Below are positions 1 to 64,000 of a DNA stretch of 64,000 nt, piece after piece. The stretch comes from Accumulibacter sp. (GTDB lineage: Bacteria > Pseudomonadota > Gammaproteobacteria > Burkholderiales > Rhodocyclaceae), in assembly GCA_031280565.1 (NCBI GenBank), contig JAITGN010000131.1, positions 7,696 through 71,695 of the forward strand, read 5' to 3'. The translations under genes were made by a program, and so were the position numbers. The notes beneath the pieces are model-generated. The model was not told the DNA's origin. It made no database searches and saw only the letters and a program-made list of their open reading frames with translations. How positions within the stretch are numbered: the first letter of the stretch is position 1; the number at the start of each line of letters is the position of its first letter.

Positions 1-35
1 TTGAAACGCCTGTTTTTGTTTGCAAGGTATTTATC

Positions 36-647
36 ATGATGAATCTTTATTCTGGAACGACGTGTCCTTTCAGTCAGCGTTGCCGTATCGTCCTTTACGA
101 AAAAGGCATGGATTTCCAGGTGATCGACGTCGATCTTTTCGCCAGACAGGAAGATATCGCCATCATCAATCCTTATGGGCGCGTCCCGGTGCTTGTCGAA
201 CGCGATCTCATTCTGTATGAACCGAACATCATCAACGAATACATCGATGAGCGATTCCCGCATCCCCAGTTGATGCCGCCCGACCCCATCATGCGCGCCC
301 GGGCGCGGCAATTACTGATTACGATGGAACGCGAGGTTTTTTCCTACATTGATCCTCTGGAAAAGAACATGAAAACAAACCTGAAGGTGGCTGATAAAGC
401 GCGTCAGGTTGTCCGTGACCGCCTCATTGAAATGGCCCCCATTTTCATCAAGCAGAAACACATGCTGGGTGAGGAATTCTCGATGCTCGACGTAGCGATC
501 GCGCCCCTGCTCTGGCGCCTGGATTTTTACGAAATCGCTCTGCCAAGATCGGCGGCTGCCCCGCTGATGAAGTACGCTGAACGCATTTTCAGCCGTCAGG
601 GGTTCATTGAGGCGTTGACCCCTTCGGAAAAAGCCATGCGCCGGTAA
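36..647 (+). CDS. sspA: stringent starvation protein A (GST-like)
   Basis: 203-aa ORF. N-terminus LYSGTTCPFSQRCRIVLYEKG is a typical SspA thioredoxin-like GST fold. It lies directly upstream of sspB. Confidence 0.9.
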   Translation: MMNLYSGTTCPFSQRCRIVLYEKGMDFQVIDVDLFARQEDIAIINPYGRVPVLVERDLILYEPNIINEYIDERFPHPQLMPPDPIMRARARQLLITMEREVFSYIDPLEKNMKTNLKVADKARQVVRDRLIEMAPIFIKQKHMLGEEFSMLDVAIAPLLWRLDFYEIALPRSAAAPLMKYAERIFSRQGFIEALTPSEKAMRR

Positions 648-694
648 CGGCCTTATGGACGCAAGATTCCCGCCGGGCGCGAAACGCGGTCGGC

Positions 695-1090
695 ATGAGC
701 TGTAAGGAGGTTTCCGTGGATATTCCCTCGACAAAACCTTATCTGCTCCGCGCTATTCATGAATGGTGTTCCGATAATGGAATGACCCCGTATATTACTG
801 TCGCCGTCGATGCCGGCGTTCGCGTTCCGCCGGAATTTGTCCGCGACAGGCAGATTACGCTGAATATCGGTTACGACGCGACGGGTCATTTACGCATTGA
901 TAACGAGACATTATCGTTCAGCGCACGTTTTAACGGCGTCGCGCGCGAGATACTCATTCCCATCGGCAATGTCCTGGCCATTTACGCGAAAGAAAACGGA
1001 ATGGGCATGGGATTCGAGCCGGAAAAACCTCCGGCCCCTTCACCGAACGATACAGAACCTGGGCGGCCGCAGTTGCGGCGCGTCAAATGA
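695..1090 (+). CDS. sspB: ClpXP adaptor stringent starvation protein B
   Basis: 131 aa. KPYLLRAIHEWCSDNGMTPYI N-terminal domain, then a flexible Pro/Gly-rich linker and a C-terminal LRRVK ClpX-binding-type tail. Confidence 0.85.
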   Translation: MSCKEVSVDIPSTKPYLLRAIHEWCSDNGMTPYITVAVDAGVRVPPEFVRDRQITLNIGYDATGHLRIDNETLSFSARFNGVAREILIPIGNVLAIYAKENGMGMGFEPEKPPAPSPNDTEPGRPQLRRVK

Positions 1091-1345
1091 CGCGATTCTG
1101 AAAACGCACTTCTTTTTTTGGGGGAAAGAAAATAGCCCCACGCATCCCGTGCTTCCATTCGCAGGCGGAATGCGCGGGGTCTGGCCGATCTTCCCTGTTC
1201 GCGGGAAGCGCCCCTGGAACACGCTCTCCGCCCCGAATGTGTTAGTATCATCCCTCCAATCTATTACCTAACCCGTTGAACGGATGAAAACGCGCCCGGA
1301 CGTAAAGCGCCGGGAATACCGGAAATACGGCCCCGTCGCCGGCAA

Positions 1346-2671
1346 ATGATGGACCTGTTTTTTCTCGCTTTGCTTGTTCTTCTGAACGGTTTCCTCGCCA
1401 TGTCGGAAATAGCCGTGGTTTCCTCGCGGAAGTCGCGTCTGCAAAAGCTCTCCGACGACGGAAACCTGGGGGCGGAAATGGCGCTCGGCCTGAGTGGCGA
1501 GCCTTCGGGATTTCTCTCGACCATCCAGGTCGGAATCACAACCATAGGGATTTTGAGCGGCGCAATCGGCGAAGACATGTTGATCAAACCGTTAACCCTG
1601 AAAATGGCGGAGATTCCGCTTGCCGCCCCCTATGCGAAAGGTATTTCGATGACGCTTGTCGTCGTTGGATTGACCTATTTTTCGGTTGTCGTCGGCGAGC
1701 TGGTGCCCAAAAGCCTGGGCCTTCTGGCCCCGGAAAGCATTGCTTCGCGGGTCGCGGGGCCAATGGCTTTCCTGTCGAAACTGGCCTCTCCTCTCGTCTG
1801 GCTGCTTTCATCGTCGTCGAAACTGATTTTGCGCGCGATAGGGGCAAAACCTCCCGCCGAGCCGTCATTGACAGACGATGAAATCAATGTGCTGATGGAA
1901 CAGGGAGCCGAAGAGGGCGTATTTCACGAAAGCGAACAGGCCATCGTTTCCAACGTTCTCCGTCTCGACGAACAGCGCATCGTCGCGATCATGACGCATC
2001 GCAATGATATCTACACGATCGATCTCGAAGAAGCGGAAAGTGAAAAGCGGCGCTGTCTTGTCGAAGCGCCGTTTACGCGGATCGTCGTTTGCCGCGACGG
2101 GCTGGATCATGTTGTTGGCATCCTCCGGACGCCGGATATGCTCAAATGTCTGGAAGCGGGCGAAAAACTCGACATTGAGCGTTTTGTCCGCCCTCCTCTG
2201 TACATTCCTGAAGGCGTGACAACAACCCATTTACTGGAAAACTTCCGGCGAACGCGTCAACAGTGCGCGCTGGTTGTAGACGAATACGGGGAATTGCAAG
2301 GACTCGTCACGCTGACCGACGTACTGATTTCGATCGTCGGTGAACTGCCCTCTTCCGAAATGACAGACCGGCCCGAAATCCTCAAGCGCCCCGATGGTTC
2401 CTGGCTGGTCGATGGCGGCGTTTCGATTGAGCGCTTGAAGTCGATGCTGAAAATCGAAGACGATTTTCCGGGAGAAGAAGAAAACGCCTTCAACACCCTT
2501 GGCGGTCTGATTATGTTCGTCCTTGGCCGTATCCCGGTCGAAATGGATCGTGTGGAAATTCTGGGATGGGCCATCGAAGTGCTCGATATGGACAGAAACC
2601 GTGTCGATAAAGTGCTATTGACTCATATGGCGACGGAATCCGGAACGGCCCGGGGCGAAGGATTCGAATAG
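1346..2671 (+). CDS. HlyC/CorC family transporter (DUF21-CBS-CorC_HlyC architecture)
   Basis: 441 aa. Hydrophobic N-terminal DUF21-like region, a central CBS-pair-like region, and a C-terminal transporter-associated domain (EVLDMDRNRVDKV). Confidence 0.8.
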   Translation: MMDLFFLALLVLLNGFLAMSEIAVVSSRKSRLQKLSDDGNLGAEMALGLSGEPSGFLSTIQVGITTIGILSGAIGEDMLIKPLTLKMAEIPLAAPYAKGISMTLVVVGLTYFSVVVGELVPKSLGLLAPESIASRVAGPMAFLSKLASPLVWLLSSSSKLILRAIGAKPPAEPSLTDDEINVLMEQGAEEGVFHESEQAIVSNVLRLDEQRIVAIMTHRNDIYTIDLEEAESEKRRCLVEAPFTRIVVCRDGLDHVVGILRTPDMLKCLEAGEKLDIERFVRPPLYIPEGVTTTHLLENFRRTRQQCALVVDEYGELQGLVTLTDVLISIVGELPSSEMTDRPEILKRPDGSWLVDGGVSIERLKSMLKIEDDFPGEEENAFNTLGGLIMFVLGRIPVEMDRVEILGWAIEVLDMDRNRVDKVLLTHMATESGTARGEGFE

Positions 2672-2679
2672 GCGGTTTT

Positions 2680-3114
2680 ATGGAAACGAACAACATTCAG
2701 AGTATTTCGCATGTCATCCAGCTCTCTGTCGCGCCCGTTTTTCTGCTGACAGCGGTCGCGACAATGATCAACGCGATGAATACCCGCCTCGGGCGGATCG
2801 TCGACAGACTGCGTTATCTGAAAAGCTTGCCAAATCTGGACATGCCTTTGCACGATGTGGAAAAGGAACTCTTCCTGCTGGCGCGCCGGATTCGCATAAC
2901 GTATTTCGGAATGCTTTTTTCCGTGCTGTCGGGTTTGTTTGTATGCCTGGATATTGCGACAGCCTTTGTGGGCGCGTTGCTCGTGGTCGATTTTACAAAG
3001 TCGGTTGCTGTCGTTTTCATTTTCGCGATTATTTCGATGATTGTCGCGCTTGGGATGTTCCTGCGTGAAATTTCCATCGCCGTTGTCGAATCCGAGAGCG
3101 ATATCGGCCCTTAG
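2680..3114 (+). CDS. DUF2721 family membrane protein
   Basis: 144 aa. IQLSVAPVFLLTAVATMINAMNTRLGRIVDR is the characteristic DUF2721 N-terminus, and there are 3 predicted TM segments. Confidence 0.6.
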   Translation: METNNIQSISHVIQLSVAPVFLLTAVATMINAMNTRLGRIVDRLRYLKSLPNLDMPLHDVEKELFLLARRIRITYFGMLFSVLSGLFVCLDIATAFVGALLVVDFTKSVAVVFIFAIISMIVALGMFLREISIAVVESESDIGP

Positions 3115-3245
3115 CCGCCGCATCCGGCTGTTCTTATCTTGAGGTATTGAAAAACACTCGCGAAAATGCCTGGCTCGTCCCTTTGACTCATCCTGTGAAA
3201 GCAGATGCAAGTCGTTGGTTCCAGTGTGAGAAGCCGGCTTCCGTC

Positions 3246-4080
3246 TTTCCAATCCGTTCGCCCTGCTCCGTCCTGAGCTTGACGAAAGATGCGTGTCGAA
3301 GGGTAAGGACTGGAAAGGCGGAGCGTCCGTTCATACTTCGACAAGCTCAGCACGAACGGAAACAGGCGTTGTCGATGCTTCGACAGACTCAACGCAGGCG
3401 AGTTTTTAACACGCTCACCACGGATGCAAAAAAAGAATAGAGGATAAAAATAACGTTCTTAAGCCATCTTTAACCTCTTTGGGTTTTCGCAGGCATCCTT
3501 TCCAATCCCTTTGCCCTGCTCCGTCCTGAGCCTTGTCAGAGGCTCATTTTTCAATCCGTTTGCCCTGACTGTCCTGAGCTTGATGAAGGAAGCTTGTCGA
3601 AGGGTAAGGACTGGAAAGGCGGAGCGTCCGTTCATACTTCGACAGGCTCAGCACGAACGGAAACAGGTGTTGTCGGAGAATAAGGTCATTTACGGCCCGG
3701 AGCGTCTGTTCCTACTTCGACAAGTTCAGTACGAACGGAAACAGGCGTTGTCGATGCTTCGACAGACTCAATGCAGGCGAGTTTTTAACACGCTCACCAC
3801 GGATGCAAAAAACAGAATAGAGGATAAAAATAACACTCTTAAGCTATCTTTAACCTCTTTGGGTTTTCGCAAACCTCCTTCCCAATCCCTTTGCCCCTCT
3901 CCGTCCTGAGCTTGACGAAGGATGCGTATCGGAAAGCACCTTTCCAGTCCGTTCGCCCTGAGCTTGTCGAAGGGTAAGGACTGGAAAGGCGGAGCGTCTG
4001 TTCCTGCTTCGACAAGCTCAGCACGAACGGAAACAGGCGTTGTTGATGGTTCGGCAAGTCCGGTATGAACGGCGTTTTCC
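3246..4080 (+). repeat. tandem array of GC-rich hairpin repeats (about 252, 380 and 200 bp units), each unit with an AT-rich core box
   Basis: Units restart at TTTCCAATCC near 3246, 3498 and 3878. Recurring blocks include TCCGTTCATACTTCGACAAGCTCAGCACGAACGGA and ATAAAAATAACGTTCTTAAGCCATCTTTAACCTC. ORFs across the array translate to LRQAQHERK/LSLSK-type repeat peptides. Confidence 0.85.
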
Positions 4081-4124
4081 AAAGCGCGCCTATTTGCCCA
4101 CTCGTATTGTCCGATACGCTTTCA

Positions 4125-4395
4125 TCAGAACGGGGATCCGGATAACAAAAAATAAATTACGTTTTCAAGCGATTTTTACATGAATTCAAGCCTAAAATGC
4201 CTTAAAAACGTTATATGAGTTTTAAAACTCTTGTTATTCCACCACTTTTCATCTGTAAAATGCTTTGAGAACGTAGTCCCTGTTTATGAATTAATCATTT
4301 CAAGCAAATTTTTCCTGCAAGAATCACCTGATGAAGATATTTTCCTCTTGATAATTCTGGAATAATTTCAAGGAATACGTTTTTTCTCACTTTCC
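4125..4395 (+). repeat. AT-rich element copy A (boxes GCYTTRAGAACGT and TCTGGAATAATTT)
   Basis: Visibly AT-rich island upstream of acnB. Box X copies start at 4159 (reverse), 4199 and 4262; box Y is at 4354-4368. Confidence 0.6.
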
Positions 4396-4674
4396 TTGAT
4401 TCGGTTGTCAGGGGCCGTGACTGTAAAGCTGGCGCTTTTTCTGGAAGAAATGCGCCTCCCCCATATGCTTCATATCGAAACCCACGGCGCGGCGCTCCTG
4501 GCCATAACCCGCCCGAATACGAGCCTTCTTTGCGCCCGCGCGAGCATCGTGTTGCTTGTCGAGGATGGATTTCAGCGAAAATTTCGTACTATCCTTACAA
4601 TTCATGTTTTGGATTTCCAGACCCGGGAACCGGATACAACGGATACAAAAAATTCTTTCGAAAAGGAACGTTTC

Positions 4675-7215
4675 ATGCTGGAAAACTATCGCGCGCGCGC
4701 GGCCGAACGCGCCATGCTCGGCATCCCTCCGCTTCCGTTGTCGGAAGCGCAAACGATCGAAGTCGTCGAGCTTCTGAAAAGACCGCCGGAAGGCGAGGAA
4801 CAAACGCTTGTCGATCTTTTGACTTTCCGGGTGCCGGCAGGTGTCGATAGCGCCGCAAGAATCAAGGCGGAATTTCTGGCGCGCCTTTTGAAAGGCGAAG
4901 AGCGCTGTGCGCTGATTCCCCGTGTCCGGGCTGCGGAACTCCTGGGAACCATGCTGGGCGGCTATAACGTCAAGCCACTGCTTGAAGCGCTCGCTGACGA
5001 CGAAGTGGGACATGCCGCAGCGAATGCCTTAAAACAGATATTGCTTGTTTTCGACTCCTTCCATGATCTGAAATCCATGGCAGACCAGGGCAACGTCAAC
5101 GCGCTGTCCGTCCTGCGCTCGTGGGCCGACGGCGAATGGTTTACCTCGCGTCCGGAAGTTCCGGCGGTCTGGAAACTGACCGTTTTCAAAGTTTCGGGAG
5201 AAACGAATACCGATGATCTTTCTCCGGCGCCGGACGCTTCGACCCGGCCGGACATTCCGCTTCATGCGCTTGCCATGCTGAAGAACCCCCGTCCGGGAAT
5301 CGAAGCGGACGAGCCAGGACAACGCGGACCCATCCGGCAAATCCGGTCGCTGGAAAAGGAAGGACGGCGAATTGCCTATGTGGGCGATGTGGTCGGTACC
5401 GGTTCCTCGCGCAAATCGGCGGTCAATTCGGTGCTTTGGTTTGCCGGAGACGCGATTCCGTTCATTCCGAACAAACGCTTCGGCGGCATCTGTCTTGGCA
5501 CGAGAATCGCGCCCATTTTTTTCAATACGCTGGAAGACGCAGGCGCGTTACCTGTCGAAATCGACGTTTCGCGGATGAACATGGCCGATGAAATCGATTT
5601 GCATATTGACCCGCTGACTGCGGAAGTCAAGGCGCTCAGGAATGGCGAAGTCATTGCCGGGTCGCGCCTCAAAACGCCCGTGCTTCTGGATGAAGTACGG
5701 GCGGGCGGCCGCATCCCGTTGATCATAGGCCGGGGGTTAACAGCGCGCGCGCGCGAGGCGCTTGGTTTGCCTCCAGCAACGCTGTTCCGTCTGCCACACA
5801 CTCCGCCCGATACAGGGAAAGCGTATTCGCTGGCGCAAAAAATCGTCGGGCGCGCCTGCGGGCTGCCCGAAGGCAAAGGAGTCCGGCCGGGAACGTATTG
5901 TGAGCCGCGCGTAACGACCGTTGGCTCGCAGGACACGACCGGCCCAATGACGCGCGACGAATTGATGGATATCGCCTGTCTCGGCTTTTCGGCAGACCTC
6001 GTCATGCAGTCCTTCTGCCATACATGCGCCTACCCGAAGCCTGTCGATCTCAAGATGTACCGTACCCTGCCGGAATTCATGACGGCGCGCGGCGGAGTCA
6101 CGCTGCGGCCCGGCGATGGAATCATCCACTCGTGGCTCAACCGGATGCTTTTACCCGATACGCTCGGCACGGGAGGCGATTCGCATACCCGTTTTCCAAT
6201 CGGCCTTTCCTTTCCGGCGGGATCCGGGCTTGTCGCTTTCGCTGCCGCAACCGGCGCCATGCCGCTCGATATGCCGGAATCCGTATTGGTACGTTTCTCC
6301 GGAAAAATCCAGGAAGGCGTAACGCTGCGCGATCTCGTCAATGCCATTCCTTTATTCGCGATCAGACAGGGCTTGTTGACGATCGCGAAAAAAGACAAGA
6401 AGAATATTTTTTCGGGCCGCATTCTGGAAATCGAGGGATTGCCGGACTTGAAGGTGGAACAGGCTTTCGAACTGACCGACGCGTCGGCGGAGCGTTCGGC
6501 GGCCGCATGCGCCGTTCATTTGAACGAAGCACCCGTCATCGAATATCTGCGCTCGAATATCGCGCTGCTGAAATGGATGATCGCCGGGGGGTATCAGGAT
6601 GCGCGTGCGTTGGAACGCCGGATTGACGCCATGGAAGCGTGGATCGCCCACCCGCGGCTTCTTTCGGCCGACCCCGATGCGGAATATGCCGCGATAATCG
6701 ACATCGATCTTGCGAGCGTCCGTGAACCCATTGTCGCCTGTCCAAACGACCCGGATGATGTCAGGTTTCTGTCCGAAGTGGCGGGCGAAAAAATCGACGA
6801 AGTCTTTATCGGTTCATGTATGACGAATATCGGTCATTTTCGCGCCGCCGGAAAAATTCTCGAAAACGGGAATGATCTCCCGGCGCGGCTGTGGATCGCG
6901 CCACCGACGCGAATGGACGCCATGACGCTGCGCGAAGAGGGGTATTACGCTATATTCGGGAAGACCGGCGCGCGTCTGGAAATGCCCGGTTGTTCGCTGT
7001 GCATGGGCAACCAGGCGCAAATCCGCAAAGGCGCGGTGGCCATGTCGACGTCAACGCGGAATTTTCCCAACCGTCTCGGCATCGATACGCGCGTCTATCT
7101 CGGCTCGGCGGAGCTTGCGGCAATCTGCGCGCTCCTGGGACGAATACCGACCGTGATGGAATATCGGGAAAGGCACAAAAATGTCGCGGCCGGCGCGGAA
7201 GCGATTTATCGCTAG
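4675..7215 (+). CDS. acnB: aconitate hydratase B (bifunctional aconitase / 2-methylisocitrate dehydratase)
   Basis: [22 protein letters not shown] is a typical AcnB N-terminus, and the Fe-S ligand regions GSCMTN and CSLCMGNQA are present. The start is set at the ATG at 4675. The 93-codon extension back to 4396 runs through the AT-rich element. Confidence 0.9.
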
Positions 7216-7342
7216 TGTTCTGTCCTAAACAAAATGCGGCATATCTCAGGAGCTTTTCCATGAAGGATTTGCCTCAGTTCCTATATTTAACGCACATCAC
7301 AAGATTTACTTCTTGTCTATATCTGTATTGGACAGAATACTA
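7213..7342. repeat. 130-bp segment bounded by 13-bp inverted repeats (TAGTGTTCTGTCC / GGACAGAATACTA)
   Basis: The left arm (7213-7225) overlaps the acnB stop codon. The right arm (7330-7342) is its reverse complement with 1 mismatch. The interior is AT-rich. Confidence 0.3.
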
Positions 7343-7381
7343 GAGCATTTTCGTTCAAATGACCGCAAAATCCCGCAGGTG

Positions 7382-7522
7382 AGCAAGAAATTAGCGACAG
7401 CCCGGAAGGCGCTGTCGCTCTAACATCATTGGCAAGGGGTTTGCATTCCCTTGCCAATGGCTACGGTCGAAACCCCGCCCTTCAGGGCGGGGTCTCAAAC
7501 CGGAGTTAGTTTTACGATGAAG
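7382..7522 (+). repeat. four-hairpin mosaic element (HME) copy 1, short variant
   Basis: Runs from AGCAAGAAATTAGCGACAG to GTTAGTTTTACGATGAAG. Hairpins include GACAGCCCGGAAGGCGCTGTC, TTGGCAAGGGG/CCCTTGCCAA and CCCCGCCCTTCAGGGCGGGG. It lacks one stem-loop relative to copy 2. Confidence 0.8.
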
Positions 7523-8245
7523 TGGCGCTGTTTCCTTTCACCGCCGTTCGTGGTGATTTTGCCGGGACACATTGACGGCATCTATTTCCGTTCGTACTGA
7601 TTTTGCCGGAACGCATTGATGGCATCTATTTCCGTTCGTGCTGAGCCTGTCGAAGCAGGAACGGACGCTCCGAGGTCTTCCCAACGCCTCTTGAATCAGG
7701 GGCGTTCAAGGTAAAGGCATTTCTGGCCTTTCCAATCCTTACCCTTCGACAAGCTCAGGACGGAGCAGGGCGAACGGATTGAAAACACGCCTCTGACAAA
7801 CTGGACGGGTGGATGGACTAGAAAGGCATTCTCCGGACAAGCATCTTTTGGATTTAAAAATAGCTTAAGAACGTTATTTTAATTAGTATCCTTCGTCAAG
7901 CTCAGGATGAACGGGAGTGGAAAAACCCGTCCGCGCTGAGTCTTCCGAACCATCGACACCCTCTATCTCCGTTCGTGCTGAGCCTGTCGAAGTATGAACG
8001 GATGCTCCGCCTTTCCAATCCTGATTCTTTCTTCGAATCGTTTTTCAATCCTTACCCTTCGATAAACTCAGGGCGAACGGATTGAAAAACACACCTCCGG
8101 CAAACTGGACGGGCGAACGGACTGGAAAGAAGGTCTCCGGAAACCCAAAGAGATTAAAAATGGCTTAAGGACGTTATTTTAATTAGCATCCTTCGACAGG
8201 CTCAGGACGGAGCAGGGTGAATAGACCGGAAAGGCGGAGGCCGTC
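7523..8245 (-). repeat. array of the same GC-rich hairpin repeats as 3246-4080, in inverted orientation
   Basis: TCCGTTCGTGCTGAGCCTGTCGAAGTATGAACGGA (about 7969-8003) is the reverse complement of the block at about 3327-3361, with 1 mismatch. AT-rich core boxes with GCTTAAGAACGTT start at 7863 and 8163. Confidence 0.85.
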
Positions 8246-8374
8246 CTCTCCCGGCCAAATGCCGTTATTTGTCGCGGCGGCAGCCAACAGCGACTGACAG
8301 ACAACCGAAAAGACCGGGTCGATTCGAAAAAAACGGAACAGGAGACTATCGAGGACGTATCGGAGACGGAATGC

Positions 8375-8451
8375 TGGTAGGCGCGATTGGACTCGAACCA
8401 ACGACCCCCACCATGTCAAGGTGATGCTCTAACCAGCTGAGCTACGCGCCT
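8375..8451 (-). tRNA. tRNA-Val (anticodon GAC)
   Basis: The reverse complement folds as a cloverleaf: acceptor AGGCGCG/CGCGCCT, anticodon loop TTGACAT, T-loop GGTTCGAGTCC, encoded CCA. Confidence 0.9.
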
Positions 8452-8658
8452 TCTGCCACGCAAACCGCCGCGATACAAAGGAGGACGAATTATACGTGTC
8501 TTCTCCGTCAAGTCAATATCCGGAATCTCTGGCTTGCGCCGCGCCGGGAATTTCCGCCAGACAATCTGCCCGCAACGTGCATCCGGAAAACTCCGGCCAA
8601 AAAATAACTTGAGATTGATACTATCCCCAGGTATAATCCGCCGCTTCAATAAAGGCGT

Positions 8659-8735
8659 GCGCCCGTAGCTCAGCTGGATAGAGTACTTGGCTACGAACCA
8701 AGGGGTCGGGCGTTCGAATCGCTCCGGGCGCGCCA
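8659..8735 (+). tRNA. tRNA-Arg (anticodon ACG)
   Basis: Acceptor GCGCCCG/CGGGCGC, anticodon stem CTTGG/CCAAG with loop CTACGAA, T-loop TTCGAAT, encoded CCA. Confidence 0.9.
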
Positions 8736-8858
8736 GTAAAATCAAAGGGTCAGGCCATGCTTGTCCCTTTTTTATTTGACAATGTGCTGGATTTTAAGTT
8801 GCGTCAGGTTGGGCCAGGTTGGGTGTGATTCGAGTCTGCCCAGATTGGGTTTTTCCTA

Positions 8859-8972
8859 AAGCGGTTTTTCAGGCGGCGGCGCGAGACAAAAATCCAGCTT
8901 CTCCGCGTAGGGCGCGAGGTGCTCCGCCGATAAGTGCGCGTAGCGCCTTGCCAAGCCTCCTCCTGATTCGGC
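8859..8972 (-). pseudogene. C-terminal remnant of a tyrosine recombinase (phage integrase family)
   Basis: The ORF 8856..9041 contains ...LARRYAHLSAEHLAPYAEKL, matching the conserved (E)RYAHL(S/A)P(E/D)HL C-terminal catalytic-Tyr box. No upstream integrase sequence remains. It lies about 125 nt from tRNA-Arg. Confidence 0.5.
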
Positions 8973-9070
8973 CAGCATAAAAATATCCAATATTCTAATA
9001 GTTAAACAGAAAAAACCCTGTTTATCGGTGCGCCTTGACATTCCGCTAAGTTTCCCTTATAAAGGCGAAG

Positions 9071-9240
9071 TTCTCAGGTGCCCCATTTGGGGAGAATAGG
9101 GAATCCCGTTGAAGTCGGGAGCGTGCCCAACGCTGTAAGTCGCTTTGGCCCGGGTAATCCGGGCATCCTGGCAACCGGACACTGTCGAAAGATGGGAAGT
9201 CTGTCAGGGTCGACAAGCCAGAAGACCTGCCTGAGGATGC
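9071..9240 (+). promoter_or_regulatory. cobalamin (B12) riboswitch aptamer
   Basis: AATAGGGAATCCCGTTGAAGTCGGGAGCGTGCCCAACGCTGTAAG core, B12-box-like GGACACTGTCGAAAGATGGGAAG, and the 3' AGCCAGAAGACCTGCC element. P1 pairs CTCAGG (9073-9078) with CCTGAG (9230-9235). It lies upstream of a TonB-dependent receptor. Confidence 0.8.
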
Positions 9241-9297
9241 AGGTTTATCTATCCGAGGTCAGGGGATTATTGGCTTCCGATGGGCGTTTGGGTAAAT

Positions 9298-9333
9298 GGG
9301 GGCCCGGAGCATTCAAATGTTCCGGGCTTTTTT
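9298..9333 (+). terminator. intrinsic terminator 1 of the riboswitch expression platform
   Basis: GCCCGGA..TCCGGGC stem followed by TTTTTT, and preceded by GTTTGGGTAAATGGG. Confidence 0.6.
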
Positions 9334-9354
9334 GTTTCAGGTTTGGGTAAATGG

Positions 9355-9390
9355 GCGCCCGGATCACATTTGATGATCCGGGCGCTTTTT
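9355..9390 (+). terminator. intrinsic terminator 2 (duplicate of terminator 1 context)
   Basis: 12-bp stem GCGCCCGGATCA/TGATCCGGGCGC followed by TTTTT, and preceded by a second GTTTGGGTAAATGGG. Confidence 0.7.
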
Positions 9391-9437
9391 CATGACCGCT
9401 CGTCATCGGCAACACCTACAAGATTAGGAGTCTTTTG

Positions 9438-11477
9438 ATGAAGCGAACATTGATTTCAGCGTCGATATCCCTGCTTTTCGTCTCTTTCCCGCTTCAGGCG
9501 GCCCCGATTTCGCCCCCCCCCCCGGATAGCCCGATACTCGGCACCGTCGTCGTCAGCGCGAGCCGGACAGCCGAGGAATTGCGCGATGTCAGCCAGAGCA
9601 TGGTTGTCATTTCGCAAAATGAAATACGGGAAAACGCCAGTGGGAACGTGCTTGATTTATTGAAAACACGCGGCTTTCAGGTCGGCATGTCGAACGTCGC
9701 TGGCTATGATAACGGCGTTCTCAAAATGCGGGGCGTGAGTTCGGCGGAACATGGAATCGTCCAGAGCGGTGATATTCTGGTGTTGATCGACGGACGCGCG
9801 ATCGGGACGGATAATTTCTCGGTACTGGACATGAACGCCATTTCACGCATCGAGATCATTCGCGGGCCAGGCGCGATGCAATACGGTTCTTCGGCAGGGG
9901 GTGGGGTTATCAACGTCATTACCGAGCGGGGCCGTAAAAAACAGGCGCTCAAAGTCGAAGCGGGCCTTGGGAGCTGGGACGCAAAAACGCTCAAGGCGTC
10001 CGCATCGGGCCAATCGGAATCGGGCCAGTTCGATTACGCCGTTTCAGCGTCGCGTTTCAGCGTCAGCGATTACGTTGACGGCAAAGGCGAGCGGAACCGG
10101 AATTCAAAAGTTGGCAGCCGCGAAAAATACGCAGTGAATCTGGGCTGGAATATCGACAAGGCCAATCGCGTCGGCCTCGCGGTTCAGCAGACCGAAACCA
10201 ATCACGCTGGATACGGAACGACGCCTGGCACGACTTACCCGCAATACAAGGACGTCGATTACCACGCGGTCGACCTGACCTATGAAGGGGCCAGCAAGAA
10301 CAAAAACTGGTTCGTGCGTTATTTTCAGGGTCAGTCGGGGTATGACCTTATCAGGGAGCAGCCCACCGGCTCGCAATTGATGCGACCGTTCTCGGATTAC
10401 AACAATAAATTCAAGGGGGCGCAAGGATCCTTCAACCTGGACATGGGCCGTTTCACGCTCGTCACAGGTGTCGATTTCCTGTATTACGATGTTGACCAGA
10501 ACCAGCCGAACTATTCGTATTCGACGCCCCGGTCGTCTAATCTCACGCATGGCGAGTACACCAATACCGGGGTTTTTGCGATCGGAAAGGCGCATCTGCT
10601 CGAAAAACGGAACCTGATTCTTTCCGGCGGGCTGCGTTACGACACGTTCAAATCGGATTTGACGACGCTCTACGATTTTCGTCCGGGCCAGCTGAAACAG
10701 CTTGATGTCAGCAGCACCTACCATAAATTCCTGCCTTCGGTTGGTGTTGCGTACCATCCGCTCGACTACCTGAAACTTCGTGCGAACTACGCCCATGCCT
10801 TCAAGATGCCAACGCCGCGTGAACAAGGCGGAGCGTTTTACATGGGAAGCGTGCTGTATACCGGCAACCCGGACATCAAGCCGGAATCGAGCCGAACCTG
10901 GGACATCGGGGTCGACGTCAATTACCGCTCGCTGGATATTTACGCGACCTATTTCAACTCCAACTACAAGGACAGAATCTCCAACATCACCATCGCGCCA
11001 AACGAACGCCTCTACATCAACCTGAACAAGGCCTATATCCGTGGCGTGGAAGCGGGCGCTTCGTTCAATGCCGGTCAGCGCTTCAACTGGGGATTCGATT
11101 TTACGCCATACGTCGCGCTGACCCGGATGACCAAGTACGAAGATCATACAGGCGCGAAAATCAACGACATCGCGAAAACCAGCGCCTCGTTCGGCGCGCG
11201 TTTCCGCCATCCCGCGTGGAAACTCTCGACGAACCTGGATTTCGTCTATTACGGCCAGCGCGCCGAGTATGAAAAAGACGCTGGCGGCAACACGATTGCC
11301 AATCTGCAAATCCTCAAGAATCTCGCGGACTTCGGCGGCGCGGCTGGCGGTGACCTCAAGCTGAAAGTCGCGGTGAACAACCTGTTCGACAAGTATTACC
11401 GGTTGTCGCCCAACACCGGGTATCTCTATTTGCCCGGCCGCTCGTTCTACGTCGGGCTGGTCTATGACATGAAATAG
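9438..11477 (+). CDS. TonB-dependent receptor (BtuB-like by riboswitch context)
   Basis: Signal peptide ending LQA, plug region VVVSASRTAEELRDVSQSMVVISQNEI, and a C-terminal beta-barrel ending in aromatic residues. An AGGAG sits 7 nt before the ATG at 9438. The gene contains an 11-nt poly-C tract at 9513-9523. Confidence 0.85.
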   Translation: MKRTLISASISLLFVSFPLQAAPISPPPPDSPILGTVVVSASRTAEELRDVSQSMVVISQNEIRENASGNVLDLLKTRGFQVGMSNVAGYDNGVLKMRGVSSAEHGIVQSGDILVLIDGRAIGTDNFSVLDMNAISRIEIIRGPGAMQYGSSAGGGVINVITERGRKKQALKVEAGLGSWDAKTLKASASGQSESGQFDYAVSASRFSVSDYVDGKGERNRNSKVGSREKYAVNLGWNIDKANRVGLAVQQTETNHAGYGTTPGTTYPQYKDVDYHAVDLTYEGASKNKNWFVRYFQGQSGYDLIREQPTGSQLMRPFSDYNNKFKGAQGSFNLDMGRFTLVTGVDFLYYDVDQNQPNYSYSTPRSSNLTHGEYTNTGVFAIGKAHLLEKRNLILSGGLRYDTFKSDLTTLYDFRPGQLKQLDVSSTYHKFLPSVGVAYHPLDYLKLRANYAHAFKMPTPREQGGAFYMGSVLYTGNPDIKPESSRTWDIGVDVNYRSLDIYATYFNSNYKDRISNITIAPNERLYINLNKAYIRGVEAGASFNAGQRFNWGFDFTPYVALTRMTKYEDHTGAKINDIAKTSASFGARFRHPAWKLSTNLDFVYYGQRAEYEKDAGGNTIANLQILKNLADFGGAAGGDLKLKVAVNNLFDKYYRLSPNTGYLYLPGRSFYVGLVYDMK

Positions 11478-11514
11478 GGTGTTTTTGGTTCGGATAGTTA
11501 ATGTGGCCGTTTCA

Positions 11515-11720
11515 TCCTCTCCTCCAACCCCTCTCCCACACGTGGGAGAGGGGGGAAATTGTGCCCCTCTCCCGAAAGTGGAAAGAGAGAAGTTCTCCTC
11601 TTCATTCGTGGGAGAGGCGCTTGGGAGGCACCACTCTCCTGTTCGCGGGAAAGAAGCGCTTTTGGTTTTTCCCCTCTCCCGCGTGCGGGAGAGGGTAGCC
11701 CGAAGGGCCGGGAGAGGGAA
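11515..11720. repeat. cluster of REP-like hairpins (CCCCTCTCCC..GGGAGAGGGG type)
   Basis: Examples are CCCCTCTCCCACACGTGGGAGAGGGG and CCCCTCTCCCGCGTGCGGGAGAGGG followed by TAGCCCGAAGGGCCGGGAGAGGG. The cluster sits between two receptor genes. Confidence 0.75.
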
Positions 11721-11826
11721 AACGCCACCTGGATCGCGGCAGGCATTTTGTATTTTCACGGAAGCCGCTTGCCTGAAAAAAAATCGCCGGAATTCAAAAA
11801 TTGCTGAATTTTCATTTGGAGGCTGT

Positions 11827-14042
11827 ATGCCAATTTCTTTAAAACCCGTGGCGCTCTTTTTGGCGCTTGTCTGCCTTTCACCCGTATCCCGCGCCGAAGA
11901 GACCGAGCCGCCAGAGAGCGATCGCGGAATTTCCGTTCTGGATGCTGTAGTCGTAACCGCCACGCGGACACCCACCGCGACCATGGATGTTCCGGCGAGC
12001 GTTTCCGTCATTACCGCCCCGGAAATAGAAGCGAAAACCGCGGCGTCCACGCCGGATCTGCTGAAACACGAGGCGGGCGTCCTTTATAACGAAGTTTCGG
12101 AATCACTCCAGTTGAACGGGCGAAGCACGGACGATGTCATGGTGCTGGTGGACGGTGTGCCCAGTTTCACGCCGTTCAACAACGACGCCAACCTGGAATC
12201 CGTCGCCATTGATTCCATCGAGCGCATGGAAGTCGTCCGCGGCCCGGCTTCATCGCTTTATGGCGGCAACGCGGTATCGGGCGTGATCAACATTACGACA
12301 AAACGCCCTGTGAAAAACGGTATCGCCGTCATGCTCGGCGCGGCAAACAACAATACCTGGCGCAAGAGCGTCAGCGCGCAATACCGGTTTAACGATCAAC
12401 TCGGCCTCAGCGCGGGCTGGGAAGAAAAAACCAGCGACGGCTACATGCAGCGCTACGCGCGCGTGGCATCCGCAAGCGCCACACCCGGTGCCGGCGCTGT
12501 GCAAGGCTCCGGCGCGATGATTCTGCCGAACGGAACAGGCGGCAGCCAATATATCGTGGGCGAACGGGGGCAGCGCGGCTACGACCGGGAAAACCTGTGG
12601 CTGAAGCTGCGTTACGATTTCAACGCTGCCAGGGCGCTGACCTATTCATTCAGCCATTATGAGTATGAGGGCAAGACAAGCGGCGCGAAAAGCTATATCA
12701 GGGACGCCAGCGGCAATCCGCTGTTTTCGGGCGCGGCGCTGCTGCCCGATGGCCGGTGGGTCAGGTTTTCCGAAAGCGCTTTCACGGACTATATCAACCG
12801 GAAAAAAGTGTTGACGCACGCTTTTCAATACCGCGACACGGAAAACGACGTTGCCGTCAATTTCGGTTTGTCCGATGTCCGCGACAACGGCTAAACTCGG
12901 GAAATTTTCTGGACAAGAACCGTCCAGGCGGCATGGCCGAATACCCGGGAAAAACATACAATCTGGACGCCCAGAAAATATGGAATAAATTCAAAAAACA
13001 TACTCTGGTCACCGGTTTCACCCTGCGTCAGGACGAAATGGATTACAAGAACTGGGCGCTGGATCATTGGGGAAGCACGCATTCCAAAAACAACCTGAAT
13101 TACGACAGCGGCGGCAAGGCAGCCACCCTGGCGCTTTTCGCGCAGGATGAATTCGCTTTCGCCGAAAAATGGAAACTGTTCGCGGGGCTTCGCTTCGACC
13201 GCTACAGCAACCGGGAGGGCTATTCGAACCACTATGGCAATTCCACCCATCTGCGCTATCCGTCGAGCCGCTATCGTGAATTCAGCCCGAAACTCGCCGT
13301 CGAGTTCAAGCCGGACGAATCCGGCAGTTACTATGCCTCTTACGGTCATTCCTTCCGCCCGCCCGATCTGTATCAGCTTTACCGGACATCTTCCTATTCC
13401 TCCACGTCCAGTTATCACTACGTCGGCAACCCGTGGGTCACTCCGGAAACAAGCGATACGTTTGAAATAGGACTCAAGAAGAAACTCACGCGGAAACTGG
13501 CGCTCAACGCCTACGCGTTCGAATCGAAAACCAGGGACGCCATTGTCGCGGTTCAGTATCCGGCGGGAACATTTCCCGTTTATCTTGATCCGACCATGCC
13601 TGTCCGCGCCTATACCAACGTCGACAGGGAAAAACGGCGCGGCGCGAGCGCGGCCCTGGATTACCGGCTCGACAGAAACTACAGTGCGTTCCTGAACTAC
13701 ACCTGGCAAGAAGGGAAATACACCGGCGGTTCAAGTCAGGGAGCGATCATTTCGTCAATACCCAGGCATCTTTTGCATGCGGGAATCGCGTATAACGATG
13801 AAAAATGGCAGGCGTCCCTCAACGGCACGTACGTCAGTCAGAGAAACGCCCCCGGAACGCCCACAGGCATTTATTATTTATCCTATGACCCGTATTTCAT
13901 CGCCAACCTGCGCGTCGCCTACAAAATTACGAAAGCATCGCGCGTTTCCCTGTTTGTAAACAATCTGTTCGACCGCGAATACTACCAGGACTATATCGCT
14001 CCGGGGCGCACGTATGGACTGGAAGTCCGGCTGGGATTTTGA
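11827..14042 (+). pseudogene. TonB-dependent receptor interrupted by a single frameshift near 12892
   Basis: The N-terminal 355 codons (signal peptide, plug VVVTATRTPTATMDVPASVSVI) end at TAA 12892-12894. The barrel continues in another frame (ORF 12756..14042) from about NSGNFLDKNRPGGMAEYPGKTYNLD to a typical C-terminal ...YGLEVRLGF. Combined length is about 738 codons. Confidence 0.65.
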
Positions 14043-14140
14043 TTCCGTTTTTGGCGACAACGAACTGAACGAAGGCGCGGTCGCTACAGTTTCTTCGGGA
14101 AGTCTCTCGGGACACAGGCTTGATCAATTAATCGTCTTCC

Positions 14141-14310
14141 AGCAAGAAATTAGCGACAGCCCGGGAGGCGCTGTCGTCTAACATCATTGGCAAGGGGTTT
14201 GCATCCCCTTGCCAATGGCTACGGTCGAAACCCCGGCCTTCAGGCCGGGGTTCCAAGCTCCGCACCTTTCTTGCGGGCGGGGTTTCAAACCGGAGTTAGT
14301 TTTACGATGA
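14141..14310 (+). repeat. four-hairpin mosaic element (HME) copy 2, full length
   Basis: Same termini as copy 1, with an extra CCCCGGCCTTCAGGCCGGGG stem-loop. Confidence 0.85.
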
Positions 14311-14408
14311 CGGAGATAAGGAATGAAAACGACTGAGCGCCGCGGACGAAGGCTTGACAGCCGCGCGCGAGCGTCGACTGGCTTGAGGCGGGCAGCGTCT
14401 CCGATTTT

Positions 14409-14624
14409 TTGAATAGCTCCGCGGCTTTGCGTGTTCTGCCAGGAAATCACCGGATTGTCGTATCGTCGGGCGCAGCGATTTTGTCATTCGCGGCGCTTCT
14501 CGGCGGATGCGTTACCCCCGGCCGGTCGTTGTATCGTTGGGATGCGCAATACGTTGTTCTTGACACGGCAGTGACCGTTGAGTTCGATTATTTGATGGTC
14601 GGCCGCGATGGAACGGAATTATGA
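14409..14624 (+). CDS. possible small lipoprotein
   Basis: 71-aa ORF with a lipobox-like AALLGGC. No recognisable family. It lies between inverted HME copies, and a 57-codon ORF with an AAGAGG upstream follows at about 14639. Confidence 0.25.
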   Translation: MNSSAALRVLPGNHRIVVSSGAAILSFAALLGGCVTPGRSLYRWDAQYVVLDTAVTVEFDYLMVGRDGTEL

Positions 14625-14924
14625 AAAGAGGCTCGAAGAATGACATATTCCCCAAGCGCCGGGAATAACCGGGGTATTATCGGGGCGCTTGTCAGCGCGG
14701 CGATAACGCGCGCCGCTCCGGATTATATGCCACTCGCTCGCCAGGCTAATGCCAGCGCGTTTTACACGTTGCCCAGAGGCCCTTATTTCCCTAAAAGGCT
14801 GAAAAAGTAGCATTTGCCCCCATGTCGTGGCTGGCGGCGGATTGGGTGTCTGTTGCATTTCGCCGCCAGCTTTTTATCGTGTGACGCATGCCGCGCATGT
14901 GGATAATCGTTTTCGAGCGGTTTA

Positions 14925-15089
14925 TCACTGAAATTTTAACGAAATCGCTTGACAGCGATATTACAGTTCTCGGTAGCGGTGAATAAAACCCTCTTTCGGA
15001 AAATAAAATCGCTTGAGAACGTTGTTTTATTTTCAGAGCCACAGCTGTTTCAGGTTAAAATTTCCATCTATGCCGTGTATTTATCCGGG
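14925..15089 (+). repeat. AT-rich element copy B, left part (box X at 15011-15023)
   Basis: AATAAAATCGCTTGAGAACGTTGTTTTATTTT. The matching box Y (GATTCTGGAATATTTT, 15268-15283) lies on the far side of HME copy 3. Confidence 0.55.
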
Positions 15090-15261
15090 CTTCATCGTAA
15101 AACTAACTCCGGTTTGAAACCCCGCCCTTCAGGGCGGTGCGGAGGTTGGTACCCCGGCCTGAAGGCCGGGGTTTCGACCGTAGCCATTGGCAAGGGGATG
15201 CAAACCCCTTGCCAATGATGTTAGATCGACAGCCCTGAAGGGCTGTCGCTAATTTCTTGCT
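15090..15261 (-). repeat. four-hairpin mosaic element (HME) copy 3, full length, inverted relative to copy 2
   Basis: CTTCATCGTAAAACTAAC...CGCTAATTTCTTGCT. It interrupts AT-rich element B between box X and box Y. Confidence 0.85.
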
Positions 15262-15545
15262 GAAACGATTCTGGAATATTTTCATTTCCCCGAAAAAAAT
15301 AGACGCCTGTCAGGAGAGCAAGCAGTCATGCGGAAAATTCCGTTTTTCTCCGGCGCAAGGTTGGGTGAAGGTTTCGCGCGGCGCGCCTCTTCCGGATTTT
15401 CCGGTTCCGGGCCTTTGTCTCCGGCGCATAATCGCCATGCCTGGCGTCCAGAATTACCCTTGGGCGCTTCAGGGTTGATCGTCCGCCGGTATCGGTAGAT
15501 AATTTTCCATTTCGGACTGGCACATTCACTGTACCTCCAGGCATC

Positions 15546-16130
15546 GTGACTCATTATCTGTTCATCATCGTTGGCGCCGTCCTCGTCAATAACGTCGTTT
15601 TTGTCAGAATTCTCGGTCTCTGTCCCCTCCTCGGCGTTTCGAAAAAGCTCGAAACGACCTTCGGAATGGGCGCGGCAACGGCGTTCGTCCTGACCTTGAG
15701 CAGCGGCCTCTGTTACGTCATCGAAACATATCTGCTTGTTCCTCTGGACATCGCTTATCTGCGCACGCTTACGTTCATCATCACAATTGCCTCGGTTGTG
15801 CAGTTTATGGAGCTTGTCATCCGGAAAACCCATCCGGCGCTGCATCAGGTGCTGGGTATCTATCTTCCGCTGATTACAACCAATTGCGCCGTGCTCGGCG
15901 TTCCGTTGCTGTCCATTGGAAAACGCCACGACTTCGTCGAATCGCTGATTTTCGGTTTTGGCAGTTCGGCCGGTTTCACGCTCGCGCTTATCCTGCTTGC
16001 CGGACTCCGCGAACGGACGGATACCGCCGACGTGCCGCTCCCTTTTCGCGGCAACGCCATCGCGCTTGTTACCGCCGGGTTGATGAGCCTTGCCTTTATG
16101 GGCTTCGCCGGACTGGACGGTTATCAATAG
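15546..16130 (+). CDS. rnfA: Rnf electron transport complex subunit A
   Basis: 194-aa polytopic protein with [22 protein letters not shown] typical of RnfA/RsxA. It is the first gene of an rnfABCDGE cluster. Confidence 0.9.
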
Positions 16131-16131
16131 C

Positions 16132-16671
16132 ATGCTGACCGTTATTTTTCCCATGACGCTCGGCGCGGCGGCGCTCGGCGCGATGCTCGGCTGGGCGTCG
16201 GTCCGCTTCCGCGTCGACGGCAGCCCGCTCATCGACGAAATCGAGAACGCGCTTCCTCAAACACAGTGCGGGCAATGCGGCTTTCCCGGCTGCCGCGCCT
16301 ATGCTGAAGCCATAGAAAACGGCGCAAGAATCGATCTTTGCCCGCCCGGCGGCGAAGCGGGCGCGCGCCGGCTGGCCGATCTTCTCGGCCGCGATCCTCC
16401 CGCGCCCGGCATGGAGGAACCTTCTCCCCAGGCCGCCGTCATCGACGAACAACGTTGTATCGGCTGTACCCTCTGTATTCAGGCCTGCCCGGTCGACGCC
16501 ATCGTCGGCGCGGCAAAACAGCTGCATACCGTCGTCGGAACGCTTTGCACAGGGTGCGAGCTGTGTGTTCCCCCTTGTCCGATGGAATGTATCCAGATGA
16601 AAGCGGTCACCGAAAATATCGACAACTGGGCATGGAAATATCCGGTATTCGGAATCCGGCGCGTGAACTGA
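16132..16671 (+). CDS. rnfB: Rnf complex subunit B (ferredoxin-like)
   Basis: N-terminal TM segment, [16 protein letters not shown] cluster, and two 4Fe-4S motifs ([12 protein letters not shown] and [12 protein letters not shown]). The ATG at 16132 lies right after the rnfA stop. Confidence 0.9.
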
Positions 16672-16683
16672 CAAGTGGCGGAA

Positions 16684-18249
16684 ATGTTTCGTAAACTTTT
16701 CAGCTTCAAGGGAGGAATCAAGCCGGACACGTACAAGGCCGTTTCCACGCGCGAGCCGATCGGCATCGCGCCCCTGCCTTCGACACTGATCGTGCCTTTG
16801 CATCAGCACGCCGGAGGGCGGGCAATTCCGCGCGTCCGTGCCGGCGACCGCGTTCTTAAAGGTCAATGTATCGGCGAGGCAGACGGCTGGATTTCGTCGG
16901 CTGTTCACGCGCCGGCTTCAGGAAAGGTGCTTGCCGTCGAAAATCGCATGGCCGCCCATCCTTCAGGGCTTCCAACGCTTTCGGTCGTCATTGAGCCGGA
17001 CGGCCTCGACGAATGGGCTTGTCTTCATCCGCTCCGCTATCAGGCGCTTTCGCCGGAAAAGACGCGCGAATGCCTGCGTGACGCGGGAATCGTCGGTCTC
17101 GGCGGCGCGGCGTTTCCGACGCACGCGAAGCTCTCGGCGGCAAAACAGACCGCAATGGAAGCGATCGTCATCAATGGCGCCGAATGTGAGCCATTTATGA
17201 CCTGTGACGATATGCTGATGCGCGAACGCGCCGAAGGCATTGTTTCGGGCGCGGCCTTTTTCCGTGAATTGCTTGACCCGAAAAAAGTGTTGATCGGCAT
17301 TGAGGACAACAAACCCGAGGCCATCGCCGCGATGAGCGAAGCAGCAAAAAGATTCGGATCCGATTTTGAAGTCATCGCCATTCCAGCCCGTTACCCGGCC
17401 GGAGGAGCCAAACAACTGATTCGCGCGCTGACCGGCAAGGAAATCCCCGCAAGCCGGCGTTCGCCTGAAATGGGCGTACAGTGTTTCAATGTCGGGACAG
17501 CGTACAGCGCCTGGCGTTTCATAACCTTTGGGGAACCCCTTGTCTCACGGATCGTTACATTGACCGGCAATGTGGAAAATGCGCGTAACTGGGAAACGCG
17601 GATTGGAACGCCTTTCCGTGAATTCGTCGCGCTTGGCCACCCCGGACACGACACGAACGGTTTTTTGATGGGCGGCCCGATGATGGGGTTTGAAATTCCC
17701 GGAATGGACGCGCCGGTAGTCAAAAGCAGTAATTGCGTCATCGCGGCCGCGACCTCCCTCTTTCCGCCCCCCCCCGCCGAAATGCCCTGCATCCGTTGCG
17801 GATCGTGTGCCGAGGCTTGTCCGCACGAGCTTCAGCCATTTGAACTGTACCGTTTCGCGCGCGTGAAAAATTTCGACAGGGCGCGGGAATTTGCTCTCGA
17901 CGAATGTATCGAATGCGGTTGCTGCGCGTATGTCTGTCCGTCGAGAATCCCGCTCGTGCAATATTTCCGTTTCGCAAAAAGCGGTGTCCAGGCGCGCCTG
18001 CGGGAAAAAGAAAAAGCCGAATCCGCGCGTTCGCGCGTCGAACGTCGAAAAGCGCGCGAAGCACGCGCGAAAGCTGAAAAAGCGGAACGCCTGGCCGCCG
18101 GAGCGCAAGCATCCGGCATGGACGCCTCGAAAAAAACGGCGGTACAGGCGGCCATCGAACGCGCCCGGCAAGACCGCGAAACCATTCAGGCCGGAAACGC
18201 GAATGACGCGGAAACCGGCGATCGATACGACGAAGGGCAGCCGCGTTGA
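16684..18249 (+). CDS. rnfC: Rnf complex subunit C
   Basis: MFRKLFSFKGGIKP N-terminus, GLGGAAFPT, and two 4Fe-4S motifs (CIRCGSCAEACP and CIECGCCAYVCP), followed by a Lys/Ala/Glu-rich C-terminal tail. An alternative GTG start is at 16675. Confidence 0.9.
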   Translation: MFRKLFSFKGGIKPDTYKAVSTREPIGIAPLPSTLIVPLHQHAGGRAIPRVRAGDRVLKGQCIGEADGWISSAVHAPASGKVLAVENRMAAHPSGLPTLSVVIEPDGLDEWACLHPLRYQALSPEKTRECLRDAGIVGLGGAAFPTHAKLSAAKQTAMEAIVINGAECEPFMTCDDMLMRERAEGIVSGAAFFRELLDPKKVLIGIEDNKPEAIAAMSEAAKRFGSDFEVIAIPARYPAGGAKQLIRALTGKEIPASRRSPEMGVQCFNVGTAYSAWRFITFGEPLVSRIVTLTGNVENARNWETRIGTPFREFVALGHPGHDTNGFLMGGPMMGFEIPGMDAPVVKSSNCVIAAATSLFPPPPAEMPCIRCGSCAEACPHELQPFELYRFARVKNFDRAREFALDECIECGCCAYVCPSRIPLVQYFRFAKSGVQARLREKEKAESARSRVERRKAREARAKAEKAERLAAGAQASGMDASKKTAVQAAIERARQDRETIQAGNANDAETGDRYDEGQPR

Positions 18250-18250
18250 A

Positions 18251-19339
18251 ATGACAGAAAAATTCCATCGAAACGAGGAGCAGAATAAGCCGGACAGGCC
18301 GGAGCTCCCGGGTTCATCAGCCACGGGCTTCATTTCCCCCCCCTACCTCAGCCGGAACGCGAGCGTCCGGCGCGTTATGGTGCAGGTTCTGGCTGCCCTG
18401 TTGCCGGGCATCGTGGTTTACGCAGCTCTGATCGGCCCGGCAATTGTGTTGCAACTGTCAATCGCGTCGGTCACAGCGCTTCTCGCCGAAGCTGCGATGC
18501 TGAAACTGCGCGGCAGAGCGCTGTTTCCCTTCCTTACCGACGGCAGCGCGCTCGTCACCGCCTGGCTGATCGCCCTGACGTTTCCGCCAATCGCGCCCTG
18601 GTGGCTGACCGTCATTGGCGTCCTGATGGCTATCGTGATCACCAAACATCTTTATGGCGGCCTTGGCCAGAATCCTTTCAATCCGGCGATGGCCGGTTTC
18701 GCCGCATGCCTCGTTTCCTTTCCCGCGCTGATGTCGCAATGGCCATCCGTTACAGCGCCGGCCCATTTTATCGATCAGGCGGCCGCCATATTCGGCGGCG
18801 CGCGATCTTTGGACGCCTTGACGAGCGCCACGCCGCTCGACGCGCTGAAAACGGCGCTCAGGCTCGCCGGTCCCGGAGCGACTGTCAGCGCGGCGCTTGC
18901 CGACACGAATATATACGGATACGTCGCCGGACGCGCCTGGGAATGGGTTGCGGCTGCCTATCTTCTTGGCGGACTCTGGCTGGCCGGACGAAAAATCATA
19001 CGCTGGCACGCCCCGGCCGGCTTTCTTTCGGGCCTGGCGCTGATTTCGGCAGCATGCTGGCTGTCCGATCCGGAACGTTTCGCCAGTCCGCTTTTTCACG
19101 TTTTCTCGGGCGGCGCGCTGCTCGGCGCGTTTTTCATCGTAACCGACCCGGTTTCCGGCTGCATATCCGGCAAGGGGAAATTCATTTTCGGGTTTTCGGC
19201 AGGAATCCTGGCCTATATCATCCGCGTTTTCGGCGGCTATCCGGACGGCGTGGCGTTCGCCGTGCTGATACTCAACCTCTGCGCACCGCTGATCGACGCG
19301 TTGACGCGGCCGCCCATTTTCGGCATGAAGAAGAAATGA
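18251..19339 (+). CDS. rnfD: Rnf complex subunit D
   Basis: Polytopic protein with FFIVTDPVSG (flavin attachment region). The ATG at 18251 follows the rnfC stop. The longer ORF from 17891 overlaps rnfC and is rejected. Confidence 0.9.
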   Translation: MTEKFHRNEEQNKPDRPELPGSSATGFISPPYLSRNASVRRVMVQVLAALLPGIVVYAALIGPAIVLQLSIASVTALLAEAAMLKLRGRALFPFLTDGSALVTAWLIALTFPPIAPWWLTVIGVLMAIVITKHLYGGLGQNPFNPAMAGFAACLVSFPALMSQWPSVTAPAHFIDQAAAIFGGARSLDALTSATPLDALKTALRLAGPGATVSAALADTNIYGYVAGRAWEWVAAAYLLGGLWLAGRKIIRWHAPAGFLSGLALISAACWLSDPERFASPLFHVFSGGALLGAFFIVTDPVSGCISGKGKFIFGFSAGILAYIIRVFGGYPDGVAFAVLILNLCAPLIDALTRPPIFGMKKK

Positions 19340-20022
19340 TTTCCGGCGGCGCTTTCCAGACCGCGCTGCGCAGCGCCGCGATTCTGGCCGCTTTCACGGC
19401 GGTTTCCGCCGTTGCCCTTTCCGGATTTCATATCTGGACCCGCCCCATGATCGAAACATCGCTGCGCGCGAAAAAAACAAGCGCCATCGCGGAGGTGCTT
19501 CCCGCCAGCCTGTATGATAACGATCTTTTTTGCGACATCTTTGATCCTGAAAGCATACCGGAGTATCCGCCCAATGCGCCGGCGGCCGTCTATCGCGCCC
19601 GAAAGGGAGGCAAACCTGCCGCGCTGGTCGTCGAGACTGCGGCCAATGACGGTTATGGCGGAAAAATCGGGCTGTTGATCGGGTTGCGCGCCGATGGAAC
19701 GCTGATCGGCGTGCGCGTTACGGAACACCACGAGACGCCGGGACTCGGTGATTACATTGACCTGAAAAAAGACAAAAACAGGAAGCGTCCGTGGATCACC
19801 CAGTTTGACGGATTGTCGCTTGACAATCCTCCCGAGCGCGAATGGAAAGTCAAAAAAGACGGAGGGCGTTTTGACTCGGTCGCGGGCGCGACGATCAGTC
19901 CGCGCGCCGTCGTCAAGGCTGTGCGCAACACGCTGAAATTCGTCGCCAGACATCGCGACGCCCTGTATGATGAAAAAAATGTCCGCGAAGAAAAAGGAAA
20001 GAGGTGCGATGCTCCCCGCTGA
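19336..20022 (+). CDS. rnfG: Rnf complex subunit G
   Basis: N-terminal anchor and FMN-binding motif SVAGATISPRAV. ATGA overlap with the rnfD stop. Confidence 0.85.
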   Translation: MISGGAFQTALRSAAILAAFTAVSAVALSGFHIWTRPMIETSLRAKKTSAIAEVLPASLYDNDLFCDIFDPESIPEYPPNAPAAVYRARKGGKPAALVVETAANDGYGGKIGLLIGLRADGTLIGVRVTEHHETPGLGDYIDLKKDKNRKRPWITQFDGLSLDNPPEREWKVKKDGGRFDSVAGATISPRAVVKAVRNTLKFVARHRDALYDEKNVREEKGKRCDAPR

Positions 20023-20085
20023 ACGCGCGATTCCGCGCCCGCCCGCGCTTTTTCCGGATTTTCGCTTCTCGCCAGGAGACTTCTC

Positions 20086-20757
20086 ATGATCTTTCGCGCG
20101 AAAATTCGTGAAATTTTCAGCAATGGCCTATGGAAACAGAATTCCAGCCTGGTACAAACCCTCGGTCTGTGTCCTTTGCTCGCCGTCACGACGAATATCG
20201 TCAATGGCGCGATGCTCTCACTCGCGACGATTCTTGTCGCGGGACTGGCCAGTTTCAGTGTTTCCGGCCTCCGTCGGCTGATTCCGCGCGAGATACGCAT
20301 TCCGATATTTATCATGATCGCCGCCACGCTTGTCACTCTCATCGATCAATGCATGGCTTCCTTTTTTTCCGGCATACACAATGTCCTCGGGATTTTCATA
20401 CCATTGATTATCACCAACTGCATCGTGCTTGCCCGGATCGAAGCCTTCGCCGCGAAAAACGGGCCGCTTCTCTCGTTTCTCGATGGCGTTTCGACGGGGG
20501 CGGGAATGCTGTGGACGCTTGTCCTGCTGGGGGGAATGCGCGAGCTGCTCGGCAATGGGACGCTTTTTTCCGGCATCGAATCCGTTCTGCCCGCATTTTC
20601 GGAATTTCGTATTCTTCCGGAATCCTGGCCCGGTTTTCTGCTTTTCACGCTCCCTCCAGGCGCGTTCATCCTGCTCGCCTTCATGATCGCCGGAAAAAAC
20701 TGGCTTGCCGCGCGTCACGCCGGGCAAGCACCTTCGCAAAATTCCGCAAACTGCTAG
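20086..20757 (+). CDS. rnfE: Rnf complex subunit E
   Basis: GLWKQNSSLVQTLGLCPLLAVTT is typical of RnfE/RsxE. The protein is a paralogue of RnfA. Confidence 0.9.
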   Translation: MIFRAKIREIFSNGLWKQNSSLVQTLGLCPLLAVTTNIVNGAMLSLATILVAGLASFSVSGLRRLIPREIRIPIFIMIAATLVTLIDQCMASFFSGIHNVLGIFIPLIITNCIVLARIEAFAAKNGPLLSFLDGVSTGAGMLWTLVLLGGMRELLGNGTLFSGIESVLPAFSEFRILPESWPGFLLFTLPPGAFILLAFMIAGKNWLAARHAGQAPSQNSANC

Positions 20758-20770
20758 TTTTCAGCGTATC

Positions 20771-21412
20771 GTGACTCCCAAAAAACGAACCGAGATTTTC
20801 CGGCGTCTTCGCGAGTCCAATCCGTCGCCGAAATCGGAACTCCAGTATACGACGCCGTTTCAATTGCTCGTCGCTGTTATCCTCTCGGCGCAGGCGACGG
20901 ATAAAAGCGTCAATCTCGCCACGCCCGCGCTGTTCGCTGGCGCGCCGACGCCGGGCGCGATGCTCGCTCTCGGCGAGGAAAAGCTCGCGCGTTACATCAA
21001 CCGGATCGGTCTCTATAACGCAAAAGCCAAAAACATCATCGCAACCTGCCGGCAGTTGCTCGAACGGCACGGCGGCGAAGTGCCGCGCGACCGCGAAGCG
21101 CTCGAAGCGCTGCCTGGCGTTGGCCGGAAAACCGCCAACGTTGTATTGAACGTCGCTTTTGGCGAACCGACAATCGCAGTCGATACCCACATTTTCCGCG
21201 TTGCCAACCGGACAAAACTCGCGCCGGGAAAAACACCGCTGGCCGTCGAGCTTAAACTGCTGGAATCCGTTCCGGGCAAATTCAGACAGGATGCGCATCA
21301 CTGGCTGATCCTGCACGGGCGTTACATTTGCAAGGCGCGCCGGCCGGAATGTTGGCATTGCGTTATCGTGGAACTGTGCGGATATGAACAAAAAACCGGA
21401 TCGCCGACATGA
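20771..21412 (+). CDS. nth: endonuclease III
   Basis: FQLLVAVILSAQATD, the HhH motif LPGVGRKTANVVL, and the C-terminal Fe-S loop CKARRPECWHCVIVELC. A GTG start at 20771 gives 213 aa. Confidence 0.9.
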   Translation: MTPKKRTEIFRRLRESNPSPKSELQYTTPFQLLVAVILSAQATDKSVNLATPALFAGAPTPGAMLALGEEKLARYINRIGLYNAKAKNIIATCRQLLERHGGEVPRDREALEALPGVGRKTANVVLNVAFGEPTIAVDTHIFRVANRTKLAPGKTPLAVELKLLESVPGKFRQDAHHWLILHGRYICKARRPECWHCVIVELCGYEQKTGSPT

Positions 21413-22503
21413 TTCTCGCCACTGCGATCCAGTCATGCAACACCCCTGACGCCGGGCTGATCGGACGTGCTGTCTGTCTGGCGCTCGAAAAAGCCGGACT
21501 GGATCGTGCCAATGGCGTGCTGCTTTTCATGACACCGGAGTTCTCTCGCCATGCGCGTGACGCTGTCATGGCCGCCGCTCGGGCCGCGCAATGCGCACCG
21601 GTATTCGGCGGCATCGCGTCGGGTGTGCTTACCGAAGAAGGCTGGACGCTGGACCGGCCCGCTGCCGCTGTCATGATCTTTGGCGGCCGGGCGTTTCTGC
21701 GGCCGCCGGAACCGGGAAATCCCAATCCTGTTCTGTGCTATTCCGGCGGCGAGACATTTCCGGAAGAATGGGTATCGTCTTCGGCGCATCGTGAAAAAAA
21801 ACACTTTGGCTGCATATTCTCCGGAAATTTTTCCGAAACATCGGCCTTCGCCTCCGCGTGGCAATCCGGACATCTAGCCTTTCCACCCCACTGCTGCGCC
21901 CAGTTCGGCGATGCGCCGCTCACGCTGGGAGTCTCCTTCGGGCTTCACCTGCCCGGAGTGCCCATGCGGATCGAAAGCGGCGCCGGTTATCGTGTCGGAA
22001 AACTGGACGGGCGGACGGCTATTGACAGCCTGCTCCAGCTTTTTCCAGAAAGGCCGCCCTTGCATCGCCTGATGGCGCTTGTCGCAAAAAATGCCGCTGA
22101 TCTGGACACCTTTCCGGATAGCGATCATCAAACGCTCCCTCTCGTTTCGCTTGATGCGGACGGTTCAATCGCGCTCGCGGGCGAAATCGCTCCGGGAAAC
22201 TACTTGCGCTGGGCGACTCGCGACCCGCCAACAGCGCAAAAAGACATGAGCCGCGTCGTCGAGCGGCTCGCTCGCCAAAGACCGGATCCCGTGGCGGCGA
22301 TGATGTTTTCCTGCGTTGGACGCGGGCCGTTTTTCTACGGCGCGGACGACATCGATCTGACCATATTGCGCCGACGCTTTCCGAAAATTCCCATCATCGG
22401 CTGCTATGGAACCGGGCAGATCGTCCCGGTGAGCCGCGCCGGAAACCGCCAATGTTCGAGAAATGCCGTAGTCGCCGCCCTTCTCGGCGCTGCCGGAACA
22501 TGA
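21409..22503 (+). CDS. FIST N/C domain-containing protein (stand-alone sensor-like)
   Basis: 364 aa. FIST_N-like VLLFMTPEFS...APVFGGIASGVL and FIST_C-like AAMMFSCVGRGPFFYG...IIGCYGTGQIVP. ATGA overlap with the nth stop. Confidence 0.6.
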   Translation: MILATAIQSCNTPDAGLIGRAVCLALEKAGLDRANGVLLFMTPEFSRHARDAVMAAARAAQCAPVFGGIASGVLTEEGWTLDRPAAAVMIFGGRAFLRPPEPGNPNPVLCYSGGETFPEEWVSSSAHREKKHFGCIFSGNFSETSAFASAWQSGHLAFPPHCCAQFGDAPLTLGVSFGLHLPGVPMRIESGAGYRVGKLDGRTAIDSLLQLFPERPPLHRLMALVAKNAADLDTFPDSDHQTLPLVSLDADGSIALAGEIAPGNYLRWATRDPPTAQKDMSRVVERLARQRPDPVAAMMFSCVGRGPFFYGADDIDLTILRRRFPKIPIIGCYGTGQIVPVSRAGNRQCSRNAVVAALLGAAGT

Positions 22504-22550
22504 CTGCTTCCCACCGGATTTTTAGACCGATCAACCCTGACGGAGAAATC

Positions 22551-23366
22551 ATGCGTATTGAATCGACCCTCCTCTCCAATGTGGAAATTTCACCGTCTTA
22601 CTGGCGCATGCGTCTGACAGCGACGGACGAATTTGTCCGTCAGGCGTCGCCGGGGCGCTTTGTCATGATTCAGGCCGGGAAATCAATTGATCCCCTGCTT
22701 CGGCGTCCTTTCGCGGTCTTCGAGACGGGAATCGTCTTTGGCGGTTCGACCGCGTATTTCGATATCCTTTACCGCGTCGCCGGAAAAGGCACGGCCCTCC
22801 TTTCGACACGGAGGGAAAACGAAATGCTGGATATACTCGGGCCGCTTGGAAAAGGATTTTCTCTTTCGCACGCCGCCGGAGAGCATCTGCTCGTCGGCGG
22901 CGGCATTGGTCTTGCGCCGCTTCACGCGCTCGCAAAAAAACTGGGGGGATACGATCTCGCCACGCGCCTTTTTGTCGGGGGCAGGGGGCGTAATGATATT
23001 TTCTGTCTGGACGAATTTGAAATGCTCGGCGTCGAATGCCGGGTTGCGACGGAAGACGGCTCGCTCGGCGAACGCGGACGGGTGACGGATATCTTGATCC
23101 CTCACCTTGAGTCCACAAATGGCAATGCGACGATTTATGCCTGTGGTCCCGAAGGCATGCTGCGCGCTGTGGCGAAGCTCGCCGCCGAACATCGCCTGTC
23201 ATGTCAGGTTTCGCTCGAAAGCCGGATGGCCTGCGGCATCGGCGTTTGCCTGGGCTGTGTTGTCCCGGGACACCGCCATTCCCCGGAAACACCCGATTTT
23301 CGCTGCGTCTGCGCCGACGGGCCTGTATTCGATTCCAATGATCTTGACTGGGAGAAGACGCGATGA
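22551..23366 (+). CDS. pyrK: dihydroorotate dehydrogenase electron transfer subunit
   Basis: Ferredoxin-reductase-like fold (GRFVMIQ, GGGIGLAPL) with a C-terminal 2Fe-2S motif CGIGVCLGCV...CVCADGPVF. Overlaps the pyrD start. Confidence 0.85.
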   Translation: MRIESTLLSNVEISPSYWRMRLTATDEFVRQASPGRFVMIQAGKSIDPLLRRPFAVFETGIVFGGSTAYFDILYRVAGKGTALLSTRRENEMLDILGPLGKGFSLSHAAGEHLLVGGGIGLAPLHALAKKLGGYDLATRLFVGGRGRNDIFCLDEFEMLGVECRVATEDGSLGERGRVTDILIPHLESTNGNATIYACGPEGMLRAVAKLAAEHRLSCQVSLESRMACGIGVCLGCVVPGHRHSPETPDFRCVCADGPVFDSNDLDWEKTR

Positions 23367-24280
23367 ATACGCCCGACCTTTCCGTAAATATCGCCGGAAT
23401 TCCGCTGCGGAACCCGGTCATGACCGCTTCGGGCACATTCGGTTACGGCGTGGAGTTCGCCGCTCACATGAATCTGGAATCCATAGGCGCGTTCATTACA
23501 AAAGGACTGTCGCTCAAACCCCGTGCGGGAAATCCAACGCCCCGGATCGCCGAAACACCGGCGGGCATGCTCAACGCCATCGGGCTTCAGAATATTGGCA
23601 TCGACGCTTTTATTGAAGAAAAAATTCCGCTTCTCCGGATGATCAAAACGCCGTGCATCGCCAATTTTTTTGGCGAGACCATCGACGAATACGCAGAAAT
23701 GGCCGTGCGCCTTGATGCCATTCCGGAGATCGCCGCCCTCGAAGTAAACATTTCGTGTCCCAACGTCAAGCAGGGCGGCATCATTTTTGGAACCGACCCC
23801 GGCAGCGCGGCGAAAGTCGTCTCCACCTGCCGCTCCCGCACCGCAAAACCGCTGATCGTCAAACTTTCGCCCAATGTCACCGATATCGTCGTAATGGCGC
23901 GCGCCTGCGCTGATGCTGGCGCCGATGCGCTGTCGCTGATCAATACGCTGCTCGGCATGTCAGTTGATCTTGAGAAGCGCCGCCCGCTACTGGCCAACAT
24001 AACCGGCGGTCTCTCCGGGCCGGCGATCAAACCGGTTGCCTTGCGAATGGTCTGGCAGGTCGCCCGCGCCGTCAAAATACCGCTTATTGGGATCGGCGGC
24101 ATCGTCAGCGCGATTGACGCGCTCGAATTCATTCTGGCCGGCGCAACGGCCGTGCAAGTCGGAACCGCCAGTTTCATTTGTCCCGGTGCCGCGCAGCAGA
24201 TTGCGCTGGATATGAAAAACTGGCTCATGGACAATGGCGTCGATGACATAAAAACCCTGATTGGCACACTGGAAACCTGA
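23363..24280 (+). CDS. pyrD: dihydroorotate dehydrogenase, class 1B catalytic subunit
   Basis: NPVMTASGTFGYG, active-site region LEVNISCPNV (the Cys base of class 1 enzymes), and IGIGGI. Paired with pyrK. Confidence 0.85.
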   Translation: MNTPDLSVNIAGIPLRNPVMTASGTFGYGVEFAAHMNLESIGAFITKGLSLKPRAGNPTPRIAETPAGMLNAIGLQNIGIDAFIEEKIPLLRMIKTPCIANFFGETIDEYAEMAVRLDAIPEIAALEVNISCPNVKQGGIIFGTDPGSAAKVVSTCRSRTAKPLIVKLSPNVTDIVVMARACADAGADALSLINTLLGMSVDLEKRRPLLANITGGLSGPAIKPVALRMVWQVARAVKIPLIGIGGIVSAIDALEFILAGATAVQVGTASFICPGAAQQIALDMKNWLMDNGVDDIKTLIGTLET

Positions 24281-24288
24281 ATGAACAG

Positions 24289-24752
24289 GTGCGCCATTTT
24301 TTTGCGAAGCCTGGCGAAAATCCCGAGAACGCGCTTTTCTCGAAGGCGCTGAAACCGTCGCGGCCGCCGTAATCGAACGCCACCCGGAATATCATGTTCT
24401 GCCGGAAAATCCGGAAAACGCCGTAAATGCCGAATCCATGCCTGGGGACGGTCAAATCAATCCTTTCCTGCACCTCTCGCTGCACCTCGCCGTCGCCGGA
24501 CAGGTCAGCATCGACCAGCCGCCGGGAATTCGCGCCATTTATCAGGAGGCACGCCAACGGCCTGGAACACATGATGCCGAACATGTTTTGCTGGAATGCC
24601 TCGCGGAAATTCTCTGGCATGTTCAACGAAATGGAGGCGATGGAAGCGAACTCGATGGAGAAACCTGTCTCGATTGCGCCCGCCGGAAAGGAAACCCTCG
24701 GCCCGTCCCTTCCAGCAGAAGTCATCTCACCGCAAGGCTGACTCCGGTTTGA
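24289..24752 (+). CDS. DUF1841 family protein, N-terminus out of frame at a T7 tract (possible frameshift)
   Basis: The frame holding the family core NPFLHLSLHLAVAGQVSIDQPPGI is open from 24285 (..FFCEAWRKSRERAFLEGAETVAAAVIERHPEYH..). It has no ATG, GTG or TTG before 24438. The expected upstream residues (EQVRHFF) are in the adjacent frame, and one extra T in the run 24297-24303 would join them. Confidence 0.5.
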
Positions 24753-24821
24753 AACCCCGTCCGGAAGGAGCGGCACGAAGGCTGGAACCCCGGTCTGAAG
24801 TCCTGTCGCTAATTTCTTGGC
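24741..24821 (-). repeat. HME copy 4, truncated/degenerate
   Basis: ACTCCGGTTTGAAACCCCGTCCGGAAGGAGCGG...CCTGTCGCTAATTTCTTGG. It overlaps the 3' end of the DUF1841 ORF. Confidence 0.6.
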
Positions 24822-24996
24822 TTGAACGAAAAACGCGCTGGACTGTGAATTTCCGCCGGGATCCGGAAATCTCGCTTATCGCCGCGTTTTGGCTTACGGT
24901 TCCGTATCCGTTCCGGAAAGCGTGCCAGGCCACTGACCCGCTTTCCGGCATTTCATGACGGCATTGTCTGGATACCGGACAAACCGCTGGATTTTT

Positions 24997-27264
24997 TCAG
25001 AAGTCAGCAGTTCCAGTCAGCATGAACGTGCGCGGCATGCTCAACACGAGATAGCCCGATCCGGGATAACCGCCGACCGAACTCCAGTAATCGCGATTGG
25101 TGACGTTTTCGATTCGCGCACGCACTGTGACTATCTGACGTCCCAACGCCAAGAGATAACGCGCGCCGATATCGAAACGGCGCCATCCCGGCACGCGAAG
25201 CGTGTTTTCAGCGTTGGCGTAAGACGACGAAGTGGCGATGGCGCGGGCGTCGAAGCTCAATCCACGTACTCCCGGCACATCCCATTCGACATTGAAGTTA
25301 GCCTGCCGCGCGGGGACGCCGATCACTTTTTTTCCATCGGTTTGGGCGCTCCCGGTCAGTTTCTGGCGTGCATCAAGCCAGGTGATTCCGCCGAGAACGC
25401 GGAGGTTTTTTGCCGCCTTGCCATAGATGTTCAGTTCGATTCCACGATGGCGGTCGTTTCCAGAGGATTTGAAATAACCGCTGGAATCGAGCAGAGCGCG
25501 CGGTTTTTTCGTCGTAAAAAACGCAAGTCCCGCGCCAAGCATCCCGTATTCATACTTGACGCCGACTTCCTTCTGTTTCGAGACGTAGGGTGAGAGCGCC
25601 TGGCCCGCGTTCTGGACAGGAGTTCCGGCAACTGTGGCCGGAGCCGTTTCGCCTTGCGTCAGTCCCTCAATGTAATTGCCATAAAACGAAAGGTTTTTCA
25701 ACGGCCGCGCCACGATGCTCGCCATTGGGCTGGTTTTGCTTTTATCGTAACCGGCGGTTTTGTCGCCCGTGTTGTAATTGTAGCTGTTGATTTTCAGCGT
25801 CTGGTGGCGCATGCCGAGCGTCAGCAGCAAACGCTCGTCGAGCATCGAGAGCGTATCGCCGATCGCGAAACTGGAAAGCCGGGTTTTCGCGACTGTTTTG
25901 AGGTGGTGTTTATCGCCCCCGCCAAAGGCAAGCGCCGGAAGCGGAATCGAGACGGGATCATACAGATTGGTCGCGGGCGTGCCGGACGACATCGCCCATG
26001 CGCCTTTTTCGTTGAAGTGAAAGGCTGAATACGACGTGACCAGGGTGTGATTGACCGCTCCGGTCCGCAATTTGCCGCGCAGCCCGACTTCGCCAGTAAC
26101 GATTTTGTCCTTGCGCGTATTGTCGAAACGGGCGTTGACCGTGCCCGCGCCCGTCGCGCCATTGTTGATGGTAATCCCGGAAAGCAGATTGTCTTCCGTG
26201 GTATCGCGCATTCCCACAGCGGCATACGCAGTGAAATTTTCGTTGAAATCGTATTCGCCGCGTGTCGAGGCAAAAAAGTCACGCTCGTCCGAATGCGTCC
26301 AGGGCTGTGCCCAGTTGCGCTTGTTATCCGGCGCGGAAGGAACGCTCGTCGCGCCCGCGCCGAGCGTCACGTTGGGACGCGTGCCGCGAAGACGGTGATT
26401 TTGATAACCGATGTCGGCGGAAAGGCGAATATCGCGCGTTTTCCAGTCGAATCCGGTCAAAAAGGCGTCAAGGCGGCTTTGCTCACGGGCAACCGGCGTA
26501 CCGCCCTCGCGGTGTGTTCCGACGATGCGCAGGCCAAGGCGCTGGTCGTCGCCAAAACGGCGCGCCACGTCGAACGAGGTGGATTTCTGTCCGCCATTTG
26601 TCACGCCAAGATTGACTTGCGATAGAGGCTCATTCGGCGCGCGTTTGGGCAACAGATTGATGCTGCCTCCGATTCCGCTTCCACCGGGAGACGCGCCGGT
26701 CAGAAAGGCGCTGGCGCCGCGCAAGACCTCGACGCGCTCGAAGAGCTCGGAAGCGATGTATTGCCTCGGCAACAGGCTGTACAAGCCGTTGTAGGCAATA
26801 TCCTCGGAACCGAGAAGAAAGCCGCGAATGAAATACGATTCCTGGAAATTGCCGTAACCACGTGCCGTGCGCACAGACGCATCGTTTTGCAGCACATCCC
26901 GGACGCTGCGCGCCTGCTGGTTCTGGATCAGTTCCGCCGTATAACTGTTGATCGAGAACGGCGTTTCCATTGCATCGCGCGTGCCGAGAATTCCGGCGCG
27001 TCCGCCGCGCGCGACCTGGCCGCCATGATAAGCGGGCGACAGGCCGCCAGATGAGGCGTCCGCGCTGGCACTGACTTCAATGGCCGGAAGAACGGCTTCC
27101 CGCGCCGGAGCCTCCTCTTGCGCCAGAACGGGAAAAACGGCCGCCAGTAACAGGCAGCCGAGCGAGTGGCGCAAGCGATTTTCCTTGCGTAAATAATGTT
27201 TTCCTTGATTTACCTCCTGGAATGAAAGCGTTTCGGCCCGCACCGGTTTACGATGAATTTTCAT
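24997..27264 (-). CDS. TonB-dependent siderophore receptor
   Basis: 755 aa. Signal peptide, a plug with FSINSYTAELIQNQQARSVRDVLQNDASV and NFQESYFIRGF, and C-terminal ...LTGTADF. A Fur-box-like site lies upstream. Confidence 0.85.
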   Translation of the reverse strand: MKIHRKPVRAETLSFQEVNQGKHYLRKENRLRHSLGCLLLAAVFPVLAQEEAPAREAVLPAIEVSASADASSGGLSPAYHGGQVARGGRAGILGTRDAMETPFSINSYTAELIQNQQARSVRDVLQNDASVRTARGYGNFQESYFIRGFLLGSEDIAYNGLYSLLPRQYIASELFERVEVLRGASAFLTGASPGGSGIGGSINLLPKRAPNEPLSQVNLGVTNGGQKSTSFDVARRFGDDQRLGLRIVGTHREGGTPVAREQSRLDAFLTGFDWKTRDIRLSADIGYQNHRLRGTRPNVTLGAGATSVPSAPDNKRNWAQPWTHSDERDFFASTRGEYDFNENFTAYAAVGMRDTTEDNLLSGITINNGATGAGTVNARFDNTRKDKIVTGEVGLRGKLRTGAVNHTLVTSYSAFHFNEKGAWAMSSGTPATNLYDPVSIPLPALAFGGGDKHHLKTVAKTRLSSFAIGDTLSMLDERLLLTLGMRHQTLKINSYNYNTGDKTAGYDKSKTSPMASIVARPLKNLSFYGNYIEGLTQGETAPATVAGTPVQNAGQALSPYVSKQKEVGVKYEYGMLGAGLAFFTTKKPRALLDSSGYFKSSGNDRHRGIELNIYGKAAKNLRVLGGITWLDARQKLTGSAQTDGKKVIGVPARQANFNVEWDVPGVRGLSFDARAIATSSSYANAENTLRVPGWRRFDIGARYLLALGRQIVTVRARIENVTNRDYWSSVGGYPGSGYLVLSMPRTFMLTGTADF

Positions 27265-27293
27265 TGTTTTCCCCGTATTTTTTTGAATTCTTT

Positions 27294-27310
27294 ATGATAG
27301 TGATTATCGC
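27294..27310. promoter_or_regulatory. Fur-box-like operator
   Basis: ATGATAGTGATTATCGC resembles the GATAATGATAATCATTATC consensus. It lies 30-46 nt upstream of the receptor start at 27264. Confidence 0.45.
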
Positions 27311-27419
27311 TACCAATATCAACAATGACCGGGACGCGGTTTCACGCGAATCAAAGCCATACACGCCGGAAAAAGGCGAAAATCCGGGAGTTGAAACAGG
27401 AATCCTGTAAAATCGCGCC

Positions 27420-28301
27420 GTGCAAACTCTTCTCATTATTGGCTGCGGCGACATCGCGCGCCGCGTCGCACCGCGTCTCTTGTGCCGTTACCGGATTTTC
27501 GCGTTGCTGCGCGAGCCTGAAGAGCGCGATTTTTGGCGCGAACAGGGAATTCACGGCATCGTGGGTGATCTTGATTTCGCGCCGTCATTAAAACGTTTTC
27601 GCGGGCTTGCCGATATCGTGCTCTACTTCGCGCCGCCGCAGAATTCCGGCCCGGCTGACATGCGCATGCGCCGGGTGCTCGCAATGTTCGCCCAGGGGAA
27701 AAAACGTCCGCACAAATTTGTCTATATCAGCACCTGCGGCGTTTACGGAAACACGCGCGGCGCGAAAATCGATGAAACAGCGCGGCTTCTGCCACAAACT
27801 TCGCGCGCGCGCCGCCGCGCCGACGCCGAACGCCAGCTGCGCCGCTTCGCCTGCCGTTCCGGCGTTCACGTCAGCATCCTTCGCGCTCCCGGGATCTATG
27901 CAGCGGATCGCCTGCCGCTCAAGCGTCTTGAAAAAAAGCTGCCCGCCTTGCGTGATGAAGACGATGTTTACACCAGCCACATTCACGCCAACGACCTCGC
28001 GGCCCTGGTCGGCGACGCTTTGCGATACGGCCGCCCCAATCGCTGTTATAACGCTGTCGACGATTCGGAGCTGAAAATGGGCGACTATTTCGACTGCGTT
28101 GCCGACCGTTTCGGTTTGCCGCGCGCACCGCGCATCGCGTGCGCCGAGGCGGAGAAAATCGTTTCGCCGGCGCGCTTCGCGTTCATGAGCGAATCGCGGC
28201 GAATCGACAACCTGCGGATCAAGACCGAGCTGCGGGCACGTCTGGCCTTTCCTCACGTCACTGACGGCATTGAAGCCGCCTGGCGCGAGAGGATTCTCTG
28301 A
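27420..28301 (+). CDS. NAD-dependent epimerase/dehydratase family (SDR) protein
   Basis: 293 aa with an N-terminal Rossmann motif LLIIGCGDIARRV. Length and pattern fit the atypical SDR family. Confidence 0.6.
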   Translation: MQTLLIIGCGDIARRVAPRLLCRYRIFALLREPEERDFWREQGIHGIVGDLDFAPSLKRFRGLADIVLYFAPPQNSGPADMRMRRVLAMFAQGKKRPHKFVYISTCGVYGNTRGAKIDETARLLPQTSRARRRADAERQLRRFACRSGVHVSILRAPGIYAADRLPLKRLEKKLPALRDEDDVYTSHIHANDLAALVGDALRYGRPNRCYNAVDDSELKMGDYFDCVADRFGLPRAPRIACAEAEKIVSPARFAFMSESRRIDNLRIKTELRARLAFPHVTDGIEAAWRERIL

Positions 28302-28371
28302 AATGCTTTGTCCTGAATCCGGCGTATTCGTTCTTTCCGCCGTTTTCCGGTTTTTTTGAGACGTTACGCGC

Positions 28372-29514
28372 ATGGAAGAATTTTTCGCTACCTGCCCACG
28401 TGGCCTGGAAACACTGCTTGAAGAAGAACTCGCGGCGGTTGGCGCGAACGCCTTGCGAAAACGCGCGGGCGGCGTTTGTTTTGAAGGTGGATGGCAAACG
28501 TGTTACACGGCCAACCTGTATTCGCGCATCGCGACGCGGATACTCTGGCGCGTCGCGCGGGGCCGCTATGCCAAAGAGGACGACATTTACCGGCTCGCCT
28601 ACGATACGCCGTGGAACCGTTTTTTCGGCCCGGAGCGAACGATTCGCGTCAACGTCACCGCGATTGGAAGCCCCCTGAAAAGCCTTGAATTCATCACGCT
28701 GCGAATCAAGGATGCCGTTTGCGACCGCTTTCGCGCGGACACGGGAGAACGGCCGAGCGTCGACACGCGCGAACCGGATATCCGCCTACACGCCTTTATC
28801 GACGCCGAACAATGTACGCTTTACATCGACACATCCGGCACACCGCTCCATCGGCGCGGCCTGCGCCAGAAAACCGTCGACGCGCCGCTCAATGAAAACC
28901 TCGCCGCGGGAATCCTGCGGCTCATCGGCTGGCGGCCAGGCATCCCGCTTTTCGACCCGATGTGCGGAAGCGGAACTTTCCTTCTCGAAGCGGCGCAAAT
29001 GGCGCTTGACTTCGCGCCAGGGGCAGGCGGCCGTCCTTTTGGATTCCAGCGCCTGAAAAATTTCCGCCTTGAACTCTGGAAAGAACTGCTCGATACCGCC
29101 CAGGATGCCGAAAAACCTGTCCAGTTCGCGCAAATTTACGGCAGCGACATTTCTCCAGCCGCATCCCGCGCCACGCTCGCCAATCTTGACCGCGCCGGGC
29201 TTTTGCCCGCCGCCGCGCTAAAGACGGAAGACATCCTTGATGCGGCGCCTCCCTCGGAGACGCCGGGAATTCTGATTGCCAACCCGCCTTACGGAGAACG
29301 TCTTTCAAAACATGACGAACTCGCCGGGTTCTACCCTCATTTGGCCAGCGCGTTCAAACGCCATTTCGCTGGATGGGAATGCTGGCTGCTTACATCGGAT
29401 TTGCGCCTGCCCAAACTCATGCGTCTGACGCCCTTCCGGAAAATCCCGCTTTTCAATGGCGGGCTGGAATGCCGCCTGTTCGGATTCAAGATGGTTGCCG
29501 GAAGTAACCGCTGA
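28372..29514 (+). CDS. THUMP domain-containing class I SAM-dependent RNA methyltransferase (RlmL N-domain-like)
   Basis: FFATCPRGLETLLEEEL start, THUMP-like region, SAM motif DPMCGSGTFLLEA and catalytic IANPPYGERL. Confidence 0.75.
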   Translation: MEEFFATCPRGLETLLEEELAAVGANALRKRAGGVCFEGGWQTCYTANLYSRIATRILWRVARGRYAKEDDIYRLAYDTPWNRFFGPERTIRVNVTAIGSPLKSLEFITLRIKDAVCDRFRADTGERPSVDTREPDIRLHAFIDAEQCTLYIDTSGTPLHRRGLRQKTVDAPLNENLAAGILRLIGWRPGIPLFDPMCGSGTFLLEAAQMALDFAPGAGGRPFGFQRLKNFRLELWKELLDTAQDAEKPVQFAQIYGSDISPAASRATLANLDRAGLLPAAALKTEDILDAAPPSETPGILIANPPYGERLSKHDELAGFYPHLASAFKRHFAGWECWLLTSDLRLPKLMRLTPFRKIPLFNGGLECRLFGFKMVAGSNR

Positions 29515-29559
29515 CTCTGCGCGCCTAAAATGCGGGCCGTTTTTTTCTGGCGCGCCAGG

Positions 29560-29655
29560 CTTCATCGTAAAACTAACTCCGGTTTGAAACCCCGCCCTTC
29601 AGGGCGGTGCGGAGGTTGGAACCCCGGCCTGAAGGGCTGTCGCTAATTTCTTGCT
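29560..29655 (-). repeat. HME copy 5, internal-deletion variant (96 nt)
   Basis: Matches copy 3 closely (1 mismatch) at both ends. The central roughly 75 nt are missing exactly between two CCTGAAGG octamers. Confidence 0.8.
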
Positions 29656-29940
29656 TGCCATGACATTTTCTCCCCGCAAGTGAATCCGGAAGAAGCAAAA
29701 AAATGTTTTTCATCAAAATATTCCAGAGTATTTCGTTGGAAAGTGGCTTCGTTCAAGGAATCCTTTGATAAAAATACGCAAGAAATCGGGAAATATAGAA
29801 TATGGACTACGTTCTCAAGGCATTTTATGAAAAAAATGGAGATAAATTACAGGAAATAAAAATTTATGTGACGATCTCAGAGGATTTTTTATCAAATTCC
29901 GGTAAAAATACCTTAAAAACGTAGTCAAGACATTTCAGTT
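29656..29940 (-). repeat. AT-rich element copy C (inverted orientation)
   Basis: Box Y is in reverse at 29716-29730 (AAAATATTCCAGAGTA). Box X copies start at 29809 (reverse) and 29921. Confidence 0.6.
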
Positions 29941-29952
29941 ATAAGGCGTTTC

Positions 29953-30040
29953 CGCCCTCTCTCCCATGTGTTGAACTGCTCCCTTGGATACCCATCCAAG
30001 CGAAGGTGAAGTTCAGGGAGAGGGCAGCCCGAAAGGCCGG
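29953..30040. repeat. REP-like long hairpin (CCCTCTCTCCC ... GGGAGAGGGCAGCCCGAAAGGCCGGGGG)
   Basis: Same family as the cluster at 11515-11720. Confidence 0.6.
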
Positions 30041-30050
30041 GGGAAGAAAG

Positions 30051-30380
30051 ATACTTTTCCAATCCGTTCGCCCTGCTCCGTCCTGAACCTGTCGAAGGGC
30101 AAGGACTGGAAAGGTGTCTACGGCCTGGAGCGTCCGTTCATACTTCGACAAGCTCAGCACGAACGGAAATAGGCGCTGTTGACGCTTCGGCAGATCCAGC
30201 GCGAATCGAGATACACGCTGTTGGTATGCTTCGGCAACCTGGAAGTCTGCTCATAGGGCTTGACGCCCCTCACCGCGAAGAGAAAAAAACAGCGCGAAAG
30301 ATAAAAACAACGTTTTTAAGCTATCTTTAATCTCTGAGTGTATTTGGGCAAAAACTTTTCAATCTGTTCGCCATGCTCCA
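30051..30380 (+). repeat. GC-rich hairpin repeat unit with AT-rich core box (same family as 3246-4080)
   Basis: TTTTCCAATCCGTTCGCCCTGCTCCGTCCTGA..., TCCGTTCATACTTCGACAAGCTCAGCACGAACGGA, and AACGTTTTTAAGCTATCTTTAATCTC at 30309. Confidence 0.8.
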
Positions 30381-30720
30381 AACGGCCAGAACCTGGCAAC
30401 AAGCCTGCCGGTTGACGTCAGCCATTTTCTGTCCAGAGTGAAAATCAGCGAAGTTTCTACCCGGCACACAGGACGCGTCGCCACCTTATAATGAAAGAAC
30501 TCGTCATGGCCCTGGATTCAGGCTGAAACATGAGTTTCGTTTTTTCGCCGCGCGTGTCGTGCTTACTCACGTGTCAATGATCAAGCGGGTGAATGAAACG
30601 GTTATTCAGGGAGAGAGGATCGTTCATCGGATTTACGTTGATCTATCCATTGCATTCCTGGCGGGCGGGTCGCTGCTTTTTTTTCATTGGCTTGATTAGA
30701 GGCCGAATGGAGTCCTAAAA

Positions 30721-31581
30721 ATGACAATATCAGCAAAACGAACGGCAAGGTTCTTCGTGCCAATCCTCGTCGCGCTCATGACGGCCGCGGCCTGGATCCC
30801 GCGCTTCGACGCAATGGCCAACGAGCGGGTTGAGGCCGGATTGAAACGCGCAGCGGCAACCTATGCCACGGCGCGCCTGCTCAATGGCATTATCTCCGTG
30901 GCGCAGGGAACCGAAATCGCGGCGACGCCCGCTGGAATCGGCGTGACGCTGACTCCCGGACAGATTCTGGAGCCTCTGAACGACCTGGTGGAAAAATTTT
31001 CCCAGGTGATGTTGATGGCCATGGTCGCATTCGGCATCGAAAAAGTATTGCTGATGGTCGGCGCTTCCTGGGCGATTTCAGTGATTCTGACACTGATCGC
31101 CGCGGCATGGAGCGTTCTGTATCTGCGGGGAACGGAGCCGCGCTGGCTGGCGCGGCTGCTTCTGGCGCTCATTATCACGCGCTTTGCCATGCCTGTCTCG
31201 TTGATGGCGACAGATATGGTCTTCAAACACTTCCTGGCTTCCGATTACTACGAAAGTCAGGAAGTGCTCAAGACCGCGCAGAGCGAGGCCGGCAAACTGG
31301 GGACTTTCGGTGAGGGAGAAAAACAGGGCGTCTGGGAAAAACTCAAGAGTACGACGGTCGAGGCCTTCGCTGAAGCCAGTGTCAAACTGCAAAACCTGAA
31401 GCGGGCCGCTGAAAACGCGGTCGACCGCGTCATTCGTCTGATGGCGATTTTCGTGCTCGAAACCATCATTTTGCCCATCCTTTTCGTCTGGGCGATGTTC
31501 GCCCTGGGCCGGAATGCCCTCATTGAAACGCCGACGCGACATGCGGAGACGGGAAGGCAAGCGGGTTTTCGTCCAGGATGA
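30721..31581 (+). CDS. hypothetical membrane protein
   Basis: 286 aa with an N-terminal anchor and several hydrophobic segments. I recognise no family. It is flanked by direct copies of the GC-rich repeat and by AT-rich elements. Confidence 0.6.
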   Translation: MTISAKRTARFFVPILVALMTAAAWIPRFDAMANERVEAGLKRAAATYATARLLNGIISVAQGTEIAATPAGIGVTLTPGQILEPLNDLVEKFSQVMLMAMVAFGIEKVLLMVGASWAISVILTLIAAAWSVLYLRGTEPRWLARLLLALIITRFAMPVSLMATDMVFKHFLASDYYESQEVLKTAQSEAGKLGTFGEGEKQGVWEKLKSTTVEAFAEASVKLQNLKRAAENAVDRVIRLMAIFVLETIILPILFVWAMFALGRNALIETPTRHAETGRQAGFRPG

Positions 31582-31650
31582 TGCCGGATAGTCGACTCGC
31601 GGCTCTTTCAGAAGATATTCCCGTTTCGGCTTTCTCTCATTTATGCTTGC

Positions 31651-31880
31651 TCTTTCCAATCCGTTTGCCCTGCCCCGCCCTGAGGCTGTCGAAGGGTAAG
31701 GATTGGAAGGGCATTGACACCTTGGAGCGCCCATTCATACTTCGACAGGCTCAGTACGAACGGGGATATGCGCCACCGGTAGTCCGACAGGCTCAGCGCG
31801 AACGGCAATGTGGGTCGTCCATGCTTTGACAGGCTTGCCGCGAATGACAGGAGAAATCTGTTCGACAGCCTCGTCACAAA
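31651..31880 (+). repeat. GC-rich hairpin repeat unit (same family)
   Basis: TCTTTCCAATCCGTTTGCCCTGCCCCGCCCTGAGGCTGTCGAAGGGTAAGGATTGGAAGG... and CATACTTCGACAGGCTCAGTACGAACGG. Confidence 0.75.
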
Positions 31881-32115
31881 CTTTGCGAAGAGTTATAAAA
31901 ACTCTTATGACGCCCTCTGTATCGCCTGAAAAACAAGGAACCCTTTACAATTTTCGGAAAAAAAACGAAGATACATAAAATTCTCTATACGTTTTCAAGC
32001 GATTTTATTGAAATCCTTCTTTTGTTCTTCTTTTTATTTGTCTGAATAGATATGCTTTTAGAGGGTTTTCTTTGTTATACGATAAAAAATAGCTAGAGAA
32101 CGTATGTTTTTGAGC
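31881..32115. repeat. AT-rich element copy D (two box X copies, no clear box Y)
   Basis: ACGTTTTCAAGC at 31989 (reverse) and GCTAGAGAACGTA at 32092. Confidence 0.5.
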
Positions 32116-32228
32116 GGAATGATAGAACGGCTGTCAAGTCTGGCGCTTTCCGGAAAAAGCGTCGTTTTCAGCGGCTTCTGTTCCCGCTCCAGCTTCGGGG
32201 CGAGCCATCCATTGCCGGGAAAAACGGC

Positions 32229-32447
32229 CTAGTCCTGGCGTTGTTCAAGCGCTTTTTGTATTTTCTGGTCGGTTTTGTATTGACTCAAGGCATATACCGC
32301 CCAGAGAGCCGCTGGAAGCCAGCCAATCAGCGTAATTTGGAGAATGAGGCAGATGACTCCGCTGATGGGCCTGCCAATGATAAAAAAAGTAAGCCAAGGA
32401 AAAACCAGTGATCTAAGGAAACGTATTTTCAACTCCCCACGGAACAC
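32229..32447 (-). CDS. small membrane protein (two TM segments)
   Basis: Only the C-terminal about 72 codons of ORF 32229..32684 look coding (FPWLTFFIIGRPISGVICLILQITLIGWLPAALWAVYALSQYKTDQK). The GTG start at 32447 is a guess; a TTG at 32432 is the alternative. Confidence 0.45.
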   Translation of the reverse strand: MFRGELKIRFLRSLVFPWLTFFIIGRPISGVICLILQITLIGWLPAALWAVYALSQYKTDQKIQKALEQRQD

Positions 32448-32611
32448 ATGACAAAGAAACCCATGAATGCAAACGTTGTTAGCGCGATGACGGGAGTATT
32501 TTAACCCATGTCCAGCGTAATTCATATCCGGCGTGGCTGGACGGAAGGGAGAGTTGCCTCTCTTTTTCCGGAAAGAGGAAGGCTTCAAGCGAAATGAGTT
32601 TTCGGCAAACG

Positions 32612-34612
32612 TTATCCGGGCAGATGACAGGCGGCTGAATGCGTTGTGGAGAGGGCATGCATTTTCGGAGGAATTTCCTTGCATGCGTCAGTCGCGCGCG
32701 GACAGCGTGGATGGAAAAGACAAGCCCGCGCTGGCTGTGCCAGCGGCGAAACTTCTCCCGAAAGGCAAAACTTTCCGGTATTTCCTGAAACACCGTCTAC
32801 AGGAAGAATCGAGGACAGCAGCGCCTGTGTGTAGGGATGCGCCGGCGATTTCAGCACTTCGCCGGTTTCGCCGCGTTCGACGATGCGTCCGAGGTACATC
32901 ACGGCGACTTCATGCGCAAGATGCCCAACGACAGCAAAATTGTGCGTGATGAAGAGGTATGCAAGCCCCAGCTCGTTCTGCAGGGATTTCAGCAGGTTGA
33001 GAATCTGGGCCTGCACGGAAACATCAAGCGCCGAAGTCGGTTCGTCGCAGATAATCAGCTCCGGCTGAACGGCGATGGCGCGCGCGATGGCGATCCGCTG
33101 GCGCTGACCGCCGGAAAACTCATGCGGATAACGCGATTCGGCGCCGCGCGGCAAACCAACCTGGGCAAGCAGCGCGGCAACAGCGTCGGCCATGTCGACA
33201 CTAGCGGTATCGAACGTTTTCATACCTTCGGAGATGATCTCGCCCACCCGCATCCTGGGGTCGAGCGAGGCGAAAGGATCCTGGAAAATCATTTGCATGC
33301 GGCGGCGTGTGCGCCGCAATGCTTCGCCCGAAAGTCCCTTGAGTCTGATCCCGTCAAGTTCTACCTGGCCGCCGTTCGACGGAATCAGTTGAAGAATGGC
33401 TTTTCCGGCTGTCGTCTTGCCGCAGCCCGATTCGCCGACCAGCGCCAGCGTCCGCCCGCGTTCCAGGCGAAAAGAAACGCCATCGACCGCCCGCGCCTGC
33501 CCGACGGTATGCCGGAAAATACCGCCGCGAACAGGAAAATAGACGCATAGATCTTTAACCGTGAGAAGCGGGGAGGAGGGGGACGAATCAAAATGCCTCA
33601 AGGGCGTTGTTTTTTCCTCAGGACTTTTCCGGGAAACCGGCTCGTCCCACGGCGCATGGCACCGGATACGGCTTCCGTTTTCCGCGTCTGTCCATGCCGG
33701 AGAAACATCACGGCATATTTCGGACGTGCGGGAACAACGCGCGGCGAAACGGCAGCCTTCCGGAAGTTCGGAAAGCGATGGAACCTGTCCCGGAATGGTT
33801 TCGAGCCAGTCCGAACGTCGTGTTCCGTCGGGCAGCGCCGCAAAAAGTTTTCTTGTGTAAGGGTGGCGCGGATATCTGAAAAAATCTTCGCGCGCCGCTT
33901 CCTCGACAATCTCGCCGGCATACATGACACCGATGCGCCGCGCCATTCGCCCCGCAACGCCAAAATCGTGCGTGATCAGCAAAATGCCCATTCCGCGCTC
34001 CTCCTGCAAATGCAAGAGCAGATCGAGAATTTGTGCCTGTATCGTTACGTCGAGCGCGGTCGTCGGTTCGTCGGCGATCAGTAGTTCCGGATCCGCCGCG
34101 AGCGCCATTGCGATCATTACGCGCTGCTTTATTCCGCCGGAAAGCTGAAACGGATATTCATCCAGACGCCGCTTTGCGCCGGTAATTCCAACGGCGTCCA
34201 GCAGTTCCAGCGTGCGCGCGCTGACGGAAACGCCCTCAAGCCCAGGGCGGCGGCGCAGCGCTTCGGTAATCTGCCGGCCAACGGTCAGGACAGGATTGAG
34301 ACTGCCCGAGGCTTCCTGAAAAATCATGGATATTCCGCGGCCACGCACGCCGCGCATCGCAGCTTCCGGCAGTCGCAAAAGATCGTTTCCATTGAAGCGC
34401 ACGCTTCCGCCAAGAATACGCCCGGCAGGCGGCAGCAAGCGCAGCAGGGATAACGCTGTCACTGATTTTCCACAGCCCGATTCGCCGATCAAGGCCAGCG
34501 TTTCGCCTTTTTTTACGCTGAATGAAACACCGGAAACCGCTGTCAGCGTCTTGCGCCCGGAAACAAAACCAACCTTCAGATCGTCCACCGAAAGCAACGG
34601 AGCGCCGCTCAT
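32612..34612 (-). CDS. ABC transporter ATP-binding protein with two fused ATPase domains (YejF/GsiA-like, peptide/nickel family)
   Basis: Two Walker A motifs (GESGCGKSV and GESGCGKTT), two LSGG signatures (LSGGIKQR and FSGGQRQR), and oligopeptide-type C-terminal extensions. The start is set at [14 protein letters not shown]. The 171-codon upstream extension overlaps the permease gene. Confidence 0.85.
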
Positions 34613-34659
34613 TCCGCTTCCTTCGCACGAATGAAACAGGTTCCGGAAAACATCGCCGT

Positions 34660-36096
34660 TTATTCTCCTTCCGGATTGAACGCGTCGCGCACGGCATCCG
34701 CGAACAGATTGGCGGCCAGTACCAGCGCGAACATGAAAACGAAGGAAGAGGCCAGCGACCACCAGACGACAGGGGCGCGCGCCAGCTCCATCCGCGCGTT
34801 GTTGATCATCGTTCCAAAACTGGTCATTGCCGGATCGACGCCGATCCCGATGTAGGAAAGCACCGCTTCGGCAAGCACCAGCCCCGAGAAATCCATGACA
34901 AGCGCGATAACGATGACGGGCGTCAGATTGGGTAAAATATGCCGGAACACGATCTTTGAATGACCGACGCCAAAAGCCCGCGCCGCCTGAATGTATTCGA
35001 GTTCGCGCAATTTGAGCGTCTCGCCGCGCAACAGGCGGCACAGGTTTGTCCAGCTTGTCAATCCAAGGATTCCGCACAGCGCCAGCAAACGCGCGTCGGC
35101 TCTTTCCACCGCCGTGGCAAACCACTGGGGATGCGTGTCGATAACGACTTCCATCATCAGTACCGCCGCCGCGATCAGCAATACGCCGGGAATCGAGCTG
35201 AGCGTTGTGTAGATATACTGGATCACGTCGTCGATCCAGCCGCGAAAATAGCCGGAAAAAATGCCGAACAGAACCGCCAGCGGCAATGTCACCAGCGTCG
35301 TTAGCAGTCCAATGACCAGCGCGGTGCGTATACTTTTCAGAATCTGGTAGAAAACATCCTGCCCGACTTTATCGGTTCCGAAAATATGATAATCGACGCA
35401 TAAAGCCAGGGCCGGCAATAAAAGCGCCAGCAGCGCGCCAAGAGTTCCCAGCAGTGCATTCCAGGAAAATTCCGTTTCGCCCGCCCAGATGGATTTCCAT
35501 GCTTTTCCAAAGGAAATTTCCGCTTTCTTTTCACAGGAATAACGGCATCTCAACCTGTGGATCACGATGCCCGCGAGCAGCGCGAATAACGCGATGGCAA
35601 ATATTTCGGCCCGCAGCGTCCTGCTCAGGATGTCGCGGCGCCGGGCTGTTTCATCTTCACCGAGATGTGCTCCGCCAAAGCGGAGCCGCGGGAAATCGCG
35701 CAGGGCGCGATAACGCCCGTCGGCACCGCGCGTTTCGAAAGTCTCTTTTGCATAGGCGTGTGCTGCCAGCGGCGCGGAATAGGTTTTCTCATTCCGCTCG
35801 CGCAGTGGCGCGGCAATCGCGTCAAGAAGCGAAAGCGCCTCGACGGAATAGACCGCGGAGTGCCTGGGAGGCGTGTTTTCGAGGCGGCGGCGATAATGCA
35901 GTGAATCCAGCAGACCGATTGACACGAATACGGCGAGAACCGTCGCCGCGGCGATTCCGGCGCGATTGCGCCCGATGCGGCGCCATGCTGTCCGCATCAA
36001 CGGATTTTTGCCCGATAAAACGCCAAAGACAATCGCCGCGAAAATCAGCAGCCAGAGCAAGATGTCGGACCAGAGCAAGACAGGAGTGAAATTCAT
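34660..36096 (-). CDS. ABC transporter permease (DppC/YejE-like) with a long N-terminal extension
   Basis: Binding-protein-dependent transport signature region (AARAFGVGHSKIVFRHILPN), with about 478 aa overall. Confidence 0.8.
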   Translation of the reverse strand: MNFTPVLLWSDILLWLLIFAAIVFGVLSGKNPLMRTAWRRIGRNRAGIAAATVLAVFVSIGLLDSLHYRRRLENTPPRHSAVYSVEALSLLDAIAAPLRERNEKTYSAPLAAHAYAKETFETRGADGRYRALRDFPRLRFGGAHLGEDETARRRDILSRTLRAEIFAIALFALLAGIVIHRLRCRYSCEKKAEISFGKAWKSIWAGETEFSWNALLGTLGALLALLLPALALCVDYHIFGTDKVGQDVFYQILKSIRTALVIGLLTTLVTLPLAVLFGIFSGYFRGWIDDVIQYIYTTLSSIPGVLLIAAAVLMMEVVIDTHPQWFATAVERADARLLALCGILGLTSWTNLCRLLRGETLKLRELEYIQAARAFGVGHSKIVFRHILPNLTPVIVIALVMDFSGLVLAEAVLSYIGIGVDPAMTSFGTMINNARMELARAPVVWWSLASSFVFMFALVLAANLFADAVRDAFNPEGE

Positions 36097-36181
36097 GACG
36101 CACAACCGCGTTGCCGTATTCCCCGTTCCTCAAAACGCGCGTCTGATTCAGGAAAGAGTCTGTTCCAGAGGGAGGTTGTTT

Positions 36182-37159
36182 TCATTCGAGCCGTATCCGC
36201 GGGTCGACAAGCGTGTATGAAATATCGGTCAAGGTCAGGCCCGCGATATAGAGCACCGAACCGATGAACACCATGGCGCGAACGACGGAAAAATCCTGCG
36301 CGCGAATAGCGTCTATCGTGTAGCTGCCCAGTCCGGGGATGCCGAAGAAAGATTCGGTAAGCAAGGATCCCATGAACAGCGAGGGGATAACGACGACAAC
36401 GCTCGTCATGATCGGAATCAGCGCGTTTCGCAGCACATGACGGGAAAAAACCACCGTTTCGGAAAGCCCTTTGGCGCGCGCCGTGCGGACGTAGTCCTTG
36501 CTGGCTTCTTCAAGGAAAAAGGCGCGGTACAGGCGAGTCGACGCCCCCACGCCCGAAATGACGCCGATCGCGACCGGCAATATGACAAATTTCCAGGCGT
36601 CGATTCCGCCGCCATATCCGGAGATCGGCACAAGCCGCCACAGCCGGCTGACCAGGTATTGTCCTCCGATGATGTAAAACAACCCCGAAATCGACATCAT
36701 TGCCACGCAGAGAACAATGCCCCAAAAATCAAGACGGCTGGCCCGAAAAAAAACGAGCATCAACGCGAAACTTACCGTGACGAACAGCCCGAGCGCGAAA
36801 GTCGGTGCCGCGATGGCTAGCGACGGGCCCATGCGGGATGCGATTTCCTTCGAAATGTCGCGCCCGTCTTCGGCGCGCCCAAAGTCCCCGGCAAAAAGCC
36901 GGGCCGATTTGGCGAAAAAAATGGTATCGGTCAGTACCGAAAGGTTTTTCGCCTCCCGGTTTATGAAAAACGGTTTGTCGTATCCACGCTCCGCTTTCCA
37001 TTTTTCGATCGCCTGCGGGGTGACGCGCTTGACGCCAAGCTGCATGCGCGCCATATCGTCTGGCGTATTGACGACGAAAAACAACGCGAATGTAATGAAA
37101 TTGACGCCGATCAGAATAGGAAACGCGTAAAGCAGGCGGCGAACGAGATAGGCAAACAT
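36182..37159 (-). CDS. ABC transporter permease (DppB/YejB-like)
   Basis: MFAYLVRRLLYAFPILIGVNFITF N-terminus and permease signature TARAKGLSETVVFSRHVLRNAL. Confidence 0.8.
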   Translation of the reverse strand: MFAYLVRRLLYAFPILIGVNFITFALFFVVNTPDDMARMQLGVKRVTPQAIEKWKAERGYDKPFFINREAKNLSVLTDTIFFAKSARLFAGDFGRAEDGRDISKEIASRMGPSLAIAAPTFALGLFVTVSFALMLVFFRASRLDFWGIVLCVAMMSISGLFYIIGGQYLVSRLWRLVPISGYGGGIDAWKFVILPVAIGVISGVGASTRLYRAFFLEEASKDYVRTARAKGLSETVVFSRHVLRNALIPIMTSVVVVIPSLFMGSLLTESFFGIPGLGSYTIDAIRAQDFSVVRAMVFIGSVLYIAGLTLTDISYTLVDPRIRLE

Positions 37160-37160
37160 G

Positions 37161-39353
37161 TCAGTTTCCCCGCGGCGCATCCGCGCATGCTGTCGCGCGT
37201 TCCCGCCGGCGATAAATCGCCGCCGCCGGAACAATCGCGCATGCCAGCGCGCCGCAGATCAACGCCAGAGGCCAAAGAACCGGCGCGTTCCACTCATGCC
37301 GCCGCCGCGCGCGTCCGGCGGCGTCGATACGCTGGTATTTGAGCGTATTGTTGGCCACATTATTCGGTTTGCGGTTATAGAGCCAGGCGTGGCTCAGGGC
37401 ATAGGTTTTTGGATGAAAACCAAACACCCATGGCGCGTCTTCCTGGAGAATCCGGTTCATCCGCGCGATGATTTCCAGACGCCGCGGCGTGTTGTTCATG
37501 TCTTTCATTTCAGCGAACAGCCGGTCAAATTCCGCATTGACATAATTCGCCTTGTTTTCCCCGCCGCGAAGCAAGGTGCTTTCATTGCCGGACAAAAGAA
37601 AAAAGAAGTTTTCCGGATCCGGGTAATCCGCGTTCCATCCGAGATAAAAAAGCTGCGCGGCCCCTTTGAAGAGTTTGTCCTGGAAACGATTGAAATCGGT
37701 TGAACGTACCACCAGCTGAATATCCAGTTTTGCGAATTGCCGCGTCAGCCAATCAAGGCGCGATTTGTCTCCCATCCCTCCCGCTGTTGTATCAAGATTG
37801 AGCACCAGCGGCTCGCCGGTTTTCGCGTCGCGGCCATTCGGCCATCCGGCATCGGCCAGCAACCTTTTGGCATACCCGGCTGGTTTTCGGCGCGGCCCGC
37901 CTTCAGTCCAGTCATAAACAACAGGATTGATTCCGGCTTGCCCGTCGCGGTAGCCAAAGATGCCAGGAGGCAGGGGATTCATTGCCGGAATTCCGCGTCC
38001 GTTCATGAAAATCGAGATGAATTCTTCCTGGTCGATCGCTATCGATACGGCCTGCCGCAGTTTGCGCGCTCGCTCCGCGCTGACGCGGCCGTCCGGATCG
38101 TTTCCGCCGACAAGCGGATCAGCCAGGTTGAATCCCATGTAGAAAGTCGATGTGTTCACGCTGGTTAACAAGCGAATGCCTTTTTCGCGCATTTCGTCCG
38201 AAAGTCCTGCGTCGCCATCCACATTCAGGCGGACAGCCTGATCGAAGCTATCCGATGAAATGCCTGAAGCATCATAGTAACCCTGCAGAAATTTATTCCA
38301 GTACGGGATGCTTTCCTTTTCGCGCGTAAATACCGCCTTGTCAATGAAGGGCAGGGCGCGGCCGCAATCGGTGAGAAATCCCGTTTCCCTGTCGCCATCC
38401 TCTCCCTCGCAAGGATAATTTTCTCCATGAAAGTTCGGATTACGCTCGAGTGTCATGCGGCTGTTCGGGTTGTTTTCAGTCAGCATATAAGGCCCTGTTC
38501 CAACCGGATACCAGTCAAGCGTGAGGTTTTTCTCCGCCATCCCAGGCTGGCTGTAAAAACAGTCCGCTTCGCGCGGCACGGGCGCGAAAAAATTCATCGC
38601 GAGCCAATACAGAAACTGCGGGTATTTCCCCCGCAGCTTTATGCGCCATGTATAACGGTCAACGCGTATCGCTCCTTCGAGCGGGTAACGGTCAAGATCG
38701 ATCCACGCGCCCGGCGGCAAATCTTTCGCGTCCCGCCGCAATCGCTGGCCAAACTCTTCCAGTCCGACGATGCGTTCCGCCATCAAACCGAAAATTGGCG
38801 AATGCAAGCGGGGATGCGCCAGGCGCTTGATCTGATAGATATAGTCATCCGCCGTCAGTTCGCGGCTCCCTGTTTGCCTGAAATCGGCAATGGAATCGAT
38901 TCCGGCGAGTTTCCTCGCATCAAGCGCACCATAGACGGGCTTGCCGTCAACGTCGACAGCAAACGCTGGATGGGGCTGGTAAAAAATGCCGGGGCGAATC
39001 CGGATTTCATAAACGCTCGAAGCGATCCGCGAAGACGGCGCGTCGCCGGGCAGTCTTATGCCGGAAGCGTCATAATATTCCGGCTCAGGCACCGAAGCCG
39101 CCGTTCCGGGGATCAGCGTATAGGGGCGCTTCAGGTAATGATATTGCAGTGGAGGCTCATATATCTGCGCGATGAAAACGCTTTCGTCTTCAACAAACGA
39201 TCGCGCCGGATCAAGATGTTTCGGCCTTTCAATAAAAGCGGAATACAGGATGTTTTTCCCTCTTTCCTCTGGGGGATAGGGGTCATTCTGCTCATTACCG
39301 CAGCCGGAAACGCACAAAAACAGAAGTAAAAGAAAAAACGACCGGTTGGACAT
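37161..39353 (-). CDS. ABC transporter substrate-binding lipoprotein (family 5, YejA-like) with a C-terminal hydrophobic segment
   Basis: Lipobox LFLCVSGC after MSNRSFFLLLL and a long SBP_bac_5-like body. The last about 50 residues contain VLWPLALICGALACAIVPAAAIY. Confidence 0.8.
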   Translation of the reverse strand: MSNRSFFLLLLFLCVSGCGNEQNDPYPPEERGKNILYSAFIERPKHLDPARSFVEDESVFIAQIYEPPLQYHYLKRPYTLIPGTAASVPEPEYYDASGIRLPGDAPSSRIASSVYEIRIRPGIFYQPHPAFAVDVDGKPVYGALDARKLAGIDSIADFRQTGSRELTADDYIYQIKRLAHPRLHSPIFGLMAERIVGLEEFGQRLRRDAKDLPPGAWIDLDRYPLEGAIRVDRYTWRIKLRGKYPQFLYWLAMNFFAPVPREADCFYSQPGMAEKNLTLDWYPVGTGPYMLTENNPNSRMTLERNPNFHGENYPCEGEDGDRETGFLTDCGRALPFIDKAVFTREKESIPYWNKFLQGYYDASGISSDSFDQAVRLNVDGDAGLSDEMREKGIRLLTSVNTSTFYMGFNLADPLVGGNDPDGRVSAERARKLRQAVSIAIDQEEFISIFMNGRGIPAMNPLPPGIFGYRDGQAGINPVVYDWTEGGPRRKPAGYAKRLLADAGWPNGRDAKTGEPLVLNLDTTAGGMGDKSRLDWLTRQFAKLDIQLVVRSTDFNRFQDKLFKGAAQLFYLGWNADYPDPENFFFLLSGNESTLLRGGENKANYVNAEFDRLFAEMKDMNNTPRRLEIIARMNRILQEDAPWVFGFHPKTYALSHAWLYNRKPNNVANNTLKYQRIDAAGRARRRHEWNAPVLWPLALICGALACAIVPAAAIYRRRERATACADAPRGN

Positions 39354-39780
39354 AGACTGGAGTTTAGCGCGAAGCGCCGCTTTTTTGGCGGCGGACTGAA
39401 AGGGAACAGGCGGTCTGCTCCGCGCCTTGACGTCCTCTCCTGTCCAAAAGTGGAGGATTTCCGCGGCGTTCAATCCGGCGATGCCTGGTTGAATCGCCTC
39501 GGCAGCTTCCAGGCTTCGTCGAATGGATTGACAGCGCCGAACTGCACGTCTTGCCTTTGGCATATCCATTATGCGCGGAATCCCGGAAATCTTCAAGGAT
39601 GTTCACGGCGTTCGCGCTATTGCTTCTCGCCTGTATGCCGCCGCACGATAGTTCGAATTGGAGGAATCACTCGACGTTCATCTAGTAAAAGAATCCGGTT
39701 TCACACTGTATAATACGTCCCCAAATCAATAATCGGTTCCACCGGACGATTTCCGGAAATTCATTGTTATTGGAGAATAC

Positions 39781-40581
39781 ATGGGATTCCTAGCTGAAAA
39801 ACGCATTCTGCTTACCGGGGTGCTGTCGAAACACTCAATTGCCTATGGTATTGCCAAGGCTTGCCATCGCGAGGGTGCCAAACTGGCTTTCACCTACCAG
39901 AACGAACGTTTTCTTGATCGCATCAAGAAATTCGCCGAGGAATTTGACAGTTCGCTCGTATTCGAATGCGATGTTTCGGACGATGCGCAAATCGAGAAAC
40001 TTTTTTCCGATCTCGCGGCCCACTGGGATGGACTCGACGGACTCGTGCATTCCATTGCTTTCGCGCCGAGCGAAGCCATTACGGGCGATTTTCTCGATGG
40101 ACTGTCGCGGGAATCTTTCCGCGTCGCGCATGATATTTCATCCTACAGTTACCCGGCGCTTGCCAGAGCCGCGCGTCCCATGTTGCTGAAAGGGAAAAAC
40201 GCGGCGTTGCTGGCGCTTACCTATCTTGGCGCGAAGCGCACAATGCCGAACTACAATACGATGGGATTGGCCAAAGCCAGCCTTGAGGCGGCGACCCGCT
40301 ATCTCGCGTTTTGCCTCGGGCCGCAGGGAGTGCGCGCTAATGCCCTATCCGCTGGCCCGATCAGGACACTGGCCGCATCCGGCATCGGCGATTTTGGAAA
40401 GCTGCTGGCCTACAATGCGCATAACGCTCCCCTGCGGCGCAATATGACGACCGACGAAGTCGGGAACGCGGCGGCTTTTTTGCTTTCCGATCTGGCGAGC
40501 GGAATTACCGGCGAGATACTTTATGTCGATGGGGGCCTCAATTCGACGACGCTCGGCAACGCGGAACCTCTTCCTGCCTGA
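39781..40581 (+). CDS. fabI: enoyl-[acyl-carrier-protein] reductase (NADH)
   Basis: [21 protein letters not shown] and [13 protein letters not shown] (Tyr/Lys catalytic region); 266 aa. Confidence 0.9.
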
Positions 40582-40595
40582 AACATCCAGCCTGA

Positions 40596-40630
40596 CCGGA
40601 TATGGCTCACAACCGAAAAGCCATATCCGG
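40596..40630. terminator. bidirectional hairpin between convergent fabI and ppiD
   Basis: CCGGATATGGCT (11-nt loop) AGCCATATCCGG. Confidence 0.6.
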
Positions 40631-40656
40631 TGATCGCTTAAATCACACCGCCTCTT

Positions 40657-42579
40657 TCAGTCGTCCGTGACGACGAGCCTTGATTGGTTGATTTCGATGG
40701 GGTAGCGTTTACGCAGGTTGGTCATGAACGCCGACAGTTCCTGTTGCGCCACAATCGCGTTGTATTCCCGAAGAATGTTCCTGACATCCTGTTCGTCTGT
40801 TTTTTCCGGCGCGTTGACCTTGACGACTTTGAAAATCGTGTAGCCCTCTCCGTCAACCAGGCCGCTATACGCCGGAATTTTTCCGGAATCCGCCCCGAAA
40901 ATCGCCTTGACCATGGCCTGCGGAAAATTAGGCGGCACCTTGTTGCGCACGATCGTCCTTACGGGCGACCATTTCAACGCGGCGTCTTCGCCGTTCTCGC
41001 TGCCTTTTCCGAGTTTTTCAAGCGCGTGTTCTCCCGCTTTTCGTGCCAAATTCATCGCTTCGCGCAAACGCAGGCGCTTTTCGATGTCTGCCTTTACGGC
41101 TTCCAGCGGCTTGAGCTTTGCCGGATCATAGTCGACGACCCGCGCGGCGATAAAGGCGTTTTGCCCAATTTCCACCGTTTCGGTGTTCTGTTTCGTCTTG
41201 ATGGCGTCTTTTGAAAAAATTCGTTCAAAGACACCGTCGTTCGCCAGTATTCCCAGACCCAGCGCTTCCAGCTTTTCGCGGTCTCTGGGAAACCAATCCG
41301 TTTTTTGCAGTTTGAGATTGAAATTCCCGGCGACAGATTGCAGATCGTCCGACTGTTCGTATACCGCATTGCTGAAGGATTCCGCAGATTCGGCAAATTT
41401 CCGCGCGGCCGTCTGCCGCCTGATTTCGTCTTCGATCTCTCCACGAACTTCGTCGAAGAGACGCCGCCTTTCCGGGCGGATATCCATCAGTTGAATGATG
41501 TGATAACCATAATCGGATTCGACCAGCCCTGAAATTTCCTCTTTTTTCAGCGTTTCAAAAACCGCGTCCGCAAAAGGTTTGACCATCGCGCCACGCTGAA
41601 AGAATCCCAGATCGCCGCCGTTCGGCGCGGTACCCACGTCTTGAGAATAACGTTTGGCCAACTCACCGAACTTCATGGGGGCTTTCTTTACCTCGGCCAG
41701 AATCTGCCCGGCTTTGCTTTTCGCCTTGACCTTTTCCTCGGCATTTTCCGCCTTGATCAGAATATGCCTTGCCTGACGTTCTTCTTCCTGCCGGTAACGA
41801 TCCTGATGATCGTCATACCAGACCTTCGTCTCGGACTCGGAGGGGATTATCCTTGAGAAAATATCGTCCTGCGAAAGGACGACGTATTCCACCTTGATTT
41901 TTTCAGGTTCTTCAAACGAGGGCTTGTTGGCGTCATAGTACTTTCGGACATCGTCCTCTCCGACAGCAATTGATTCGAAGAACCGTTCCGCCGGAATCCG
42001 GATTTCATGAAACTGCCGCTCCTCGAGCTGCAAACGCAACAACGCCTCTGCCTGCATGTTCGAAACAAAAGCCGAGTCGATAGCGTCAAGATATTGCCTG
42101 ATCATCAAATCCTCACGTATCGAAGTCTCGGCCTGAAGGCCGGTACTTTGCAGAAACCAGTCGTAACGCGCTTTGGAGAATTTGCCGTTCTCTTGAAAGT
42201 CCGGCATCGCGGCTATCGCGCTGCGTACTACGTCGGCGCTCAACCACAGTTTGCGGCGGTCTATTTCCTGAAACAGCAATTGCCGTTCAATCAGGTCATT
42301 GAGCACTTCCTGACGGAAAAACGGATCGTTGACCATGCCGGGCTTGAACGCATCCCCGAGCCTGTTGCGCATCCGGTTCTGCTCGTTTCTGAGCGCCAGA
42401 TCGAACTGGAGATCGCTTATCTTCGCGCCGCCGACTTTCGCCATATTCGCGCCCTTCCCGATACCTGGCGTTCCGGGATCCATGACTCCAGTAAAAATGA
42501 ATGGCAGAGCAATCAGCGCCAGAAACAGCGGAAGCAGAAACTTGACGATTTTTTTATCGCTATGGAGCACATCAAACAT
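40657..42579 (-). CDS. ppiD: periplasmic chaperone / peptidyl-prolyl isomerase PpiD
   Basis: 640 aa. N-terminal TM anchor, SurA_N-like region, and a parvulin-type domain (ARHILIK...GGDLGFF). It occupies the conserved position after hupB and the tRNAs. Confidence 0.85.
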   Translation of the reverse strand: MFDVLHSDKKIVKFLLPLFLALIALPFIFTGVMDPGTPGIGKGANMAKVGGAKISDLQFDLALRNEQNRMRNRLGDAFKPGMVNDPFFRQEVLNDLIERQLLFQEIDRRKLWLSADVVRSAIAAMPDFQENGKFSKARYDWFLQSTGLQAETSIREDLMIRQYLDAIDSAFVSNMQAEALLRLQLEERQFHEIRIPAERFFESIAVGEDDVRKYYDANKPSFEEPEKIKVEYVVLSQDDIFSRIIPSESETKVWYDDHQDRYRQEEERQARHILIKAENAEEKVKAKSKAGQILAEVKKAPMKFGELAKRYSQDVGTAPNGGDLGFFQRGAMVKPFADAVFETLKKEEISGLVESDYGYHIIQLMDIRPERRRLFDEVRGEIEDEIRRQTAARKFAESAESFSNAVYEQSDDLQSVAGNFNLKLQKTDWFPRDREKLEALGLGILANDGVFERIFSKDAIKTKQNTETVEIGQNAFIAARVVDYDPAKLKPLEAVKADIEKRLRLREAMNLARKAGEHALEKLGKGSENGEDAALKWSPVRTIVRNKVPPNFPQAMVKAIFGADSGKIPAYSGLVDGEGYTIFKVVKVNAPEKTDEQDVRNILREYNAIVAQQELSAFMTNLRKRYPIEINQSRLVVTDD

Positions 42580-42674
42580 GTTCTTTTCCCATCAAACCCG
42601 ACACTTACCCAGTCATCTATGGATCAATGACCCGAAAAACAAAAAAGGCGAACTCCCGTTCGCCTTGCGGTTAC

Positions 42675-42751
42675 TGGCGGAGTGGACGGGACTCGAACCC
42701 GCGACCCCCGGCGTGACAGGCCGGTATTCTAACCAACTGAACTACCACTCC
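42675..42751 (-). tRNA. tRNA-Asp (anticodon GTC)
   Basis: Reverse complement GGAGTGGTAGTTCAGTTGG...CCGGCCTGTCACGCCGG...GGTTCGAGTCCCGTCCACTCCGCCA. Confidence 0.9.
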
Positions 42752-42808
42752 GAAAAAGCAAAAAACAGCAAAAAGAACCCAAAACCGCCAACGCATGCGG
42801 GTAGCATG

Positions 42809-42884
42809 TGGTGGGTGCTGACGGGTTCGAACCGCCGACATCCAGCTTGTAAGGCTAGCGCTCTTCCAACTGAGCTAAGCACCC
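42809..42884 (-). tRNA. tRNA-Val (anticodon TAC)
   Basis: Reverse complement GGGTGCTTAGCTCAGTTGG...CTAGCCTTACAAGCTGG...GGTTCGAACCCGTCAGCACCCACCA. Confidence 0.9.
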
Positions 42885-42902
42885 ATGCGTCGATCAGGGC
42901 GG

Positions 42903-43175
42903 CTATTTTAATGCGTTCTTGAGCACTACGCTAGGACGAAATTTCGGCAATTTACATGCCCTTATTTTCATCACATCGCCGGTGCGCGGATTTACGCCTC
43001 TGCGCGCCGCGCGTTTCCCTACATAAAAAGTTCCAAAGCCGAAGAGTTTGACGTCTTCACCGCGTTTCAGCGTGTTTTTTACTGTCGTAAACACTACATC
43101 AAGAGCCTGTGCGGCATCTTCTTCGGAAAGATGCGCAGATTTGGCAATCTTTGAAATCAGTTCAGATTTATTCAC
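42903..43175 (-). CDS. hupB: DNA-binding protein HU
   Basis: (M)NKSELISKIA...FGFGTFYVGKRAARRGVNPRTG. The second GTG (43175) is preceded by AAAGGTGG at the proper distance. Confidence 0.9.
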   Translation of the reverse strand: MNKSELISKIAKSAHLSEEDAAQALDVVFTTVKNTLKRGEDVKLFGFGTFYVGKRAARRGVNPRTGDVMKIRACKLPKFRPSVVLKNALK

Positions 43176-43541
43176 AGAAACCACCTTTATTTGAACAGAA
43201 AAAATAGGCGACAGCCTTATAACAACCGGGGAAGCTCCGTGTCAAATCCTATCTCGAAAAAAAGATTATTTGACATGGAATTTCCCCGTATCCTGAATCA
43301 TACCGAAAATACGATTTCAAGCCAATAACAATATAATTTTTCAGTTTTTCAGGGAATATGATGGCAAATGGTTTTTCCCATGTCCGGCCCGATCCTCAAG
43401 GAGAAAGCGAAACCTTCCAGTCTGAAAGGCCGTTCGATAAAAAACAGCCAGAACTCCAGACGCTCAATTCACCTCTTGAATGTATCCAGTCGTCCGGGAA
43501 TTTCCGCTGTCGGGCAGGGCATTCGCTTTCACGCGAAACGG

Positions 43542-45944
43542 TCAATGTACGACCGATTGCGCCGACACGCCTTCAGAAGCCACTTCGACGGAAACGGGAA
43601 CATCCTCGTCGGGCAATGGCTGCGGCATGCGCTCAAGCGCGAGTTCCAGAACCTTGTCGATCCACTTCACTGGAACGATCTCGATCCGGTTCTTGATATT
43701 GTCCGGAATTTCCGCGAGATCGCGGACATTTTCTTCTGGAATCAATACCCGGGTTAAACCGCCGCGCACTGCCGCGAGCAGTTTTTCCTTGAGTCCGCCA
43801 ATCGGAAGCACTTCGCCACGCAAGGTGATCTCGCCTGTCATCGCCACATCGCAGCGCGCTGGAATACCAGTCAGTACCGACACGAGCGCGGTACAAAGAC
43901 CGATGCCCGCCGAGGGGCCATCCTTTGGAATGGCGCCTTCCGGCAAATGAATGTGAATATCGCTCTTCTGATAGAAGTCCTCGGCGATGCCAAGCGAACG
44001 CGAACGTTTTCTGACAACCGAAATCGCGGCCTGAACGGACTCCTGCATGACGTCGCCAAGTTTTCCCGTCGTGATGGTTTTTCCCTTGCCCGGCAGGATA
44101 ACGGACTCGATGGTCAACAGCTCGCCGCCGACCTCTGTCCATGCCAGTCCTGTCACCTGACCGATCTGGTTCTCGCGTCCCGCAAGGCCGAAAGAGTACC
44201 GGCGGACGCCGAGAAATTTATCGAGATTGCGCGATGTCACCGCGATCCGCTTCTGGATATGCTTTGTCAGGAGGCGCTTTACAACTTTACGGCATATTTT
44301 CGAAATGTCTCGCTCAAGAGCGCGAACGCCCGCCTCGCGGGTGTAATAACGCACAATGTCGCGCAACGCGCTCTCCGCTACCGTCAATTCCGACGTTTTC
44401 AGCCCGTTGGCTTTCATCTGTTTCGGCAGAAGGTAACGCTGCGCGATGCTGATTTTCTCGTCTTCGGTATAGCCTGACAGCCGGATAACTTCCATACGAT
44501 CAAGGAGCGGCGCGGGAATGTTCATCGTATTGGCCGTCGCCACAAACATCACATCGGAAAGATCGTATTCGACCTCCACATAATGATCGACAAAAGTTGA
44601 ATTCTGTTCCGGGTCAAGAACTTCGAGAAGCGCCGAAGCGGGGTCGCCACGGAAATCCTGTCCCATCTTGTCAACTTCGTCGAGAAGAAAAAGCGGGTTT
44701 TTTACAGCAACTTTCGTCATGTTCTGGAGGACTTTTCCGGGCATTGAGCCAATGTAGGTTCGGCGATGCCCGCGAATTTCCGCCTCGTCGCGCACGCCGC
44801 CAAGACTCATGCGGACGAATTTGCGTCCTGTCGCGCTGGCGATCGACTGACCGAGTGAGGTCTTGCCGACGCCCGGCGGACCTACCAGACAAAGGATGGG
44901 CGCTTTGAGCTTTTCCACGCGCTGCTGAACGGCAAGATACTCAACAATCCGTTCTTTGACTTTTTCCAGCCCCCAATGGTCGCGATCAAGGAGCTTTCCC
45001 GCCTTGATCAGATCCCGGCTGGTACGCGTCTTCTTGCGCCACGGCAATCCGATCAGGGTTTCGACGAAATTGCGGACGACCGTTGCTTCAGCCGACATCG
45101 GTGACATCAGGCGCAGTTTTTTGAGTTCCGACTGGACTTTCGTCATGCCTTCCTTGCTCATGCCCGCCTGCCTGGCCCGTTTTTCCAGATCCTCGAAATC
45201 CGCGCCGTCCTCGGTTTCGCCCAGTTCCTTCTGGATCGCCTTGACCTGCTCGTTGAGATAATACTCGCGCTGGCTTTTTTCCATCTGGCGTTTGACTCGG
45301 CCGCGAATTCTCTTTTCGACTTGCAGAATATCGATTTCAGCTTCAAGCTGGGAAAGCAGGCGCTCGATTCGAGGGCGGATATCGAAAATTTCGAGAATAT
45401 CCTGTTTCTGTTCGAGCTTGAGCGGCAAATGCGCCGCGACGGTGTCCGCGAGACGGCCCACATCCTCAATATTCGTTATCGAAGACAGAATTTCCGGCGG
45501 AATTTTTTTATTGAGTTTGACATATTGGTCGAATTGCATGATCACGGCGCGGCGCAGGGCTTCGGCCTCATTGTTGACCGCGTCACTCAGCGGGACAGGC
45601 TGGACTGTCGCGGCGAACATCTCATCGCGCGGATGGATCGCCTCGACCCGCGCCCGCCGCGTTCCTTCAACCAGCACCTTGACCGTGCCGTCCGGCAATT
45701 TAAGCATTTGCAGAATATTGGACAGACAGCCAACCGTATACAAATCGGTGGCATCGGGATCGTCTTTGGTCGCCGATTTCTGGGCTACCAGCATGATGCC
45801 GACGCCTGCCACCATGGCGGTTTCCAGCGCGCGGATCGACTTTGGACGGCCGACGAACAGGGGAATTACCATATGCGGGAAAACGACGACATCCCGCAGG
45901 GGAAGCAATGGAAACTCGGCGGATTCGGCGGAAAGAGAGGTCAT
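43542..45944 (-). CDS. lon: ATP-dependent Lon protease
   Basis: LPLRDVVVFPHMVIPLFVGRPKSI, Walker A GPPGVGKTS, and protease site PKDGPSAG. The ATG at 45944 is preferred because the TTG at 45977 falls inside the putative promoter. Confidence 0.9.
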   Translation of the reverse strand: MTSLSAESAEFPLLPLRDVVVFPHMVIPLFVGRPKSIRALETAMVAGVGIMLVAQKSATKDDPDATDLYTVGCLSNILQMLKLPDGTVKVLVEGTRRARVEAIHPRDEMFAATVQPVPLSDAVNNEAEALRRAVIMQFDQYVKLNKKIPPEILSSITNIEDVGRLADTVAAHLPLKLEQKQDILEIFDIRPRIERLLSQLEAEIDILQVEKRIRGRVKRQMEKSQREYYLNEQVKAIQKELGETEDGADFEDLEKRARQAGMSKEGMTKVQSELKKLRLMSPMSAEATVVRNFVETLIGLPWRKKTRTSRDLIKAGKLLDRDHWGLEKVKERIVEYLAVQQRVEKLKAPILCLVGPPGVGKTSLGQSIASATGRKFVRMSLGGVRDEAEIRGHRRTYIGSMPGKVLQNMTKVAVKNPLFLLDEVDKMGQDFRGDPASALLEVLDPEQNSTFVDHYVEVEYDLSDVMFVATANTMNIPAPLLDRMEVIRLSGYTEDEKISIAQRYLLPKQMKANGLKTSELTVAESALRDIVRYYTREAGVRALERDISKICRKVVKRLLTKHIQKRIAVTSRNLDKFLGVRRYSFGLAGRENQIGQVTGLAWTEVGGELLTIESVILPGKGKTITTGKLGDVMQESVQAAISVVRKRSRSLGIAEDFYQKSDIHIHLPEGAIPKDGPSAGIGLCTALVSVLTGIPARCDVAMTGEITLRGEVLPIGGLKEKLLAAVRGGLTRVLIPEENVRDLAEIPDNIKNRIEIVPVKWIDKVLELALERMPQPLPDEDVPVSVEVASEGVSAQSVVH

Positions 45945-45976
45945 TGACAGCCTGAAATGTTGGTGGATAAAACTCA

Positions 45977-46003
45977 AGATAGGGACATCATCTCATATTT
46001 CAA
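45977..46003 (-). promoter_or_regulatory. possible sigma-32-type heat-shock promoter of lon
   Basis: The minus strand reads ATTGAAA-N13-CCCTATCT, resembling CTTGAAA-N13-17-CCCCATNT. Confidence 0.35.
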
Positions 46004-46094
46004 TGGAGGGATGCTCCAATTGATGTCCGGAAAAACCAGCGGCAGAAGCCTTGCCCGCGCGGTTTACTCGCGCAGGCTGGATCGCGGCAAAAAA

Positions 46095-47384
46095 TCAGCT
46101 TGATCCGCAAGCCTGGCCGGAAGAGTCGGAATAGATGAGCAATGGCTGAACATTGTTGGCAACCGTGTTTTCATCGACGACGACTTTTGTGACATTCTCC
46201 ATCCCTGGCAGTTCATACATCGTGTCGAGCAGGAGCGATTCCAGAATCGAACGCAAGCCGCGTGCCCCTGTTTTGCGCTCCTGCGCGCGCGCCGCGATTG
46301 CCGTAAGCGCTTCCGGCCGGACATCGAGTTCGACTCCTTCCATCAAGAACAGTTTCTGGTACTGTTTTACGAGGGCGTTCTTTGGCTCGACAAGTATTTC
46401 AACCAGCGCGCTGGACGAAAGCTCCTCAAGCGTTGCGACAACAGGAAGACGCCCGACCAGTTCAGGAATCAATCCGAACTTGATGAGATCGTCCGGCTCG
46501 ACCATGTTCAGCACCTGGTTACCGCTTTTATCATTCCTGCTTCTGATTTCGGCGCTGAAACCAATACCGCCGCGTTCGGAACGGCTGCGAATCACCTTTT
46601 CAAGCCCGTCGAAAGCGCCGCCGCAAATGAACAGAATATTGGTCGTGTCGACCTGAATCAAATCCTGATTGGGGTGTTTTCGCCCGCCCTGGGGAGGAAC
46701 GGCCGCAATCGTTCCCTCAATGAGTTTGAGGAGAGCCTGCTGCACGCCCTCGCCCGAAACATCGCGCGTAATCGACGGGTTTTCTGATTTCCGCGAAATC
46801 TTGTCGATTTCATCGATATAGACAATGCTCTTTTGCGCCTTCTCGATATCGTTTCCGCTTTTCTGAAGCAGTTTCTGGATGATGTTTTCGACATCCTCGC
46901 CGACATAGCCCGCCTCGGTTAGCGTCGTCGCGTCCGCCATGACAAAAGGCACATCCAGCATGCGCGCGAGCGTCTGCGCCAGCAACGTTTTCCCGGAACC
47001 TGTCGGGCCGATCAGCAGAATATTGCTCTTGGCCAGCTCAACATCCGCGCCACTGTTGCTCCGATCACGCAAACGTTTGTAATGGTTATAGACCGCGACA
47101 GCCAATATCCGTTTCGCGACATTCTGGCCGACCACATACTGATCAAGAATCGCGGAAATCTCCTTCGGCCTCGGAAGCCCGTCGCTTTTCAGGAATTTCC
47201 CATCATCCCGCACGCCATCCTCACGGACGATGTCATTACACAGCGCAATACATTCGTCGCAAATATAGACCGACGGTCCGGCAATCAGTTTTTTGACCTC
47301 ATGCTGGTTTTTGTTGCAAAACGAGCAACAAAGCGGAGAGTCACCGGTTTTACTGTTACCCATTCCGTTCTGCTCCGGTTTCAA
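46095..47384 (-). CDS. clpX: ATP-dependent Clp protease ATP-binding subunit ClpX
   Basis: Zinc-binding domain CCSFC...CDEC and Walker A GPTGSGKT. Confidence 0.95.
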
Positions 47385-47408
47385 CAGATTTTCGAAAATC
47401 AGCCGCGA

Positions 47409-48035
47409 TCATTCCGCCTCGCGCTTCGCCAACACCTTATCGATCAGGCCATACTCCGCCGCCTCTTGCGCCGACAGGAAATTGTCCCTGTCTGTGTCGC
47501 GCTCAATACGCTCAATGGGCTGGCCTGTATGGCACGCCATGATCTCATTGAGTTTCGCGCGCAATGCAAGAATTTCTTTTGCGTGAATCGCGATATCCGA
47601 AGCCTGTCCCTGAAAGCCGCCCATTGGCTGATGGATCATCATCCGCGAATTCGGCAGCGCGAAACGTTTGCCCCTGGCCCCTGCGCACAGCAAAAAAGCG
47701 CCCATCGACGCGGCCTGACCCATGCAGAGCGTAGACACATCGGGCTTGACGAATTGCATCGTATCGTAAATCGACATTCCGGCCGACACTGACCCGCCCG
47801 GCGAATTGATATAAAACTGAATATCTTTTTCCGGATTTTCGGCCTCGAGAAAAAGAAGCTGCGCGACGACGAGATTGGCTGTCGCATCATTGACCGGCCC
47901 TACCAGAAAAATGACACGCTCTTTCAGAAGGCGCGAATAAATATCATATGCCCGCTCACCGCGGCCGCTCTGCTCTACGACCATCGGAACAAGGCCAAGC
48001 GCCTGGGGCGTGAGAGGGCCGGAACAGGAAATCAT
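47409..48035 (-). CDS. clpP: ATP-dependent Clp protease proteolytic subunit
   Basis: [28 protein letters not shown] and [11 protein letters not shown] (catalytic Ser region). Confidence 0.95.
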
Positions 48036-49429
48036 ATCGCGTCTCCACGAGATACCGGCGGAGAAGCGAAGGGACGCGTCTTCTGTCCCATCAGCTCATC
48101 GAAATCGACCGGCTGATCGACGACTGTCGCCCGCTCCAGCGCCCACGCGACAACATTGCCCTCGATGACAATCGCCTCGATATCGGCCAGGCGATCCCGC
48201 TGCGCGTAATACCAGTGGACAACCTCTTCCGGCTTTTCATAACTCTGCGCCAGTTCTTCGACTGTAGTCCGAACCTGTTCCTGGCGGGCATTCAGTCCGT
48301 TGTTTCTGACAAGCTCGGCGAGAATCAACCCCAGCCCGACGCGGCGTTTCGCCTTATCGGCAAACCACTCGGGCTTTACCGGCAAGTTCCTGACCTGAGC
48401 GCCGCCGCGTCGTTCCAGGTCTTCAATGGCCGCCTGCATCAATCCCTGCGTTTCCATTTCGATCAGGGCATTCGGAATATCGAGCGGCGTCGCCTTGAGC
48501 AGCGCGTCCATCACTTGTTCCTTGGTGCGTTCCTGCAAACGTTTCTTGACCTCGCGCTTCAAATTGGCCTCGATTTCCGCGCGCATCGCATTGACATCAC
48601 CATTGCCGATGCCCAGCGCTTTCGCGAACGCGTCATCAAGTTCCGGCAACACCGGCTGGCGCGTTTCCTTGAGCGTGATATCGAAAGTCACCGTTTGACC
48701 TTCCAGCTCTTTCGCAAAATACTTTTCGGGGAAAGTAATTTCGGAAGAGCGTATTTCCCCTGCCTTCAGGCCAATCATCGCTTTTTCGAATTCCGGAAGC
48801 ATCGCTCCTTCACCGACGATGAATACCGCGTCTTTCGATTCACCGCCCGGGAAAGGCTCGCCATTCTTCTTGCCGAAGAAATCGATCTTCACTTGATCGC
48901 CCATCTGAACCGGACGGTCGGCAAGATCGTAGCGGATACGCTGCTTGCGCAGGATTTCCAGGGTTTTATCCACCTCGGCCTGTCCGATTTCCAGCACGGG
49001 ACGGGATATCTCGATGCCCGTCAAATCCCCCGGCTTGACCTCTGGAAAGACCTCAAAGACAGCGGAAAATTCAAGATGCGCCGGATTTTCGGCGTCACCC
49101 GTTTCTTTCCGGGCGATTTTCGGATACCCCGCCACGCGGAGATTTTGCGCGTTTACCGCCTCGCCGAAAGCTTTCTCAAGCGCGGCGTTTAATGCCTCAT
49201 GATGCGCCTGCTCTCCATACTGCTGACGCACGATTTTTTCCGGCACTTTGCCGGGCCGGAATCCCGGCAATTTCAGTGTTTTTCCAATGCGTTTCAGGCG
49301 CAGGACGATATCCTTTTCAAGATCGTCGCTAGCCACCGAAAGGTCAATGCAGCGCTCGAGAGCGCTGGGCGTTCGCGCTTCCGGCAGCGTCCCGGTTTTA
49401 TCATTCTCCGTCAGCTTTGTTTCTTCCAT
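48032..49429 (-). CDS. tig: trigger factor
   Basis: [17 protein letters not shown] ribosome-binding region and a central FKBP-like domain. It sits upstream of clpP. Confidence 0.9.
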
Positions 49430-49492
49430 TGAAAATCCTTGAATGTTTTAAATGATTCGGGCTGTCGGTCCAGCAAGCGCCAAACAGTTCTC

Positions 49493-49577
49493 TGGTGCGA
49501 GAGAAGGGACTCGAACCCCCACGCCTCGCGGCGCTGGAACCTAAATCCAGTGCGTCTACCTATTCCGCCACTCTCGC
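49493..49577 (-). tRNA. tRNA-Leu (anticodon TAG)
   Basis: Reverse complement GCGAGAGTGGCGGAATAGGTAG...CTGGATTTAGGTTCCAG, a long variable arm, then GGTTCGAGTCCCTTCTCTCGCACCA. Confidence 0.9.
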
Positions 49578-49623
49578 AGCCAATCCGCAATTTTAACTGA
49601 AGACGAAGGCCGGATTATACCTT

Positions 49624-50430
49624 TTGTCCGGAACAGGGTTGCGAAATGCCTTAAAAACAAGGCACGTCCAAGGAAACAACGCCAGCCCCGCGTCCGTTCC
49701 GCAAAGTCTGGAGGAATTCATCGCGGCGGGCCGGAAGATTACGGAAAGCCTGCCGGAAGAGCCCGGAGCGCTCTACGGGGAACTCACCCAACGCTTGCGC
49801 GACGACGTGGGAACGGGTCTGGAAGCTACGGTGTCAAGCAAAGGCGCGGGGGCCGTACTGGTGCGGGCCGCGTCTGCCCAGTATCCGCGCGCCTGGGTCG
49901 AAGCGGCCAATGCGTTCGGGCCGTTATACGCGCGGCTGACGGGCGCGAATGGTCGCGGCTGGCATACAAGCATCAGCGATCCGGCCCTGATTGGAAAAAC
50001 GACCCGGCTTTCGGACTTCGGCGTAGTCACCATCAGGAAAAACGCCGGTTATCTTGCGGTTCGGTGGGAGGATATTCCCAACGCGATCCACGAATACGCG
50101 CACCGGCTGCAAAGCGCACTGCCGGGCCTTCAGGCGAAATTCATGGAAATGCACCGGCGGCGGACGCGGGGCGAAGCCTTGCAAAGCCTGAAGGTGCTGG
50201 AACCAAAATCCCGCTATAGGCACGATGAAATGACGCGAAAGGATCATTACATTGAGGCTTACTGGGGCAAGGAGTATGATGGTACACCGCTGGAAGTCAT
50301 GACAATGGCGATGCAAACCATGCTCTCCGGAAGGCGTTGGGAGAAGGGCCGTTTGTTCCGAAAACTTTATACTGAGGATCGGGAAATGTTCGATTTCATT
50401 GTGGGATTGTTGTTCCACTGGAGACCGTGA
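49624..50430 (+). CDS. HExxH-motif protein (possible zincin-like domain; possibly the C-terminal part of a larger phage protein)
   Basis: 268-aa ORF with a TTG start. HEYAH is at 50089-50103. The first about 15 codons overlap a GCCTTAAAAACA box-X-like sequence, so the true 5' end is uncertain. Confidence 0.5.
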   Translation: MSGTGLRNALKTRHVQGNNASPASVPQSLEEFIAAGRKITESLPEEPGALYGELTQRLRDDVGTGLEATVSSKGAGAVLVRAASAQYPRAWVEAANAFGPLYARLTGANGRGWHTSISDPALIGKTTRLSDFGVVTIRKNAGYLAVRWEDIPNAIHEYAHRLQSALPGLQAKFMEMHRRRTRGEALQSLKVLEPKSRYRHDEMTRKDHYIEAYWGKEYDGTPLEVMTMAMQTMLSGRRWEKGRLFRKLYTEDREMFDFIVGLLFHWRP

Positions 50431-50762
50431 CCGTGTTACATCATTTCGACTGTGCTCCGACCTCGGGGAACCCGAAAGCTCAATCCCTTGTCTTTGATTG
50501 GGACGATGAGACCGGGGAGATTTCCGGCCGGGATGTTGCCCATGTGCACGAATGTTTTGAAGGCAAAACCATTTCGGCGCACCCGATGCCGTGTTCATGG
50601 ACATTGACCTCGCCCAAAAACCGGACGGACATCGCCGCGATTGTCGGGAGACACTGGCATCTCCCGCCCGAACTCGCCGATTTTTATCCGGAACTGGGCG
50701 ACGATTGGGACGGCGTTATCCGCGACGAGGCAGGCAACGTCATTGGGCACGCCCAATTCTGA
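50427..50762 (+). CDS. small acidic protein coupled to the HExxH ORF (immunity-like by position)
   Basis: 111 aa. GTGA overlap with the upstream stop, and its own stop overlaps the gpG-like ATG (TGATG). Confidence 0.45.
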   Translation: MTVLHHFDCAPTSGNPKAQSLVFDWDDETGEISGRDVAHVHECFEGKTISAHPMPCSWTLTSPKNRTDIAAIVGRHWHLPPELADFYPELGDDWDGVIRDEAGNVIGHAQF

Positions 50763-50842
50763 TGATCGAAATCAAGGCCGACACTCAAAAAGTCACCGCC
50801 GCGCTGGGGCGCTTGGCGGAGGGCGTATGGACACCGCGTTGA
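50762..50842 (+). pseudogene. gpG-like virion morphogenesis gene, 5' fragment 1 (26 codons)
   Basis: MIEIKADTQKVTAALGRLAEGV then a stop. It is identical to copy 3 over the first about 44 nt apart from the start codon. Confidence 0.6.
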
Positions 50843-51071
50843 CCGGATCATCGGGAAAAGTAAAAAAAGAGGGTACGCCAGCGCAGAACCAGCCTTTGTC
50901 GAGGCCATAGAAAAGGACAAAAAGTCGCTGATCGCCGCGGGGGGGCATGGGCGCGAGGGCAAGCCCACCACCGCGCGCCGCGACCAGCTCAAAGCCGCCG
51001 ACGAGAGGTCAAGCAAAGAATTTCTGGCTGCGACAGACAAAGAAAGCTGGCTGGCCGCGCGTTACAAGGCC

Positions 51072-51509
51072 GTGGGGCTGGATTACGCACAAGCGCGGGA
51101 AGCTGTCGAAAAACACGCTGTTTTTCCGCACACATTGCAAGGCGTCGCCAAGGCAGACCGCTACCGCCGGATCGTTGTCGCCATCGAAAACAGAGACGCC
51201 CAGAGCATGATGGACGCCTTGATGGGCAAAATAGAAAATCGCAAGGAACGAGTTGAGAACTTTAACAAAGGCCAACTCGTCAACCTGTCCGACCTGTTCG
51301 GCAGTGTGACATCGAACAAGGTTGCCGGTTGGAATAAAAGCGGCGCTGGCCACTCGGATTCGTATTATCGCCGTGGGCGATTTATGCGGGGACTGGAAAC
51401 CTTTGCCGATCTCTTTGACATTCATGGTGGAAATGATTTATTTTGGCGAGATATCGTCGAACGCCTGATGCCTGAAACGAGCCGGGCTTTTTGGGAGCTG
51501 CTGAAATGA
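51072..51509 (+). CDS. hypothetical protein; the frame is open from 50766 without a start codon (possible orphan C-terminal module)
   Basis: The listed ORF starts at the GTG at 51072. The same frame reads through from 50766 (..YASAEPAFVEAIEKDKKSLIAAGGHGREGKPTTARRDQLKAADERSSKEFLAATDKESWLAARYKA-VGLDY..) with coding-like composition. Confidence 0.4.
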   Translation: MGLDYAQAREAVEKHAVFPHTLQGVAKADRYRRIVVAIENRDAQSMMDALMGKIENRKERVENFNKGQLVNLSDLFGSVTSNKVAGWNKSGAGHSDSYYRRGRFMRGLETFADLFDIHGGNDLFWRDIVERLMPETSRAFWELLK

Positions 51510-51742
51510 TTTCAAAAGAACGTATTGCGGCGGAAGTGGATTACTGCGAAAAGTTCAACGTTTCGCCACCTTTTACTTGGGCTGGGCTGGCCATTCCGGA
51601 TGAGGTCATGATCCCGGCACTTCGAAACGCAATCGCGCGGGGGCGCGCACTTAGCGAATCGGAAGGGAACCAGATTGAGCATGAGCTTTGGCCTGACACC
51701 TTTAACGCGGACGGCAGTACGGTAGGTGGCATCCTGGTCTGA
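51506..51742 (+). CDS. small protein coupled to the preceding frame (immunity-like by position)
   Basis: 78 aa from MISKERIAAEV. ATGA overlap with the upstream stop. Its stop lies 2 nt before gpG-like copy 2. Confidence 0.4.
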   Translation: MISKERIAAEVDYCEKFNVSPPFTWAGLAIPDEVMIPALRNAIARGRALSESEGNQIEHELWPDTFNADGSTVGGILV

Positions 51743-51744
51743 CC

Positions 51745-51837
51745 ATGATCGAAATCAAGGCCGAAACCGAGAAAGTCACCGCCGCGCTTGAGCGCTTGGC
51801 GGAGGGCGTGAGTCCCAGCCACGGCATCGCGCATTAA
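51745..51837 (+). pseudogene. gpG-like virion morphogenesis gene, 5' fragment 2 (30 codons)
   Basis: MIEIKAETEKVTAALERLAEGV, then divergence and a stop. Confidence 0.6.
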
Positions 51838-51921
51838 TGCTGCTCTGGCCTTCCCGGCCAGCTTTGAGGTGGTTCGCGCTGTCATGGCCGCATTCGGAAA
51901 TAAGAGGGCGAAGAGGACACG

Positions 51922-52182
51922 ATGAAACTATTCATGTCAGTATTGACCGATGGCTCAATTCGGTTCCGAAGTCGGCTTGAACTCCCCTACTATAGCGGCT
52001 CTCTCATTCTGGAAAGCCCTCCAGGGAAGTCGTTTTGCGGCCTCCCTTATTCCGAGGCAATCCAGTATGCATGGATTGAGACGGATGATGAGGGGAGTTT
52101 TATTTGTGGCGAAAAGCAACGGCCGCGCGATCCGGACACGCCATTTGAAAATCCCCCGTTTTTGCGGCAAGAAAAGCCGTGA
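51922..52182 (+). CDS. small hypothetical protein directly upstream of gpG-like copy 3
   Basis: 86 aa with an AAGAGG-type RBS upstream. GTGA overlap with the gpG-like start. Confidence 0.4.
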   Translation: MKLFMSVLTDGSIRFRSRLELPYYSGSLILESPPGKSFCGLPYSEAIQYAWIETDDEGSFICGEKQRPRDPDTPFENPPFLRQEKP

Positions 52183-52478
52183 TCGAAATCAAGGCCGACA
52201 CTCAAAAAGTCACCGCCGCGCTTGAGCGTCTGGCGGACGGGGCGACTCCGGCAGGAATCAAAACGACGCTGATGAAAATTGGGCAGGAACTAGTGGAATC
52301 AACCCATGCGCGCTTTGTTTCCAAGACCAGTCCGGACGGAACGCGCTGGGATGCGAACGCGCCCGCGACGCAAAAGCTCAAGGGACGTGATAATCCGCTG
52401 GTGGAGACGGGAGGGGGTCGAGGGACTTTAGTTATCAGGTGGAAGGTGAAATTAAAAACACGCCTCCCCGTTTCATAA
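52179..52478 (+). pseudogene. gpG-like phage virion morphogenesis protein, N-terminal about 80 codons, 3'-truncated
   Basis: MIEIKADTQKVTAALERLADGATPAGIKTTLMKIGQELVESTHARFVSKTSPDGTRWDANAPATQKLKGRDNPLVETG fits the Mu G / tail-completion S family pattern. Similarity ends near 52415, where the AT-rich element begins. Confidence 0.6.
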
Positions 52479-52730
52479 TATAAACAAACGTTTTCCAAGC
52501 ATTTTATTCGAAAATCAAATGCAATATCCGTTAAGAACGTCATCAGCTATTTTATAGATCGCCATAATTCGGCCTGTTTTAACAGTAAAATCGCTTGAGA
52601 ACGTTTGTCAGTTTTCGTGCTATAACGATTTCTTTTGAAAATTTTCGTAACTATCAAGAAATCATGGGTGTTTCATTGAAACGATTCTGGAATAATTTCG
52701 CGTTTTCAGATTTTTTAAAAAATGCCCTGT
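52440..52730 (+). repeat. AT-rich element copy E
   Basis: Box X copies start at 52488 (reverse), 52529 and 52593. Box Y GATTCTGGAATAATTT is at 52683-52698. Confidence 0.6.
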
Positions 52731-53450
52731 CTATACGCGACGGGGTGGTGATTCCCGAAAATAGCGCGTCGGATCGGGGATTCCGGCACTCAAGAAACCT
52801 TCCCGTCGCAGACGGCAGGAATCGCAAACGCCGCACGCGCGGCCATCGGCGTCGGCCCGGTAACACGAGAGCGTTATTCCGTAGTCGACGCCCAGCGCTT
52901 TGCCACGGGAGATGATTTCGGCTTTCGAGAGCTTGATCAACGGCGCGTGAATCGTCATCCGGTTGCCTTCGACCCCTGTTTTTGTCGCAAGATTGGCCAG
53001 TTTTTCAAACGCTGCGACATATTCCGGACGGCAATCCGGATAGCCGGAATAATCGACAGCGTTGACGCCGATGAAAATGTCACGGCTTTCCAGAGTTTCC
53101 GCCCAGGCCAGCGCCAATGAGAGCATGATTGTGTTGCGCGCGGGAACGTATGTCGCCGGAATTCCCGGACGGATGCCTTCTGTTGGAACATCAATCGCGT
53201 CATCGGTCAGAGCCGATCCGCCAAAATCCCTCAGAGACAGGCGGAAAATCCGGTGTTCCCGGGCGTCCAGCATCCGGGCGACACGAACCGCCGCGTCGAG
53301 TTCAACTCGATGGCGCTGACCGTAGTCCAGCGAGAGGCAATGACAGTCGAAACCGGTTTCGCGGGCAATAGCCAGCGCGGTGGCTGAATCGAGTCCGCCG
53401 GAAAGCAGAATTACGGCGCGCGGACGATGGAATGAAAGGCTTGTAGTCAT
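52731..53450 (-). CDS. queC: 7-cyano-7-deazaguanine synthase
   Basis: PP-loop [10 protein letters not shown] and C-terminal zinc-binding Cys cluster [10 protein letters not shown]. Confidence 0.9.
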
Positions 53451-53492
53451 TTTGAGGGCATGGTTTTTTCAATTACAACGCCGGCAAAGCGC

Positions 53493-54128
53493 TCATTTTC
53501 CACGTTCACCCGGCCAAAGCGCTTTGTGCATCTGGATCTGGAAACGGACAGGCAAACGGTCTTCGAGAATCCAGTCCGCCAGACAATGCGCCGGAAGCCT
53601 TCCGTCTACCGCCGAAAAAAGCACGGCGCAACGCGCGTCAAGCCGATATTCAGTGAGCGTTTCCCGCGCCCATTCGTAATCGGCGCGACTGGCAAGAACG
53701 AATTTCATTTCATCGCGTACCGTGAGCCGTTCAAGGTTCGAGCGGCGGGTTTTTTCGGATTCGCCCGAGTCCGGCGCTTTAAAATCGACGATCCGCGAAA
53801 CGCGTGAATCAACACCCGCAATATCGAAAGCACCGGATGTTTCCAGCGAGACATCGTATCCCGCATCGCACAGGGCAGTCAGCAGAAAAAGACATTCCGC
53901 TTGGGCGAGCGGTTCGCCTCCGGTCACGCAAACGAAATGCGCCGAATACGCCGCCACGCGCTGAAGAATGTCGGCGACACTCATACGCGCGCCTCCCGAG
54001 AAGGCATGCGGCGTATCGCACCAGACACAGCGCAGGGGACACCCCGCGAGACGGATAAACGCCGTCGGCAGGCCCGCGCGAGTTGATTCGCCTTGCAGGG
54101 AATAGAAAATCTCGCTGATTTTCAGCAT
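53493..54128 (-). CDS. queE: 7-carboxy-7-deazaguanine synthase (radical SAM)
   Basis: ISEIFYSLQGESTRAGLPTAFIRLAGCPLRCVWCDT. Confidence 0.9.
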   Translation of the reverse strand: MLKISEIFYSLQGESTRAGLPTAFIRLAGCPLRCVWCDTPHAFSGGARMSVADILQRVAAYSAHFVCVTGGEPLAQAECLFLLTALCDAGYDVSLETSGAFDIAGVDSRVSRIVDFKAPDSGESEKTRRSNLERLTVRDEMKFVLASRADYEWARETLTEYRLDARCAVLFSAVDGRLPAHCLADWILEDRLPVRFQIQMHKALWPGERGK

Positions 54129-54155
54129 CGCGCCACGTCGAGAAACGTCCCCCGG

Positions 54156-54902
54156 CTATTTTTTCAGGCGCTGTTTCGCGGTCGCCGCCGCTGCGCTGGA
54201 TGGGTACTGTTTCAACACCATTTCAAACGTTTCCCTGGAGGTCTTCGTGTCCCCCAGTTCCTGCTGGCAAGCGGCGACGCTGACCATGGCGTCGGGCGAT
54301 TTGGCATGCCGCGGCCATTGCACGAGAAATTGCTTGTATACCTCGATGGCTTTTTTACAGTCGCGCAGAGCGTAATGCGCGTTGCCAAGCCAATATCGCG
54401 CATTCGGAACCAGCGAGCTGTCAGGATAGCGCTGGCTGAAGGATTCAAGCGCGCTTACAGCGTCTTTCAGCTTGCCGTTCTTGAAAAGATTCAGCGCCAT
54501 TTCATAGTCGTGCGGCTCGGATGGCGCGCCCCCCCCTTTTCCCGCGCCGGAGGACGATTGAGACTGCGCGGCGGTTTGCGGCTCGAATCTGCGAAGACGC
54601 GTATCAAGATCAATGTAGAAATCCTGTTGGCGCTTTTTTTCGCTTTCCAGCTCGAATGACAGCAATTCAACCTGTCCGCGCAATTGGGCATTTTCTTCGC
54701 GCAGTGTCTGAACCTGGGTAACCAGGTCGAACTGTGTTTTTGTCATTGTATCGACCCATTCGTCCAGTTTTTTCGTCAGTTTCTGAACCTGTCCGCGCGC
54801 TTCGTCGTCGTCGAACAAGCCTGCCCGGACATCGGATGCGCAAAACATGACGAAAAAAACAAGACCCGCCGTCAAAACCGAAGGGAGGCGATGCCGCGGC
54901 AT
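54156..54902 (-). CDS. cpoB: cell division coordinator CpoB (YbgF)
   Basis: Signal peptide, a coiled-coil N-domain and a TPR C-domain. It lies directly downstream of pal. Confidence 0.8.
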   Translation of the reverse strand: MPRHRLPSVLTAGLVFFVMFCASDVRAGLFDDDEARGQVQKLTKKLDEWVDTMTKTQFDLVTQVQTLREENAQLRGQVELLSFELESEKKRQQDFYIDLDTRLRRFEPQTAAQSQSSSGAGKGGGAPSEPHDYEMALNLFKNGKLKDAVSALESFSQRYPDSSLVPNARYWLGNAHYALRDCKKAIEVYKQFLVQWPRHAKSPDAMVSVAACQQELGDTKTSRETFEMVLKQYPSSAAAATAKQRLKK

Positions 54903-54905
54903 ATC

Positions 54906-55412
54906 TCAAAACTCCCCGTTGTAAAGGATGTCGCCGCGACGGTTTTCGGCCCAGGCTATTTCGTCGTGCCCTTCGTTTTTCGGCTTTTCCTCGCCGAGGC
55001 TGACCGCCTCAATCTGATCTTCGTGAACACCGAGCACAGTGAGAACTTTGCGAACCGCATCGGCGCGTTTCTGCCCAAGCGCCAGATTGTATTCACGGCT
55101 GCCGCGCTCATCGGTATTTCCCTGAATCAGGATTTTAAAGTGGCGGTTCGCGACCAGGAATTTTGCATGCGCCATGACGACAGGCTGATATTCCCTTTTG
55201 ACTTCAAAACTGTCGTAATCGAAATAAACGCTGCGTTGCGAGAGTATGTTTCTTGGATCTCTCAGCTCATAGGGCAAATCCATGCCCTCGATCGTGTCTG
55301 CTGTCACAGTGGAGACACGTCCTTCAACCGGCGCGCCGGGCTGTTCGGGGCCGTCGGACGTCGTTGTGCATCCGGCGAGCAACAGGATCAATAAAATGGA
55401 AATGGTTTTCAT
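54906..55412 (-). CDS. pal: peptidoglycan-associated lipoprotein
   Basis: Lipobox LLAGC and an OmpA-like C-terminal domain (GNTDERGSREYNLALGQKRA). Confidence 0.9.
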   Translation of the reverse strand: MKTISILLILLLAGCTTTSDGPEQPGAPVEGRVSTVTADTIEGMDLPYELRDPRNILSQRSVYFDYDSFEVKREYQPVVMAHAKFLVANRHFKILIQGNTDERGSREYNLALGQKRADAVRKVLTVLGVHEDQIEAVSLGEEKPKNEGHDEIAWAENRRGDILYNGEF

Positions 55413-55441
55413 GCGAAATTCTCCTGCGAATTGGGTTTTAA

Positions 55442-56740
55442 TCAGCGATTAAACGGCCCCCAGGCCGGCTCACGAACATCGGCCGCTGATATGGAAAGCC
55501 GCTGTCTGACACCGCCGTCGACCGATACAGCGGAAAGAACGCCGCGGCCGCGTATTTCGGTAGCGATTAAAATCATGCGGCCATTGGGTGAAAAAGAAGG
55601 CGATTCATCCTTGCCTGAATCGGTCAGAATCCGTACCTGACCGTCTTCAAGGCCCATGATGGCAAGCCGGAAACCGCCTTCTCCGCGCGTAATGAAAGCC
55701 AGGTTTTTCCCGTCAGGGGAAATGCGCGGCGATACGTTGTAGCTGCCCTGAAAGGTGACCCGCCGCGTTTCGCCTCCATTGACGTTGGTGCGGTAGATTT
55801 GTGGACTGCCTCCCCGATCGGACGTGAAATACAAAAACTGGCCATCGGGCGAAAAAAACGGTTCGGTGTTGATGCTGTTCGCCGCGCTGACCCGCCGCGC
55901 TCCCGATCCGTCTGCGTTGATAGTGAAAATTTGCGACCCGCCTTCTTTCGAGAGGACGACTGCCAGTTTCGTTCCATCGGGCGACCAGGCAGGCGCCGAG
56001 TTCGATCCTTTGAAATTGGCAACCGCGCTGCGCTTTCCCGAAGCGAGCGAATGAACGTAAACCACGGGTTTCCGGCTTTCAAACGAAACATACGCCAGGC
56101 GCGTCCCGTCGGGCGACCAGGCGGGCGAGATGATCGGTTCTTTCGAGCGCAACGCGACCTGTTCGTTTTGTCCGTCCGCGTCGGCGACATGCAACTCGTA
56201 ACTCTTTGAACCGTTCTTGACAACAAACGCGACACGCGTCGAAAACGTGCCGGGAACTCCGAGCAGTTTTTCATGAATGGCATCTGCAATACGATGTCCG
56301 GCGAGACGCAACATCGGCATTGAGGAAGTGATGAATGCCGAACCGGCCAGCGCGGTTCCCTTGTTGATGTCGTACAGGCGGAAGCGCGTCTCCCGCCGTC
56401 CGTCACCGGCTGGATTGACGCTGCCCGCGGCCAACGCGTCCACGCCGCGAAATTTCCAGTCGGCGTATCTGGGTGTCGCGGATTCATCCATCGAAACGCC
56501 CGAAGCGTAAATCAACTCGAAAATGCCTGTGCGTTCGAGGTCTCCCCGAATGACGGAGACGAGCAGACGCGACGCGTCGGGATCGCCCGCGAAATCGGTG
56601 ATAGCGATTGGAAAACGTCTTGCGCCGGCCCCTTCAATGTCGATAACCAGCTCGGCGCGCGCCGGCAAGACGAACAAGGCAACGCAACAGACGGCCAGTC
56701 CGATCAGCCCGCGCGCTCTGTATAAGAAAAATCGTCGCAT
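55442..56740 (-). CDS. tolB: Tol-Pal system beta-propeller protein TolB
   Basis: Repeated (P)AWSPDG / FSPDG propeller motifs; 432 aa. Confidence 0.9.
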   Translation of the reverse strand: MRRFFLYRARGLIGLAVCCVALFVLPARAELVIDIEGAGARRFPIAITDFAGDPDASRLLVSVIRGDLERTGIFELIYASGVSMDESATPRYADWKFRGVDALAAGSVNPAGDGRRETRFRLYDINKGTALAGSAFITSSMPMLRLAGHRIADAIHEKLLGVPGTFSTRVAFVVKNGSKSYELHVADADGQNEQVALRSKEPIISPAWSPDGTRLAYVSFESRKPVVYVHSLASGKRSAVANFKGSNSAPAWSPDGTKLAVVLSKEGGSQIFTINADGSGARRVSAANSINTEPFFSPDGQFLYFTSDRGGSPQIYRTNVNGGETRRVTFQGSYNVSPRISPDGKNLAFITRGEGGFRLAIMGLEDGQVRILTDSGKDESPSFSPNGRMILIATEIRGRGVLSAVSVDGGVRQRLSISAADVREPAWGPFNR

Positions 56741-56820
56741 GAGAAAACGTTAAAAACCGGTCAGGTTTTCTATTATAGCGGCTCGGCGCGCAAAGGGCGC
56801 GCCGCTTTGACGCGAACGCC

Positions 56821-57657
56821 TCAGCGCGTTTCAAAAGGACGATAACGAAGCTTTATATCCCGCTGGAAGTGCGCCGGGTTGTCCGGTCTGGGCAGGGGAG
56901 ACGATTTGAGAATGGCGCGTTCGACCGCCTCATCAAGCGGTGGGTAGCCGCTGGACTGTATCAGCCTGACCGCCACGATTTCGCCCGACGGCAATTGCGT
57001 TACGCTGAAAGTCATTTCAGGGTTTCCGGAAATTCCCGAGGGAAGAACAACATTTCCACGAATTTTACCGCGGAGTCTCCCCTCGTATGCCGAGGTGTCC
57101 GCGCCTCCTCCACCTCCTCCACCCCATCCTCCGCCCCGGCCGGTTCCCGCGCCGCCTGGCTGGTCTGAAAATGCTTCTTCAATGGCTTGACGCACTTCAC
57201 GCTCTTGTGCTGCTCGTTGCCGGTTGCGCAGCTCCTCATTGAGCGCGCGCGAAAAATCCATTCTCGAGGCCGGTTTGTCACGTTCCGGAAGCAGCGGTTT
57301 TTCAGCCTCTTTTTTAATGCCTTTCTTTTTCTCGCTCTCTTTGATCACGATATCCGGCTTAAGCGGCTGTCTGCTTTCCAGCGGTTCGTGTTTCGGCTCG
57401 CGATACGTTTCTGGGCGCGGTTCCGGCGGTTTCCCTTGGGCCGCAGCATCCCTGGGAAGGCGCGCGCCGCCAGCCGCGCCGCCTCCGGGCGGGCCGGGCC
57501 GCCAGACCTCCACCATAACCGCGCCTCCCGCCTGGCGTTTCCACTGAATTCCAAGAAACAGCGCGCAAACAAACAGTGTGTGGATGAGCAGGGAAAAAAC
57601 CAGCGCGGTAACGCTGGTTTTTTCTTCGGGAACGCGCGGGTAATAATAGCTATCCAC
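56821..57657 (-). CDS. tolA: cell envelope integrity protein TolA
   Basis: N-terminal TM segment, a Pro/Lys/Glu/Gly-rich linker and a TonB/TolA-like C-terminal domain. It lies between tolR and tolB. Confidence 0.8.
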   Translation of the reverse strand: MDSYYYPRVPEEKTSVTALVFSLLIHTLFVCALFLGIQWKRQAGGAVMVEVWRPGPPGGGAAGGARLPRDAAAQGKPPEPRPETYREPKHEPLESRQPLKPDIVIKESEKKKGIKKEAEKPLLPERDKPASRMDFSRALNEELRNRQRAAQEREVRQAIEEAFSDQPGGAGTGRGGGWGGGGGGGADTSAYEGRLRGKIRGNVVLPSGISGNPEMTFSVTQLPSGEIVAVRLIQSSGYPPLDEAVERAILKSSPLPRPDNPAHFQRDIKLRYRPFETR

Positions 57658-57674
57658 GGGAAATGCCTCGCGGA

Positions 57675-58094
57675 TTATTTTTTGCCGGTCTTTACGGCAA
57701 GCGGCTGAACAAGCAGGCCGATCCGCTCGACCTGTTGACGTTGCAGTTCATCCATGACCTTAAGCACCGCTTCATATTTGACGCTTTTGTCGCCAGCGAT
57801 CAGCACGGGTTGCCCGGGGTTTTGCCGCCGCGCATCCAGAACAGTACGCATCAGCTCTTCGCGCGGAATATTGCGCGGCCTGGGCTGTCCCGGAAAAATC
57901 AGTGAAAGCGATTCGTCGGCGGAAATGACGATCTGCAACGCCTCTCCAGGAGCCTGCGAGGATTTTCCTACCGAAGGGACATCAACGCTTGACGTCATCA
58001 TTGGCGCTGTCACCATGAAAATGACGAGCAGAACGAGCATAACGTCGATATACGGGACGACATTGATTTCGTTTTTCAAGCGGCGGGGGCGCAT
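57675..58094 (-). CDS. tolR: Tol-Pal system protein TolR (ExbD family)
   Basis: INVVPYIDVMLVLLVIFMV. Confidence 0.9.
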   Translation of the reverse strand: MRPRRLKNEINVVPYIDVMLVLLVIFMVTAPMMTSSVDVPSVGKSSQAPGEALQIVISADESLSLIFPGQPRPRNIPREELMRTVLDARRQNPGQPVLIAGDKSVKYEAVLKVMDELQRQQVERIGLLVQPLAVKTGKK

Positions 58095-58105
58095 ATGATT
58101 CCTCT

Positions 58106-58783
58106 TCAGCGCATCTGACGTTGCAGGATATTGGAAAATTCTTCCATGAACGATTCGAAGCGCGCCGCGAGCCGGTCAATTTCGTGGGAAAAACGGTTAT
58201 AGGCGACTACCGCGGGAATCGCGGCGAAGAGACCGATGGCCGTGGCGACAAGCGCCTCGGCGATGCCCGGCGCAACGGCGGAGAGCGTCGCTTGACCGAC
58301 ATTGGAAAGTCCACGGAAAGCGTGCATGATTCCCCAGACGGTGCCGAACAACCCGACATAAGGACTCACCGATCCCGCCGAGGCGAGAAACGCGAGACTG
58401 GAGTCAAGCCTGTCGACTTCGCGCTGGCAGGCCGCGCGCATGGCGCGTCGCGCTCCGTCAATAACATCTTTCGGTTCGAGATTCGTCTGGCGGCGAAGCT
58501 TTTTGAACTCGCGGAAACCGGCTTCGAAAATGCGCTCCATGCTGCCGCTCTTATGGCGCGGGCTTGTCGTTTCCTCAAAAAACGTCTCGAGATCGCCGCC
58601 GCCCCAGAAATCCCGCTCGAAATCCTCGGTCTGCTCACGCGCCTTGTTGACAGCGAACCATTTGCGGAATATGTAATACCAGGACATAAACGAGACACAG
58701 GCCAGAAGGGCCATAATGGCTTGCACAACGGCGCTGGCGTCGAGAATAAGGCGGAGAATTGAAAGGTCTTGCGAAACATTCAT
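58106..58783 (-). CDS. tolQ: Tol-Pal system protein TolQ (MotA/ExbB family)
   Basis: SPYVGLFGTVWGIMHAF and VAPGIAEALVATAIGL. Confidence 0.9.
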   Translation of the reverse strand: MNVSQDLSILRLILDASAVVQAIMALLACVSFMSWYYIFRKWFAVNKAREQTEDFERDFWGGGDLETFFEETTSPRHKSGSMERIFEAGFREFKKLRRQTNLEPKDVIDGARRAMRAACQREVDRLDSSLAFLASAGSVSPYVGLFGTVWGIMHAFRGLSNVGQATLSAVAPGIAEALVATAIGLFAAIPAVVAYNRFSHEIDRLAARFESFMEEFSNILQRQMR

Positions 58784-59214
58784 TGGTTTTTTTCCAGCGC
58801 GATGCGCAATGAAGATGGAATTGAAACGATTTTCATCTGCGCCGCGTTGACGCAGACAATCTGTATTTTAGCGTCGACAAGCGTTTCGCGGCATCCTTCA
58901 GCCACTTCGCGCCAAATGCGCTGCGAAAAAAACAGCTGGGAACGGGTGATTTTGTCGACGCGCAGCCCAGCATGGACAAGATCGTCAAGCCGCGCGGGTT
59001 TCAGGTATTCCAGACTAACGCCGCGCACAACGAACGCGATTCCCGGATCGCCCAACAGATCAATCTGGTCATGCCCGATGGAACGAAGCCACTCCGTGCG
59101 GCAACGCTCAAGAAATTTCAGATAATTGGCGTAATACACGACACCGCCCGCATCGGTGTCCTCATAATAAACCCGGACAGGGATGGAAAAAACAGAGAAA
59201 ACGCTGTCAACCAT
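58780..59214 (-). CDS. ybgC: tol-pal-associated acyl-CoA thioesterase
   Basis: VRVYYEDTDAGGVVYYANYLKF 4HBT hot-dog motif. Overlaps the tolQ start. Confidence 0.85.
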   Translation of the reverse strand: MVDSVFSVFSIPVRVYYEDTDAGGVVYYANYLKFLERCRTEWLRSIGHDQIDLLGDPGIAFVVRGVSLEYLKPARLDDLVHAGLRVDKITRSQLFFSQRIWREVAEGCRETLVDAKIQIVCVNAAQMKIVSIPSSLRIALEKNQ

Positions 59215-59250
59215 AATTCGTGACTCGTATTGTCCAGACAGGCCGCCTTG

Positions 59251-60324
59251 TCATGACGCATCCCGCCATAAGTCTTTTGAGGCCGGCGAGAGCGGCGTTT
59301 CGAGGCCGAGATGACGATAGATCGACGCCGTCGCCACACGGCCACGTGGAGTCCGCTGAAGCAAACCCTGCTGGATCAGATAAGGCTCAAGAACATCCTC
59401 GATGGTATCGCGCGCTTCGCCAATAGCCGCCGAAAGATTGTCGACGCCAACCGGGCCTCCGCCAAATTTTTCGATCACGGCGGAAAGCAATTTACGATCC
59501 ATGACATCAAGTCCCGCGGAATCGACATCAAGCATGACGAGCGCCTGATCAGCGACTTGTTGCGTAATGTGCCCCGCGGCCCTGACTTCGGCGAAATCCC
59601 GGACTCGGCGCAACAGCCGGTTCGCCACGCGCGGCGTTCCGCGCGAACGGCGCGCGATTTCCAGCGCGCCGCTGGAATCAATCGAGACCTGAAGCAGCCG
59701 GGCGGAACGGCTGACGATATGGGTTAATTCTTCCGGCGTGTAAAATTCCAGTCTGGCGACGATTCCAAAACGATCACGCAACGGATTGGTCAGCATGCCG
59801 GCCCGCGTAGTTGCGCCGATCAACGTAAAAGGCGGCAAATCGAGCTTGATTGAGCGCGCGGCCGGTCCTTCGCCAATCATGATATCGATCTGGAAATCTT
59901 CGAGCGCGGGATAAAGGACTTCCTCGACAACCGGACTCAGACGATGAATTTCGTCAATGAAAAGCACGTCATGCGGCTCAAGGTTGCTCAAAATGGCGGC
60001 CAGATCGCCCGCGCGCTCCAGAATCGGCCCGGACGTCTGGCGAAGGTTGACGCCAAGCTCCGCGGCGATGATATGGGCCAACGTTGTTTTGCCCAGGCCC
60101 GGCGGACCAAAAAGCAGAACATGATCAAGCATATCGCCGCGGCGCTTCGCGGCTTCGATGAAAATCGATAGTTGTTCGCGGATCCGCGCCTGGCCGACAT
60201 AATCAGCCAGGCGTTTTGGGCGCAACGCACGTTCGAACGCTTCTTCCTGAGGCGATTCCGCGCCTGCGGAAATCAGGCGTCTGTCGCCTTCGGCGACGGT
60301 GTCGATCCGGTCTTCCTCAATCAC
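59251..60324 (-). CDS. ruvB: Holliday junction branch migration helicase RuvB
   Basis: Walker [10 protein letters not shown] and FIDEIHRL. Confidence 0.95.
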
Positions 60325-61390
60325 GGTTGATAAACTCTTCGTACTCGGCGCGATCCAGCCATTCGTTGATCAGCGCCTGACTCAGCGCCAGCAGGGTCGG
60401 CCCGATGAACAGGCCGATGAAACCAAATGCCAGAACGCCGCCGAGCACGCCAACGACGATCAGCAGCAAGGGAAGACTCGATGTGCGCGAAATCAGAATG
60501 GGTTTAATGAAATTGTCGACGCTGCTAATGCAAAATATTCCCCAGAACAGCATGAAAACAGTCCAGCCGGTCTGCCCGTTGCCATAAAGCCATATCGCCG
60601 CCCCGCCCCAAATCAGGGTAGCGCCGACGACCGGCACCATGGAGAAGAAAAAGGTAGCGACGCTCAACATGAGAACCTCCGGGATTCCGGCGATGAGAAA
60701 GCCGATCAGGGCAACGACGGCTTGTGCGGCGGCCGTTCCGATGATGCCGATCATGACGCCAGTCACGGTGCCGTTCGCCAACCTGAACATCCGCTCGCCG
60801 AGATCACCGGCCAGCCTCGTGCTCGCCGTATATAAGGCTCTAGAATAAATATCGGCGTCGCGGTAAATGAAAAAGGTAAAAAAGATAACCATTCCAAGCT
60901 GCATCAGTCCCTGACCAAACAGAGAAATCGCTGAAAGCGCCAAACGGCGGGTCGGCGCCAGAAACTGGCGCAATAGCTCATTCGTTTCTTCGTAGTTGCC
61001 CGCCAGGCCGCGCCAATACTCGCTGACATACGTGCCGATCAGGGGAATCTCCGCGACCCAGTCCGGCAAATGCGCAGGCAAACCGTTCTCGAAAAAAGGA
61101 TGCAGGTAATCCAGGATCGTTTCAATGGCGTCTGCGAACGATGTTGACAGAAGCGCCATCGGAAGAATCAGCACAACGACCAGCACGAAGCACAAGATAG
61201 TAGCCGTCAGGCTGCGGCGTCCGCCGCAAAGCCTGAGCAAACGGTCGCGTAACGGGGCTGTGGCGACTGACAGGGCAATAGCGAGAAGCAGTGTGCCGAT
61301 GAACGGCGTCAGAACGGCGAAACATCCGATCAACAGAAAGGAAACGATAACGATCTGGATGATATTCTTCTGAATCGAGTACATTGTCAC
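60317..61390 (-). CDS. AI-2E family transporter (PerM-like)
   Basis: 357-aa polytopic protein with a typical AI-2E C-terminal half ([16 protein letters not shown]...FIKPILISR). Confidence 0.75.
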
Positions 61391-61969
61391 TCATGCCCTG
61401 GAAAGTGATTTCAACGCCAGCCTGATCCCTTCCGCGACGGACAGCCCGGCCGGAATCGATTGCATGGCGGCTTTTGCTTCCTTGTCATTGTACCCCAGCG
61501 CAAGCAACGCATTCAGAATATCCGAGCGGCCGTCCTCTCCGGCGCGGGATGCGGCTGCCGCGAGGTTGTCATCGAATTTTCCTTTGAGTTCAAGCAACAG
61601 CCGTTCCGCTGTTTTCTTCCCGATCCCGGGGATTCTGGTAAGCGGCCCGACCTCTTGGCGCGTGACGGCCTGTGCCAGATCGCCGACAGACATCCCGGAA
61701 AGTACCGCCAGCGCCGTCCGTGCTCCGATTCCGGATATTCGGAGAAGTTGCCGGAACGCTGACCGTTCCTGACGCGTACAGAAACCATAAAGGAAATGCC
61801 CATCTTCACGCACAGAAAAATGCGTCAACAACGTTATTTTTTCGCCAGGCATGGGCAGGCTGTAAAACGTGCTCATTGGCACATCGACTTCGTAACCGAC
61901 GCCATGCGCGTCAATAAGCACTTGGGGCGGATTTTTTTCCAGCAGAATTCCTGAAAGCTGTCCTATCAT
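61391..61969 (-). CDS. ruvA: Holliday junction DNA-binding protein RuvA
   Basis: [28 protein letters not shown] and the HhH motif [16 protein letters not shown]. Confidence 0.95.
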
Positions 61970-62550
61970 CGTTTATCCATTACACGAATATTCGGCATCA
62001 AGCGTCCGTTCCGCATGCGGAACCCTTTTGTGGCAAGCGCTCCGGCACCCAGGCCGATCCCCTGACCGCCGTGCGCGTGCGCTATCGCGCACGCGAGCGC
62101 GTCCGCGGCATCCGCCCCAGGCTCGCCGGAAAGCGCCAGCAGACGGCGAACCATGTGCTGTACCTGCGCCTTGTCGGCGTGACCGTTGCCGACAACAGCT
62201 TGTTTGATCTGCAACGCTGTGTATTCGGAAACCGTCAATCCGCCGGCGACCATCGCTGAAATGGCCGCTCCACGCGCCTGCCCAAGCAAGAGCGTCGACT
62301 GGGGGTTTACATTGACAAAAACGATTTCGACGACGCCCTGGTCAGGGCGATATTGCGCGATCAACTCCCGCAAACCAGCGTGGATCGTCCCGAGACGCTC
62401 AGGAAGGGAAGCCGCCGGATTGGTTGTAATACATCCGCTGGCAACATAGGCGAGCTTTTTTCCAGACATCTCAATGAGGCCAAATCCTGTCGAGCGCAAT
62501 CCTGGATCAATGCCGAGGATACGAACTGGTTTGGATTGCGGACTATTCAC
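61966..62550 (-). CDS. ruvC: crossover junction endodeoxyribonuclease RuvC
   Basis: [19 protein letters not shown]. The nearest usable start is the GTG at 62550. The upstream extension to 62676 lacks homology-like sequence. Confidence 0.85.
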
Positions 62551-62726
62551 GAAGGATGGATTCAGGCGGATAGGCTTCCGGCACAGTATATACTGCGCTC
62601 GCGTTTTTCTGATGAACTTCCTCGCGTATTCTTTCGCGAATCGCGGCCTCTGGAAATGTCCCGCCCTTTCCGCCATTTTTTCCGGCGGATGGATATACTT
62701 TCATCCCTCCGATCAATGGTTTCTCG

Positions 62727-63983
62727 TTGAATAACATGAGTTCAAGGCGTTCCGCCACCACAATGCCAGATGGCGACGCGTTGCGCCTCGGGCAGGTTTT
62801 CACGCCGCAGGCGATTGTCGATTGCATGCTCAAGCTGGCACGCAATGCCGGACGCGTTCTCGAGCCAGCGTGTGGCGAGGGTATTTTCCTCAAGCATTTT
62901 CCGGGAGGACGCGGAATCGAAATCGATCCCCGCTGCGCGCCGCCAGAAGCGGAAATCATGAATTTCTTCGCGCTGCCCGAGAACGAACTGTTTGATACGA
63001 TCATTGGCAATCCGCCTTATGTTCGCTATCGGGACATTTCATCCGGCACGCGCTGTCTCGCCAGCAAAAGCATTCTCGACAAACGCGCCAATCTCTATCT
63101 GCTTTTCATCGAAAAATGCCTGAATCATCTCAAGCCGGGAGGCGAGCTTATCTTCATCACTCCGCGCGATCTGCTGAAAGCGTCCTCCGCGGCTCCCCTC
63201 AACCAGGCGCTGTTCGCTTCCGGAACGGTCACCGAGTTCATTGATCTCGGCGATTTACGCCCTTTCGGCAAGGTGACGCCAAACTGCGCCATCTGGCGCT
63301 TCGAGCGCGGCGATTTTTCGCGCCATGCCCGATACGCGAAACTGGGATATACGGATGGACTTGAAGCGCTTGAAACGCCGCGATGGACACCTTGCCGGTT
63401 TTCCGAAAAAAACGGCCAGATATTGTTCTCCCGAAACGAATACGCCCTGCAGCTCTCCGACATCGCTTTCGTCAAAGTCGGCGCTGTTTCGGGCGCGGAC
63501 AGGCTTTACACGGACGAGAAGGCTGGTAACCGTGAATTCGTCTGTTCTTCGACGCTCGCCACTGGAAAAACGCGGCGGATGATCTGGTGCTCGCCTGGCG
63601 ATCCACCGCCCGAAATCCTGATTCCGCACAAACGGCAATTGATCGCGCGCCGGATACGGCATTTCAACGAAACCAACTGGTGGCACTGGGGGCGATCCTG
63701 GTTCCAGTCAAAACAGCCGCGCATCTACGTTAATTGCAAAACGCGCCATGAAAAACCTTTTTTTGTACACGGCTGCCCGAACTACGATGGTTCTGTACTT
63801 GCCATTTTCCCGTACAATCCAGGAACCGACATCCACGCGCTGACCGATGCGCTGAACGGCACGGATTGGGCAGACCTCGGCTTCATTTGCGACGGACGTT
63901 TCCTGTTTACCCAGCGTAGCCTTGAAAAAGCGCCTTTACCCGCAATCTTCCACGCATTCGCCTCTCTGCCCGGCACAGGATGA
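62727..63983 (+). CDS. N6-adenine DNA methyltransferase, gamma class (TaqI/Eco57I-type)
   Basis: GQVFTPQAIVDCM, motif I VLEPACGEGIF, motif IV IIGNPPYV; about 415 aa like M.TaqI. The start may be the ATG at 62736 or 62763. Confidence 0.75.
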   Translation: MNNMSSRRSATTMPDGDALRLGQVFTPQAIVDCMLKLARNAGRVLEPACGEGIFLKHFPGGRGIEIDPRCAPPEAEIMNFFALPENELFDTIIGNPPYVRYRDISSGTRCLASKSILDKRANLYLLFIEKCLNHLKPGGELIFITPRDLLKASSAAPLNQALFASGTVTEFIDLGDLRPFGKVTPNCAIWRFERGDFSRHARYAKLGYTDGLEALETPRWTPCRFSEKNGQILFSRNEYALQLSDIAFVKVGAVSGADRLYTDEKAGNREFVCSSTLATGKTRRMIWCSPGDPPPEILIPHKRQLIARRIRHFNETNWWHWGRSWFQSKQPRIYVNCKTRHEKPFFVHGCPNYDGSVLAIFPYNPGTDIHALTDALNGTDWADLGFICDGRFLFTQRSLEKAPLPAIFHAFASLPGTG

Positions 63984-64000
63984 TAGCAACGTTCCTTCTG

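Follow-up and report, generated by a model that had tools for sequence, protein, structure and literature searches.

A Mu-like prophage scrap of 2.9 kb in an Accumulibacter sp. contig holds three distinct cassettes in tandem, each consisting of a MuF C-terminal (CT) domain and a small partner ORF and each ending in a copy of the 5′ end of gene G; the third was assigned by position. The window, i.e., the whole stretch analysed, measured 64,000 nt. The cassette order is [CT1-imm1-G′] [ΔCT2-imm2-G′] [ΔΔCT3-imm3-G], and the 5′ truncation of the CT grows along the array: CT1 is complete, CT2 is cut in its HExxH motif, and CT3 is a 36-codon stub. We consider it probable that this island (~49600–52415), with the muF–G boundary at its centre, is all that survives of the head module of a Mu-like prophage and that it carries stacked predicted effector/immunity cassettes.

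The G 5′-end repeat and the three cassettes

The block that closes each cassette is 65–73 nt of the 5′ end of the Mu G/Phage_tail_S gene, present in three direct copies starting at 50760, 51743, and 52177 (85–92% identity). An earlier note, made from the letters alone, had described this triplication in one orientation with starts at 50762, 51745, and 52179, and it was recovered by both a repeat search and blastn. The repeat search returned one family of three 73-nt direct copies (50760–50832, 51743–51815, and 52177–52249; 84–85% identical to copy 2). Within the island, blastn aligned copies 1 and 2 at 91% over 65 nt (E 6e-20), copies 1 and 3 at 92% over 61 nt (E 8e-19), and copies 2 and 3 at 85% over 73 nt (E 3e-17), in agreement with the 65–70 alignable nucleotides described before. 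Copies 1 and 3 share 43 nt at 100% identity, matching the previous estimate of about 44 nt.

Copy 1 (50760–50842, plus strand) starts at ATG 50762 and reaches a stop at 50840–50842 after 26 codons, with its G-derived part extending to ~50826. Copy 2 (51743–51837, plus strand) starts at ATG 51745 and runs for 30 codons, with its G-derived part extending to ~51815; both codon counts were as claimed. Only copy 3 (52177–52478, plus strand, GTG 52179) continues into a true Phage_tail_S N-terminal half, 78 codons long and ending at 52412. It matched Phage_tail_S PF05069 (E 1.9e-9, 38 bits, cut-off 24.3), PHROG 26 (E 1.6e-14), and TIGR01635 (31 bits, kept under the cut-off of 37.65 by the truncation of the gene). 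These matches uphold two proposals of the earlier note, namely that copy 3 alone reads on into a Mu G/tail-completion-S protein and that the repeated block represents the start of the downstream gene rather than an upstream conserved motif. Full-length G proteins align with copy 3 only up to residue 78 (position 52412), short of the ~150 aa of a complete Phage_tail_S/Mu gpG, and unrelated read-through follows to a stop at 52476–52478. The cut proposed near 52415 therefore stands; its attribution to an AT-rich repeat element does not. The AT-rich spacer (52420–52730, GC ~0.35) between truncated G and the queC 3′ end had no second copy within the window by blastn and contained only a weak 34-nt inverted repeat, leaving the label of repeat element unsupported.

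A small ORF of <150 aa, overlapping or coupled to the CT frame, lies right after each CT (imm1, ~110 aa; imm2, 78 aa; imm3, 86 aa). The junctions were found as originally read: imm1 and G share a TGATG overlap, imm2 and G are separated by a 2-nt gap, imm3 and G share a GTGA overlap, and CT1 and CT2 are joined to their partners by GTGA and ATGA overlaps, respectively. The larger upstream frames reported for cassettes 1 and 2 are present, and one correction was required, as cassette 3 too has such a frame in its 36-codon stub.

CT1, the large frame of cassette 1 (49597–50430, plus strand), is a complete domain with an intact HEYAHRLQ motif, and it has neither a MuF N-domain nor the GWxYxPG...KLP linker. 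Its earliest possible start is TTG 49624, and protein similarity begins at ~49630–49690. The AF2 model of CT1 (pLDDT 93.5) matched the folds of phage head-morphogenesis and “large polyvalent protein-associated” proteins. The partner imm1 (50427–50762, plus strand, start GTG 50427 or 50433) is full-length and has the family motif F(D/E)WDxETGxxxG...HPxP.

ΔCT2 (50814–51509, plus strand; AF2 model pLDDT 88) is 5′-truncated. It reads WRRAYGHRVD, compared to WRHE[YF]GHxxD in full-length relatives, the H-E codons being replaced by G-block sequence. The WRHExGH motif is interrupted precisely where G copy 1 meets the domain, at a TGGCGG common to both sequences: relatives have TGG CGG CAY GAG TAY GGN CAY, and the window has TGG CGG AGG GCG TAT GGA CAC, of which AGGGCGT is also present in G copies 2 and 3. 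The frame extends back through G copy 1 in a different reading frame, and its 5′ end lacks a start codon. The full-length imm2 (51506–51742, plus strand) has the motif Y..KFG..PP and GGGAG 8 nt upstream, and a promoter scan placed a promoter-like site ahead of it, within the 3′ end of ΔCT2 (51415–51444).

The presumed ΔCT3 stub (51816–51925, plus strand; frame 51812–51922) consists of 36 codons at the end of a frame joined to imm3 by an ATGA overlap; being too short to search, it was assigned by position only. The ORF in the partner position, imm3 (51922–52182, plus strand), is preceded by GAGGA 4 nt upstream, and no homologue was found anywhere searched. Cassette 3 is thus presumed to be a CT and partner cassette from its position only.

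On the left, the island adjoins a tRNA-Leu(tag) gene (49493–49577, minus strand; ARAGORN; Rfam 55 bits). The −10 box of this gene, TAAAAT (49595–49590, minus strand), is kept in a related MAG, and similarity to L063 upstream of tRNA-Leu stops at ~49601. Chromosomal genes border the island on both sides in the same contig. The claim that the window has no intact MuF N-domain held: none was detected by a PF04233 search of the frames or by tblastn, and similarity searches found no other Mu genes in the rest of the window.

Gene order and modularity in related phages

CT1- and CT2-type domains were found in >50 phage contigs, followed by the same small-ORF families; in IMG/VR, 24 loci had CT1-type genes and 32 had CT2-type genes. 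CT1 matched the C-terminal ends of 500–730-aa ORFs at the 24 IMG/VR loci (PF04233 in all three tested) and, over ~240 aa, the C-terminal end of P0007, also a carrier of PF04233. CT2 matched the extreme C-terminus of 530–920-aa proteins, eight out of 10 tested carrying PF04233. Of the 30 loci in which G was found, 23 had it directly 3′ of the small ORF, and at L005, the order is CT, cognate small ORF, G, and Mu protease I gene. The normal order in these phages is MuF-CT, cognate small ORF, and, usually next, G. The earlier reading of the large frames as MuF C-termini, displaced together with a downstream small ORF and then G, was borne out by the full-length homologues and by the gene order in phage contigs. 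A duplication of the G 5′ end was detected in none of the 30 other Mu-like loci, and the stack is apparently rare.

Small-ORF and CT families vary together. Homologues of imm1 track CT1 and lie directly 3′ of CT1-type genes in L002, L003, L075–L077, and most of the IMG/VR loci; those of imm2 track CT2 and follow CT2-type genes in L004, L005, and IMG/VR loci. Both imm1 and imm2 are full-length with their family motifs kept, while the CTs decay. Minimal CT and partner remnants adjoin housekeeping genes in the related MAGs L002 and L004, and truncation of CT2 at the catalytic motif was seen twice, in the window and in L004.

When CT1-type and CT2-type proteins were compared with hhalign, only the 61-column linker (GWxYxPG...KLP) aligned, with a probability of 97%. 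In L075, a related metagenome contig, the N-terminal part of MuF matches the CT2-type proteins P0016 and P0017 at 54% identity as far as KLP, beyond which it diverges into a third CT type (CTx). The C-terminal MuF domains are variable after a conserved linker and are exchanged between relatives. Downstream of muF(CTx) and a methylase gene, the muF linker region recurs in L075 (228 nt, 88% identical), fused to CT1-imm1. By its sequence, this is a classical displaced MuF-CT orphan, so displacement evidently does occur among these MuF CTs.

Predicted function and comparison with known systems

Residues H135, E136, and H139 of CT1 were invariant in nine out of 10 sequences, with several invariant Glu residues downstream, and CT2 relatives carry WRHExGHxxD, from which the window copy has lost H-E. 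Zincin/SprT matches of the CT1 model in BFVD were weak. Foldseek returned no significant PDB match for the CT1 or CT2 model, the best by geometry being anthrax lethal factor (TM 0.37, E 1.3, non-significant), and searches of Pfam, PADLOC, and NCBIfam gave no significant match to a toxin or immunity family. The CT1 and CT2 domains look zincin-type (HExxH) peptidase-like and might act as effectors delivered by the virion or as processing peptidases. We infer the toxin role of the CTs and the immunity role of the small ORFs. The window contains no full-length muF that would link the array to an active toxin gene, and the wide distribution and moderate conservation of CT1 and CT2 among Mu-like phages could also mean that they are ordinary components of the head module.

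Classical cdiA/rhs/mafB orphans are found 3′ of a full-length toxin gene and retain part of the conserved region that precedes the toxin CT. The island resembles such arrays in its tandem of different 5′-truncated CT and immunity modules, read as displaced, with the immunity genes intact. It differs in that its modules keep the 5′ end of the downstream G, the parent gene is lost, the cassettes are without the GWxYxPG...KLP linker, and there is no full-length muF in the window. The classical form with upstream homology does occur in L075.

Temperate phages are known to carry MuF polymorphic toxins with a small ORF downstream, and a metallopeptidase class has been described among MuF C-terminal domains (Zhang et al. 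2012, PMC3482391; Jamet et al. 2017, PMC5576092). The window shares with these systems a variable CT of the MuF head protein, an ORF of <150 aa directly downstream, and the head/packaging module context. In contrast to them, no MuF N-domain is left, three modules are stacked, and CT1 and CT2 match no Pfam toxin family; the words orphan, displaced, and recombination are absent from Jamet 2017 (PMC5576092). In the segment of the Ct_MAD HMM covering nodes 127–148, the consensus (vaealaaagiapqsavialsdd) resembles, by eye, VEAATQVGYAPQTAEMAIRDND of the L075 MuF CTx; within this segment, there is no HExxH, and it is, by eye, like neither CT1 nor CT2.

Zincin-like MPTase HExxH domains have also been reported in polyvalent proteins of phages and conjugative elements, attached to MuF and other proteins of the virion, with autoprocessing or anti-host roles proposed (Iyer et al. 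2017, PMC5512222). CT2-type relatives carry an Asp three residues after HExxH and a conserved His upstream (WHDA), features given there for a phage clade, which their HExGHxxD fits; cognate small partner genes and cassette stacks are not described there. Compared to Phage Mu gpG/P2 gpS (PF05069, TIGR01635), copy 3 matches the N-terminal 60–78 residues and stops at codon 78 of ~150, and copies 1 and 2 are fragments of 22–24 codons.

Proposed formation of the stack

In this phage group, MuF consists of an N-terminal MuF domain, the conserved GWxYxPG...KLP linker, and an exchangeable C-terminal enzyme domain. We propose the following origin of the stack. Twice, a new CT and partner module would have come from a related phage together with the first ~65–71 nt of its own G, with the left end of the incoming module anchored in the conserved part of muF and the right end joined inside the resident CT by illegitimate, microhomology-guided recombination. 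Each arrival would decapitate the resident CT and leave the resident partner gene and G intact, making cassette 3 the oldest and cassette 1 the last fused to MuF. Later deletions may have removed muF upstream as far as the tRNA-Leu promoter and, on the other side, everything beyond codon 78 of G. The CT domains would be zincin-type effectors carried in the virion via MuF and the small ORFs their cognate inhibitors or immunity proteins; the intact small ORFs would be the sole parts likely to be functional, and perhaps expressed, today. The G′ break points of copies 1 and 2, at 65 and 71 nt from the start codon, are just 6 nt apart, which counts against random illegitimate joins, as such joins do not predict near-coincidence.

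Functionless debris is an unlikely but serious alternative: the CTs would be non-toxic head-protein modules (e.g., a self-processing MPTase), the small ORFs assembly partners, and the stack only a scar left by Mu-like phages recombining into mosaics and by the later decay of the prophage, with nothing under selection now. The autoprocessing proposed for MPTase domains of phage polyvalent proteins (PMC5512222), the commonness of both CT families in phage contigs, the lack of significant toxin or immunity matches in the three databases searched, and the clearly dead CT2 and CT3 all fit this explanation. However, CT1 and all three small ORFs are intact though the rest of the prophage is gone, similar minimal remnants persist near housekeeping genes in L002 and L004, and co-variation of CT and partner with CT exchange at a fixed linker is the pattern of polymorphic toxins.

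Retention of the island as a toxin-antitoxin-like addiction module seems improbable. A free, active 268-aa CT1 translated from TTG 49624 would be restrained by imm1, loss of the pair would kill the cell, and cassettes 2 and 3 would be passengers. CT1 is indeed complete with HEYAH intact, it is coupled to imm1 by the GTGA overlap, and the same lone CT1-imm1 pair is kept in L002. Yet no recognisable ribosome-binding site or promoter precedes TTG 49624, the sequence there being the tRNA promoter on the opposite strand; no ATG or GTG start was found upstream of the CT1 domain or in its N-terminal part; and the intact imm2 and imm3 are left unexplained.

That the triplication is an assembly artefact, with reads of several co-occurring Mu-like phages collapsed or chained in a metagenome bin, is scarcely credible: the source is a MAG, and independent Logan unitigs of SRR14710902 (covering 49548–50792 and 50776–52209) do break at G copies 1 and 3, but only at their common 43–44-nt stretch, which is below read length, with copy 2 traversed, as a real short repeat yields in a k=31 graph; the G copies differ from each other by 8–15%; one unbroken unitig spans G copy 1, CT2, imm2, copy 2, the stub, and imm3 into copy 3; chromosomal genes flank both sides in one contig; and the other way to resolve the graph is a 1.4-kb circle. 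The G-block repeat is therefore real.

The stacked-cassette reading also allows a wider, doubtful generalization, which we offer tentatively: the CTs of proteobacterial Mu-like MuF proteins may be true polymorphic toxins, swapped via the muF linker and the first ~70 nt of G, with leftover stacks kept as immunity islands. If so, such islands would outlast the prophage and protect against zincin effectors injected by related phages of the community, and the near-coincident G′ breaks together with the recurrent truncation of the CT2 motif would be due to a favoured site of recombination or to selection for toxins that have been disarmed. The stack suggests that phage-delivered MuF effector domains may swap and pile up like orphan toxin/immunity arrays.

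The G 5′ repeats and the setting of the island

Three tandem cassettes occupy the island (approximately 49600–52415), each closed by a copy of the 5′ end of G, the gene of a Mu gpG/Phage_tail_S protein. The threefold, same-orientation repeat of this 5′ end described in the earlier note was found as a 73-nt block in three direct copies at 50760, 51743 and 52177, with pairwise identities of 85–92% (E-values between 1e-17 and 1e-20 for a query of 3.4 kb) and 43 identical bases common to copies 1 and 3. The copies start with ATG, ATG and GTG, and their ORFs span 26, 30 and 99 codons, respectively. As the note had held, only copy 3 runs on into a recognizable gpG-like protein, with matches to PHROG 26 (“tail completion/Neck1”), to TIGR01635 and, exceeding the gathering threshold, to Phage_tail_S (PF05069, E = 1.9e-9); its homology to full-length G proteins ends at residue 78 (position 52412). 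The overlaps and gaps that the note had described between the ORFs were all correct. The 41-nt G block, searched as a DNA pattern, had no match in metagenome or viral contigs, and the 79-aa G fragment had none in genome contigs, metagenome contigs or GenBank phages; these searches therefore yielded neither a near relative of this G gene nor a variant of the array from another strain. Tandem G 5′ fragments were seen in none of 30 other Mu-like loci.

The island lies between two housekeeping-gene blocks. One flank is formed by clpP (47409–48035, minus strand), tig (48032–49429, minus) and, on the island-adjoining side, tRNA-Leu(tag) (49493–49577, minus); the other is formed by queC (52731–53450), followed by queE and cpoB. 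The nearest relatives of Tig were Accumulibacter and Propionivibrio MAG proteins. The tRNA was the sole Rfam match, and no other Mu-like genes were detected in the whole 64-kb window.

At the left edge, protein homology to the region preceding the C-terminal domain fades between 49630 and 49690. Because the region upstream of the tRNA is homologous to that of the related MAG contig L063 up to 49601, including a TAAAAT −10 box (49595–49590, minus), the deletion that removed muF, the Mu-like phage head-protein gene, appears to have ended at the tRNA promoter. A perfect TATAAT (49619–49614, minus) lies at or just within the island edge, in the tRNA-Leu upstream region (49578–49625). The tRNA-Leu–tig–clpP order is kept in relatives, but the region upstream of the tRNA differs, and therefore there is no uninterrupted empty-site reference. 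In L063, the closest MAG (positions 1–330), DNA read by eye encodes a putative QueF-like protein upstream of tRNA-Leu on the opposite strand. Synteny with the window breaks at the tRNA, where the window has queC–queE, and both neighbors would be queuosine-pathway genes. Integration targeted to the tRNA was set aside, as the island adjoins the promoter (5′) end of the tRNA gene and neither an integrase nor an att repeat was detected. Mu-like phages are known to move by transposition, not by integration at tRNAs.

On the other side, the note had G copy 3 cut off near 52415 by an AT-rich repeat element. The AT-rich stretch past 52420 (GC content 0.35) occurs once in the window and is a spacer between truncated G and the 3′ end of queC. 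It contains a 34-nt imperfect inverted repeat (52484–52608, 71% complementary, arms 57 nt apart), which does not recur in the window and matches no Rfam family.

MuF C-terminal domains and their partner ORFs

The large frame of cassette 1 (CT1, 49597–50427) aligns with the last ~240 residues of database proteins (40–54% identity), among them P0007, which has the MuF domain (PF04233) upstream of the aligned region. In a profile scan of IMG/VR, the CT1 domain ended ORFs of 500–730 aa in 24 loci, and PF04233 was present in the N-terminal part of all three CT1-type IMG/VR proteins tested. HExxH(R)LQ is invariant, as is a set of several Glu residues. In the CT1 relative P0009 (346 aa), HELAN replaces HExxH, and the second metal ligand is probably lost. 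The AlphaFold model of CT1 is confident (pLDDT 93.5). No PDB entry was a significant neighbor of the model, the best by geometry being anthrax lethal factor. Among predicted structures, the model matched phage proteins labelled “head morphogenesis” and “large polyvalent protein-associated” (E-values of 6e-8 to 4e-4), with weak matches to zincin and SprT entries ranking behind them.

The CT2 frame of cassette 2, truncated at its 5′ end (dCT2), stays open from 50766 onward, and G copy 1 overlaps it in a different reading frame. An exhaustive HMMER search yielded 106 relatives, nearly all of them proteins of 530–920 aa matched at the extreme C-terminus; PF04233 was detected in eight of the 10 CT2-type proteins tested. 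Both large frames thus match the ends of PF04233 proteins, as the earlier note had proposed for C-termini of MuF. Where full-length relatives have WRHE[YF]GHxxD, the window CT2 reads WRRAYGHRVD. A CT2-type MuF protein, P0055 (920 aa), has a weak match to Intein_splicing (PF14890) between the MuF domain and the C-terminal domain (23.4 bits, below the cut-off of 35.8). The large frame of cassette 3 (CT3) is a presumed stub of only 36 codons (51812–51922), joined by an ATGA overlap to an 86-aa ORF, imm3. Neither CT1 nor CT2, nor any of the small ORFs imm1, imm2 and imm3, could be placed in a family at significance with Pfam, NCBIfam or PADLOC, and PDB sequence and fold searches returned nothing significant. 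The sole Pfam toxin match, Ntox50 (E = 0.26), was rejected.

Each of the two domain types is followed by its own family of small ORFs in the IMG/VR loci: ORFs of 97–122 aa after CT1-type genes (imm1 family, motif FDWDxETG...HPxP) and of 59–76 aa after CT2-type genes (imm2 family, motif Y..KFG..PP). In locus L005, the order is a CT2-type C-terminus, an 80-aa imm2 homolog, a 151-aa Phage_tail_S gene and a Mu-type protease gene. G was located in 30 loci and lay immediately 3′ of the small ORF in 23 of them. In L010, L017, L022 and L041–L044, it was found 2.5–4.2 kb further downstream of the partner ORF, and the genes between were other late genes, scaffold/capsid-like by appearance. As G is distant from the partner ORF in some Mu-like contigs, the muF–imm–G adjacency is common, not universal. 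In the window, imm1 and imm2 are full length and keep the family motifs. For imm3, no homolog was found in a 5.8-billion-protein index, IMG/VR or GenBank phages, and cassette 3 was therefore assigned from its position alone. Shine–Dalgarno-like sequences are located ahead of imm2 and imm3, and a promoter-like site (TTGACA-18-TATTTT, 51415–51444, plus strand, 10/12 matches) lies in the 3′ end of dCT2, ~60 nt before imm2.

Displacement, junctions and the history of the locus

In a profile–profile comparison, only 61 columns aligned between CT1-type and CT2-type proteins, and this shared stretch is the pre-domain linker ...PGIDxGWxYxPGA...AEKxxKLP. Up to KLP, the MuF protein of the comparison locus L075 shares 54% identity with CT2-type proteins; beyond that point it has a third kind of C-terminus (CTx). 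Compared by eye, CTx matches one part (nodes 127–148) of the published profile of Ct_MAD, the C-terminal MuF-associated domain of Jamet et al. (2017). Since that part fits CTx, CT1 and CT2 are probably not Ct_MAD; equating CT1 with Ct_MAD had been considered and was judged unlikely.

In L075 (521–3820, JGI 3300042616), muF (421 aa, with PF04233 and a C-terminal domain of its own) is followed by a gene for an N6/N4 DNA methylase and then by an orphan, in which a second, 228-nt copy of the muF linker region (88% identical) leads into a fused CT1-type domain, with an imm1-type ORF after it. The locus thus displays displacement directly: this MuF-family orphan has the classical form of the displaced CTs of cdiA/rhs loci. 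Lone modules were found in related MAGs or metagenomes: linker, CT1 and imm1 beside urease/ABC genes (L002:8601–10018), and dCT2 and imm2 with an Aca2/YdiL-like HTH ORF near dnaJ (L004:9923–11163), where dCT2 is cut ~10 residues past the HExGHxxD motif. Together with the window locus, these three loci show that two proteobacterial MuF extensions behave like polymorphic-toxin cassettes, with a fixed demarcation linker, a cognate small partner gene each, displacement by incoming modules and chromosomal CT-plus-partner remnants.

The join between G copy 1 and dCT2 could be followed at the nucleotide level. The window (50814–50834) reads TGG CGG AGG GCG TAT GGA CAC, CT2 relatives read ...TGG CGG CAY GAG TAY GGN CAY... 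and G copies 2 and 3 read ...T(T/C)TGGCGGA(G/C)GGGCG.... The sequence is G-derived up to ~50826 and CT2-derived from ~50827, and TGGCGG plus scattered bases are common to both parents, a pattern that fits microhomology-guided illegitimate recombination. Through the join, the predicted catalytic motif loses its H and E, and the CT2 frame does not continue that of the G fragment. G-derived sequence runs up to ~51815 in copy 2. Counted from the start codon, the G fragment is thus 65 nt long in copy 1 and 71 nt long in copy 2; the closeness of these ends is not predicted by random joins.

The locus would be what is left of a Mu-like prophage that twice in succession received a CT-plus-partner module ahead of the resident one, each bringing the 5′ end of its donor's G. 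With every insertion the resident CT would have lost its front part, its partner gene and G staying in place, and the rest of the prophage would then have been lost by deletions. Effectors fused to MuF are established, as are MuF toxins followed by small ORFs (PMC3482391, PMC5576092, PMC5512222). The most plausible reading of the CT domains is that they are zincin-type enzymes which MuF carries into cells, and the small ORFs would be their cognate inhibitors.

All three small ORFs are intact while CT2 and CT3 decayed, which suggests that the small ORFs are the retained part of the locus; the main rival explanation is that the cassettes are neutral debris of ordinary head-module parts. Survival of CT1/imm1 as an addiction pair is possible, but no translation signals were found for it. 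An assembly artefact is unlikely, as Logan unitigs (run SRR14710902) cover 49548–50792 and 50776–52209, cross copy 2 uninterrupted and break only within the stretch common to copies 1 and 3, which is exactly the pattern of a real 43–44-nt repeat in a k=31 graph, whereas the other resolution of the graph is an implausible 1.4-kb circle.

Relation to known toxin systems

MuF polymorphic toxins and orphan arrays in other toxin families are already known. Jamet et al. (2017, PMC5576092) described C-terminal extensions of proteobacterial MuF proteins without a match to known domains and left their toxin status open; the words orphan, displaced and recombination are absent from that paper. Orphan stacks of MuF modules were not reported in the literature searched, the coverage of which was incomplete; two papers mention both MuF toxins and orphans, but such stacks are the subject of neither title nor abstract. 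For the orphan arrays of other toxin families, we found no description of an anchor in the downstream gene, whereas the window cassettes keep the G 5′ end. That the homology is kept at the 5′ end of the virion gene lying downstream makes this a variant of a known pattern, and such an anchor would matter for the strategy used to search for these cassettes. The analysis also supplies concrete candidate pairs, CT1/imm1 and CT2-type/imm2, and defines a predicted catalytic motif. If the small ORFs are immunity genes, the relics would record past phage encounters and may represent a protective layer against virion-delivered effectors.
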